DNA of 64,000 nucleotides from assembly GCF_963921235.1 (NCBI RefSeq), contig NC_086104.1:95480001-95544000 (forward strand), read 5' to 3'. Positions 1 to 64,000 of this stretch are shown piece by piece. Every line of letters begins with the position of its first letter. The first letter of the stretch is position 1. The notes beneath the pieces were generated by a model. The model had not been told where the DNA came from. It searched no databases and was given only the letters and a program-made list of their open reading frames with translations. This DNA is from Mobula hypostoma (lineage: Eukaryota). The position numbers were made by a program, and so were the translations under genes.

Positions 1-183
1 TGATTTAGCACGGGGTTGAATGATGGAAAATGTAAAATATCTCATTTTGCCAGGGAAAAGAAAAATATTATAAAATTAATGAGTGATTGCAGAGTTGAGA
101 TACAAAAGATCTGGGCCTCCAATGCAAGATTCACGAAAGACTAGAATTCAGGTATAGAAAGCATTTAGCAAGTGTTATAAGAC

Positions 184-600
184 CATAAGACATGGGAGCA
201 GAATTAGCCCATTTGGCCCATTGCATCTGCCCTGCCATTCCATCATGGCTGATTTATTATTATCTTTCTCAATGCCATTCTCCTGGCTTTTCCCTGTACC
301 CTTTAATGCCCTTACTAATCAGGAACCTATCCACCTCCACTTTACCTATACCCCATGGCTTAGCTTCCACAGCTGTCTGTGCAATGAATTCCGCAGATTC
401 ACCACCCTCTAGCTGAAGAAATTCCTCCTCATCTCTGTTCTAAAGGGACATCCTTCTATTCTGAGGCTGTGCCCTTTGGTATTAGATTCTCCCTGTACAG
501 GAAACATCCTGTCCATGGTCACATTAACCCTTTCATTCCTGTGAAACTGCTCTGGACTTTCTCCAATCCTTTTTCTAGATAAGGGGCCCAAAATTGCTCA
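184..600 (-). mobile_element. CR1-type LINE, 3' end fragment
   Basis: Minus-strand ORF 409..591 reads like the CR1 ORF2 C-terminus (TKGHSLRIEGCPFRTEMRRNFFS); same sequence occurs on + at ~4150-4230. Confidence 0.75.
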
Positions 601-2165
601 GAATGTTATTGTTTGTTACCCAGGGAATTGGATACAAAAGTAGAGGTGAAGCTTCAACTTAGAGGGCATTGGTTAGTCCAGGTTACAGAAGACCTGATTT
701 ATGGAAATCCAGCTTTAAAACAAATTCTCCCATAAATTTCCAAGCCTTTTTCCAGGCAGAGAGTTAGTTACAGAAATGCAAATACCCTCAGGAGTTGTGG
801 AATAGCAGTAGCAGCTAAGCTAATTCATCTGGCCCTCTGTTGGTCGAGGTCAACCATGGATGTTGTGTTCTAGCTGTCGAAATCAATACACAAGCTAGAT
901 AATTCAAAAGACAACAAACAGGTCTTTGGGTAGAGGTATTGGCATGTAATGTTCCTGCACTAATCAAACAGGTGCTTTTGTTGAAGAACTCGGGCTACTG
1001 GTTGACAACAAGATGTCAGTTGGGAGATTCTGTTTGGAAACTGACAAGGCAAATCTCTTGTATTGACACTTGAGAAATACTTGGTCAAACAATGTGAAAT
1101 CCATCAATACTTTAAGGCCTTCAGAACTAGCCACTGGATGTGACCATTGCAATTGCCATGATTCTGTGCCATTGGGGGAAAGACAGTAACAAAGTGTTCA
1201 AAGTCATGGACTGTCATTGAATTTGGTCACTTCTGACGTGGAAAAATCAGTTTACAGACAGTTCCTAGGAACGGAACCCTTGTGGAGCCCAGGACTGCTT
1301 GTGTAGAATAAATCAGTCTCCTTATTTAACGAAGAATGATAATGTTTTGAAAACCATTAAAAGAAACTGTCACCTATGCTTGGAGCAAGGATGACAATGG
1401 AGCAGTATGATTAAATGTTTTCACTGTGTTATGTTAGCCATGGTTCACACAGCGTAACTTGCAGTGTGGGAGTGACAAACTGGGCTTGCTGCGACAAAAA
1501 CATGTACACTCAAAAGTCTGCACCAAAAGAGAGAGCCCTCCGCGTGTAGAGGACCCACCGTGAGCTTACCACACATTCTCGCAATGGATCCAATATGGTT
1601 CTGAAAGTTTACTAGACTAATATCCATAATGGGGAGGTGTCTTTTGAGGCTCTTTTTATTTCATCTCCTGTACAGTAGGATTGTACAAATCGAAATGCAA
1701 ACCCTCAGCCACAGCTACTACAGGCCAGGCATGAACATCCAGTCCAACCCCCACCCTAACTCCTCACATTCATTTTTCAACTTCCGGCTGTTAATTGGGA
1801 TCCAGCTTCTTGCCTTACAATCCCAGGAAGCCAAAGGAAGTCCAGCAACCCAGCGGATGCCATACCTATCATCAGCTTACTTAGCACAGCCGGACACAAG
1901 CTTGCACTTTTTGTCACTCAAGCTCTGTGTTTTCTCTGTCAATCCAGGAAGTTGCCTTTTAAGCTTGAAACTTAGTGGAATCTGGGCCAGCAGACACCGT
2001 TGAACTCCTCTTGTATAAGCTGTGCAGGAAGCAACGAGTCGGTCCACTTGCCTTTGCCCTTTCAGCAATAAGTTGTCCCCCAGTAAGATCATTTTACAGA
2101 TTTAGGGTCACTTTAGCACGGGTAAGACTAATGCCAGTGTATCTGATGCCGTGTATTCTATGCAG

Positions 2166-2298
2166 GGGCAAGCTGTGCGTCATTGATTGGAAAACCTCGG
2201 AGAAACCAAAGCCTTATTTTCGAAACACCTTCGACAACCCGCTGCAGGTGGCAGCGTATGCTGGGGCCCTCAACCACGACAACAACTATGACTTCCAG
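2166..2298 (+). CDS. MGME1: Mitochondrial genome maintenance exonuclease 1, penultimate coding exon (133 nt)
   Basis: AG at 2164-2165, GT at 2299-2300. Encodes [44 protein letters not shown], with the PD-(D/E)xK nuclease DWK and QxxxY motifs, closely matching human MGME1. Earlier exons lie upstream of the window. Confidence 0.95.
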
Positions 2299-2639
2299 GT
2301 CAGCTCACCTCATTCTTTTCATTGGACATTAGCTGGTGAGAATGGTGTGAAGGTCTGTATGCTCATCAGAAGATTGCCAGTTTTAGTCCTGACTCAGAAA
2401 CTCCTGAGTAAAATTTAGGTTGGCACTCTGTGCAGCACTGCCAAGTCTGCCCTCTCCCAGAACAAGACCCCCATTTGACTTGGTGGGAGAAGTAAACAGT
2501 CCCTTTGTGCCACGGGGCTCTTGCCCTGGGGAATTATTATTGCTCCTGCTGTAAAGCAGCTGTTAGTTTATGTCTGCAGAGGTTTGATCTATGCTTATGA
2601 GCTATTTACTATTTTAAAATCGCAACTACACCTCATTCA

Positions 2640-3000
2640 TGTACATTGTTCCACTCCCAACAGGAAAAAGGCTACACAGCGTCCACACCAGAACCACTAG
2701 ATTCCAAAACAGTTCTTTCCCCAAAGCTGTCAGGATGATCAGCACCTTCACCCATGAACCCGCCTCTAAATACACATCACCGAGCCTCACTTCACGTGCA
2801 CTCTCTGTAGAGAACAGTTACTTGTACACTGTTTTACAGGATTACTTTTATATTTATATTTATTCTGTTTTTTTGTTTTATTTTTTATTGTGCTCTTTAT
2901 GCATATTGTGTTGTTTTAATTCTGCGTTAGATCCAGAGTAACAATCATTTTGTTCTCTTTTACACTTGTGTACTGAAGTGTGACAATGAACAGTCTTCAA
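2640..3000 (+). mobile_element. Rex/Babar-type LINE 3' end
   Basis: LPTGKRLHSVHTRTTRFQNSSFPKAVR matches the LPSGRR...TTR..NSF.P.A C-terminus seen in several copies in this window, followed by a T-rich 3' UTR. Confidence 0.6.
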
Positions 3001-3834
3001 TCGTGTTCAGAGACAAATGCTTTGTGGTTATGGTTGTGAAAGGCTCTGCAGAATTCCATACTCCTGTTTATGAAAGATGTTGTGTATATTCTGTGGCTTT
3101 AAAGTGGGACAGGGAAACGGAACACCCTTCGCTATTTGGAGCTTCGCCAAAGTTAATGATCCTTGTCGGAGTATTGCCCAGGCTTTGGGCACCTGGAGTT
3201 TTTTTCCCATTGAAATCTAGAGGTCAATGGCTGGAGGACTTTGATTCTAAGCTCTCCTGTTAGGCCAGAGAGTGATGCTCTATGCCCAGAGAGATAACTA
3301 TGGTAGCAATTGTCAGTAACTACTTGGTAGTCCTCAAGAGATGGCAGATCTCTGTACACTGAATATAGTTGGAAACCCTAAGTGATGAACTTGCATTAGT
3401 TGAGGTTGCTCACCAAGATCACCAGCACTATACCAACTTGATAAGACAGTCAGGGTGTGAGGGAAAACTCGGAAACTGGCCCAGTAATTATCGGACCCAG
3501 TAATTGAAGGGTGTGTGTCGACCAGGACACAAGGGTAAAATCCCACATTCTTTGAAGAAGCAGATGGAGAGAAATTGTTTTCATTAGCAGAGGGCTTAAG
3601 ACCTAGTGAATACAGAATAAAAGGCAAAAGTATCAAAGGCGACACAGGAATATGTTTGCTGGTTAGTGGCTAATGTGCAGAATATACCACATAGGGTAGC
3701 ACTGGAGGCCGGTGGTTCCGTTCAAACAGGCAGCAGACTTTCTGGGGCGAGGGGAGAGGGGTGGGGGTGTAGGACAGGTCTTGGAGGTGGTTTGCACTCA
3801 ACTGGTTGATTCTGAGGAGCTAACTGGTTTAACA

Positions 3835-4437
3835 TTTTGAGAGGACTAGAATATGAAAGCAAGGATGTAGTGCTGGGCTTTATAAGGCATTGGTCAGACT
3901 GCAGACTGTACTTGGAGTATTCTGAGCAGTTTTGAGTCCCTTAGCTGGCATTGGAGAGGGTCAAGAGGAGATTCATGAAAATGATCCCAGGAATAAAAAG
4001 GTTAGCTTATGAAGAGTGTTTGATGGCTCTGGCTTGTTCTTGCTGGAGTTTAGAAGAATGGAGGGAGTGAATCTCATTGAGGCCTATTGAATATTGAAAG
4101 GCCTTGATAGAGTGTACGTGGGGATGATGTTTCCTATAGTGAGCCAGCCAAGGACCAGAGGTTACAGCCTCAGAATAGAAGGGTGCCCCTTTAGAACAGA
4201 GATGAGGAGGAATTTCTTTAGCCAGAGGGTGGTGAACTGTGGAATGCATTGCGATGGACAACTGTGGAAGCCAAGTCATTGGGTATGTTTAAAGTTAAGG
4301 TTTATAAGTCAGAGCATCAACAGTTACAGGAAAAAGGCAGGAGAATGGGGATGAGAGGGATAATAAATCAGGAATGATGGAATGTTGGAGTAGACGCAAT
4401 GGGCCAAGTAGCCTGATTTTGCTCCTCTGTCTTATGG
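3835..4437 (+). mobile_element. CR1-type LINE 3' portion
   Basis: RTRGYSLRIEGCPFRTEMRRNFFSQRVVN; ends in the family tail ...gctcctctgtcttatggt. Confidence 0.8.
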
Positions 4438-4593
4438 TATACCATTTGATTCACAAGGTGCTGCCCCAGCAGAGTACTGTAGTGATTGTCTGGAACTGAG
4501 CAGCCTCCAGCTCTTTGGTTCAATGTTGAAATTTATTTTTGAATTCCTTTACTCGTGCTGCTCCTGTAATGTGTTTCCCTTTAACTGTGGCAG

Positions 4594-4740
4594 GTTGAGC
4601 AGGGACTAATCGTGGTGGCCTACAAGGACGGCAGGCCGGCACACGCACACTTCATGGAGCCAAAGCTGCTTCTCACTTGCTGGCAGAGGTGGCTGCTTCG
4701 GCTGCAGAAGTACCAGGAGAAGATTGGCACTCCCACGTGA
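4594..4740 (+). CDS. MGME1: MGME1 terminal coding exon (48 aa + stop)
   Basis: Acceptor ...ttaactgtggcag (AG 4592-4593), phase 0 matches the previous exon. Encodes VEQGLIVVAYKDGRPAHAHFMEPKLLLTCWQRWLLRLQKYQEKIGTPT then TGA 4738-4740. Absent from the ORF track because it has no ATG start. Candidate polyA signals ATTAAA 4816-4821 and AATAAA 5232-5237. Confidence 0.95.
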   Translation, partial: VEQGLIVVAYKDGRPAHAHFMEPKLLLTCWQRWLLRLQKYQEKIGTPT

Positions 4741-5624
4741 GAGGAGCGAGTGACTGGGAAACCAACACCATGGCTCGGTCCCCAAAGTGACTCCTGATAC
4801 AGCACGAGTCAAATCATTAAATATAATCGAGAACAAGTTCGAGATTTTTCTGAGAGGTCAAGGGATATGGAGAGGTAGCAAGAACAGGACATTTGGATGA
4901 ATAGCCACAGTTATATTGAATGGTAGAGCAAGCTTGAAGAGCTGAATGGCCTACTCCTGTTCCTGTTTCCCTATTACATCAGTTCTAGGGTACTTTGAAC
5001 CAGCCTGAGCATGTGAGGAGACAGATATCAAACCATGTCTTTCCATCTGTTGACAGCACTATTATTACTAGCAACCTTCCCTATGTACCGTTTCTATTAC
5101 TGTATCCTCGACCAGCAGTCACCATGAACTGTTAAGGTTTGGTGACATCATTGGTGGATATAGACTGAAGCCCAAGACTCAGTCGTGGAGTAGTTGCAGC
5201 AGCCCACCAAATCCACTGCTGTCAAAACGGTAATAAATAGATGTTTATCTGACTGGCAAAGCAGAAGAACACATACTTCAACGTCTCTGCTTTTATTAGG
5301 GGCAAGGTTTGTCAGTGTAAGTGAAGTGTAAAGAAACTGCTTTATGATGTGTGCCCTGAAGCAATCCAAACACTTTCAGCAGAAAGACAAGGAAAGGGCC
5401 GCTGAGCCTAATGAGACCATACCAGCTCTACGTGAGACCAATCCATCCAGTCCCATTCTACAACCTGTCCCCATAACCCTGGAGATGGTTTCCTGTTAGA
5501 TGTATCTTGCTCTACAATTGAAGCGGCCACTACTGTGTCTACTGTATTCATATCCTGATGACTCACTGCATAAAGTTGTCTTCTCTTATCACTTGATTCA
5601 TTTGTCTTTCATTTTCAATCTGTA

Positions 5625-6170
5625 CTCAGTGGTCACTTTATTAGGTGCCTCCTGTAGCTAATGAAGTGGTCACTGAGTGAATGTTCATGGGCTTCTGCTG
5701 TTAGAGTCCATCTGCTTTGACATTCAACATGTTCTGCATTCCATGATGCTCTTCTGCCCACCTCTGTTGTAATGTGTACTTGTTTGAGTTACTGTCGCCT
5801 TCCTGTCAGCTTCAGCTAGTCTGGCCATTCTCCTTTGACCTCTTTCATTAACAAGGCATTTTTCACCCACAGAACTGCTGCTCACTGGATGTTTTTTTGT
5901 TTACTGCATCATTTTCTGTAAACTGAAAAGACTACTGTGCATCAAAATTGCAGAGGATCAGCAGTTCCTGAGATACTCAAACTACCCCATCTGGCACCAT
6001 GGTCAAAGTCACTAAGATCATGTTTCGTCCCCATTCTGATGTTTAGCCTGAACAACCGAACCTCTTGACCATATTTACATGCTTTTATGCATTGAGTTGC
6101 TGTCACATGATTGGCTGATTAGATATTTGCATGAATGAGTGGGTGTACAGGTGTACCTAATAAAATGGGC
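5625..6170 (-). mobile_element. Non-autonomous Tc1/mariner derivative (~545 bp)
   Basis: Terminal repeat CAGTGGTCACTTTATTAGGT at 5627, reverse-complement end ...acctaataaaatgg near 6155-6168; body is the reverse complement of the copy at 12262-12770. Confidence 0.7.
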
Positions 6171-6254
6171 TTTGGTGTATGTCCAGGTTTGTTGATGGCA
6201 TGGAACTGGGTGGCAGTGTGAGCTAGAGGAGGATGCAGCAAGGCTTCATGACGT

Positions 6255-7945
6255 GGGCAAGCTAAGTGAACGGGCAGGGATATGGCAGACAGGATATAAT
6301 GTGAAAAAATGAGAAAATCTGTGAATATTGGTAGAAACAACTATGAAGATGGGTACATTGTAAATGGTGAGAGGCTGAAAGATGTTGATGCACAGAGAGA
6401 CCTGTACACAAGTTATGTTGAAGTTGTGTAAGACATTGGTGAAGCCTGATTTGGAGTATATGTGCTGTTCTGTTCATCTAACTACAGGAAAGATATTAAT
6501 AAGATTGCAGAGAAAATTTACAAGGACTTGAGGACCCGAGTTATAGGGAAAGTTTGATTAGGTTAGGACTTTGTTTCCTGGAGTGTAGAAGAATAAGGGG
6601 TGATTTGATTGAGAGATATAGATAGGGTAAATGCAAGCAGGCCTTTTCCTCCAAGATTGGCCGGAATTAAAGGTCCTGGGTTGAGGGAAAAAATCTTCAC
6701 TCGGGGTGGCGAGAGTATGGAACAAGCTGCCAGCGGAAGTGGTGGATGCGGGTTCTGTTTCAGCATTTGGATAAGTACATGGAGGGCCGTGGTCACCCAG
6801 ACTAGGCAGAATGGCATGGACTGTATCAGCTGTAGGTCCTGTAGTACTCTGTCTCTAATGCACTGGCACAGCAAGCTTGTAGGTAATTAAATAGGGTGTA
6901 GACCTTTTTGCACGAGGATTTGAGTAGAAGAGTAAGCATGTGTTAATGCAATTATGACTCCCTGGTGGGACCACATCTGGAACACTGTGTGCAGCTCTAG
7001 GGTTTCTACTGGGAGGATATACCTGTGATGGAGGGAGTCCAACAAGGATTCATCCCTGAGATGGAGGGTTTGTCCGACAAGGAAAGGTTAGTAAGACTAG
7101 ACCTATACTGTTCAAAAGTCAGAATAGGGAGAAGTGATCTCATTGAAACACAAAGTTCTTACAGGACTTGACAGTAGATACAGGGAACATAGAATAGTAC
7201 AACACCGGACAGGCCAGTGGTCCAATCCTGATGCCAATGTCCTCCTCTTGTGTATTATGCATATCTCTCCACTCCCTTCACAGTCACATATCTATCTAAA
7301 AGTCTATTAAACTCCACCAAGCTGCCTGATTCCACTACCGCCTCCAGTAACCTATACCTATTCCACATACCTACTACCCTCTGCATTAAAAAAAACTTGT
7401 CTCTCACGATGCTTTTAAACTTTCCCCCTCTAACCTTAGAAACATGTCCTCAAGGTTTTGACATTTCTACCTTAGGGATAAGATTCTGTCTATCCTACCT
7501 ATGCTTCTCATAATTTTAACAGCCTTTATCAGGTCTCCCCTCAGCCTCTGACATTCCACGGAGAACACCCCAAGATTTTCCATCCTTTCCTTATAGCAGC
7601 ATCCTGGTAAACCTCTTTTGCGCCCTTTCCAAAGACTTCACATTCTTCCTCAAGAGGGGCGACCAGAACCACGCACAGTAGTCCCAGTACAGTTGGACAA
7701 ATGTTTGATATAGCTACAGAATGAGTCCCTTACTCTTGTATTCAGCACCCCTGCCAATGAGGGCAAGCATGCCATACATGTCTTTACCACCTCCTCCTCC
7801 TCCACTTGTGTTCCTGCTTTTGATGAGCTATGGAACTGGTTACTCTGTACCATAATGCTATTTAGGGGTCTGCAATTAACTGTTAACCATTAACACTTTC
7901 TCCGTTGATTTGACCCTCTAAAGTGCAACACCTCACACTTGGAGT
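6255..7945. mobile_element. Mosaic of degraded CR1 LINE fragments (+ at ~6255-7180, - at ~7185-7945)
   Basis: MRDIDRVNASRPFP...KIFTR and LEHCVQ-like CR1 ORF2 C-terminal remnants in both orientations. Confidence 0.6.
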
Positions 7946-8957
7946 CATAGGTCACCACAGCACTGAAACAGCCGTTTGGCCCATTTAGTCCATGCTAAAC
8001 TGTTATTCTTCTGAGTCCTGTTGACCCATACCAGACCTCTTGCCTGGATTAAACTCCCATCAGCCATTTCCCTGTTCATCGTGCTAATCCATCTGTGATG
8101 TTTCCTTGTCTCTGGTGCAGGGAATCCAGAGGTATATCTCACGTGGGCCAGCCATTCATAACCAAGATAAGTATTTTTCTTTCACTGAGAGTGCGGTGAT
8201 CTTGTTCAAGGTATGTAAGATTCTGTGGGAACTTGACTGCGTAGATGTTGAGATATTTCAGTTCAAGACTGGAAGACAATTACAAGATTAGTAGGCAGTT
8301 GTTTAAAACTGAGGTGAGTTGGAGCTTCTTCTCTTAGGCATTGGTAAATCTCTGGAATGTTCTGTCTGGGAGGATTATGGAGGCAAGATCAATGAGGGTA
8401 TTTAAAGGGAATGTAGAAAGATCTTTGAACGTTTGGGGAATTGGCACTGTGTTGAGGCCTGGGGCAGATCAGCCATGATCATATGGAATGACAGAATAGC
8501 CTTTGAAGGGGTGAGTAGCCTACTCCTGCTTCTACTACCTCCTGTAAGGTTTAGAGGGCATTGAAGGAAGAACCTCTGCACCCAGAGGGGTCTCAGAACC
8601 TGTCTGAAAGTGGGATGGAGAAAGAGACACAAAATTTCAGTAATGTCTAGATTTCTCCTTGAATTGCCAGGGCAGAGGAGGCTATAGACCATGTGCTGGT
8701 ATATGGTCGATGGCTAGTAAAGACATGGTGGGCTGAAGGGTCTATACTGTATCATTCATGAATGAGCATCTCTTAAAGGTTATCTCATATTGTCTCTTGT
8801 GGCCTTGACGTGTGCAAATTGCCAGTTTCCAGCTTCCTGCATTACATCACTGACCACTCTTCCATCATCGGTACTAAAGTCCTTTGGCATGTCCGATGGC
8901 CATTTTGTAACCAGGAATCCTTTTCTTCATTAATTCTCAAGACTGAACATTCTAGAG

Positions 8958-9022
8958 CAGGGTTTCCCAACATTTTTATGCCATGGACCCCTACCATTAA
9001 CTGAGGGGTCTGTGAATCCCTG
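8958..9022. mobile_element. 65-bp hAT (Charlie/Buster-type) MITE with 8-bp TSD
   Basis: Starts CAGGGTTTCCCAAC, ends ...AATCCCTG; flanked by a perfect TTCTAGAG at 8950-8957 and 9023-9030 (central TA, the Buster-type target). Confidence 0.8.
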
Positions 9023-9254
9023 TTCTAGAGCTGCTTGGAAGTTTTACAAAGACAACACTGAGGCTTCTTGCAGTCAGAACACAGTCAAAGCCCAGAGTTC
9101 CCCACAACCTTGACAATGTGGTTTGAAGTGGTTGACATGCAATCTGCAGAATAAACAACCCAACTTTGTTTTCTGAAGTGATTCTTAAGAACGGTTTCAA
9201 GCAGAATATGTAACTGCTGAAGGGACTGGGAAGACATTGACTATAAATCATATC

Positions 9255-10047
9255 TTCATATCCCTGCCAGTAGTACAAGTGCTACAACTGCCCCTTCACC
9301 TCCTCCCTCAGCACCGTTCAGGGCTCCAAACAGTCCTTCCAGGTGAGGTGACACTTCACCTGCAAGCCTTTTGGGGTCATATCCTGTGGCCAGCGCTCCT
9401 GATGCAGCCTTCTCTACATAGGTGCTACCCGACGTAGACTGCAGCACTGCTTTGTCGAGCCCCTCACGCCACCCATAACAGGCAGGATTTCCCTGGGTCC
9501 ACACATTCACATTCCCATTCCAACATGTCGGGCCATGGCTTAGGCCATTCTCAGGTTGGAGGAGCAACATCTCATATTCTGTCTAGGTAGCTTCTAGCTT
9601 GACGGCATGAACATTGATTTATCTAACTTCCAGTGATTTCTCTCACATCCTCCTTCTCTCTTTTTCCATTTGCCATGGCTCCCCTCTTACCCCTTCTCTT
9701 CTTACTTCTCACCTCCCTCTGGTGCCCCTCCCCCATTCCCATGGTCCACTCTCTTCTCCAATCAAATATCTCCTACTTCAGCCCTTTACCTTTTCCACCT
9801 ATCAGCTCCCAGCTTCTCACCCACCCACCATCCCCTCACCTGGCTTCACCTATCATTTGTCAGCTTGTAACCCTCCCACCTTCTTGTGTCTGGCTTATTC
9901 CCCCTTCCCTTCCGGTTTGGGTGATGAGTCTCAGCACAAAATGTCAACTGTTTAATTCCCCTCCATAGATGCTGCCTGACCTACTGAGTTCCTCCAGTAT
10001 CTTGTGTGTGTGGCCCTGGATTTCCAGCATCTGCAACATCTTGTGTC
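9255..10047 (+). mobile_element. Penelope-like element 3' part (degenerate GIY-YIG region + terminal repeat)
   Basis: cagggctccaaacagtccttccaggtgagg...ggggtcatatcctgtggccagcgctcctgatgcagccttctctacatagg resembles the V-I-Y-C-x-x-C-x-x-C-x-L-x-Y-I-G GIY-YIG stretch; CT-rich tract; terminal gatgctgcctgacctactgagttcctccag. Homologous to 18350-19680 and 37150-38310. Confidence 0.75.
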
Positions 10048-10660
10048 TTCATGTAAAGTATTTATTTTTACAAAGTGTCGTACTTTTTCTGGCTAGTAAA
10101 GCATTTTGAAAATCTCTGAAAGTTGAGAAATTTGCACAAAATATTGGAAGTTCACCATGTTTTTCCTTTATGTGCATGTTTTATTTTCCAACCTCCAAAT
10201 TTATAAGTGGATACAGTGCATACTTTGGAGCTAAATGTACCCAGAACCAAACATTAAAGAGCAAAGAAGATGATTGACAGGAAAGACTGCTGAGAAATGC
10301 TGAAAAGCCCCAAACATTGCTCAGACACTGAGCCTTAATGTAATTGTCCTTTGAAGCGGCTCAATTGATTGGGTCAAATTGTAAGTACCATCACCTTCCC
10401 AGACACGGGATAGAAGGACAAAGATTCCATCCATGACTGTAGGGCCCTAGAGTTAATCTCCTTTTCACAGGACCTGAAAATATGATCTGATCTCTGTGTA
10501 TCAGCAACAGCCTAAATATCCTCTCTGATTCATCTACCTGGCAGACAGGTCAAAGGGGATTGGTTGACACTGATAGGAAACACAGCAGGAACTATCTCCT
10601 TGGCACCAACCATCAAGTTAAAGCATTGAAGCTTCAGTGTAGGCTCTAATACCTTTGTTC

Positions 10661-11065
<405 letters not shown>

Positions 11066-11254
11066 TCAGACTATAGAGGTACACAATACCTTGCTGACAG
11101 TACCAGGGGAGCTTGTTTCTCTGAGGAAGTTTCAGAAATAAGTTGAGCCTCATGCAATGTCCAGGGGACAACTTGTATTTTATTACATTGCAAGTTAGCT
11201 CCGGCAGACTAGGTAGATGAGATCCAGTGCTTCATGAAGAACAGAGGGCATATC

Positions 11255-11440
11255 AAGGCACAGAAGAAGTCATAGTCATCCACTGCAACCAAGGAATATA
11301 CCAGTTGTGACAGCTGTTTGAACCACTGGACCCAGACATCAGAGGCCGAGAGAGTGAAACTGCCCCAGTGCAACAGCTTTTCCATTTTAAAAACTCTCCT
11401 GCAAAGGCTCTGTCACCGTTGGATACGACAGACAACCAAT
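11255..11440 (+). repeat. Dispersed repeat, second copy at ~45930-46115 (family unassigned, possibly RTE-related)
   Basis: Both copies share atccactgcaaccaaggaa...gacccagac...gagag.g.aactgccccagt.caa..gcttt.cc..tttaaa. Confidence 0.55.
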
Positions 11441-11679
11441 CATTTTACATCACATGGGGGGGCAGGGCTAATGAAAGGGGTAACAATGGTGATGGGATGT
11501 CAAAACCAAAGAATCACAAGCAGGGGTAAGCCACTTGGACTTTAAGTCTGCTCCACCGTTCAGTGGGATCATGTCTGATCTTCCACCTCTGCCACTTTTC
11601 TATGGTTCTCGATTTCCCCAAGAATCCAGAAATCTATCAATCCCTGTTTTGAGTGAACTCAGTGGCTTAACCTCCATAT

Positions 11680-11895
11680 TTAGAGATACAACAAGGTAAC
11701 AGGCCCTTCTGGCCCAGTGAGCTCTTGGCACCTAATTACACCCATGGGACCATTCTCCTACTGAGCAGTGTGTCTTTGGAATGTGGGAGAGAACCGGAAC
11801 CGACATGGTCACAGGGAGAATTTTACACACTCCTTACGGATCATGGCAGGAGTTCAACCCTGCCATTATAATAGCATTACAGTAATGCTACCTGC
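11680..11895 (-). mobile_element. V-SINE (HE1-like) fragment
   Basis: tgtctttggaatgtgggagagaaccggaac...gtcacagggagaa is the reverse complement of the V-SINE central domain. Confidence 0.55.
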
Positions 11896-12149
11896 GTGGA
11901 TTTGAGCACGGTGAAAGGTGGAGTCCAGAGGCAATATATGCTGGCTACCACCCTTCCCCACACTGAACTTTGAGGCAGGATCTTGATCTGTGTTGACAAT
12001 TCCTCCCCTAAGACTGACTACATTTGTCACTTAACCCGGAGAGTTCCCCCCGGCAGCTTGTTTGTTGAACCTCAAAATTCTTCTGAACTCGAGAAAACAC
12101 AGACTAGATTTTTTCAATCTCTTATATGGTACATCTGTCTTCCCTGGGA

Positions 12150-13290
12150 GCAGCAATGTCAGAATCAGGTTTATTATGACTGGCATATGTCATAAAATGT
12201 GTTGTTTTGCAGCAGCAGTACAGAGCAATACACAAAACATATTATAAATTATAATAAATATACTACTTTATTCCTTATACCTGTACACCTGCTTGTTAAT
12301 GCAAATATCTAATCAGCCAATCATGTGGCAGCAACTCAACGTATAAAAGCATGCAGACATGGTCAAGAGGTTCAGTTGTCACTCAGACCAAACATTAGAA
12401 TGGGAAGGAAATGTGATCTAAGTGACTTTGACTGGGGAATGTTTGTTGGTGCCAGATCGGGTGATTTGAGTATCTCAGAAACTGCTGACCTCCTGGGACT
12501 TCCACGCACAGAAGTCTCCAGAATTTACAGGGAATACTGCAAAATAAAAAAAACATCCTGTGGGCAAAATCTCCTTGTTATGAGAGAGATCAAAGGAGAA
12601 TGGCCAGACTGGTTCAAGCTGACAGGAAGGCGACAGTAACTCAAATAACCACCTGTTACAACAGTGGAGTGCAGAAGAGCCTTGAAGTGGATTGGCTACA
12701 GCAGCAGAAGATCATGAACACGCACTCAATGGCCACTTTATTAAGTACAGGAGATATCTAGTAAAATGTATATAAAAAAAGTAGTGCAGAAAGAGCAACA
12801 ACAGTAAGGTAGTGTTCGTGGGTTCATTGTCAGTTTAGAAATCTGATGGCAGAGGGGAAGAAGCTGTTGCTAAAACAGTTTGTATCTTCAGGCTCCTGTA
12901 CCTCCTCCCTTATGGCAGTGATGAAAGGAGGGTGACTCCTGGATGATGGGGGTCCTTAATGATGGATGCTGCCTTTTGAAGATGTCCTCGATACTGGGGA
13001 GGCTGCTGCCATGGTGGAGCGGGCTGAGTTTACAACCTTCTGCAGCTTTTTACGATCCTGTGCATTGGCTCCTCCATATCAGACGGTGATGCAACCAGTT
13101 AGAATGTTCTCCTAAGTACATCTGCAGAAATTTGCTAGTCTTTGGTGACATACCACGTCTCCTCAAACTCCTAATGAAATGTATCCACTGGTGTGCCTTC
13201 TTCATAATTGTATCAATATGTTGGACCCAGGATAGACCCTCAGATGTTGATCCTTGAAGCTGCTCACCCTTTCCACAGCCGACCCTTCAA
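12150..13290 (-). mobile_element. Rex/Babar-type LINE 3' fragment, interrupted by the Tc1 derivative
   Basis: tcaggctcctgtacctcctccc...gatggatgctgcc shared with 46620-47775, 53090-53480, 56280-56880 and 63050-63480. Confidence 0.65.
12262..12770 (+). mobile_element. Non-autonomous Tc1 derivative carrying a transposase N-terminal HTH remnant, nested in a Rex/Babar-type LINE end
   Basis: ORF 12325..12639 contains MGRKCDLSDFDWGMFVGARSGDLSISETADLLGLPRTEVSRIYREY (Tc1 HTH); terminal repeat cactcaatggccactttattaagtac at ~12723. Confidence 0.75.
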
Positions 13291-15229
13291 TAATCAGATT
13301 TACTACCTGCCATACTCCTTCCAGAGGTGAAAGTAAAACCGTAAACATGTAGATAGGCCCTCCATTGATCAAGGTCAACCATGGATGTCGCATGCTTGCT
13401 GTCTACACAAACCTGGGCAGTACGATTTGGAGAGCAAGCTGTTGCCCATGCAGCAGGCCCCCCCCACCCCACCCATGCAGCTGATGAATCCAAAGGAATG
13501 TCGGAGATCAATACGGTTTTGTGTCAGCAGCGTCACAGGAGTTGCCAGTCAGCAGTGAATTCAACGTAGGACTGCCTCAAGGACTCCAGCTCTGGATTTT
13601 TCCTCAGCATTTGCTCCCAAAGCCTTCCCCATGAGTGGGTATAGCCGCAAGGCAGTGGGGGTTTCAAATCAGAGTTTTCCTTCTAGATGAGCTGCCAACC
13701 ACGGCCCCGTCGGCCCGCAGTAAACACGTACATGTTGTAAAAAAGTGTACTGGTGAGAAAATGGCTGCAACAACTATACAAATGGGTTTAACAGGCCACA
13801 TTAGCAATGTCACTGAACCAGTCAGAAATTTCACCTTCAACACTTCCTCACTCTGTGGCTAATAAAATTTTTATTTTTACGTAGGAAGTATCCATTCCTA
13901 GTTGGAGCAGAAGTGAATGCTAGAAACACTTGGTAGGTCAGGCAGTGTCTGTAGAGTGTGGGGGTTTGCTGGGCTACTTCAGCCCCCGTTGTCATACTGA
14001 CTGGAAGCTCTCAGCTCTTGTGTAACATACAGAGAGGAGTTTCCAAAACTAGGGTCATTCTGCTTTGAGCCGAGAAGGTTGAGAGATCAAAGGGGGCATA
14101 ATTTTAAAGTGACTGCGGAAATGAATGGGGGGAACGTTAGAGGTAGTTCTTTTAACCTGTAGAATGGTGGGTGTGTGGAATGTGCTGCTGGTAGAGGCAG
14201 ATACATTAGAAACATTTAAGAGACTTAAGTAGGCACAGGGACAAAAGAAAAATGCAGGGTATGCGGGAGGCGGTGGTCGAGTTGATATTGGCGTAGGTTA
14301 AATGCATCATGGGCTGAAGGGCTTGTCTGTGCTGTAGTGTTCTATGATGAGACCAAAACTGCCATAATACTGCTAGAACAGTCTCACCAGGAGCCTGGAC
14401 GAGAAGACTAATTGAAGTGGTCACAGATTCACTTTTTGAGAGTGTCTTTAGGGGTAAAGAATGGGAGGGTTTTGGTTGGGGGAGGTTGCAGAGCTGACTG
14501 TCTGGGCACCTGAAGGTACAGACACAGCACTGCACTCAGTATCAGATGTTTATTAGGCTTCACACTCTACACACAGTGACTCCAGGTTCAAGTCACCAAA
14601 TTAAACCCATAGCAGCCACCAACTCTAGTACTTTTCTGGAGGTTTTCAGTCACACTCAATGCCTTTACTCCGAAAAAAATAGACGCGGTGGAATGTGTTT
14701 TCGTGAAGAAGAATGCTGAGTAAGTATTGGTTTTAGATATTCTGTAGCACACATTTGATGAATCTATGGAAAATAAGGTGCTAGATGTAAGATATCTTTT
14801 GGACTATTGTTCTTAGGATTCATTCACCATCTGAATGGGATCCTGTTCCACTCAATATGACCAATAAATATGAATTCCACAGTAATGAAAACAATGATAA
14901 GAGGGGACACACAAGTGTAAAGAAATACTGGCAATGTAAGTCATCTGTGTCAAGGCGACTAGTCCAATCACCAGGTTATTGCTACCCTGCTACACCTCAT
15001 TTCCCTAGACCCCTCTGGCCCTCTCCACCTATTGTCCCTGCAATGTTCTTCCGTCTCCATTCACCCTCCCTGAACCCTACTTTCTCCAGACCTGCCTCTC
15101 CCATGGATTGGCACAGTAATGTAACATCTGCTGGAAGGCTGGGGTTCAATTCCTGTTGCTGTCTGCAAGGAGTTTGTATGTTCTCCCCACGACGGCGTAT
15201 GACAACTCCCCCACTCCCCTCTCCCCATC

Positions 15230-16050
15230 CACTCTATCTAGGCCTTTCAACGTTCAATGGTTTTCAATGAGATCTCCCTTGTTTTCTAAACTCCAATGAG
15301 TAAAGGCTCAGAGACATCAAATGATCCTCATATGATATGCTTTTCATTGCTGGGATCATTCTCATGAACCTCCTCTGAGCCCTCTCCAATGCCAGCACAT
15401 CTTTTCTTAGATAAGGGGCCCAAAACTGCTCCCAATACTCCAGTGCTTTATAAAATCTCAACATACCATCCTTTTTATAATCCATTCCCCTTGAAATGAG
15501 GGGTAACATTGCATTTGGCTTCCTTACAAGTGACTCAACCTGCAAGTTAAATTTTAGGGAATCCTGCACAAGGACTCTCAAGTCCCTTTGCACGTCTGAT
15601 TTTTGAATTTAGAAAATAGTGTACACTATTTATTTATTCCTTCTACCAAAGTGAGTGACCATACAATTCTCTATACTTCATCTGTCACTTCTTTGCCCAT
15701 TCACCCAAACTGTCATAAATCCTTCTGCAGACTTCCTCGGCACTACCTGCACCTTCACCTATCTCTGTACTGTCCATAAACTTGGCCACAAAGTCATCGA
15801 TTCCATCCTCAAAATCATTGACATATAACGTGAAAAGAGTTGGTCCGAACACTGACCTCTGTGGAACATCACTAGTCACCAACAGCCAACCAGAAAAGGC
15901 CGCCTTTATTCCCATTCTCCATCCCCTGCCAGTCAGCCAACCTTCTATCAATGCTAGTATTTTTCCTATAATGCCATGGGCTCTTTTCTTGTTTATCAGC
16001 CTCATGTGCCGCACCTTATCAAAGGCCTTCTAAAAAGCCAAGTAAACAAC
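15230..16050 (-). mobile_element. CR1 LINE ORF2 reverse-transcriptase fragment
   Basis: ORFs 15685..16014 (VTSDVPQRSVFGPTLFTLYVND...AKFMDST, degenerate GVPQGSVLGP/FADDT) and 15264..15593 (DLRVLVQDSLK...LEYWEQFWAPYLRKD). Confidence 0.85.
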
Positions 16051-16054
16051 AGTA

Positions 16055-18345
16055 ATTTGGAAGAAGCAGGATAAGTTCATCCCAAGAAGAAGAAACATTC
16101 TAAAGGGAGGATGAGGCAACCATGGCTGACGAGGGAAGCCAAAGACAGCATAAAAGCAAAAGAAACAGAATATAACATCACACAAATTAGTAGAATAACA
16201 AAACAAAAAATAACAGTACAGGCTGTGCTGAGTTTTTAGGCTACTCCAAGATCAACCTAACCCTTCCCTTCCATATAATCCTCCATTTTCCTTTCATCCA
16301 TGTGCCTATCCCAGTTTTTCTTAAATGTCCTTGATGTATCTGCCTCTACCACCAACTTTGGCAGCATATTCCATGCATCCAGTACTCCCTGTGTAAAACA
16401 TTAAAAGAGGATACGTACCGGAAGATTTTCAGATAGAGTATATAAAGAGTAGAATAAAGGCAAGATTGGACATTGGTCTGCTGGAAAATGACATTGGAGA
16501 GGTAGTAATAAGAAACAAAGAAATGGTGGATGAACTCCTTAAGTATTTTCTTAGAGTCATAGAAAAGTGCAGCACAGAAACAGGCCCTTCAGCCCATCTA
16601 ATTCATGTCTAACCATTTAACCATGGCTACTCTCATCGACCTGCACCTGGACCATAGCCCTACCATCTATGTGCCTATCCAAACTTCTCTTAAACGTTGA
16701 AATTGATTCCGCATGCATCTTCACCCTTAGCCCATGACGTCTGGTTATAGTCCTACCCAACCTCAGTGGAAAAAGCCTGCTTGCATTTACCCTATCTATA
16801 CCCCTCATTATTTTGTATACCCCTATCAAACCTCCTCTCAATCATCTACATTCCAAAGAATAAAGTACAGTACTAACCTATTCATTTTTTCTTTCTAACT
16901 CAGGTCTTCCAGATTCAGCAACATTCTTGTGAATTTTTTTTGTATTCTTTCAACCTTATTTACATCTTTTCTTTAGGTAGGTGATCGAATCTGCACACGA
17001 GTCCAAATTACGCCTCACCAATGTCTTGTACAACTTCAACGTAATATTCCATCTCCTGTACTCAATACTTTGCATCAGTCTTCACTGTGGAGGACCCCAG
17101 CAGTGTGCCAGAAATTCGAGCGTCGGGGTGCAGAATTGAGTGTAGTTGTTAGTACAATGGAGAAGGTGCTTTGGAAGCTGAAAGGTCTAAGGCGGATAAG
17201 TCATCAGATGGACTACACCGCAGAGTTCTGAAAGAGGTAGCTGAAGAGATTGTGGAGGCATTAGTAGTGATCCTTCAAGAATCACTAGATTCTGGAATGA
17301 TTCTGTACAGCTGGAAAATTGCAAATATCACTTCCGTTCTTTAAGAGGGGAGGGAGGCAAAAGACAGGAAATTATGGATCAGTTTCTGATTTCAGTAGTT
17401 GACAAGATGTTAGTCTGTTATTAAGGGTGAGGTATTGGAGTACTTGGGTTCAGTTGATAGAATAGGCCAAAGTCAGCATGGTTTCCTTAAGGGGAAATCT
17501 TGCCTGACCGATCTGTTGGCATTCTCTGAGGAAAAAAAATAAGACAGGATAGAGAAAGGAGAGTCAGTGGATGACATTTTTTTGATTTACAAAAAGCCTT
17601 TGACAAGATGTTGCACATGAAGCTGTTAAACAAGACAAGAGCCTGTGATATTACGTACGTGAAAGATGCCAACATGACCGGAAGACTGGCTGACCGGCAG
17701 GACACAGAGTGGGAGGAGATGGGACCTTTCTGGTTGGCTGCCAGGGTTCCGTAGGGAGTGGTGTTGGGACTACTTCTTCTCACATTACGATACATGTGAA
17801 TGATTTCCATGATAGAATTGATGGCCTTGTGGCTAACTTTGCAGACAATACAAAGATAGGTGGATGGACAGGTAGTATTTGAGGAAGCAGGAGAATTTAG
17901 GCAGATTAGGAGAATACAGAGCAGGGAAGTGTATGGAAATGTACTTTGGCAGAAGGAATAAAGACACACTTTTTTTCTAAACGGGGAGCATATTCAAAAA
18001 TCAGAGGTGCAAAGGAACCTGGGAGTCCTAGGACAGGATTCCCTCAAGGTTAACTTGCAGATTGAATCAGTAGTAAGGAAGGTAAATGCATTGGGTAGCA
18101 TTCATTGCAAGAGGACAGAATATAAGAGCAAGGATGTGATGCTGAGGCTTTATAAAACATAGGTCAGACCGCACTTGGAGTATTGTGAGCAGTTTTGGGC
18201 CCCTTATCTAAGAAAGAATGTGCAAGCATTGGAGGGGGTCCAGACAAGGTTTACGAGAATGATCCCAGGAATTAAGGGGTTAACATATGAGGAGAATTTG
18301 ATGGCTTTGAGCCTGTACTCAGTAGAGTTTAGAAGACTGGGCAGG
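16055..18345 (+). mobile_element. CR1 LINE ORF2 (degraded), interrupted by two minus-strand CR1 3' ends (~16195-16400, ~16552-17072)
   Basis: SQHGFLKGKSCLT, DLQKAFDK, ANFADNTK and LEYCEQFWAPYLRK remnants; 16070-16160 matches 36375-36460. Confidence 0.8.
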
Positions 18346-18349
18346 GGTG

Positions 18350-19680
18350 ATGGAATTCGTCAACTTCATCAACTTTACCTCTAATTTCCACCCTACCCTT
18401 AAATCACTTGCTCCTCTTCTGGGACCTCTCTCCCCTTTCTTCATCTCTCTGTCTCCATCTCTGGGGCAAAGGGTCTACCAATATCTTTTATAAGCTGACT
18501 GATTCTCACAGCTATCTTGTCTATACATCTTGCCACCTGGAAAGATGCCATTCCCTTTTCTCAGTTCCTTCATCTCCACCACATCTGTTCCCAAGATAAG
18601 GCTTTCCTTTCCAGAACTTTAGAGATGTCCTCCTTTTTCAAAGAACTGGGTTTCCCTTAATCCACCATTGATGTTGCCTTCACCTGCATCTCCTCAATTT
18701 ACTAGACATTCACCGCCACCCCCTCTTCCCAGCGTCTTAACAGGGACAGAGTCCCTCTTGTCCTCACCTACTACCCCATGAGTCTCAGCATCCACAACAT
18801 CTGTCTTCAATGGGATCCTACCACCAAACACATCTTTACCTTCCCTCCACTCTGTACTTTTCACAGGGATCACTCCCTCTGAGACCCCCTTGCTACTAAG
18901 CTCCCTCCTCGCACTTAGCCCTACCAAGCAGAAGGCGTGCTTAACCTAGCCATTCACCTCCTCCCTCACCTCCATTCAGGGCCCCAAGCAGTTCTTCCAG
19001 CTGAGGAAACAATTCAGCTGTGAATCTGTTGGGGTCATCTACTGTATCCAGTGCTCCCAATGTGGCATCCTATACATTGGTGAGGCCAACTTTGCCGAGC
19101 ACTTCCGCAACAAGGAAGATTACTCACTGACCAACCACTTTAACTCCAGTCCCCATTCCCATTTGACTGGTGAGTCCATGGCTCCTCTCCTGCCATCATG
19201 AGGCCACACTCAGGTTGGAGGAGCAACAGCTCATATTCTGTCTGGGTGAAGACATGAACATTGTTTTCTCTTCTTTCCGGTAATTTTTCCCCCTTCTCCC
19301 TTTCTTCTCTCTTCTTCCATTCCCCGCACTGGCTCCCTCTTACCTCTTCTCTTCTCCTTACTTGCCTATCACATCCCTCTTGTGTCCCTCCTCCTTCCCT
19401 TTCTCCCACGGTCCACTCTTTTCTCTATCAGATTCCTTCTTCTCCAACCCTTTACCTTTTCCATCCAACACCTCCCAACTTTTCACTTCAGCCCTCCTTC
19501 CTCCACCCACCTGGCTTCACCTTTCACCTTCTAGCTTTTACTCTCCCCCCACCCCTTCTTAATCTGACTTCTTCCCGCTTTCTTTCCAGTCCTGATAAAG
19601 GGTCTTGGCTCGAGATGTTGATTATGTAATTCTTTCCACTCATGCTGCCTGGCTTGCTAAGTTCCTTCAGCGTTTTGTAT
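18350..19680 (+). mobile_element. Penelope-like element (RT C-terminus, GIY-YIG, terminal repeat), degraded
   Basis: STNIFYKLTDSHSYLVYTSCH (PLE RT C-terminal YxKPT...YLxxxSxH motif) and GVIYCIQCSQCGILYIGE at ~19030-19085. Confidence 0.8.
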
Positions 19681-19958
19681 GATGTGCTTCTATCCTCCCA
19701 ATTGACACTATGACACATACTGTATTTCACACACCTTTGCACATTGCTTGTTTGTTATTTGTCAGTCTTTATGTGTAGATTTTCATAAATTCTATTGTAT
19801 TTCTTTATATTCCTGTAAATGCCTTCACGAAAATGTATCTCAAGATAGTATATGGTAACATATATGTACTTCGATAAAAATATACCATGACTTTGACGAC
19901 TTCTAAACGTCATAATGCAAAGCATCTGAAAAGAACTACTACTCCCATGACGCTCTCA

Positions 19959-20456
<498 letters not shown>

Positions 20457-22078
20457 TCAATTCTCCACAAGCAAATCAGTTGTATGTCGGACCGTCATCT
20501 CTTTAATACTAATTGTGAATTTGAGAAGGTTCGGCTTATTTTACTCAGAGTGACATTTCAGTTAATACTCTGTGTATAATTAAAAATATACAAATTGAAT
20601 TGTCTTTATGTAATATAAAACAAAATTTATAATTGATTAGCGACTTATTAATTAGTAAATAATATGAAATTAGCATAATACACAATGAGTGAAATTACTG
20701 TTACACATAATCAGGAATAATGTACCGTATTAAACTTTATTTAATATATAATCTGAAGTGATGCAATTTATATTTTTATATAAAGTGTAATCTGAAATAT
20801 GTGCAAGCCGAAATAACTAATTGGTATCATATAGTGTATACAATCTGAAATAATGTAATTGGAATTACGTTTAATATCATGTATGAATTTGTAAATAATA
20901 TAGTTTGCATAACATTAGTTCCAATTATACAATATGCTGTGTAATATAATACAAGTTGAATAAGTTCTGTAGATTTTACACGGGCATTGGACAGCCTGAA
21001 CTGTACAATTTAAATATAATTTATTGTAGAATCTAATAATTTGAGCTGCTCCACTGCTCTGCTAATTTTATAGAGCTGATTCAGCCTTCAATTCAGCAAA
21101 AAAGGATCCTTTGAACTAATTCTGTGCTAAAAGATGATACACAAAATTGTAATGGAATCATAATTTACAATTTATGATTGAAACTTCAACGTTTAGTAAG
21201 TTGATAAAGGATTGTAGTGTGATCAATAAATTGGATTGTACGTAGGTACAACTGAAATAATGTTTTATACAAGGCGCTCCACATTCAATCATATAATATT
21301 TACATAATGCACAATCGGATAATTCGGTTTGCCCAGTGATATTAAATTCTACAGAGCAGATTGAATTTGCTTCTTAAATATGATATGTAATCGGAAATAA
21401 TAAATACTACTTTTAATAATAAATTTAAAAACTATAACTCACAGAGCGAGTTAGTGGATCAGTTTATTTCGTTCGATTGATCAATAAAATAATTAATGGA
21501 GTCCAGTTATGTAGTACACATATTACAATGTACGACTATAAAAATAAGCTACAGAAGGTGCTTTTAGGGAAAAATGGGTCTCTCCCTCGCTGTCTAACAA
21601 TGTATGAAAATAAGAAAAAAGCTGGAGACGCTGTACAGGTGCTCAGTCACGTTAACCTTGTTTCTCTTCCCACCTGCTGAGCATTTGCAACGTTTTCCTA
21701 TTTGATTTAACATAATGTTTAATATAACGAAAATCTGTATTTCATTCATACTTGATATTGTTTCACATTATTCGTTATATTACAGGCATACATTAATATA
21801 TGCCTGTGATTTTTATTAGTGTGCAATTTCAATACACTAAAATGAATATGTTACTTTCGATTTCTGATATAAAATATATTAAAACAATGTGCACTGTATT
21901 TAATAAATCGAAGGTAATTTTTATTTGCTATGCCAAGGTATTTTTTTTGGGGGGGGGTTCTTTACCTTGCGGTCCTTATTAATGCGCGGCTCTCTGGGTC
22001 TCGTTTAGAGACGAAGATTTCTCTTTACTTTGCCGAGTTTGGTGATGATTAACCAGAGTTCCAGCAGCTTGGCCTTAC

Positions 22079-22278
22079 CTTGATTTTCGTTCGCAAGACA
22101 CTGCGCTTTTTGAATTCCGACTCCAGAACTTGCTCCTCAGCATTCTCCTGGCCCGGTTCGGTCTTGCAAAGGAGGCGGCGCTCGTTTGAATCGTTTAACA
22201 GTTCGTCCAAACCGATTGTTCCGGGTGCGGTATTTTCGGTTTTCCCTTCTTGGTAACTCGGGAAACTATTCAAAATGA
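22079..22278 (-). CDS. OVOL2: OVOL2 exon 2
   Basis: Acceptor tttcccatttccag (AG 22280-22279), donor GTAAGG from 22078; 200 nt, phase 1 in and phase 0 out, ends ...RSVLRTKIK as in OVOL proteins. Confidence 0.9.
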
Positions 22279-23143
22279 CTGGAAATGGGAAATAAAACTT
22301 TTACACAACGGTGACCGGTGCAGGGTGATCGTTGCGGGGACCGTTGGCCGTTGGGAGCAGTTTGAACAATGGGTTGTGATGTTTTTTTTAGTTTGTTTGA
22401 ATTCTGGGTGTTGTCGGGCACTCCGATCAGTCTCCGACTGAAAGGAATGCAACGTGATACTCGCCATGAATTCGACCCTTGGCCGGCGCCTGTGGAAGCG
22501 GAGCGGGGCCCCGGGTCCCGTTATGTTTACGCTGGCAGGTTGCAGTTTTAAGCGACAATGTGGGTTGGGAGGGGGTGCCCTCCGTGTACGAAGACGCCGA
22601 CCCCCCCTCCCCCTCCTCGAATCTGCCAACAGACCTGGAGACTGGTGGAATCAGAGGGCAGAGAGCGCCCACGCTGCAGTATAAACACTACCTGCCCTTT
22701 TATGGGACTTTGGTATCCGGGAGCATTGCGGTGCCCCTTTGAAAGCTCCCCGTTCTCTTCCGAGATGGAAACCCACCCAAATGAAGAAGTGGGGAGGGGG
22801 TGGGAGGGGGGCTAGAGTGTTCGTCTTCAGCTCAGTGTTAGACCACCGTGAGACTGCGCCTCTTTCACGGGCTCTGCCCGCTGTACTTGTTTGGACCTTG
22901 TTCGAGCATTCTCCCAACAGGCTGTAAAGGTAGATTGATGCTGATAGTGAGAGGGCTTTTTTTTGTGTGCGCGGGACAGAAGGCCAATCAATAGTCTCTG
23001 CCCCTCTCCCCATTTTTATCCCGTATTCCCTTTCTCCTCTGCTCTCCTTGCCCCGGCACCCCTCCCCCCGCCCGCGCCCTCACCCCCCACCCCCAGCTCT
23101 GGCCACCTTCACCCCCGGCCAAGCCTGCTTACGTCCGCTTCAC

Positions 23144-23243
23144 CTGGTATGTAGGTGTCGGCGCGCTCCTCGTCGGGCAGCTCGTTCCAGTCGCGGATCT
23201 CGGGATAAGGCTCCTTCCTTTTCACCAGGAATGCCCTGGGCAT
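23144..23243 (-). CDS. OVOL2: OVOL2 exon 1 coding part (SNAG domain)
   Basis: ATG 23243-23241; MPRAFLVKRKEPYPEIRDWNELPDEERADTYIP + G, donor GTGAAG from 23143. Exons sum to 100+200+187+299 = 786 nt = 261 aa + stop. Missed by the ORF track. Confidence 0.95.
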
Positions 23244-25079
23244 GGCTGCGAGCGCTCGGCGGGGATGCAGCAGAAGCCGGGTTCCCTCCTACCTCCACCT
23301 GACCCCCCTTTCCTTCATACAAATCGGATCCTTCTCCAGGCTAAGTCCCGAGCCTCCAGGTGTCCGGGGAAAGGCCGATCCCGCTTCCTCCGGAGTCTTT
23401 GCTTTATTTTAGAGAAGGATTGGCGAGGCGAGGTGTTGAGAGAAAGACCCACCTGGCCAGCTACCTTTGCGCTAACAGGAAAAAGTTTGCTCCTGTAATT
23501 GAAAATACAACAGGAAATTTGCGAGGGCGCATGCGTTCTGAGAAAATAACGGTGTCAACAAGCCCTTGTACCTGTCTGACCGGTTGGTACAGCTTCGTTT
23601 TGTTCCCTGCCCTTCTCATCGCACGGATGTTTGCAAAACGGCCAACGATACAGCGACCTTTGTTGGCGTTTGTGCTCTGCACACGTTTAATATCAGGATA
23701 TGCTTCTTCCAACAAAAATGTTTTACTCATTGACCGGTAGCATGTTTCACCAAACTTTGATCATCCCAAGTTTTCGCTGTATTCCGCCCTCCCCCTTATA
23801 GAGTTTCTGCGATTTTCACCCCCAGATTTAGACGAGCTAACCAGGTGAAGTGAGAGAAAGCGGTGTGGGGTTTTCCGGTGCTGGACTGCATCGGGATTGA
23901 CTGTGTTCGCAGCCAATCCAAGTGCATACCTGGATTTTTTTTAAATGCCTGGAAGGGGTTTGCAAGCATTTACCACCCTTCCTGTTAAGATGAAATCTGA
24001 GATCATATCAGCTCTTGTAATAAATATGGTTGGTCGTTGAGAAGGGCAAACAGTTTATTGAAAGGCAGGAAGGTGTACCGCCTCTCTCTCTCCTCCCCGT
24101 TTAAACCCACCCCACACCTTCTGAAAAGGTGATGCCCAAATCGAGGATCGCGCATGAAGTATCAAACCGCGCGGTTCTATTTCCACACCGGGTGCAGAGA
24201 GTGTCAGCTGAACTGGAGAAGCGAGGCGCTACTTCGTGTACCGTATTCAGGCAGGCTAACCTGCCGGAGAGAGATCTCCCTTGCTCCGGTTCAGGGCGCG
24301 TTGCTTCATTTGTTTAGCAAATCTCCCCTAGCGTGTTCTTACATTGTGTCAGTTCCAAAGCTGCTAATCGCTTGATGTGGTGTGAAGAGCCACCCCACTC
24401 GCCTTCCACCGTCACCGCCGCCGCTTCGTTTTTAACCAGACGGATTAATAGTCTCTTGTACACATCTCTCTATGCGCTTCTACAAAATTTAACTCCCATA
24501 CATTTACGCCGCGTTTCGGCTGAAGAGACACTCTAACGAGAACCTCTTGCTCACTCTCGTTGACTGAACCAGGCGTCACCAGCACGTGGTAACGGTTTAG
24601 GAATTTCCACTTGCACAAAAGCCGCGCGAAACACTAAACCGTAGGGTTTGTCTCTCAATCTCACTGGGAGCAAATAGTTGTTTTCGCCTTACGGACATCC
24701 GTGGGCAGCAGAGTGGCTGCGGGCAAGGGTATGAAATAACAGGTACGCCGCCTTGCTGGCAATGATTGGGCTGCTGGTCACTGCTACAAGTTTTGAAGCT
24801 TTGCAGTTATGGTCAAAGTAAAATAGTATTGTGCGAACGATTGGTAAGTCCACAGTCAAAAACACGCGAGTAACAATCTTCCAGCAGGCACAAAGGTGAC
24901 TTACTGATAAAATTCGTTGGTTTTTGAAACTTGTGTTCAAATTGAATGTAGAAACGTTTGTGTAGAAAACTGCAAAACGAACTTTCCCTCGGGTTGGCTT
25001 CGCATTTCTTTACTTGTTTTCACGGGTATACCATTGGTGTTGGTTTGGTGGGCTGGTGAAGGGAAGAGCCGATAGAGAT

Positions 25080-25540
25080 GCCCCTGTCACATGATTGCTG
25101 GATCAACCATTGCATAATCCAAAAACATACAGTACCTCCATCAAACCCGCTCCCAATGCAGAAAACGGTGGCTACCATCCAGACCATCGCAAGTAAAATC
25201 CTCCCCACCACGGAGCGCATTTACAGGGAACACTGCCGCAGGAAAGCGGCATCCATCATCACGGACCTCCTCATTCCAGGCCACTCCTCCATTTCCCTAC
25301 TACCATCAGGCAGGAGATACGGGAGCTGCAGGTCGCACACCACCAGGGTCAGGAACAGATATTGTTCTTCAGCCGTCACGCTCTTGAACCTGCACCGATA
25401 ACTTTACTCTCCTCAACTCTGAACTGATTTCACAGCCAACAGACTCACTTTCAAGGCCTCTACAATACACGTTCCCAGTATTTATCTTTGCACAATCTGT
25501 CTTATTTTGCACATTGGTTGATCGTCAGTCTTTAATAATG
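25080..25540 (+). mobile_element. Rex/Babar-type LINE 3' end
   Basis: ORF 25078..25401: LPTTERIYREHCRRKAASII...LLPSGRRYGSCRSHTTRVRN. Confidence 0.75.
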
Positions 25541-25542
25541 TA

Positions 25543-26378
25543 CTGTGGCATGCAAAAGTTCAGGCACCTCGGTCAAAATTTCTGTTACTGTGAACAGCTG
25601 AGCCAGTAAAAGATGAACTGATTTCCAAAAGGCATAAAGTTAAAGATGACACATTTCTTTAATACTTCAAGCAAGAAAACTTCTTTATTTCCATCTTTTA
25701 CTGTTTCAAAATAACAAAAAAGGAAACGGGCCGAAGTAAAAGTTTGGGCACCCTGCATGGCCAGTACTTAGTAACACCTCTTTGGCAAGTATCACAGCTT
25801 GTAAACGCTTTTTGTAGCCAGCTAAGAGTCTTTCAATTCTTGTTTGGGGGATTTTTACCCATTCTTCCTTGCAAAAGCCTTCTGGTTCAGTGAGATTCTT
25901 GGGCTGTCTTGCATGCACTGCTCTTTTCAGGTCTATCCACAGATTCTTGATGATGTTTAGGTCGGGGGACTGTGAGGGCCATGGCAAAACCTTCAGCTTG
26001 CGCCTCTTGAGGTAGTCCATTGTGGATTTTGAAGTGTGCTTTGGATCATTATCCTGTTGTAGAAGCCATCCTCTTTTCATCTTCAGCTTTTTTACAGGCG
26101 GTATGATGTTTGCTTCCAGACTTTGCTGGTATTCAATTGAATTCATTCTTCCCTCTACCAGTAAATGTTCCCCATACCACTGGTTGCAACACAAGCCCAC
26201 ACATGATCGATCCACCTCTGTGCTTAACAGTTGGAGAGAGGTTCTTTTCATGAAATTCTGCACCCTTTTTTCTCCAAACATACCTTTGCTCATTGTGGCC
26301 AAAAAGTTCTATTTTAACTTCATCAGTCCGCAGGATTTGTTTCCAAAATGCATCAGGCTTGTTTAGATGTTCCTTTGA
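25543..26378 (-). mobile_element. Tc1 transposon, 3' half (defective DD34E transposase + long IR/DR-type terminal repeat)
   Basis: LQQDNDPKHTSK...WPSQSPDLNIIKNLW with 34 residues between the second D and the E position (here K); FWKQILRTDEVKIELFG in another frame. TA then ctgtggcatgcaaaagttcaggcacc at 25541-25568; inner repeat aaaagtttgggcacc at ~25737. Confidence 0.9.
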
Positions 26379-26381
26379 ACT

Positions 26382-29300
26382 TTATGAATAGAACTTTTTG
26401 GCCGCAATGATATCAGTGTGATCCTTGAGCTTGGTGGTTTTTAGCAAGAGTTGAAATGTCTGGTTCACATGTGACAGCAAAAGACTTAAGTCCCCAGGTG
26501 TAACAATGTCCAAGCGGTTTCTATTCTTGGTGAGTACGTGGCTCACTGCACTGGAGCCTCTTTCAACAAGATAGGAGGATGGAAACGCAATGAAGAGCAG
26601 TTTGGCTCTTCTCCAAAGACCAGGAAACTTCATATGACAGTGTCGCCATATACCACAAAAGCAGACATTTTTGAAAAAAGCATTTTTGCTTCTTCATCAT
26701 TCTGAATTTCAATAATTTCTTCCTGCAAGCTCTCTTCCTGTTCTTCCACCTTGAAAAGGAATGGGTTAATAACAAATACATGAATTGATTCTGAAAATCC
26801 TTCTTCAGTGACTGCAGGTGTAAGCAGTACACTTGCACATCACTGTCTGTGAAAGAGAATGCCATTCTTCTCCCAATCTTTTGCCTATATAATTCCAATT
26901 TTTCAATAAAAGTGGACACTGCATTTTGGCCTGGATTAAAGTGAAATTCTCATCATGCCAATTCATATTTAGAATGTTCATTTTGCCATACAGATCGACT
27001 AGGTATGCCACATCTCCATGTAGAAGTTCAATCTTGTTTCCCAAGGTCTTGTCAACTTTGAACAAAATTCAACCAGTGTCAAAAAGATCAAAGAAATTTT
27101 TAAAGCAGCAGCCTTTTGAGAGCCAATGGACTTCAGTGTGAAGAAGCAAGCATTTAAACACTCCATCGCTATCTTGGCATAACTGATGAAACATTCTGCT
27201 ATTTGATAGATGAGCCTTAATTTTGTTGACAGCAGATATTACAAGAGTCATGTTTGAAAAAAAGTTACTGGCTGAGTTTTTGGCTGCAAATCTTGATGAT
27301 GAATTGCACAATGGATTACAAAGAGAGTTGGAATTTCTTTTTTCATAAATGCCACTAAACTAGCATGGTGATCTGTTGCACAAGAAATCATGCTCCTAAT
27401 TGGAATACTTTTATTCTCAATGTGCATTTTGAGTTCTTTGTAGATTGATTCTCTGTTGATATTTGTTTTTAACTTTTCACAAAAGAGAATCTCTTCATAA
27501 ACTTTTCCATTTTTGATAAACCATACATATGCCTTCAACAATGCTTCATTGTCTCACACAGTTAACTTATCCAATTGTATCCCAAACTCTGTTTTTTTGT
27601 AGTTCTGTGCATAGTTGATCCTCAATGTCTTCACTCATTTCGACAATATGACGAGCTACAGAGTTATTACTCAGAGGAATTGATCTTAAAATACTGATAT
27701 CCATTTTGAGAACAGTGGTGAGCAGTTCTGATTCAGCAGGCATTATTAATCCTTTACCAGTCGTATGGGATTTTCCACACTTTGCCCTCATTTTGGAACT
27801 GTTATAGGAAGCAATGAGACCATTATCAAGTTCATTTTTAGCTTTCTTGGCAAATGACTGGAGTGTGCAATGCTTTACAAATGCTTCCTTCATCTTCAGG
27901 AATTGAGTGATACCAAAGTAGCCTTTTCATGGTTTCTTTTATAGGATCAATAGGTACATTTAATGTCAGAGAAATGTATACAACATACATCCTGAAATTC
28001 TTTTTCTTTGCAAACATCCACAAAAACAGAGGAGTGCCCCAAAGAATGAACGACAGTTAAACATTAGAACCCCAAAGCACCCCCAGCTCCCCCCCACGTA
28101 CAAGCAGCAGCAAAGCAACAACTCCCCCTCCTCCACCCGCAAAAAACATCAGCGCCCTCCATCGAGCACTCAAGCATGCAGCAAAGCACTCAAGCTTGCA
28201 GTACCCTGAAGACTACTCGTTCACCCGGGAATTCGACATACCATAGGCTCTCTCTCTCCCTAATAAGGGAAAAAGAAGTGTTCCCGTTTCACAGTGAGAG
28301 GGGAGACATAACAAACAACTCGCTGATTTATGGTGTTAAATGTCTGTTGCGTCGCTTTTTCCGAGTTCTTCACCCAGAATGGGCCCCAGAAAGGCTCACT
28401 TCTCTGGACACACAGCCAGCATCTAACCCACTGCTCTCGATGTTCCCTATTCTCCCGCAACGCCTCAGTCAGAGGCTTCGGCCTTGAATCAGCCCGTCTC
28501 CATAGCCACAAAAATCCGGCACCCTGAAGGCATGCACCCGAGAGTGGGTCCCATTCCCACAAAGAACCGAAGTCAGAGTGTAACTTCAGGTCAGGGTCTT
28601 CAAAAGAACCTTGAAAAGGGAAAAAAGAGATATCAAAGATAGAAATAAAGCTGTTTCCAATGATGCAAGCAGAGGAGTCGCCGTTTAGTGTCATCTTGAC
28701 TTTACTCTGCCCTCCAGTCAAGCGTTCCGGCAACCTTGATAGTTTCATAGTGTCATTGAACAGTACAGCATTACAAATAGGACACATGGGGCATTGCTGG
28801 ATTGACAGGAACAGAATAAAACCACTCTCCAGGTAGGTAACATTGTATTGACACACTTTCTGCACTCTCTTTTTCTTAGCAGGATTAGAATTCAAGGGTT
28901 CATAGAAATTGTGCCGTACATATTTATCCATCATTAATGGGGTTAAATTAAAATGAAAAGTTAATACAAACTGGGAATGTTATTGGATATTGATGCTGAT
29001 CGGATGCTAACGGCAGCAAGTTGACACGGATGGAAGAATGGTAGTGGCACACAGAGGAACGATGAGGCGAAGATGATCACAACAGTGAAAATTATGCTGA
29101 CAAGGATTCAGATTGGAATCTGAATCTTAGTTGGGATAGAGTTGGTGTTCGGCAAGCTACCTTTATACTATTCCAGTTAGCATGATTGACCAATTGCATA
29201 AGATGGTTCTTGACTGCACATATGAATCCGAGGTTGTTCTGAACACCTGAAGAGCAATCGTCGGGATCGCCAGATTCACCGTTTGGTTCCGGCCAGCACT

Positions 29301-29429
29301 GTATCCTTGCATGACCTGTTTTCTGTAGATCTGTAGAGAAAGTTTGGGAGGACGTACTTGACTTACCAACTGTTAAATTGCATGAACTCATTCTGTGCCA
29401 CGAGCCAAGGGAAACCTTTGGGCACCCTG
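26382..29429 (-). mobile_element. Buster/Charlie-type hAT transposon, frameshifted transposase (ZBED5/ZBED8/SCAND3-like)
   Basis: Collinear fragments: YNVTYLESGF...PMCPICNAVLFNDTMKLSRL (BED finger), IPLSNNSVARHI, EEILFC, CATD, IHCAIH, LLLHTEVHWLSKG, VAYLVDLY, FPSSYLVERGSS. Possible 5' terminus CAGGGTGCCCAAAG read on - from 29429 (uncertain). Confidence 0.88.
27940..28700 (-). mobile_element. Non-coding insertion (retroposon-like) splitting the hAT BED-finger region
   Basis: hAT homology stops near 28700 (…LPERLT) and resumes near 27930; the sequence between is unrelated to hAT. Confidence 0.6.
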
Positions 29430-29789
29430 ATTGCTAGTTTATGCATTCCCAGTAAGGTCTGTTCGGTTGGTAAGGTCAGATGAGATTGCCGAGATTCAGA
29501 CGTGTGGTGACAAGTGCTCACTGCAAGCGGAGCTATGGTTCTTCCTGTATTCCAGTGCCTCTTTCTTGTTTTTTGGGAAGTGCCTGCTCTACGAAGAGTC
29601 AGTCAGGCCTCCTGCCACAAGTTAGGGTGCTGCTTACCACCTCCCAAGAATCTTGGACACCCGGACAACCTCTATTTCCCCTCACGTCCCCTGAGGGCAC
29701 AAAACCTTATGAAGCATCCCCCGTTGGGAATCACTGATGTACACATATGCTACAAGTTGCTGAGCAGAGTGAACGGAATATTTCAAATG

Positions 29790-31015
29790 ATCATCAGTCA
29801 AAGTATTGAGTGCAGGAATTGTGTTGTAATGTTGAAGTTATGTAAGACATCAGTATAGTCTAATTTGGAGTATTGCTTGCAGTTTTCATCACCTATCTAC
29901 AGGAAAGATGTCAGTAAGATTAAAAGAATGCAGAGAAAACTTACACAGACCTTGTGGGGACTTGAGGAGCTGAGTTATAGAGGAAGATTAAATAGGTTAG
30001 GACTTCATTCTCTGAAGTGTAGGAGAACGAGGGAAGATTTGACAGCAGTACGGTATACTAAATTATAAATCCAGGCAAGCTTTTTCCACTGAGGTTGGTT
30101 GAGACTAGAACTAGAGGTCATAGATTTATGGGTGAAAGGTGAAAAGTTTAAGGGGAACATGAGGGGTGACTTCTTCACTCAGAGGGTGGTGAGAGTGTGG
30201 AATGAACTATCAGCGGAAGTGGTGGATGCGGTTTCGATTTCAACATTTAAGAGAAATTCTGAAGGTACTTAAATCACCTGGAACAGATGGGATAAACCCA
30301 GGGTTCTGAAAAAGGTAGCAGAACAGATTGCGAAGGTATCAGTAATGATCTTTCAACAACCACTAGATCCTGGGATAGTTTCAGAGCATTGTTAAATTGC
30401 AAGTGTTACACCGCTCTTCAAGGAGGGAGAAAGGAAAAATAAAAGACATTTTTGGTCAGTTAGCCTGACTTCAGTGGTTGATTACATGTTGGAATCCATT
30501 ATTAAGGATGAGGTTTCGGGGTAGTTGGAGGCACATGGTAAAATCTCGCCTGGCAAATCTGTTGGAATACTTTGAGGAAATAATAGAGAAAGGAGAGTCA
30601 GTGGATATTGTTTACTTGGATTTTCAGAATGCTTTCGACAAGGTGCCACACATGAGGCTGCTTTACAAGATAGGAGCTGTATCTCAATAAAACAAATATC
30701 AAAATAAGAGCCTATAATTTTACAGGAAAGATACTAGCATGGAAAGAAGATTGGCTGACTGTCAGGAGGCAGAGAGTTGGAATAGAGGGGGCTTTTTATG
30801 GTTCGCTTCTGGTGACCAGTGACTATAAGGCATTGGTTAGACCACGCTCGGAGTATTGTGAACAGTCTGGGACCTTTACCTAAGAAAAGATGTACTGGCA
30901 TAGGAGAGGATCCAGAGGAGGTTCACAAGAATGATTTCAGGACTGAAAGGGTTAATAAGTGGGGAACATTTGATAGTGTTGTATATTTAATGTTTCAATA
31001 GTATTTGAGTAATCT

Positions 31016-31068
<53 letters not shown>

Positions 31069-31190
31069 TGATTGAGTGTTCTAGAACTGGAGTGCACAGC
31101 CTCAGGATAGAGGATGTCCCTTTAGACAGAGATGAGAAGGAATTTCTTTAGCCAGAGTGTGGTGTTTCTGTGGAATTCTTTGCCAGAGTT
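29790..31190 (+). mobile_element. Tandem CR1 LINE fragments
   Basis: LEYCLQFSSPIYRKD; VDIVYLDFQNAFDKVPH; EMRRNFFSQ-type 3' piece. Confidence 0.8.
31024..31065. repeat. (TA)21 microsatellite
   Basis: Directly visible. Confidence 0.95.
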
Positions 31191-31269
31191 CCTAGATATC
31201 TTCAGCATTATGGGATTTGTGCTCAGTCTCCTGTCTGTATTCCCGTGACTGTGTGGCCTGGTACACTAC

Positions 31270-31550
31270 CAACTTCAAAGATAAAGATTAGCTTTATCTG
31301 TCGCATGCACATGAAGCAAACAGTGAAATGCACCATTTTGCATCAAATCACGTGAGCGAGGATTGTGATGGGCAGCGCCCAGAAGTGTTGCCATGCTTCT
31401 GACGCTAACACGCCACAGTTTATGAAGCCGAACTGCATATCTTTGGAATGAGGGAGGAAACCAAAGCACCGGGAGGAAACACGCACAGTTACGTGGAGAA
31501 TGCGCTAGCTACTTACACACAGCGGCAGGAATTGAACCCGATTGCTAATC
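31270..31550 (-). mobile_element. V-SINE-related element
   Basis: tctttggaatgagggaggaaaccaaagcaccgggaggaaacacgcac...ggaattgaacccg (reverse V-domain and B-box). Confidence 0.65.
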
Positions 31551-31639
31551 GTAAGTATTGTGCTGGGCAGCCCATAAGCATTGCCACATTTCCAGCGCTA
31601 AAATAGCATGTCCACACCTCACTACCTAACTTGATCTTT

Positions 31640-32230
31640 AAGTTTGCTAATTGTTAGCCAGATGAACAGCAATGATGAAATGGAATACAGGAAAGAGATT
31701 GTGAACCTTGTGTCATGGTGTTCGAACAGCAACCCAGCGCTCAACACCAGAAGGGGGAAAGAGTTGGTGTGGAATCGAGAAAGCAAAGGGCTGAACTCAA
31801 CACTGTCCTTATTAATGGAGCTGCTATAGTGACGCTTCAAATTCCTTGGCATCTTTATCGCCAGCAACCTCTCCTGGTCCCTCCATACTGACGCAGTGAT
31901 CAAGAAAGTTCATCAGTATGTTTACTTTCTTAGGCATCTAAGATTTGGCCTTTCCACGAGGATAGTCTCAAAACTTCTACAGAAAGTATTCCGACAGGTT
32001 GAATCTCAGGCTGGTCCCAAGCCCCGCCTGCCTGAATCTGCAGAAAGTGCTAAACACAGCCTAGTCCATCACTTCCTTCCATCCAGTCTGTCTTTATGGT
32101 GCCTTGCGTCAGGAAGACTAGTACTTTCACCAAGGATGCCCGCTACCCCGGCCATTTCCCTTTCCCCTCTTCTTACGCTTCCAGTAAGGTAGCATGCTGA
32201 GATGCAACCACCTCTCTGGGTCCAACCAAA
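31640..32230 (+). mobile_element. Rex/Babar-type LINE RT C-terminal fragment
   Basis: DEMEYRKEIVNLVSWCSNSNPALNT; FKFLGIFI..NLSWS; KKVHQYVYFLRHLR. Confidence 0.7.
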
Positions 32231-34084
32231 GGTGTAACTGTCCATCCAGACATTGCTGAATATTAAGAACACAAAGTACCGTAGATCTACCCCGCTAGCG
32301 AGATGCTCAGTGGTGGTGGAGCTGGACGTTGTGTATTGTGTTGTAGCCTGCTTCAGCCACTCCGGACAGAAGGCATCGGTGGCAGTGTGTAATCCAACAG
32401 ACAGTGCAGAGTGTTTTTGTTGTGATCACAAGACCCTGTTGGACATTGTAGAATACTACAAGTCTGATTCAGTGGCTTATTGGTGAGACTGATGGCAGGG
32501 GAACGGTGTGGCCTTGGTTATGGCATGGATCCAGCCCTCATTCATGCCTTGGAGTCATCTGTTGCAGGTGCTGAGGAAGGAGACGCTGGAGAGGGCTGTG
32601 AGCCGCTGGGTTGCGGGCTAGCCCCTTCCGGCGGTACTGCCTCCAGTGTTCACTCAGTCGGAGACTGGATCGCCTTTGCCTGGAGCCGTACTGCGCAACA
32701 CAGGGAACCGCAGCGGGCTGTCCTTACAGAAACAGGGCTCCAGGCCAACATCCGTGCGCCATCAATCTACAGACCATGACTCTCAGGGACTTGGGCTGTA
32801 TTATTAGATTTAAATACTTTTTGTAATTGTTTGTTTTTCTGCTATGATGATTATATGTGCTATGTTCTGTGTGTGACTGTCGGTTCTGTGTTTTGCACCT
32901 TGGGCCCAGGGAAACACTAATATGTTTGGCTGTACTCACGTGTATGGTTGAATGACAATTAAACTTGAAATTGAAACTGTACCTTGTGGGAGCAGGCACA
33001 GGAGATCAGAAGCCACAGAAGCCAGGATGACCAGACTCAAGAACAGCTTCTTCCCCAATCCTCCCAGACTCATGAATCAATCGCTTCTTTCACACCATCT
33101 TCTCTGCGGCACTGTCGCATTCTCTTAACTCTTCCTCTCTAAGTTGTTGTGACTTCATATCCTTTTTCCCCACATTACTTCAGATTCTTCAGACCCTTTG
33201 CACCATTCTATTGTTTTATGCTCTTTGTCGTAGTTATTGTATTTTAATTATTATCATGTGTACTCTTTACTCTACGACCTTAGGCAGACAAGGAATTTCA
33301 TTGTACCCAGGTGTACTGCGTATGCTATTCATATTAGCTGGATCCAGTTGGATAATGACAAAAAAAATAAACTGCTTCATATGACTTCCCTGTGGAGAGT
33401 TTGCTGACAATTTAGCCTTCCAAGGATCAGATGATGTGCCGCAAGGCAGAAAGAATGCAACCATGAACCTGCAGCACACCATTCCAGACCTCTGAGCTAC
33501 CAACAGTCATTTCACTTTGCACCATGGGTACAGACACTGTTAGCATGCTACTGAATATATGGATCAGGAAAATCTTTGCTGAGCGAGGTCTTTGCTGCTT
33601 TAGTCGGGTATCAGTTGATGGTGGTTCGATGTTGTGGAATGACACAAAAGCAAACTGTGTACTATCCAGTTTGTCTCCTTGCTAGAATGTATCTGAGTCA
33701 CTGGTTGAAGGTGGGATCAAGGATACTGCTAAACTGTGTGCAAGTAAATAGGAATACAGCTCCTATCTCTTGTCCGAGTCTAGACTCACGGAGAGCTAGC
33801 TGTAAGCCTCAAGAAAATCTATTTTTAACTTCTGGAGTATCTTAGATATCCCTTCGTTAAAGAAAGCACAGGTTTAGATCAAGCATTAATCTTGATGAGT
33901 AGTGAATAGAAGCATGACAATGAATTACGTTAATGGGACAGTCAGTTACCCAACCCTTATATCACACCTACTCAATTCCAACTCGGTTAAAATCAGGTTT
34001 ATTATCACCGTCATGAAATTTGTTATTTTGTGGTAGCAGAACATAAAATACTATACATTACAATAAATGTATATACACATTCTT

Positions 34085-34745
34085 ATTGTAATCAGATTAG
34101 ATTATGAGGACACTCAGTCCTCATGTATTGTCATTCAGAAATGCATGCATTAAAAAATGATACAACGTTCCTCCAGAATGATATCACAAGAAAACACAGG
34201 ACAAACCAAGACTAAAACTGACAAAACCACATAATTATAACATATAGTTACAACAGTGCAAAGCAATATCATAATTTGATAAAGAGCAGACGATGGGCAC
34301 GGTATAAAAAAGTCTCAAAGTCCCGATAGACTCATCATCTAACGCAGGGGGCAGAAGGGAGAAACTCGCCCTGCCATGAACCTCCAAGCGCCGACAACTT
34401 GCCGATGCATTGGAAGCACCCAACCGCAGCGGACTCTGAGTCTGTCCAAAAACTTCGAGCCTCCGACCAGCCCCTCCAACACAGCCTCTCCGAGCACCAT
34501 CCTCTGCTGAGCCCTTCGACCCCGCCCCGGCCACCGAGCAACAAGCAAAGCCGAGGACTCGGGGCCTTCCCCTCCGGAGATTTCGGACTACAGAGTAACA
34601 GCAGCGGCGAAGCAGGAATTTCAGAAGTTTCACCCGATGTTCCTCCGTGCTCTCACGTCTGTCTCCATCAAATCAGCATTGTGCATGGCACCCTACTTGA
34701 CAAATAACAGATATCATCACCAGAGTGGCCGCTGGCCACAATCTT
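34085..34745 (-). mobile_element. Retroposon-like repeat with short tandem-repeat tail
   Basis: cagattagattatgaggacac tail, A/C-rich reverse 3' UTR and CpG-rich body; family not assigned. Confidence 0.45.
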
Positions 34746-34750
<5 letters not shown>

Positions 34751-34805
<55 letters not shown>

Positions 34806-34820
34806 TTACACACACACACA
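34751..34820. repeat. (TG)26 microsatellite followed by short inverted (CA)n
   Basis: TG run 34751-34802, spacer, CA run 34808-34820. Confidence 0.95.
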
Positions 34821-35379
34821 AACAGCAAAAATAGTAAGGCAGTGTTCAGCAACAAGTGCATTTTATCTTTTCTGCCTCTCCCAGGACATCAATTTGCTCT
34901 GGGGAACATCTCCATCCAGTCCGTGAACAAAACAACTGTCCATAGCCTCTCATACATTTCCAGTATGCCAATGTTTCCACTATTAGCAAATCCCATCTCT
35001 TCATGATGACTTCCCCTTTTTCACAGCAGCAACATGCCAGATTCATCACTGACACCATGCGCATCGGTTCTTCTCCACATTGGAAGGACAAGTAATGAGA
35101 TGCCAGGCTAGAAGTTCTCAACTGATGGCAGTGGTTGACACAACAATATATCAAAAGTCATGCAACATGATGCTTGTAGACCTTAAAGACTTGAGCACAC
35201 CAGAGGGGACTTCTGTATTCTTGTTCCTCTCAATGCTTCCTCCAGGTATTGTTCAAGGTGGAAGAATCGAGATTCCTCTGGTGATCAGAAGGTTGCCATA
35301 TCCATGTTTAACCTGGTGTCATGGACTTCTTGCGATCTGGTGCTAAGATCTCTTCTGGGGAAGGTAAAACCTGTACAAA

Positions 35380-37065
35380 AGGGATAGGTTACACCAGAAC
35401 CCTTGGGGGACCAATATCCTTGCAGGCAGGCTTGTTAGAGCTGTGGGAGGGGGGGTGGTTTAAACTAACTCAGCAGGAGACGGGGAACAGAATAATAGGG
35501 GAGGATGGGGCAGTTGGTATACAATTAGATGATGTGTGTAGTGAGACTGTGAGAAAAGTTGGGCAGATGATAGGGCAAAATTGCAGTCAGTGGGATGACT
35601 TAAAGTGTATCAGAGGGTCAAAATCAAAAAACGATGATGAATACAGGACTGAAGGTATTATATTTGAATGCGTGCAGTATACGGAATAAGGTTTTGTAAC
35701 ACAGTTAGAGAATGGCAGGTATGATGTTGTGGGCACCTCTGAGTTGAGGCTGAAGGAAGATCATACTTAGGAGGATACACGTTGTATTGAAAGGACAGGC
35801 AGGAAAGCAGAGGGGATGGGGTGGCCCTGTTGATATAAAATGTAATCAAATCCTTAGAAAGAGGTGACAAAGGATCAGAAGATATTGAATCCTTCTGGGT
35901 AGAGTTAAGAAACTACAACAGCAAAAAGACCCTGGTGGGAGTTATATACAGGCCTCTGAACAGTAACCAGTAGACAAATTACAACAGGAGATAGAAAAGG
36001 GATGTAAATCAGGTTGGTGCTGGATCTTAAGAGAGGGAATTTGTAGAATGCTTATGAGATGGCTTCTTAGAGCAGCTTGTGGTTGAGCTTGTGAGGAATA
36101 GCAATTATAAATTGGGTGTTACGTAATGACCCAGATTTGATTAGGGGACTTAAGTAAAAGGAATCATTAGGAGGCAGTGATCGTAATATGATAGACCCTG
36201 AAGATTAAGAAGAAAGAGCTAAAGTTGGATGTATGAATATTAAGGTGGAGTAAAGGAAAGTACAGGGCCGTGAGAGAAAAGCTGGCCAAAGTTGATTGGA
36301 AGGGGACACTAGCAGGGACGATGGCAGAGCAGCAATGCCTGGTGTTTCTGGGGCAAATTCGGAAGGCGCAGGAAAGATACATCCCAAAGATGAAGAAGTA
36401 TTCTAAAGGGAGGATGAGGCAACCATGGCTAACGAGGGAAATCAAAGATAACATAAAGTCAAAAGAGGAGGAATATACAATAATATAGCAAAAAAATAGT
36501 GGGAAGGTAGAGGATTGGGAAGCTTTTAAAAACTAACAGTGGACAACTAAAAAGCCATAAAGGCAAAAGATATGAAATATGAAGGTAAGCTAGCCAATAA
36601 TATAAAATCGGATACAAGACGTTTCTTAAAGATATAAAGAGTAAAAGAAAGACAAGAGTTGATATCAGACCATTGGAAAATGACTCTGGAGAGGTAGTAA
36701 TGGGGGACAAAGAAATGACTGACAGCGTCAGTCTTCACTGTGGAAGACACTAGCAGATTGCCAGAAATGAGAGAGTGACAGGGGGCAGAAGTGAGTGTAG
36801 TAACTATTACTCAGGAGAAGGTGCTTGGGAAGCTGAAAGGTCTGAAGGCAGATAAGTCACCTGCACCAGATGGTCTGCACACCCAGGGTTCTGAAAGAGG
36901 TGGTTGAAGAGATTGTGGAGAGACTTTAAAAGATCTTTCAGGAATCACTAGATTCTGGAATGGTTGTGAAGGACTGGAAAATTGCATATGTCACTTCACT
37001 CTTTAACAAGGTGGCAAAGGAGGCGGCAGAATAAGGGAAATTATATGCCAGTTAGCCTGACTTCC
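35380..37065 (+). mobile_element. CR1 LINE, ORF2 endonuclease to early RT, degraded
   Basis: YLNACSIRNK, YDVVG.SE, RKDRQ...GDGVAL, ESFWVE, VGVIYRP and KSPAPDGLH remnants. Confidence 0.8.
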
Positions 37066-37149
37066 ATAACCCAAGAAAATCTGCAGAAGCCCAAAACAGT
37101 CCGGATAGCAGTGAGCGTCAGTGGGTTTTCAAGTGACAGGGTGGGAAGA

Positions 37150-38310
37150 GACGGACTCTCACACCTGTCTGGACTACACCTCTTCCCACCCTGTCACTTG
37201 TAAAAACGCCATCCCCCTTCTCTCAGTTCCTCCGTCTCTGCTGCATCTGCTCTCAGGAGGAGGCTTTTCATTCCAGAACAATGGAGATGTCTTCTTTAAA
37301 GAAAAGGGCTTTCCTTCTTCCACCATCAACACTGCTCTCATCCGCATCTCCTCCATTTCACACATCTGCCCTCACCCCTACCAGGGATAGGGTTGCTCTT
37401 GTCCTCACCTACCACCTACTAGCCTCTGTGTCCAGCACATTAACTCTCCGTAACTTCCACCATCTCCAATGGGATCCCACCACCAAATGCATCTTTCCCT
37501 TCCCCCAGTTTCCGCAGAGATTGCTCCCTACGTGATTCCCTTATCCACTCGTCCTTCCCCACTCATCTCCCTCTTGGTACTTATCCTTGCAAGTGCCACA
37601 TCAGCCCCTACACCGCCTCCCTCACCACCATCCAGGGCCCCAAACAGTCCTTCCAGGTGAGGCTGTTGGGGTCATTTACTGCACTTGGTGCTCCCGATGT
37701 GTCCTCCTGTATATCGGTGAGACCTGATGTAGATTGGGAGACCACCTCGCTGGGCACCTTTGCTCCGTCTGCCACAGAAAGCAAAGATCTCCCAGTGGCC
37801 ACCCATTTCAATTCTACTTCCCATTCTCATTCTGACATGACCATTCCCATGGCCTCCTCTCCTGCCACAATGAGGCCACACTCAGGTTGGAGGAACAACA
37901 CCCTGTATTCCGTCTGGGTCACCTCCAGCCTGAGGGCATGAACATCGATTTCTCTAACTCCTTGTAATTGTACCCCCCCCTTCACCTTATCTCCTTACCT
38001 GCCCATCACCTCCCCCTTCCCTTTCTTCCATTGTCTTCTATCCTCTCCCTACCAGGTTCCCCCTTCTCCAGCCCTTTATCTCTTTCACCAATCAAGGTCC
38101 CAGTTCTTTACTTCACCCCTCTCCCCATCTCCCGGTTTCACCTATCACCTACCACCTTGTACTTCTTCCTCTCCTCCCGCCCCAGCTTTTTACTCTGACT
38201 TCTCCCCTTCCTTTCCAGACCTGATGAAGGGTCTTGGCCCAAAATGTCCAGCTGCTTACTCTCTTCTGTAGATGCTTGGTTCCTCCAGCACTTTGTGTGC
38301 ATTGCTTCAG
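37150..38310 (+). mobile_element. Penelope-like element 3' part
   Basis: SHTCLDYTSSHPVTCKNAIP, GVIYCTWCSRCVLLYIGET, LPVATHFNS; terminal ctgatgaagggtcttggccc. Confidence 0.85.
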
Positions 38311-38839
38311 ATTCTATTTATAGCTCAGCCTAAGAATGTGCTTGGGCAGCCCGCAAGTGTTGCCGCACATTCTGGTGCCAGTATAGCATGTGCACAGTGC
38401 TCAACAGGACAACAGAGAACACAACAAGCAACAAAACAACAACAGTAAACCAAGCCCCTTTCCTCCCTCTTACACACACAGACAGTCGACTCCAAGACAA
38501 GCCTCCCGGCCTCCAGCGGACCTGCAGACAATAGGCCTATGACTCCCACTGGACTTCAGACCCCTCGATCCAGGACTTTGGTCATCAGACTTTAACTTCC
38601 GGACTTCCGATCAACCCTTGGGCTTCGAGCTCTAGTATCGACCCAGCACTGCCTGAGGACAGGACCCGGAACTTTCTGTGTGGAGGTTAAAGTACCTCCC
38701 TTCTGATCTCATGGTTTCCCCAGGGTGTTCCAGTACCATGGAGCCTTAGTGACAGAAGGCAGGGGGAATACTGCTGAAAGTCCAATCTTGCACAAATGAA
38801 GAAAGCTTTCAGGAAACCTTTCACATTAATGTCCTATGC

Positions 38840-39170
38840 AAAAACAGCAAACGCTAGAAACTCTCAGCAGGTCAGTCAGCATCTGTGGTAAGAGAAACAA
38901 CTGACATTACAGATCCGGGGCTTTTCACCTGAGAAAAACAAGTTAGTTTTCAGGAGCGGCCAAGGTGAGTAGGGATAGGTAAAACAAAGAGAATATCTCA
39001 GACTGAATGGGTTGATAGGAGCAGTAGTCACAGATATTGTCCAACACTAAAAGTGCACCAGTCCAGATGAAGGGTCTTGGCCGGAAACTTTAACTCCCCA
39101 TTTCCATCCATAGATGGTGTTTGTCCTGCGAGTTCCTCCAGATTCTAGCATTACGGTCTCTTGCGTCTCT
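38840..39170. mobile_element. Two Penelope-type terminal repeats in opposite orientation
   Basis: Minus copy ~38840-38930 (ctcagcaggtcagtcagcatctgtgg), plus copy ~39059-39170 (cagtccagatgaagggtcttggccggaaac...gagttcctccag). Confidence 0.6.
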
Positions 39171-39699
39171 AAGTAATGTCCTGGCCCTTTCACTTTCAGT
39201 CAGTGCCCACGTCAATCAGTTGGGTAACAGTCAGGCATGGGCTTCTGTGACAATAAATGTTTGTGCCACACAATCGAAAGCTAATACAATCTCCAACAAG
39301 AGAGTCTAATCACTTTCCCTGTGAAATCCAACAGCACGATCATCATTGACTAACTTTTAACCAGAAACTTAACCAGATGAACCATGTAAGTACAAAGGCA
39401 AGAATAGGTCGGATATTGTGAAATCATTGATGGAACCTGCCCCCCCCCCCACCCGACTCCTTTCCACCATCTGTAGAGAACAGTTTGAAGTTTAATGGAC
39501 TTCACTGCCCTTGCTAGACCTAGTTGAGTACACCATTATTGTCACTCAGGGCAAAAACATGCAGTCAATTTAGTTAGCATGCCAAAGCCTCTTTATCAGA
39601 ATGCCCCCAGCAACATTTTATATTTGAGTTGTGTACAAGATATAAATTAGCATAAACATATTAGGACATTGATCTAATGATTGCAATCTGATTAAATTC

Positions 39700-40870
39700 A
39701 AAATAGTTCAAAGTTGGAGAATGCCAAAGCAGCTGCTAAGTTCTAGGTTTGGAAAATGGTGGTGCAGTGATGGTAAATTTACCAAATCTGCTGATGAGTA
39801 AGGTGACAATACATCAAAGAGAAGAGCTCAGGGGAAAAAAATTAATTTGATACTTGTATTACAAGCGACAAAAAGGAAATATGAGAACAATATCGCAAGT
39901 GAGAGTGAAATTATCAAAATGTCTTTTATAGTGATGCTAGTAAAACCAAGAAGTGGTGGACCCATTGAGTGATTAATTTCCATCGACATTTCCAGAGAGG
40001 ACAGGGATAACATTTCAACAGATTTGATGTTGAATCAGGGACAACGATTACAGAAAAATAGTGTGAACAAAATAATAATCCTCAGGGACAGATAGCATCC
40101 ATCCCAACAAATTCAAGGAAGAGAGAAAATTACAGATGCAGTAATCTTCCATTGTTTCTCATTTTGTAAATCAAATTAATTTACATTGTAAAATTGTATG
40201 TTACTCTTCTACTTAAAAAAGCCAGCTAATTTAGACCAGTAAACTCCAAATCTATTTTTGGAATATTACCAGAACATATAATTGAAGAAGGAACGAATGA
40301 GCAGTTTGAATGTCTGTAGTTGTTCAGACACAGCCAGTATGGACTTGTAAAGTTTAGATCATGTCATAAAACCAAAATGAAGATTTTGAGGAAGCGACAG
40401 AACTGGCGGACAGAAAATTATATATGAAGGTTATTTGTATAATCTTTCAGAAAACATTCAATAAATCCTTCAATGTAGGGCAAAAATTGAAGCTCAATTA
40501 TTGTTCCAGCTGATCAGGAAGGCAAAAAGTAGGGATAATTACTGATACTCTTGTTATTTGGACGTAACTACTGATGTTGGGCAATAATTCACCATTCAAA
40601 TTTGCTAACAATATAACGATGAGCAGCATTTTAACGAATCTAGACAGAGGTGTTAAATTACAAAGACATACTAACAGAATGCACAAATATGCAAATCTGT
40701 GACAATGTGGATTCCAATGTAGGAAAAGGTGAGGACTTAAATGAGAAACAAAGTACCTTCTAGATGGTGAAACCTTGGAAGAATGCGTAGGGTCCATATA
40801 GATGTAATGGACAGACAAAGAAAACAGTCAGGAAGACCAGTGGAATGGTGACACTTACGTCTAGTGGACG
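39700..40870 (+). mobile_element. Old, highly degraded CR1 ORF2
   Basis: NFRPVN, SQYGLV, FQKTFNK and YTNR remnants in CR1 RT order. Confidence 0.45.
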
Positions 40871-41239
40871 GGATGACAACGAGATACGAGACCATAAGTT
40901 TCAAGTACACTTATTTTTAAAGAATGCATAACCTATACAACCTTGAGATTTGTTTGCTCTTAGGTAGCCATGAAGCAAGAAACCTGAAAGAACCCAATTT
41001 AAGGAAAAAAAAGAATAAAAATAAAAGTAAAAGACCAAAATTAATGCACAAGAGAAAAGGGAAAGGAAGTCAAACAAACAATTGAAGCGAACAACAGCAT
41101 TCTGAAGCAAAAGCGAGTCCTCAGATTTGAACCCCGGAGCAGCCCAGAGTAGGCCCAAAGCCTCAGTTCATCATATTAGCGGGGCCGGAGCACAGCATCT
41201 GGGCATTCTTAGCCTCGGCGCCATGGAGATGACCATCAC

Positions 41240-41585
41240 AGAGATACAAGATATTAGAGCAGAATCTGGCCAATCGGCCCATCAAGTCTGCTCTGGCATT
41301 CAGTCAAGACTATATTTTTCGTTCAACCCCATTCTCCCACCTTTTCCCCATAACCCTTTAACCCCTCTTCTCTTGCCAATTAAGAACCTATCAATATCTG
41401 CCTTAAATACACCCAATGACTTGGCTTCCACTACCCTCTGTGGCAATCAATTTCACAGATTCACCACCCCTCTTATCTCAGTTTTTAGGGGACATCCCTT
41501 CATTCTAAGGCTGTCTCTTTGGATCCTAGATTCTCCTACTAATGGAAGCATCCTCTCCACATCCACTTTATCCAGGCCTTTCATA
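41240..41585 (-). mobile_element. CR1 3' end
   Basis: MKGLDKVDVERMLPLVGESRIQRDSLRMKGCPLKTEIR. Confidence 0.75.
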
Positions 41586-42197
41586 CCAGAGTAATGTAAA
41601 TTCCTGATCAGATGACCCATTAGTAATCTGTGTGATTTTGGGTACCACGTCTTAGGGAGGAGCCGTTGGTCTGGGATAGAGCACAGAGTAGATTTATCAA
41701 AATCATACCTAGACTCCAAGGGTCAATTTGCTTGAAAAGATTACATAACTGTTGTGTTCCGTGGAACTTGTAAGACTGTGCTGATTTGATTGAAGGTGTT
41801 AAGGAAGACTGGGGGTAGATTACAAGAACCATTCTCACTGGCTGTAAAGTCCAAGGCTGGAGGACATGTTCTAAAACTGAAAGCCTAATCTTTCAGATCT
41901 GAAATTATAAAACACTTTTACATGTGGAAAATGAGAGAAATGTGGGACTCTCTTGCACATTGACCATTGATGCAAAGTCAATTATTACCTCTAAAGCTGA
42001 GATTTATAGAGATATTTGTTAAGTAAGTGTATCAAATGCTGTAGAGAAAGGGTCAGTATATGGAGTTGAGTTATAGATCAGCCAAGATAAACGTGGTGGG
42101 ATTGATGGGCTGAAATTGTTTATTTAAATGCTAGGGGTCTTGTGGATCAAGAGGATGGACTTAGAGCCTGGATCAGAACATGGAATTACAATGTTGT

Positions 42198-42607
42198 AAT
42201 TAATGCCCCACCTCCCCTTCGTACCCCATCCATTATTTATTTATTTATTTGTTTGTTTATTTTTTTTTTTCTCTCTCTCCTTTTTCTCCCTCTGTCCCTC
42301 TCACTATACTCCTTGCCCATCCTCTGGGCTTCCTCCCTCCCCCTTTCTTTCTCTCTAGGCCTCCTGTCCCATGATCCTCTCGTATCCCCTTTGCCAATCA
42401 CCTGTCCAGCTCTTGGCTCCATCCCTCCCCCTCCTGTCTTCTCCTATCATTTCGGATCTCCCCCTCCCCCTCCAACTTTCAAACCTCTTACTAGCTCTTC
42501 CTTCAGTTAGTCCAGACGAAGGGTCTCAGCCCGAAACGTCGACTGTACCTCTTCCTAGAGATGCTGCCTGGCCTGCTGCATCCACCAGCAACTTTGATGT
42601 GTGTTGC
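42198..42607 (+). mobile_element. Short Penelope-type terminal-repeat insertion with 12-bp TSD
   Basis: Flanked by TTACAATGTTGT (42186-42197) and TTACAACGTTGT (42608-42619); CT-rich body; terminal gatgctgcctggcctgctg...tgtgtgttgc. Confidence 0.75.
42508..42545 (+). ncRNA. Minimal type I hammerhead ribozyme motif in Penelope terminal repeat (one core substitution)
   Basis: TAGTC-CAGACGA-A-GGGT-CTCA-GCCC-GAAA-CG-TC-GACTG: stem I TAGTC/GACTG, core CUGANGA with U4 changed to A, stem II GGGT/GCCC, GAAA, GUC cleavage triplet ending at 42540. Confidence 0.7.
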
Positions 42608-43554
42608 TTACAACGTTGTTGCCATTATAGAAACCTAGTTGCATGAGGAATAGGACCAGCAGCTTGATATGCTAGGATTTGTTGCGTCAGACGTGATAGA
42701 GAGGGGAGTGAAACAGGTGGAAAGGTGGCACTACTGATAAAGGAGACTACCACTGCAGAGACACTGAGGACACACTGCAGGGATCATCCGCTGAGGCATT
42801 TTGGGCCGAGTTCCAAAATCAGAATGCATTATACTGTAGGCCACCCAGTTTGTTGGAGGAACAAATATGTGGACACATTATGGGAAGGTTCAAACACAAC
42901 AAGTTTGCCAATACTTCCCAGTATCTAAGAAGTCTATATGGGATTGAATTTATTCAGTGCATCTGTGGAGAGCCCAACTATCGGAAAAAACATACAAGGC
43001 CTGGTTTGGGGAAGTGAGCCAGGTCCAGTGACATTTCCGATAGCAGGACAGCATTTTGGGGATGGTGACCACAACTCATGATGTTTTAAGATAGTTATGT
43101 GTAAGGACTAAATCAGATCTTGCGGGAAAATAAATGTGAGAATGTGTAAGGATTAAATCGGATCATGGGGGAAGGCAAATTATGACAGGATAAGGCAGAA
43201 TGTGCACAAGCAGGTGAATAGGAAGTCCAACAGGTTCCATGAAAAGTTGTTGGTGGAGAAGCTCACGGGGAATCCCAAGGCATTTTATATTAAGTAAAAG
43301 GAGATAAAGAAGGGGTAGGTGCTTGCAATGGGTTACCAGGAATAGTGGTGGAAGCATACAGTTTGGCTTTTAAATAGGCACATGAATATGAAAGGGATGG
43401 CGGGATAATACACAGGAAGGAGGGCAACTAGTGTAGACCGGCATCGCGGCCAGCACACCATAATGGGCCAAATGGCCCGTCCGGTGCTGTACAGCTCTAT
43501 CATATTGAATGGCGTTGAGTCTGTTCCCGTTTCTATGCTACTGTACATTTACAG

Positions 43555-43855
43555 AGACAAGTGCATAAAAAGGGCCCGAAGGGTCACCCCAACCACAATC
43601 TATTCCAGCTGCTACCGTCCGGGAAACGGTACCACAGCATAAAAACCAGGACCAACAGGCTCCGGGACAGCTTCCTCCACCAGGCCATCTGATTGATTAA
43701 CTCATGCTGACACAATGGTATTTCTATGCTATATTGACTGTTGTACACATTATTTATTGCAAATTGCACATTGCACATTTAGACGGAGATGTAACATAAA
43801 GATTTTTACTCCTCATGTATGTGAAGGATGTAAGAAATAAAGTCAATTCAATTAA
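43555..43855 (+). mobile_element. Rex/Babar-type LINE 3' end
   Basis: HPNHNLFQLLPSGKRYHSIKTRTNRLRDSFLHQAI, then AATAAA and tcaattcaatt tail. Confidence 0.8.
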
Positions 43856-44629
43856 AAAGACTCGCAATGCTGGTAACACACTGATTTGGAAATATATTGT
43901 TAATCTTTTTTATCACCACTGAAAATTATCTTAGAACTTTCTACCTGACAGTCTTGTATATCACTACCACCATAACCTCAGCATTTATAGAAGTAACTAA
44001 CTGCTGACTTTTCCAGGACTCTTAATTGGAAACCATGTCACTGATTCCTCTGCCCCATAGGTTAATTTAAAAGGAAGTATTTGCAGAATTGAATTATGCC
44101 ATATTTATGCTTGACATGATTCCCTTTTCACTCCTCTCTGTCTAATCCCATCAATATAATTTCTGTATATTATAGGAATCAAAGGATGTGAGGATGGTGT
44201 GGAAAAATGGTACTGAGGTAGAAGATTAGCTGAGATCTCATTGAGTGAAGGCGCAACTCTAAGGATCTATTCTTACGTTTTAATCCTTTCTCCCCTCATA
44301 GGTTTATTTGATTCATGTTAAATACAACTATGCTGTTCATCTAAATATCTTGTAAAGAAGTCCAAAATTTAACCACCCTCTTGGCCAGGTTGGGGCAATG
44401 AAACATTAGACTGGATTTTTCGTGCTGAAGTCTTTGCTGTGGAACTTGAAGTTCACAACATTCTGACACAGAGGAATACTCAGTGAGCCAGTTAGAGAGA
44501 GTGGTGAAGGAGCAGCAGATTATCTTGAATACACGTCAGCTTGGAAAGCGATTCAAGAGAATGGAGAGCTACTGACAGGCCCAGCAATAATCAATAACTG
44601 CAATCATTGATTTGGTTGAGAATATACAA

Positions 44630-45460
44630 GGCAAAGCTAGAAAATGTGCAGACGACACTAAAATTGGTGGTGTTATTGACAGTGAAGATGGTTATCAAGA
44701 ATTAAAGCGGGATCTTAATCAACTGGGTAAGTGGACCAACGCAAGGGAAATAGAGTTTAATTCTGATAAGTATTTGTGAAGACAAGTGAGGGCAGGACTT
44801 TCACAGCAAGTGACAGAGCCTTGGGGAATGTTGTAGAGCACAGCATGTTAAGGATACAAGTACGTGGTTCTCTGAAAGTGGATGTCACAGAGAAACAGGA
44901 CGATGAAGAAGGCTTTTGATCTGCTCGCCTTCATTGTTCCGGGCATTGATTATAGAAGTTGAGAAGTCCTGTTGCAGTTGTACAAGACGTTGATGAGGCT
45001 GCATTTCGAATGTTGGGTTCAGTGCTGGTTACCCTGCGAGAGGAAAAATGCCATTAAGCTGGTAGGAATGCAGAAGGCATTTACAATGACGTTGCTAAGA
45101 CTCAAGGTCAGAGTTACGGAGAAAGGCTAAGCAGGCAGGGACTTTATTCCTAGGAGAATGAGAAGTGATTTTATAGAGACGTTTAAAACCATGAGGGGTA
45201 TAAATAGGGTGAATGCACACAGTATTTCCTCTCAGGGTTGAAGAATCAAGAACAGAGGAACCTGAGGGGCAAAATTCTCATCCATAGGGTGGTCAGTACA
45301 AGGAACAAACTGCCAGAGCAAGCGGTTGAAACAAATAGGCAGGCACTTCAGCAACATTTAAAAGATACTTGGAAAATACATGGATGGGAAAGCTTTGGAG
45401 GGATATGGGCAAAACACAGGCAGCTGAGACTAACTTATATAGCATCTTGGTTGGCATGAT
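44630..45460 (+). mobile_element. CR1 LINE RT to 3' end
   Basis: ADDTKIGG...QFEFN, YKTLMRLHFE..VQ.W, IHRVVSTRNKLP. Confidence 0.75.
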
Positions 45461-46619
45461 GGCTCTACCTTCCCCTCTCTCTCCTTCATTGGTCCTGGGA
45501 TGTCCCCTGAGTTTTGTTTTACCTAAAGCTGGTACTTGCAGAGATTTGGAAAAGCGAGTGGGAGTTTCTAGTCCTGAGCCATTGGCACCTCATCAATTCC
45601 TTCTGTCTACCACTGGTGCACTGTGGGTGTGAATTGAACTATTTGCAACATATAAACAGGTAGCCACAGAAGTTCTCTGCAAGCACGTGACTTCTACCAC
45701 CAAGAAGGACAAAGGGCCTCTGCTTTAGGTTCACCTACAAGTGGCCACACCCTGGCACACTAGTTTGATAGCTGGGCTAAACCAGATTAGGGCAGCCCCA
45801 TATCCCAGTGAGATAGGGATATTCCTATCCTAGCATGCAAGGTCAGCTACAGCAGACTTGGTGGACGAGATCAACAGTGAGATGCAACGGCTAGGAAGGC
45901 AATTCTGCAACACTTCATAGAGAGTGAAGGGCATGGCAAGGCACAGAAGTCGTGGTGATCCACTGCAACCAAGGAAGGCCCCAGATGCGATGTACCATTA
46001 GACCCCAGACTTCCGAGATTGAGAGAGCGGAACTGCCCCAGTACAATGGCTTTCCCGCTTTAAAGCTCACCCGCACAGGTTTTCGCTATCATTGTTGGAC
46101 ACAACAGACAACAGATCATCAATGCTCACAAACCCAAACTGTGTAAACAAAATAAAGTTCTGAATAGATTTTATATACGGGTAGGTTTTTCTCAACCCAA
46201 ATCAGTTGTGTACATTTAAAGGTCTTGGAGCACTGATCTGTGCACAAAATCACCAAGTTGCAAGTGTAAAACTGTACTTCTATTTAATAAGTAAAAATAT
46301 CACAAAACAGGGTGTCCAAGCAACAATATTTGCTTTTATTCAAGCAGGGCACCAATAGACTTGCCTGAAGTGAGACCGAGGTACTGTGGTTATCCTCAGA
46401 AATTCAGATCAGCTACATGGTTGAAATATTTTTGTGATTACTTTTCTGCTTCTCAGTTAACTTCATGTTATGTTCTTCCATTGTGCAAGGGCACGGTTAG
46501 CACATCACTTCTACAGTGCCTGTGATCACTGGCTGAGGCAGCATCTGTGAAAAGAAAAGGAGTTAATATTTCAGGCTGAAGTACCCAAAACATTTTTCCT
46601 GGCTCTCCCAGAATACATG

Positions 46620-47775
46620 GTAAATTTATTATCTAAGTATATATACATATGTCATTACTTGAGATTCATTTTCTCGTGGGCATACTATAACCATAACAAA
46701 ATCAATAAAAGACTACACCAACTTGGGTTTTCAACCAGTGTGTAAAAGTGTGTAAATACAAAAAGAAATAAAATATTATAATAAATAAGCAATAAATATC
46801 AAGAACGTCAGAGAAAGAGTCCTTGAAGGTGAGTCCATAGGTTGTGGGAGTATTTCAATGATGGGCAAGTGAAGTTATTCCCTTTGGTTCAAGATCCTGA
46901 TAGTTGAGGGGTAATAACTTTTCTAGAACCTGGTGGTGTGAGTCTTGAGGCTCCTGTACCTTCTTCCGAATGGCAGCAGTGAGAAGAGAGCATATTCTGA
47001 GTGGTGGGGGTCCTTGATGATGGATGCTGCTTTCCTGCGACAATGCTCCATGTAGATGTGCTCAAAGTGGGGAGGGCTTTACCCGTGATAGATTGGGCTG
47101 TATCCACTACTTTTTGTTGGATTTTCCATTCAAGGGCATTGATGTTTCCATACCAGGCTGTGATGCAGCCAGTCAATATACATCCACCACACATCTGCAG
47201 TATAGATGTTTGTCAAAGTTTTAGATGTCATGCCGTATCTTCACAAACTCCTGAGGAGGTTGAGGTGCTGCTGTGCTTTCTTCGTAATTGTACTTAAGTG
47301 CTGGGCCCAGGACAGGTCCTCTGAAATGATAACACCGAGGAACTCTAAGTTGGTGACTCTCCCCACCGCTGATCCTCTGTTGAGGACTGGCTCATGGATC
47401 TCCAGTTTCCTCCTTCTGAATTCAATAATCAGTTCCTTGGTCTTGTTGGTATTGAGTAAGAGGTTGTTGTGGCACCACTCAGCCAGATTTTCAACCTCCC
47501 TCCCATAAACTGATTTGTCAACGTCTTTGATTCAGCCTACGACAGTGCTGCCATCTGCAAACCTGAATATGGCATTGGAGCAGAGCTTAGCCACACAGTC
47601 ATGAGTGCAAAGCGGGTAGAGCAGGGGGCTAAGCACACAGCCTTGTGCTGCACCTGTGCTAGTGGAGATTGTGGAGGAGATGTTGTTGCCAATTCAAACT
47701 GACTGCGGTCTGCAAGTGAGGAAACTGAGGATCCAATTGCACGTGGAGGAATTGAGGCCTAGGTCTTGAAGCATG
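46620..47775 (-). mobile_element. Rex/Babar-type LINE, ~1.15 kb 3' portion
   Basis: CILTGCITAWYGN...QKVVDTAQSITGKALPT; further upstream GAAQGCVLSPLL and FADGST RT motifs on - near 47550-47655. Confidence 0.85.
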
Positions 47776-49978
47776 GGTGCTGCCTGGCTTGCTGAATGCT
47801 TCCAGAATTTTCTGTAATTATCTCCCAAATTCTAGCTTCCATATGGAAAAATGTTCTCACAACATCCAGACTATTAAGACCTCTAGAATACATCTCAATT
47901 TTGGAGCAGCCATTGTGAGAGTGGTCAACCGAGTGGGGAGCTGAGGCTTTGGCTTAAGAGGTTTCGGTGTGAAGAGGCTGAGTAAGTGGCCCAGGTTTCA
48001 GGAGTGAGAGCGGATCTTTAAAGTCTTCAGTGAAAAGGTAAGGTCTTATTTTGTTGACTCAGTGTAGGCAGGATGGTAGTTAGGGCAGCAGAATTCTCCT
48101 GCTGCAAGTTGTGGGAAGTTAAGGAACCTCATAGGCTCCCAGTGTCTACATCTGTGGGAAGTGCATCCAGCTGCAGCTCCTGACTGACCAGGTAATGGAA
48201 ATGCAGCAAGAGTTAGATATACTCAGGATCGTCCAGGAAGCTGGCAGCTGTCAGAGATGATACTTCTACTGAGGAGGTCACACCTGAGATACAGTCTTCA
48301 GATAGATGGGCGACTACCAGGAGAGGGGGAGAAGGCAATCCGTTCAGGCTTCATCAGTGGCCATTCCTTCACTAGCAGGTATCCGTCCTCGGATATTGCT
48401 CAAGCGGCATTCCCTTTCAGGGGCTAGCAGCAATAATCAGATCTCTGGCACTGTCACCAGCTCTCAGGCTCAGTGGGAAAGGGTACAGTCAGACAGGAGA
48501 CTTGACAGAGGAGGAGACAAGCAGGAGGTTCTGTGGCCACAGAAGAGATGCCAGGACAGTGTGTTGCCCTCTGACAGCCAGTGCCAAGAATGCCCCCGAG
48601 CAGCTGCCGAAAACTCTCCTGCATCAAGAGGTTATGTACACGTTGGTACAGACGGATGAGGTAGAACTAGGGATCAGGTCGTGTAAAAGCAGTATACGGA
48701 GTTAGGTACAAAGTTAAAAAGCAGGACCACAAGGGTAGTGATCTGCTGATAATTACTGGTGCCACATGGTGGCGAGGGCTGAAATAGAAGGATAGGGCAG
48801 ATGAATTTGTGGCTGAGGATTTGTGCAGGGGGCGGGAGGGGCAGGACCATTGAGATCTCTTCTGGGGCAGAGGTAATCTATACAGGGGGAACCAGTTGCA
48901 TGTGAACCAGAGAGGGGCCAGTATCCCAGATTGGCAGGGTGAGGGTTGGGCGGGGTAGGTAGTGGATGGTGGGACTCTGAGCAGGACTAAGTCAAGGGAT
49001 AAAGCAGTAGCCAGTGAGAGTAAGTTTACTAATCACAATAGCAAGGACTCAGTAAAAGCAGACAATCTGCATTTATCTCAATACATGAGGTTTACCAGTT
49101 AAGGCAAACAAACCAAGAGCATGGATTGGTTCTCAGGACTGGGATGTTACAGCCGTAAGAGAAACATGGCTGAAAGAAGGGCAGGACTGGCAGTCAACAT
49201 TTCAGGGTACAGAAGCCAAAGAGTGACTAAGCTACAGGTAAGTAAGGAGTAGGTGATGCCTTTTTGATTAGGGAGGGTGTAACAGTAGTATTTAGAGATT
49301 ATATTCTTGAGGGATCATCCAGTGAAGCCATATGGGTAGAACAAGTAGGGGAGAGATGCTCTTGTGGTGCTGTTTCATAGAACCCCTTTCTCCCCTCCTC
49401 CTCCAACACACACACAGGTATATAGAGAAACTGCTCATAGCTGTAAGAATAATAGGGCTGTATTAGTGGGAGATTTTAATTTCCCTGGTATTGACAGGAC
49501 CACCCAGATTGTAATGGGCCTGGATGGGGAGGAGATTGTGAAATGCATTGAAGAAAGTTTTAAAACTAAAAGTTTCCAGAGTCAGTATATAGGGTTCTAC
49601 TTGAGAGGGTGCAATAATGTACGTCCTCTTAGGGTACAAGGCACAGCAAGTAATTGAAGAGGCAGTCGAGAAGCACTTTGGCTCAAAAGGTGATAGCTCC
49701 ACTATTTTTTAAATAGTGCTGGAAAATGATAAGCCAGATCCATAGGCTAGAGAGCTAAACTGAAACAGGGCTAACTTGTGGGGAATTAAGCAGAATCTAG
49801 CAGAGGTCAATGGGAGAGCCTGTTTGAAGGGAAAGGAATGAATGGGTGACCAGAAGCTTTCAAGAGTGTGATATCAAGTGTTCAGGAGCAACACGTTCCT
49901 GTTAGACTGAAGGGTAAACTGGACAAGTTTGGGGAATCTTGGCTGATGAATGTTATCGTGGCTCTAGACAAGAAAAAC

Positions 49979-51191
49979 TTTAAGATTTTGTGATCTATTT
50001 TTGGATAATTGTTTCATGTCTTTTTAACAATTATCTAATAAATATAATTTGCCCAGTTCCCACTTCTTTAGATATTTACAGATTAGAAATTTAAAAAATA
50101 CTGTTCTTCCTACCTTCCCGAATTTATATTCATCGGATATTTTGGAAAAAAATTTAAGTTTAGATCCTTTTCAGAAAGGTGTAATAGCAAACATTTATAA
50201 TATAATTATGAAAATACGTCCAGACGTAACTAATAAAGTCAAGAGTGATTGGGAAGGGGAACTTAAGATTACTTTACCTATTGAAAAATGGGAAAAAATT
50301 CAATTAGTTAATTCATCCTCTATATGTGCTAAACATGCGTTGATACAGTTTAAAGTAGTGCATATGGCTCGTATGTCTAAAGATAAATTATCTCATTATT
50401 ACTCTTATATAAATCCTATATGTGATAGATGTCACTCTGAGATATCTTCTTTAACTCATATGTTTTGGTCATGTCTTTTTTTAAAAAAATACTGGAAAAA
50501 TATCTTTGATATTACTGTACTTCAACTGTTTTGAGTATTGATTTACAACCCCACCCTATTACTGCAATTTTTGGTTTACCAATGATAGAACCAAATCTTT
50601 TAAGATCTTCAGCTCGTCGGATGACTTCATTTCTTACACTAATGGCCAGAAGATCCATTTTGCTGAATTGGAAAGAGATCAATCCCCCCACCCACATTTC
50701 ATTGGTTCTCAAACTGTGTTGTGTTTAAACTTAGAAAAAAATAGAAATGTTATTTATGATCCCTCTATTAAATTTGAAAAGACTTGGAGGTCATTTATTC
50801 AACACTTCCATATGATGTAATTTGACCTTCTCCAAACTTATTCTATTTCTTTTCAGTCTATGTTGAGGGGAGCGGAGTCAACGACACTAATGGTTCTTTT
50901 TTTTATGTTTCACAACAGCCCATGTCTTTTTTTTCTGTAGTTTAGTTGGTTAGTCTTGTTAGATTAGCTTTTTTGGGGGGGTATATATATTTTTTTTCTT
51001 TTTTCCTTTTTCATGTTAATTTGTTTATATATAATATTTGTATCCTGTAAGATTGGGAGGTTTAATATCCATGTACTAACTGGGTTTATATTTATATATG
51101 ATAATTACAATGTAATCCCAATAACTTTGTATGATTACTATGTTACGTTAATCTTTATCATTACGATACTAATAAAACGATTGAAAAAGAA
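49979..51191 (+). mobile_element. 5'-truncated L1-clade LINE with 13-bp TSD
   Basis: HFFRYLQIR...LIQFKVVH...PICDRCHSEISSLTHMFWSC (CCHC C-terminal domain); AATAAA 51171-51176; TSD AGACAAGAAAAAC at 49966-49978 and 51192-51204. Confidence 0.9.
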
Positions 51192-51344
51192 AGACAAGAA
51201 AAACAAGGAAGCATACATTAGGTTTAGATGGTCTAGGACAAGCAAACCCTTTGCTAAATATAAAAAGATCAAAAATGCACTGAAGGGCAAAATCAGGAGG
51301 GCAAACAGAGGGTATACGCTAGATCTGGCAGGTATTAAGGAAAT

Positions 51345-51649
51345 TGTGTTGGCGTGTGGCCAAGTGGTTAAGGCGTTCGTCTGGTGATTTGAAGGTCGCT
51401 AGTTTGAGCCTTGGCTGAGGCAGCGTGTTGTGTCCTTGAGCAAGGCACTTAACCACCCATTGCTCTGCGACGACACCGGTGCCAAGCTGTATCGGCCCTA
51501 GTGCCCTTCCCTTGGACAACATCGGTGGCGTGGAGAGGGGAGACTTGCAGCATGGGCAACTGCTGGTCTTCCATACAACCTTGCCCAGGCCTGCGCCCTG
51601 GAAAACTTCCAAGGTGCAAGTCCATAGTCTCACAAGACTAACAGATGCC
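51345..51649 (+). mobile_element. tRNA-derived SINE with CORE-like domain and 12-bp TSD
   Basis: A-box TGGCCAAGTGG, B-box-like GTTTGAGCC, gtgtccttgagcaaggcacttaacc (CORE-like); TSD TATTAAGGAAAT at 51333-51344 and 51650-51661. Confidence 0.85.
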
Positions 51650-51994
51650 TATTAAGGAAATCCCAAGGGGTTCTATAGCTATAGTAAAATTAGAAGGGTG
51701 GCTACAGAGGGAGCAAGTCTACCTACGTCTTGAGTCACAGGAGGTGTGCGGGTATTTTAATGAATATTTCACCTTGGTACTTGCTGAGGAGAAAGTCATG
51801 GTCGCTCAGAGATAAAGGAAACAAGTGGTGACGTTTTGGAGGATATTCAAATTAGGCATTTGGAATTTCACTGCACAGTAAGGTGGATAGATCCCTGGGG
51901 CCTGAGCAAGTGCATCATTTGACTACGTGGGAGGCTAGAGAGGAAATAGTGCAGCCACTTGTGGAGATCTGTCTTTTAGGGAAGGAATCCTGCT

Positions 51995-52272
51995 GTCTTT
52001 ACCTGGTCTGGCCTATATGTAACTCCAGACCCACAGCAACGTGGTTGACTCTGAAATGGCCTAGCAAACCATTCAGTTGTATCCAACTGTTAAAAAGAAA
52101 ATAATAAGGAATGAACCTGGACAGACAACCCCACATCGACCTACACCTCGGGGACTGCAGCGGTTCGAGAAGGCAGCTCATCACCATCTTCTCAAGGGCA
52201 ACTAGGAATGGGCAATAAATGCTGGCTTAGCTGACGACACTCACGTCCTGTAAATGAATAAATAAAAAAAAA
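51995..52272 (+). mobile_element. LINE/SINE 3' tail inserted in the CR1
   Basis: gggcaactaggaatgggcaataaatgctggc...atgaataaataaaaaaaaa tail. Confidence 0.5.
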
Positions 52273-53929
52273 GCTAGACAGGGTGGTGACAAAACCATTT
52301 AGCATGCTGGCCTTCATCAGGTAGGGAATTGAGACATTTGCTGGAGTTGTACAAGTCATTAGTGAGGTCCATTGTAGAGTTTTAGTCACCCTGTTAGAAG
52401 ACAGATGTGGTTAAACAGGAGAGTGCAGAATAAATTTACAACAATGTCGCCAGGACTAGAGGGACTGAGTTATATGGAGAGATTGGTCTTTATTCCTTGG
52501 GATGTAGGAGAGTTAGGAGCAACTCTAGAGAAATGTTTAAAATTATGAGCCATAAATAAGGCAGATGGCAACTGTCTTTTCCCTCAGAGTAGAGGAGTCC
52601 AAAACTAGGGTGTGTAGATTTAGGCTGAGTGGGGTAAGATTTAAAAAGGACTGAGGGGAAACTTTTTCCACACAGAGGGTGGTGAGTTTATGGTACATGC
52701 TGCCAGGGGAAGTGGTTGAGGCAGGAACAATAATATCATTTAAGAAGTACATTGATAGGGCAGGTCTTAGACAGATACGGGCTGAAGGTAAGAAATGGGG
52801 ACTAGCTGGGTTGGCATAGACTTGTCAGGCTGAAGGGCCTGTATGTACTGTATTGTTCTATGATTCCACAATCACCTACCTTGCTTCTAAACTCTAATGA
52901 AGGATAAACCCTCTCAACTTCTGCACTTCATCCCAGAAATCAATCTGGCAACTGGATCAACCTGAAATCTATCCTTCAGCACACTACGTTGTATCATGCC
53001 AATTAAGCTAATGATGTCTAATTAAACCTCTTCCCTCTCAAAGTAAATTATATCAAAATGTTTTTTGCTACCATATGCCATCTTGAGATTTATTTTCTTG
53101 CAGTCATTTACAGGAAAGTAAAGAAATACAAAGAATTTATGGAAAAAAACTATACACCAAGACTGACAAACAACCAATGTGCGAGATGAGCAAATAATAC
53201 TGAGAACATGAGTTGGAGAGGCCTTGAAAATGAGCTTGTACGTTAGTGGGTTCAGCTGAGAGTTGAGGTGAGTGAAGTTATCCACTCTGGCTCAGGAGTC
53301 TGATGGTTGAAGGGTGATAATTGTTCTTGAACCTGGTGGTGTGAGACTTAAGGCTCCTGTACCTCCTGCCTAATGGTAGCAATGAGAAGAGTTTGGCCTG
53401 GATGGTGGGGTCATTGATGATGGATGCTGCTTTCTTGTGACAGCACTTTGGGAGGGCTTTGTCTGTGATGGACTAGTCAGCATTTGGTCCATATTCTTCT
53501 ATTTTCTGCATATTCCTGTGCTTATCTATGGGCCTCAAACGCCACCACCACATTCACTACCACCCTGGCAGCACATTTCAGGCATCCAACACTGTGTTAA
53601 AAAAACTTGCCTTGCTCATCTTTTTTGAACATTACGTTGAATGCATGCTCTCTAGTGTTAGATATTTCAACTCTGGGGAAAAGGACACATGCTGTAAGAC
53701 TCTCTGATTGATCGTAAAGCATCCCACCATCAACCTATAGTGTGAGTTATCCAAATATTTCTGCTTCTCCTTTTTATCCTGCGTTTCTGTTAAGACATAG
53801 GCAACTAAATGATAATACTGCATCTCTATGCACCATCTCTGTGCACGTTGCATTCCGGTTCACTATTAGTAATAAACCCCTGGTTCTGAAGAAAATTCAC
53901 CCACAGGCAGCAGTAGCTGTGGCACTGGA

Positions 53930-54460
53930 GCGATGATTCCGCTTCGCTTGGGTCTGCCTGTGAGTGATGTTCTCCGCGCTCGGTTGTTCGTGACTGGGAT
54001 CGCATTCTCGGCATTCGGCTGCCCGGGCCTCGGTTGCTATGGTGACGGGCCGGGTTTTCCAGGCCGCAGTATGTCTACGGCGTCCAAGGTGGCCCTCGGC
54101 GTTTCCGTGGTGCTGACAGCGGGGACGGTGGCCGGGGTTCACCTCAAGCAAAAGCTGGAGAGGGAGGTGATTGTGAGGCGCCGGGGAGGGCGGGGTCGGA
54201 GTGCTGCCTCGAGGTGGAGCTGCGGGCCTTGCGCCCGACCGTGCCCAGTGCGGGCTAGGCCCCGGGGAAGGAGCCGGGTGGGGTGGGGACGGGACTGGTG
54301 CTCGCGGGTGGGGGAGAGTGTACCCCGGCACGTGCGGCCCAGGAGCGCGCCGCCCCTCCCCCCATCGGCGCAAGAATCGGTCAAAGGTCACCTAGGAAGA
54401 TCCGCCAAGGCCTCCAGGCTCAGGAGTTTGTCTCACCAGCGCACCCGTGCTCAGTGTCTG
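53930..54460 (+). promoter_or_regulatory. CpG island, shared PET117/KAT14 promoter and first exon
   Basis: Sharp GC/CpG-rich block; X-box-like GTTGCTATGGTGAC at 54033-54046; GC box gggcgggg at ~54188. Confidence 0.75.
54071..54166 (+). CDS. PET117: PET117 cytochrome c oxidase assembly factor, exon 1
   Basis: MSTASKVALGVSVVLTAGTVAGVHLKQKLERE, donor GTGATT from 54167, phase 0; resembles human MSRSSKVVLGLSVLLTAATVAGVHVKQ. Confidence 0.93.
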
Positions 54461-54654
54461 CCTGACAGGTTGCTGCAAAGCCCATCTCACGGCATTGCAA
54501 TCCCCTCCCCATTGGTTGTGTGGAATGCTAAAGAAGGGGTGTCATTTGTCTCCTCTGCTTGCATAGGTTCACGTTGCAGTTCGCATGCGTTTCCCCTGGG
54601 TGCTCCTGTAGCAAATGTAATGGAATACCGTTGGAAGTGGTATCTAGCATGAAG

Positions 54655-54945
54655 GAGATGAAAGATTTGCTTCATTTGTTACATGCACAGTGAAATGCGC
54701 CATTTTCAGTCAGTGATCATCAGAATCCGATGACTGTGCTGGGGGCAGCCCACCAGTGTCACCACGCTTCCAGTGTCAATATAGCATGCCCTTTGCTAAC
54801 CTTAACATATGAGTCTTTGGAACACGTGAGGAAACCAGAGCACCCGGGGGAAACCCACATGGGGAGTGTACAAACTGCAGCGGGGAATTGAATCCCAAGT
54901 TTACAGCTATCTTCTGATGGTGTTACATTAACCACTACCCTACCT
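54655..54945 (-). mobile_element. V-SINE-related element
   Basis: gaggaaaccagagcacccgggggaaacccac...gggaattgaatccc; similar to 31270-31550. Confidence 0.65.
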
Positions 54946-56279
54946 GTGTATTTGATTTGGAAAATCAACATCTTGCTGTAGAATCTGTCTGCATTCATAA
55001 TTTGCCTTTTGTTTTGGGGGTCGTGTGTTAGGATTTGTAATGTAGTTGTGTAAACCCTTCTTGGGGATACACTTTCCTTACATTTGTTAGTTGATCTGGA
55101 GTGGGATTTTCAGTAAAACGTCAGGGAAGGTGCATCTGGATATTTACACCAGGCTGCGTTCACACTGCAGAGGAACCTGGGGTTATTGTGAAGGGTAGGG
55201 AAAGGGGAACCCAGATGACTACTGTTAACTACCCCTTGGTGTAGATTAATAAGATGCATCAAAAGATGGGCTCGAATGAGAAAATAAGATGCAGAGGGAA
55301 ATAAGGGGAGAGGGCTTGGATCTCATGGCATTGTGCGCCAGAGGTTTGCATGGACCCGATGGGCTGAATGGCTGCCATCTATTATGATTATAATATAAGT
55401 AATGCACAGAGTAAAGAAATCAATCAATATGATATACTTCCCTTCTATTGATCGTCATGGATAACCCTCGAGGTCGAGGATGATGGTCTTCGTTCTGTTG
55501 ATCTACTTATGGGCTCTCAAGTGGCTTATGAGTCCAATCTTGGCTTTGAAAGTTCTATGGATAAGGACTTTCAGAAAGATGGAGCAGGAGTCTGACCAGA
55601 GATGGGAAGAGGAGGGGAAGCATGCCGCAGTGGGTCACAGAGCATCTGTAAATACAGTGCCAGCACGAGGTACATCTTGAACCAGCCTGGTTGGATGCTG
55701 GAGAGGTCACAGGGAAAATGTACAAACCAATTGCAGAACTGGAACCCTGATGAGAGATTGCCGGTGGGGTAAAGTGATGGCACTAATTGCTATGCTACCA
55801 CACTGCCTATTAGAGCATGAGAGGGAACAGTTTGCTCCAGGCATCCTTGGATGTGTGGAAGGTTTGGGTACTGCTCCTGCAGCCATCTTTATTGGAATGA
55901 TAATGTACCTTCTTCAGACGTTTGATGTTTCATTTTACACAGGAGTCTAAGTACTATCACTGCTTTTTCCAGCTTTCCAATTAGAAATAGAAGCAGGATC
56001 AAGGTATAAGGTCCCTTGTTTCTGCTTCAAAATTCAAAAACATCCTGACTTATCCTCTACCTTATCCATTTTCTAATCTGATATCCTGTCTCCCTTCATT
56101 TTCTGAACACCTCTTCTCTTGGTTTTGTATATTAACGACAGCAAAACCTTGGACAGAGCATGCACGCACGGTCGTAGGAGGTTAAACTGAATGAGCACAT
56201 CTCTGGACTCTGAACCTCAAGCCTTCAGTTGTTTGAGAATTTAGGATGTCCTTGCCTCAAGCTTTCGTTTTTTAGGAAA

Positions 56280-56880
56280 TTAATGCAACTTTTACTTTAT
56301 TGTCGCCGAACAATTGATACTAGAGCGTACAATCATCACAGTGATATTTGATTCTGCGCTTCCCGCTCCCTGGATTGCAAATCGATAGTAAATGTTAAAA
56401 ATTAAAATTATAAATCATAAATAGAAAATAGAAAAGCGAAAGTAAGGTAGTGCAAAAAAAAAACGAGATGCAGGTCTGTATATTTGGAGGGTACGGCCCA
56501 GATCCGGGTCAGGATCTGTTCGGCAGTCTTATCACAGTTGGAAAGAAACTGTTCCCAAATCTGGCCGTACTAGTCTTCAAGCTCCTGAGCCTTCTCCCCG
56601 AGGGAAGAGGGACAAAAAGTGTGTTGGCTGGGTGGGTTATGTCCTTGATTATCCTGGCAGCTCCGACAGCGTGCGGTGTAAAGTGAGTCCAAGGACGGAG
56701 GATTGGTTTGTGTGATGTGCTGGGTTGTGTTCACAATCTTCTGCAGTTTCTTCCGGTCTTGGACAGGACAACTTCTGTACCAGGTTGTGATGCACCCTAG
56801 AAGAATGCTTTCTACGGTGCATCTATAAAAACTAGTGAGGGTTTTAGGGGACAGGCCAAATTTCTTTAGCTTTCTCAGGA
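56280..56880 (-). mobile_element. Rex/Babar-type LINE 3' fragment in the PET117 intron
   Basis: Reverse strand encodes ...IIKDITHPANTLFVPLPSGRRLRSLKTSTARFGNSFFPTVIRL. Confidence 0.8.
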
Positions 56881-56953
56881 AACTTTAGATATTAATAGTT
56901 TTGCTGACTTTTAAATGCCGCCATTAGGCTAAATCCCTTTTTATTTTCTGCAG

Positions 56954-57118
56954 AGATTGCGAGAAGGGGTTTACAGGGATCTTGAACGACAGCAACGCAA
57001 GAAAGAAAACATTCGGATACTAGAAGAACAGATTAGTCTGACAAAGAAGCTGGAAGCTGATCGACTCAAGCAAAGTCCCTTGGCTTCTGGAAGTTCCCAA
57101 CAAACCAGAATGAAATAG
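56954..57118 (+). CDS. PET117: PET117 exon 2 (protein total 86 aa)
   Basis: Acceptor ccctttttattttctgcag (AG 56952-56953); RLREGVYRDLERQQRKKENIRILEEQISLTKKLEADRLKQSPLASGSSQQTRMK, TAG 57116-57118. Confidence 0.93.
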   Translation, partial: RLREGVYRDLERQQRKKENIRILEEQISLTKKLEADRLKQSPLASGSSQQTRMK

Positions 57119-57271
57119 CCTGTTTTATTCTCTAATGTGAATTGTCTTAATTGATGATGGATATTTTCCTTTATGGTGGGAAAAACACAGAATTAATTAA
57201 TAACAAAACTGCTTCTTAGCTATTAGATGAATCTACCCTTTTAAGCTTTTCTGTGCCAGAAGTTTTTTGCG

Positions 57272-57536
57272 ATGGAAGACAATGGGGAGGCAAAAAGTTT
57301 AACTGCTCGCCAAATGGATGAATGCACAAGAATGGCTGCATCGGAAGGTTTGGAAGAAGGAGAGGTCGAAGGGGAAACCTTACTGATAGTTGAGTCTGAA
57401 GACCAGGCATCGGTGGATCTGTCCCACGATCAGAGTGGGGATTCCTTGAACAGTGAACTTGGTGATGAAGGTGATGTGTCCTGGGCAGAAGAAATGTCTT
57501 ATTATTGTGACAAATGCCAGAAATGGATCCCCACAA
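57272..57536 (+). CDS. KAT14: KAT14 (CSRP2BP/ATAC2) first coding segment
   Basis: gcgATGg Kozak; SEGLEEGEVEGETLLIVESEDQASVDLSHDQSGDSLNS...YYCDKCQKWIP nearly identical to human KAT14; donor GTACGT from 57537, phase 1. Confidence 0.95.
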
Positions 57537-58289
57537 GTACGTATGATATTTCTGAGCACCTGTAATCTGCTTTGTTATGACTTCCATTGTAATCTCAAAG
57601 TTTACCTGGAAATTGGACAGGTCTCTGAAAGTCAGTGCTGAAGCTCCTTAGAGTTAACTGGATAATGTGAAGAGAATTGGAATTTCCTAGCGTTTTGGGT
57701 GTTAACACTTGAGGTTTTCTGCAGTTTTGGAAATGTAGAGAGATTACTGCTTATAACCAGAACTTTCTCCCTCAATACTTCCTGTTCTGGTGAACAAATA
57801 ATACTGTGATTAACAAAAGATAATTTGGAGGGAAATGTCATTTTGAAAAGCCTGATTGAACTTCCAGAGTGATGGAAGCCAACCAGAGCTATTTGCACTC
57901 TCTGGTCAGTACATCTTCAATGGCAAAATGCTGAAATTAACAGGGTTCACAATCCGATTTCAACACAACAGTGTACCTCGCATTGGCAGCCCTGATGGGT
58001 CACTGGAGCAGCCCTGTTGCCATTGGTTGCTGACCTTATCGGGGTTACAGATGGTGTGGGATTTAGCTTAAGCCAAATCCACAAAGGTTGAATATTTCCT
58101 GCAGAAATTCTGCTTTTCCTAAGTGAGGGAAAGGTAGTGTGGTCATTTGTTTTTGCCCCAATCCTTCAGCTATAGAATGTTTCAGTGAGGTGACCTGCTT
58201 CCACCAGGCACCCTACTGTTAAGTTTGTGGGGTTCGTTTAATAGGAGTATTGGATGTAGTTGAAGGTTTTTGAATGGAACAGACTACTA

Positions 58290-58550
58290 AAGTAGCAGTT
58301 AGCGCGGCACAGGGCATCGGAGTTCAGTCCCGGTGTCCTCTGTAAGGAAGCTGTGCACGTCTCCCCATGGAATGTGTGGGTTTCCTCCGGGTGCTCTGGT
58401 TTTCTCCCACAGTCTAAAGACGTTCCGGGTGGGTTAATTGGTCATTGTAAAGTGTCCCGTGATTAGGCTAGGGTTAGATTGGTGTTATCAGGGTTTGCTA
58501 GGCAGCATGGCTTGACGGGCCTTTTCTGCATGGTACCTCTAAATAAATAA
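58290..58550 (+). mobile_element. V-SINE (HE1-like)
   Basis: gtgggtttcctccgggtgctctggttttctcccacagtctaaagacg V-domain, AATAAATAAATAAA tail. Confidence 0.75.
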
Positions 58551-59594
58551 ATAAATAACCTCCGGTAGCTGGTGATGGGTCTGTTCCTCTTCCTGTTTCT
58601 TCAGAAATTCTGGGGCTTATCAGCTGAGATAAGTATACATTTCTTTGGAGGTTGAAAGGACAGGATGTCCACCCGTTATGTTTTAACCAACGTTCCTTCT
58701 TCACTCTCCCAAAATCACCTGCCCCCAATCCCCGATAGCTGTGGCAGGTGGCTGATACATATCGTTTCATAAGTGGACCAGCGGGCAACTGAACCTGAAT
58801 GTGTAGAAAAGTCCAGTTCTTAACAGTCTGCAGACCGTAGTGCTTGGGTATGTTCTGACTAAAGGCTAGAAGTCAGAGTTATTGTGATCGAGCAGATAAC
58901 TTCCTTGGGTACTGGGAAAGGACTGGATGCACCAGTGACTTTATCCACACTGTGTATCGGTAAACAGGATGAATTCTTACTTGGTTTAGTTTAGCCCCAA
59001 ACTCGATTGCCCCCGATGAGCATATGAGATGTTTTGACAGAACTGGGAGATAAACTGTTTCTACTAAAAAGTTAGTAACAAGGATATAAGGTCATTGATC
59101 ACTGAAGCGAAGCAAAGAAGAGGGATTATTTTAATGTACCAAGCTATGATCAAAATTGCACAGAGTGAAACGTGGTGCGAGCAGGACCAATAGTAACTTT
59201 CAGAAGAAAACTGACTGTTAATGAAGAGTGAAGTTTATAGTGCTGTGAAGAATAGACGACAGGACTAATTGGGGCAGCTTTCAAAAAAGCCTGATGTCGC
59301 CATCCGTTGTAATCATTAATGGGAAACAGACATCGTGAGTTAGATATGGAGTTAGGATTCTGCTCTGGTTTTGACAGTTGCCAATATAAAAGGAAGTTCT
59401 TTCTTACCAGAGCCACTGTTTTAAGTATTTTCCCACAAATAAAATGAAATAAATAAAAATGTACTGATCTTAATGTTTGCATTGGCCTATATGAATTGTC
59501 CAATCAATAATAGAAAGCTGAGCTGAAGGCAAAGGTGCTGAAATGTTCAGTAGATCAGACACCATCTGTGGAGAGAAAAACTCGAATCTGAAAC

Positions 59595-59645
59595 CTCCCC
59601 CTCCTCTCCCCCTCCTCTCCCCCTCCTCTCCCCCTCCTCTCCCCC
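59595..59645 (+). repeat. Polypyrimidine tandem repeat, ~(CCCCTCCTCT)n
   Basis: About 4-5 near-identical 10-11 bp units. Confidence 0.8.
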
Positions 59646-59744
59646 AGCATTTACTGTTTCTAGTATTCATTTTTTAAGTGTCAGATAGCAGAACCATGAA
59701 CCAAAGTGGTATTTGTAAGCTGTTTTATTCTGTATTCATACAAT

Positions 59745-59931
59745 TTGTGACCTTGTGGCGCATCAGACAGCAACCTTGCTGTTTCTTTCGTGTTTGTTTT
59801 TGACGAGGCCGAGTTGCTAGCTCGACGCTCAACCCAGCAGGGATGGAAAGCATGCAAGGAGCCGGCCAGATTCGAACATGGGACCACTCGTTTCGAAATC
59901 TGCTGCGGATGCCACTGCACCACTGGCCGGC
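59745..59931 (-). mobile_element. tRNA-derived SINE
   Basis: Reverse strand starts gccggccagtggtgcagtggcatccgc (A-box) ...catgttcgaatc (B-box). Confidence 0.7.
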
Positions 59932-60594
59932 TATGTGATCTACCTGTGGTCGTAGAAGTACAAATGAGGAAAAAAAAATTATTTTATGGTTATACTTTGA
60001 TCCTGGGATGTAAATAAAGACAGTGCCTTGCGTTGGAGCAGATATGGAGTGTGCTATTGAAGCATTTAAAAATATTATATTAATTTGTTTAGATAGATAT
60101 AGAGGAAATATTTCCCTCAATCAAAATCCAGAACAAGGGATGCCACCTTAAAATTGTGGCTAAGCTTTCAGGAGTGACTGAGAATGTAATTTTTCCACAT
60201 AAAGGGTGGGAGAAATGTGGAATTCTATCCTACAAGAGAAATAAGTTGAGATCATATCAAGGAATGTGACACGAAGAAATGTGAATAGCGGTGTGGTAAA
60301 TGGTACAGAACTGCCATACTCTGGGAGAGAAAGCCAGGATAGACTTGAAGTAGGCTTGCATGGTTTGTTTTGCTTAAGAGAAAGAAGATATAATGCTTGT
60401 TTTTATTTTGAACTGCTCTAAATGATACCTGATCACTTGTCTGACACACGGCACACTAACTGCTTGTGAAGTTCACCAATTGGGAAGATGCACAATACAT
60501 GTCTTATCCTTTTCGTAACGTTTAGACTTTGAATACTTTTTTACTGTTTCTTTTCCCCAGTTTGACAACGATTACATTCTTTCTTGGTTTTCAG

Positions 60595-60716
60595 CTCAGT
60601 TGAGGGGAGAGCACCCCAGTTACTTGCGAGGTGATAACTTCTTCCGGTTTAGTTGTTCAGACTGCACAGAGGATCGGAAGGAGCATTTTGAAAGACTGAA
60701 GCTCACATGGCAACAA
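60595..60716 (+). CDS. KAT14: KAT14 coding exon 2 (122 nt)
   Basis: AG 60593-60594, GTGAGT from 60717; (T)QLRGEHPSYLRGDNFFRFSCSDCTEDRKEHFERLKLTWQQ. Confidence 0.95.
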
Positions 60717-60859
60717 GTGAGTGTGTATCTAGAGCACTGTTTGGATTGATTTTATCTTCTGAATCAATTCTGCCATCTTGCACTTCAGGATCAATATCCC
60801 TACTTGTTTCTTTCTCCTTATCTCCAGTGTTCTATATTATGTTCAAAAAGGGAGATACT

Positions 60860-61480
60860 TAGTGGGAATCTATAGGTCAGATAGCTTAACAACTGTTACT
60901 GGGAATATATTAGAGTCTAATCAAGCGAAAAATAGCTGGTCATTTACAAAAAGTTTAATCCAATCAAACCAAATCAACATGGTTTAATGAAAGAAAAGTC
61001 AAGTTAGACAAGTTTATAAATGTTCTTTGAGGATATTACAATTTGAGGCAATAGAGGGGAACGTACATCTAATGTTACTGGATTTCCAGAAGACATTTGA
61101 TAAGGTGCCACATAAAAGGTTGTCACACAAGGTAAGAACACACAGTATTGTGGGAAGTATATTAGCATGGTTTGAAGACTGGTTATTGAATAGAAGATAG
61201 AGATTTGGAATAAATGGGTCTTTTTCAGAAAGATGTAGCTAGTGGAATTCTCCAAGGATCAATCCTTAGCTTTCAATTTACTAACTATAGTAATGACTGA
61301 GAAGAGGGGGAAGATAAAATATTGATTATAGGTGGGAAAGCATGCTGCAATAAATATATTTGGACTCCCAACAAAATATCATAAGATTGAACGAGCGGAC
61401 AGAAATGTTGCAAATACAGTTTAATGAAAGCAAAGAATGAGGTTGTGCATTTGGGAAATTGTAGCTCGGTGATATAACAC
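60860..61480 (+). mobile_element. Old CR1 RT fragment
   Basis: NQHGL, LDFQKTFDKVPHKRL, SGILQGSILS remnants. Confidence 0.6.
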
Positions 61481-62569
61481 CTTTGAATCTAAAGAATGGT
61501 GTCACAGCATACTGATAGCATTCCCTTGGAAGCTGAAGCAATGAAATTGTTTCTACCCTGATGAACCTATCTCCTCAGACTACCTCTGCTAACACTGAGA
61601 GGATAAGCGAAAAACACAGTCTGCTGTGAGAAAGCAAATATTACTTCAAGGAAGACGAGGTAGAAATTAATTTGGAGAATCAGCTCTGTTGTCTGAGAGG
61701 GCAACAAACTAATTGCAAAGCAATGGAATACTTGCCAAACTGGCAGTTCCCAATGAGATTTATTGTGTTGTTCGGAGATGTGCTCTAACTCCTCAGACAT
61801 TAGAATTTCTTTATAGCCTATTATGTCCTGCAGTTGGGCATGGACTCACAGTAAGTGGGCAACCCATGTCCTCATACAATAGAAAATGCCCCAGATTTAT
61901 TTTATATAAGATATCTGCTATAAGTGTCAAATTTCATTTTCAGGAGCTAGATTTACACCTGGGACTTGTAACTGAAAGGTTAGAACTAAAGAATTGAGTC
62001 GTCGATGTTACTCTAGGGTGTAAAGTATTGCAGCTTTCTGCTTCTTGGCCACATTTTCTGTATCCAAGGAATATTGCCAGCATCAATACTGTTGCTACTT
62101 TTGCTTCTCTTGGCAAGCCTGCTACGTTCAGTCTCAGTGAGCACTACCGAATTTCCTTTTGCTTTATTTTTATCTCTGTCACTAACTTCCCATCTTTCTC
62201 ATGTAAACAATACTGTGGCAAACTCCAATAAGAAGTTCATATTAGCCACTAACTTTTAGTCTCCCAGTGGTCCTGCTTCATTGTCCTTAATGTTTTATAG
62301 TAGCTTTCCAATAAAATTAAAAACTAATTTTAAAAAAGTGCAGCAAAAATAACAGAGGCAAATGGTGCTGACTTTTTATTTTGCATATTAAATACTGTTA
62401 TGTAATTTATAATTAACAGCTGTATTGCTCTTTGAGAGCTTGTGCGGACTTGTTGAGCTAAATGGCTTTCCTCTGTGTTCTGCTTTTCTGTGTTGGGAGA
62501 CATTCTGAGATGAGAGGTATGATACAATTCCCATTCCTGAATTGAGCCTTTGCTTCCTCTTTGTATTAG

Positions 62570-62691
62570 GTTGTGGTATTGGCCATGTACAATTTATCAT
62601 TGGAAGGGACTGGTCGCCAAGGCTACTTCCGTTGGAAGGAGGATATTTGTGCTTTTATCGACAAGCACTGGGCATTCTTATTAGGGAACAG
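62570..62691 (+). CDS. KAT14: KAT14 coding exon 3 (122 nt); gene continues beyond the window
   Basis: AG 62568-62569, GT 62692-62693; VVVLAMYNLSLEGTGRQGYFRWKEDICAFIDKHWAFLLGN(R). Confidence 0.95.
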
Positions 62692-63049
62692 GTAAACTGT
62701 CCTTCCACAATCCACAGAAGACTTGCCTGAAAAATTGTAACATTTTGTGGTGGGAGAATTGTGTTGTGCTGGAATACCATGGTGTTTCAGATTTTCCTGA
62801 TGTAACCATTGGTTCAAGGCAATACAGTATCTGCTTACTGTGCATTTCTAGCACAGTGATACATTGGCAGAGTCGTGGAGAAATGGAAGCAAATCTTAAA
62901 GCAGATATTTGTATGTCTATAACTTGTAATTTAGGCTCTTGCCCAGTATTGATTATTGCTAAGTTATTTGCTGTTTGATGAATGTAGCTCATTTGCCCTC
63001 TTGTAAGCCAGGCTGAACTTGCAATTACTTACAAACAGGAAGGTGGAAA

Positions 63050-63480
63050 TGGGTTTCAAATTCAAGTTCAAGTTTATTGTCATTCAACTTTACACATGTA
63101 TATAACTAAATAAAACAACATTCCTTGGGACCAGAGAAAAACTCAATACATATATCACATATAGGACGTAAAATAATATCGACACTATAAAAGTATTTCT
63201 GATGTACAAGTTGACATGAGTGCATATACAACACATAGCTAAATATACAGCAGTATAATACTATTGGCACTGTCATAAATAATGTGTACTGGGTGGTTCA
63301 GAAGTCTCACGGCCTGGGGGAAGAACCTCTTACCCAGCCTTACAGTTCTTGTTCCTATATGGGTGGTACCTTCTGCCTGACAATAGGAGGTCAAAGAGAT
63401 TGTGCAAATGTTGGGAGGGGTCCTTGATAATGCTGAGGGCTCTGCGAACACAGTGCTTCTAGTATATGTCCTGAATGGGA
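63050..63480 (-). mobile_element. Rex/Babar-type LINE 3' end
   Basis: HIGTRTVRLGKRFFPQAVRLLN; ttcaagttcaagtt tail. Confidence 0.7.
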
Positions 63481-64000
63481 AATTGTCCTGAAAAGCTACA
63501 GCAAGGCTTATGTTTTCCTGGTCAAATATCTGGTGCTCATTGCTTTCAATACAGTTCTGCAGACTTTTCTTATGTGTTCTCTATTCACGATCCTTACCTG
63601 TGCAGCCAACTCAACTGTTGCTGCTTTTTGTTAATTTTTATATCTTGTGACACTGTAACTGCTCTTGGATTTTGGAGGCCCCTCCCCTTATTAAACAATG
63701 AATGATTTTTTTTTTTTGAGGACCATTTATTGGGCAAGTACCAGAGAAAACAGACAATGCATTCTGCATGGCAATAATTTCCTCTCATCAGTCTAGTTTT
63801 TGTTTAATTACTGTACATTAGAACATAGTGTCCCTGACTCAGCTAAGAGATTGAGCTCTGGTTTTAGTGGAGAGCAGTTTTCTGGGCCCTGTGTATCTCA
63901 TGTTTTACTCCTTTATATTCTCTCGGAAGTAATATACATAATCTTTTTCCCTTGCCCTGCCATATTGTGACTGCAGCAGTCCCATCACTCTAGTTTTCCC

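What the first reader, a model, noticed from the sequence alone, without database searches (positions are those of the whole stretch)
54071..57536. PET117 and KAT14 appear to share one promoter and one exon (bicistronic layout)
Seen: the PET117 stop (57118) lies only 153 nt before the KAT14 ATG (57272). The spacer is AT-rich, with no CpG island and no AATAAA or ATTAAA, and the only promoter-like CpG island nearby is at 53930-54460. The simplest model is one exon 56954-57536 carrying the end of PET117 and the start of KAT14. Known (recalled, not checked): human PET117 and KAT14 annotations overlap similarly. Inference: a single mRNA coupling a mitochondrial complex IV assembly factor to a nuclear ATAC acetyltransferase subunit may be conserved across jawed vertebrates. 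The PET117 stop is about 420 nt upstream of an exon junction, so such an mRNA must escape or exploit NMD.
Basis: partly seen in the sequence, partly recalled or inferred. Interest (0 to 1): 0.7.

Follow-up and report, generated by a model that had tools for sequence, protein, structure and literature searches.

The report
Shared PET117–KAT14 bicistronic gene
In this devil-ray genome the small mitochondrial assembly factor PET117 and the nuclear acetyltransferase subunit KAT14 share a promoter region and an exon; RNA assemblies from a skate, a duck, a mammal and a teleost carry both reading frames on one spliced contig, so this is a real, ancient and apparently undiscussed two-protein vertebrate mRNA.

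Summary
In the window (Mobula hypostoma) PET117 is encoded at 54071-54166 and 56954-57118. The KAT14 start codon is at 57272. The 153-nt spacer between them is AT-rich, has one CpG and has no AATAAA, ATTAAA or common variant. The only CpG island nearby is 53851-54500.

The bicistronic reading is supported by RNA from other species; no Mobula RNA was available.
- Skate: all 17 RNA-seq contigs examined place PET117 exon 2 and a 158-nt spacer directly before the KAT14 ATG. Many start with a template-switch oligo just upstream of the PET117 ATG.
- Duck: 7 of 7 contigs with the full 782-aa KAT14 ORF do the same, and they map to the duck genome as one shared exon.
- A mammal and a teleost contig also join the two ORFs. 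The teleost spacer is only 6 nt.
- A skate cDNA maps onto the window with 56952-57531 as one block.

PET117 in a starfish and a coral has no KAT14 within 10 kb.

The spacer evolves about neutrally and shows no special structure, so the layout is conserved rather than the sequence. How KAT14 is translated (probably reinitiation or leaky scanning) and whether the mRNA is NMD-sensitive remain untested. No open-access paper found discusses this pair.

Verdict: a new member of a known kind (RPP14/HTD2-like).

The parts
53851..54500 (.). CpG island, the only promoter-like region for both genes
   Evidence: GC 0.64, CpG observed/expected 0.78, 52 CpG. The next qualifying patches are small: 51301-51550, and two inside the KAT14 intron downstream of its ATG.
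53972..54061 (+). Inferred dispersed transcription start zone
   Evidence: Skate contigs begin with the SMART template-switch oligo 10-136 nt before the PET117 ATG. The longest leader (L007) aligns to the window from 53972. This is inferred by homology; no Mobula RNA was available.
54039..54116 (+). Upstream AUG in strong context (gctATGG) opening a 25-codon out-of-frame uORF that overlaps the PET117 AUG
   Evidence: A positionally equivalent gccATGG is present in 4 of 17 skate contigs, those with long leaders. Its role is inferred only.
54071..54166 (+). PET117 exon 1 coding part (32 codons, transmembrane helix); donor GAG|gtgatt
   Evidence: P0001 is 100% identical and is named PET117 homolog, Pfam PF15786.
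54088..54090 (+). Alternative donor AAG|gt after codon 6, retained in Mobula
   Evidence: It is used in skate contigs L009 and L017 and gives an in-frame loss of 26 codons. L009 aligns to the window up to 54088. The sequence is shown.
54167..56953 (+). PET117 intron (2787 nt), no CpG island
   Evidence: GC 0.44, CpG observed/expected 0.42. It is spliced out in the colinear skate cDNA.
56954..57536 (+). Shared exon: end of PET117, spacer, start of KAT14
   Evidence: It forms a single alignment block with the skate cDNA. The acceptor has 15/17 pyrimidines. The same single exon is seen in the duck genome against duck cDNA.
56954..57118 (+). PET117 exon 2 coding part with stop TAG 57116-57118
   Evidence: It is 86% identical in nucleotides to skate, 72% at third positions, with no indels.
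57119..57271 (+). Intercistronic spacer, 153 nt, with five AUGs that open 1-21 codon ORFs, all ending before the KAT14 AUG
   Evidence: Identity to skate is 71% with 33 gap columns, which is about neutral. No Rfam match and fold z -0.66.
57227..57244 (+). Last spacer uORF (ATGAATCTACC..., 5 codons), whose start is conserved in skate
57237..57262 (+). Candidate internal acceptor ...ctgtgccag|AAG (exon would start at 57260), in frame with PET117 exon 1 and with KAT14
   Evidence: 12/17 pyrimidines. 57272-57260 = 12 nt, so it is in frame. The AG and a 14-nt pyrimidine-rich insert are absent in skate. No contig in any species uses such a site.
57272..57536 (+). KAT14 first coding segment (88 codons plus 1 nt), AUG context gcgATGG
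   Evidence: Protein-level conservation with skate starts at this ATG. NCBI's 782-aa CDS starts here.
60595..60716 (+). KAT14 next coding exon
62570..62691 (+). KAT14 following coding exon

Best explanation
PET117 and KAT14 form one transcription unit in Mobula hypostoma.

**Transcript (shown in relatives, inferred for Mobula).** Transcription starts at dispersed sites in the CpG island 53851-54500. Exon 1 (to 54166) is spliced to a single exon, 56954-57536. That exon holds the last 54 codons of PET117, a 153-nt spacer and the first 88 codons of KAT14, and it is spliced on to the remaining KAT14 exons. The main KAT14 mRNA is therefore bicistronic, with PET117 as the 5' cistron. The window shows no separate KAT14 promoter and no poly(A) signal in the spacer. 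The layout dates back at least to the common ancestor of jawed vertebrates. The layout is conserved; the spacer sequence is not.

**Translation (inferred).**
- PET117 is made by ordinary cap-dependent initiation. Its AUG has a purine at -3 but T at +4.
- KAT14 has an optimal AUG context (purine at -3, G at +4) in all five species examined. It is reached by ribosomes that either skip the PET117 AUG or reinitiate after PET117 and the short spacer uORFs.
- Skipping could arise from very short leaders, or from the overlapping upstream uORF at 54039 in long leaders.
- All spacer uORFs end before the KAT14 AUG.

**NMD (inferred).** Termination at the PET117 stop, 418 nt before an exon junction, should make the mRNA a candidate NMD substrate.
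For: **Window.** Exon, stop, ATG, spacer and CpG island are as described. NCBI CDS calls agree.

**Colinearity.** Skate cDNA L001 aligns as 54061-54166 / 56952-57531 / 60592-60718 / 62568-62692.

**Skate RNA.**
- 17 contigs come from 17 runs in four accession series. All have PET117 exon 2 and the spacer directly upstream of the KAT14 ATG.
- 10 of 10 contigs with the complete KAT14 ORF do, and none has another 5' exon.
- 11 contigs start with a template-switch oligo upstream of the PET117 ATG.

**Duck.** 7 of 7 contigs with the 782-aa KAT14 ORF carry PET117 exon 2 and a 272-nt spacer. They map to the duck genome as exon 1 plus one shared exon, 9577-10061 and beyond.

**Other lineages.** Mammal contig L033 joins both ORFs with a 263-nt spacer. 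Teleost contig L045 joins both ORFs with a 6-nt spacer. An Alosa gene model fuses the two genes.

**Context and uORF pattern.**

**Purifying selection.** Both ORFs are under it, while the spacer is near-neutral.
Against: - No RNA from Mobula was available; P0001 is found on the genome only.
- Logan contigs are short-read assemblies. They could merge a PET117 mRNA with a long 3' end and a KAT14 mRNA that starts inside exon 2 or the spacer.
- Three contigs (L010, L014, L044) begin exactly at the exon 1/exon 2 junction. Other upstream exons are therefore possible, and two such variants exist (L009/L017, L043).
- Skate, duck and the mammal have AATAAA, AGTAAA or ATTAAA in the spacer. Part of the transcripts may end there as monocistronic PET117 mRNA.
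- Five AUGs in the spacer and an 86-codon upstream ORF should make KAT14 translation inefficient under the scanning model.
- No conserved or unusually stable structure supports an IRES.
Confidence: 0.8

Rival explanations
1. There are two overlapping but separate transcripts. PET117 mRNA runs through the spacer into or past the KAT14 ATG exon. KAT14 mRNA starts at its own, CpG-poor start site within the PET117 intron, exon 2 or spacer. The joint contigs are then assembly merges of the two.
For: De Bruijn-graph contigs cannot phase distant features. Contigs L010, L014 and L044 start at the first base of exon 2 without a template-switch oligo.
Against: No contig in skate (17) or duck (7) starts inside the spacer or carries a KAT14-specific leader. 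All template-switch-tagged 5' ends lie upstream of the PET117 ATG. The Mobula intron and spacer have no CpG island. In teleost L045 only 6 nt separate the ORFs, which leaves no room for a start site between them.
Confidence: 0.08
2. The promoter and exon 1 are shared, but alternative splicing separates the products. KAT14 mRNAs join exon 1 (or its alternative donor) to an internal acceptor in the spacer, such as 57259|57260. This skips the PET117 exon 2 coding part and may give a PET117(1-32)-KFFA-KAT14 fusion.
For: The site ctgtgccag|AAG is in frame and has a fair pyrimidine tract. A teleost genome has a strong acceptor 5 nt before the KAT14 ATG. Alternative splicing of the upstream part does occur.
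Against: The AG and the 14-nt insert that creates the tract are absent in skate. None of 24 skate and duck contigs uses an acceptor in the spacer. A transmembrane mitochondrial anchor fused to a nuclear ATAC subunit is functionally implausible (inference).
Confidence: 0.05
3. The bicistronic RNA is real but mainly serves PET117, or is a non-productive NMD substrate. KAT14 protein comes from a minor isoform not captured in assemblies.
For: An 80-86-codon upstream ORF plus 3-5 spacer AUGs should strongly reduce downstream initiation. The PET117 stop lies 418 nt before an exon junction.
Against: Every contig holding a complete KAT14 ORF in two distant species is bicistronic. The layout has persisted since the split of cartilaginous and bony vertebrates. 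In teleosts it survives a 4.6-kb insertion or intron in the spacer, which argues that the joint mRNA is the functional KAT14 mRNA.
Confidence: 0.07

Closest known systems
RPP14/HTD2 bicistronic mRNA (human; reviewed in PMC4705651, MitoCarta3.0 PMC7778944, rat long-read data PMC6825209)
   Same: One mature mRNA carries two non-overlapping ORFs for unrelated proteins, one nuclear (an RNase P subunit) and one mitochondrial. Translation of the second ORF is presumed to occur by leaky scanning or reinitiation.
   Different: There the mitochondrial protein is the downstream cistron, lying in the 3' UTR after the last junction. Here the mitochondrial protein is the upstream cistron. The downstream ORF is long (782 aa) and spread over many exons, so the first stop codon lies upstream of exon junctions.
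SNURF/SNRPN and GDF1/CERS1 bicistronic genes (PMC4705651)
   Same: Classical vertebrate bicistronic transcripts with a short upstream ORF and a larger downstream ORF.
   Different: Their reported conservation is narrower (my own knowledge, not checked here). No mitochondrial-nuclear pairing is involved.
uORF-encoded functional small proteins such as MIEF1 microprotein, ASDURF and MKKS uORF products (MKKS is listed in PMC4705651; the others are from my own knowledge)
   Same: A small, conserved protein is encoded in the 5' leader of a larger gene's mRNA. Several of these are mitochondrial.
   Different: PET117 is an old, independently annotated gene with a yeast orthologue (PMC3334569), not a newly found microprotein. 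In a starfish and a coral it stands alone, so the linkage is secondary.
Conjoined or read-through genes (transcription-induced chimeras)
   Same: The transcripts cover two annotated genes.
   Different: Conjoined genes each keep their own promoter and terminal exon, and the read-through is a minor splice variant. Here the downstream gene shows no 5' exon of its own in any contig, and the two ORFs share an exon.
Polycistronic nuclear genes of green algae (PMC7896298, PMC11291117; abstracts seen)
   Same: The loci are exclusively polycistronic, with leaky scanning proposed as the mechanism.
   Different: They come from a different kingdom. The algal inter-ORF regions and upstream ORFs are reported as AUG-poor. 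Here the spacer holds 2-5 AUGs.

Membership tests
Vertebrate bicistronic mRNA gene (RPP14/HTD2 type) | Two conserved, non-overlapping ORFs for unrelated proteins on one mature, spliced mRNA | tested here: met
   Spliced contigs carry both ORFs in skate, duck, a mammal and a teleost. For Mobula this is inferred from colinearity.
Vertebrate bicistronic mRNA gene (RPP14/HTD2 type) | A single promoter or start region; the downstream ORF has no start site of its own | tested here: inconclusive
   Template-switch-tagged 5' ends occur only upstream of PET117 in skate, and Mobula has only one CpG island. However, there is no CAGE data and no Mobula RNA.
Vertebrate bicistronic mRNA gene (RPP14/HTD2 type) | Both proteins are actually translated from the joint mRNA | not testable with these tools
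   This needs Ribo-seq, reporters or proteomics.
Vertebrate bicistronic mRNA gene (RPP14/HTD2 type) | Evolutionary conservation of the linkage | tested here: met
   It is present in batoids, a bird, a mammal and teleosts. It is absent in a starfish and a coral.
PET117 family (Pfam PF15786) | Sequence membership; N-terminal transmembrane helix plus charged coiled C-terminal part | tested here: met
   P0001 is identical to the window product, with precomputed PF15786 and the NCBI name PET117 homolog. There are 255 homologues at E<=0.001.
KAT14 / ATAC2 (GNAT acetyltransferase subunit of ATAC) | A ~780-aa protein with a conserved N-terminal acidic/zinc-finger-like region and a C-terminal GNAT domain | tested here: met
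   The 782-aa product of this locus has PF00583/PF13508/PF13673. The N-terminal exons align with skate, duck and teleost KAT14. The GNAT part lies outside the window.
EJC-dependent NMD target | A termination codon more than 50-55 nt upstream of an exon-exon junction | tested here: met
   The PET117 stop at 57118 is 418 nt before the 57536 junction.
EJC-dependent NMD target | The transcript is stabilised when NMD is inhibited | not testable with these tools
   No expression data were available.
Cellular IRES-driven second cistron | A conserved or stable RNA structure in the intercistronic region | tested here: not met
   Spacer identity is about neutral with many indels. Length varies from 6 to 272 nt. 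Fold z is -0.66 and there is no Rfam match.
Conjoined / read-through gene | The downstream gene has its own first exon and promoter, and the chimera joins the upstream penultimate exon to downstream exon 2 | tested here: not met
   No KAT14-specific first exon appears in 24 contigs. The two ORFs share an exon.

The most novel reading that the evidence does not exclude
PET117-KAT14 is an obligate, operon-like vertebrate gene more than 400 million years old, in which the essential ATAC acetyltransferase subunit has no mRNA of its own. Its synthesis would then be set by how ribosomes handle the upstream mitochondrial COX-assembly cistron, through start-site choice, the overlapping upstream uORF, reinitiation and NMD. 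That would give a direct translational link between respiratory-chain biogenesis and nuclear histone acetylation.
Probability: 0.25. Interest if true: 0.8.

Novelty: new member of a known kind. Interest (0 to 1): 0.6.

Why it matters
Conserved bicistronic mRNAs are rare in vertebrates. Here the downstream cistron is a large protein spread over many exons (782 aa).

- **Gene annotation.** Two 'genes' are one transcription unit.
- **Interpreting PET117 or KAT14 variants and knock-outs.** A change in PET117 exon 2, its stop codon or the spacer may alter KAT14 output, and the reverse may also hold.
- **Translation mechanisms.** It offers a natural model of efficient initiation after an ~80-codon ORF and several uAUGs, on an mRNA that should attract NMD.
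- **Mito-nuclear coordination.**

The teleost form (6-nt spacer in the mRNA, an intron apparently inserted in the spacer) suggests selection to keep the two ORFs on one RNA.

Tried and rejected
- **Literature.** Ten full-text searches were run: PET117 with CSRP2BP, KAT14, bicistronic, polycistronic, uORF and ASDURF; KAT14 with uORF; and others. Only gene lists co-mention the two genes, and no paper describes a shared transcript. One search was a badly designed query and gave nothing useful. My recollection that Szklarczyk et al. 2012 placed PET117 in the CSRP2BP 5' UTR was not borne out by the text.
- **IRES-like element.** No Rfam hit, no unusual folding and no sequence constraint in the spacer, so this was rejected.
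- **AUG depletion of the PET117 CDS as a sign of leaky scanning.** The absence of out-of-frame AUGs follows from the amino-acid sequence itself: synonymous randomisation gives P(0) = 0.37-1.0. It is therefore not evidence.
- **Deeper origin.** In a starfish and a coral, PET117 has no KAT14 within 10 kb, either by annotation or by tblastn. No lamprey, hagfish, amphioxus or tunicate PET117 could be identified among named cluster members, so the origin between early deuterostomes and jawed vertebrates is open.
- **Mobula RNA.** There is none in the collection.
- **Alternative poly(A) hexamers in the Mobula spacer.** None was found.
Full report
**What is in the window.** The window comes from Mobula hypostoma. 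The 86-aa product of 54071-54166 plus 56954-57118 is identical to the NCBI protein 'PET117 homolog, mitochondrial [Mobula hypostoma]' (Pfam PF15786).
- Exon 1 has 32 codons and ends GAG|gtgatt.
- The acceptor ttttctgcag|AGATTG opens an exon at 56954.
- The PET117 frame stops at TAG 57116-57118.
- The KAT14 ATG is at 57272, and its frame runs open to CAA|gtacgt after 57536.
- NCBI's CDS calls on the same assembly have the same spacing: a 782-aa acetyltransferase starts 153 nt after the PET117 stop.
- The spacer has GC 0.31 and one CpG. There is no + strand AATAAA or ATTAAA from 56406 to 58542, and none of 14 variant hexamers lies inside the spacer.
- The only CpG island between 51.6 and 58.2 kb is 53851-54500.
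- The downstream exons are 60595-60716 and 62570-62691.

**Is it one mRNA?** No Mobula RNA exists in the searchable collections, so I used relatives. A PET117 protein that is 95% identical to that of the skate Rhinoraja is encoded on Logan RNA-seq contigs. A look-up with the KAT14 protein of one of those contigs returned more.
- All 17 contigs, from 17 runs in four accession series, have the spliced PET117 exon 2, a 158-nt spacer and the KAT14 ATG in one piece.
- All 10 contigs with a complete KAT14 ORF do so, and none has any other leader.
- Eleven contigs begin with the SMART template-switch oligo followed by 10-136 nt of leader and the PET117 ATG. This marks capped 5' ends upstream of PET117.
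- The skate cDNA aligns to the Mobula window in colinear blocks: 54061-54166, 56952-57531 (one uninterrupted block across the spacer), 60592-60718 and 62568-62692.

**Other lineages.**
- Duck (Anas): seven of seven RNA contigs with the complete 782-aa KAT14 ORF carry PET117 exon 2 and a 272-nt spacer. They map to duck genomic DNA as exon 1 plus one exon that contains the PET117 end, the spacer and the KAT14 start.
- Other birds: genomic contigs show the same exon with 245-272-nt spacers.
- A mammal: one RNA contig joins PET117, a 263-nt spacer and the KAT14 N-terminus.
- A teleost: one RNA contig has the two ORFs separated by only TAA ACC AGG ATG.
- Another teleost (Trematomus): the genome has 4.6 kb of repeat-rich DNA between the PET117 stop and the KAT14 ATG. 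A donor-like CAG|GTGACT follows the stop, and a strong acceptor lies 5 nt before the ATG. I infer that teleosts acquired an intron in the spacer while keeping the joint mRNA.
- An Alosa gene model fuses both genes.
- In a starfish and a coral, PET117 has no KAT14 within 10 kb by annotation or tblastn.

The linkage is therefore at least as old as jawed vertebrates, and it is not found in these two invertebrates.

**What is conserved.** Both ORFs are under purifying selection. Between Mobula and skate they are 85-86% identical, 65-72% at third positions, with no indels. The spacer is 71% identical with 33 gap columns, which is about neutral. In birds the spacer (70%) resembles the introns (57-66%). 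Spacer length ranges from 6 to 272 nt. The Mobula spacer has no Rfam match and folds no better than shuffles (z -0.66). So the arrangement is conserved, not an RNA element.

Recurrent features:
- The KAT14 AUG always has a purine at -3 and G at +4.
- The PET117 AUG always has a purine at -3 and T at +4.
- Every AUG in the spacer (2-5 per species) opens a 1-21-codon ORF that stops before the KAT14 AUG.

The lack of out-of-frame AUGs inside PET117 is explained by its amino-acid sequence and carries no weight.

**Mechanism (inferred).** PET117 is translated as the cap-proximal ORF. KAT14 must be reached by leaky scanning and/or reinitiation, which is the mechanism assumed for RPP14/HTD2, SNURF/SNRPN and GDF1/CERS1 (PMC4705651). 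Two observations suggest how ribosomes might get past PET117.
- Many skate leaders are only about 10-30 nt long.
- Long leaders in both skate and Mobula contain an upstream AUG in strong context (Mobula 54039, gctATGG). Its out-of-frame ORF overlaps the PET117 AUG and ends inside exon 1.

Alternative splicing also reshapes the upstream cistron. Skates use a donor after codon 6, which removes the transmembrane helix in frame (L009, L017), and Mobula keeps that GT at 54089. Ducks have a cassette exon that places a stop right after exon 1 (L043).

The PET117 stop is 418 nt before an exon junction, so by the 50-55-nt rule the mRNA is a candidate NMD target. This was not testable here.

Skate, duck and the mammal have AATAAA, AGTAAA and ATTAAA respectively in their spacers. 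A short monocistronic PET117 mRNA may therefore coexist with the joint mRNA in those species. Mobula and the teleost mRNA have no such signal.

**Rivals.**
- Short-read contigs could merge overlapping transcripts, so an internal KAT14 start site cannot be excluded. There is no positive sign of one: no contig starts in the spacer, no CpG island lies there, and the teleost spacer is 6 nt.
The frame is right and the tract is fair. However, the AG and the 14-nt insert are missing in skate, and no contig anywhere uses such a site.

**Novelty.** Six open-access papers mention PET117 together with KAT14 or CSRP2BP, and the two I opened do so only in gene lists. Searches pairing PET117 with bicistronic or polycistronic returned mitochondrial reviews and screens, none with PET117 in its title or abstract; I did not open these. 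Searches with uORF or ASDURF, and KAT14 with uORF, returned nothing. I therefore rate this a new, well-supported member of the known, small class of conserved vertebrate bicistronic genes.

Noticed in passing
L009:1-100 and L017:1-110 (skate RNA contigs); window 54088-54090: An alternative donor after PET117 codon 6 (..TCCAAG|GT) is joined to exon 2. It removes 26 codons (the transmembrane helix) in frame, on contigs that also carry full KAT14. Mobula retains the GT.
   Followed up: partly
L043:29-209, which maps to duck genome L036:8393-8573: A cassette exon lies between PET117 exons 1 and 2 in a duck KAT14-bearing contig. It places TAA immediately after exon 1, which shortens the upstream ORF to 32 codons.
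   Followed up: partly
window 54039-54116; L007:95-289: An upstream AUG in strong Kozak context lies in the long 5' leader and is conserved in position between Mobula and skate. It opens an out-of-frame uORF that overlaps the PET117 AUG. It is present in 4 of 17 skate contigs, those with long leaders.
   Followed up: partly
L035:11771-16361 (Trematomus bernacchii) versus L045:296-307 (teleost RNA): A teleost genome has 4.6 kb of repeats between the PET117 stop and the KAT14 ATG, whereas a teleost mRNA has 6 nt. This implies a new intron inside the former spacer. The species of L045 is unknown.
   Followed up: partly
L009:4342-6750 (-), L036:30454-35942 (-), L034:1-4581 (-): A DZANK1-like gene (Fn3_assoc, DZR and ankyrin domains) lies tail-to-tail after KAT14 in skate and duck; in skate the two share an RNA contig. 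In the starfish it lies head-to-head next to PET117, although KAT14 is absent there. This looks like old neighbourhood conservation.
   Followed up: no
P0009 (Scyliorhinus canicula), P0028 (Alosa alosa), P0022 (Rhineura floridana isoform X1): Public gene models are irregular at this locus. The catshark PET117 has a different N-terminal exon without the transmembrane helix. The shad model fuses PET117 to KAT14. The worm-lizard isoform has an insertion between the exons.
   Followed up: no
window 50049-50534 (+): A 161-aa ORF upstream of the promoter, with cysteine/histidine-rich motifs, looks to me like the C-terminal end of a retrotransposon ORF2. This is my impression from the translation and was not searched.
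   Followed up: no
window 57109-57114: AATGAA, a rare poly(A) hexamer variant, overlaps the last PET117 codons and is followed by a U/GU-rich stretch. It is the only conceivable signal for a short PET117 mRNA in Mobula, and it is not conserved in skate.
   Followed up: partly
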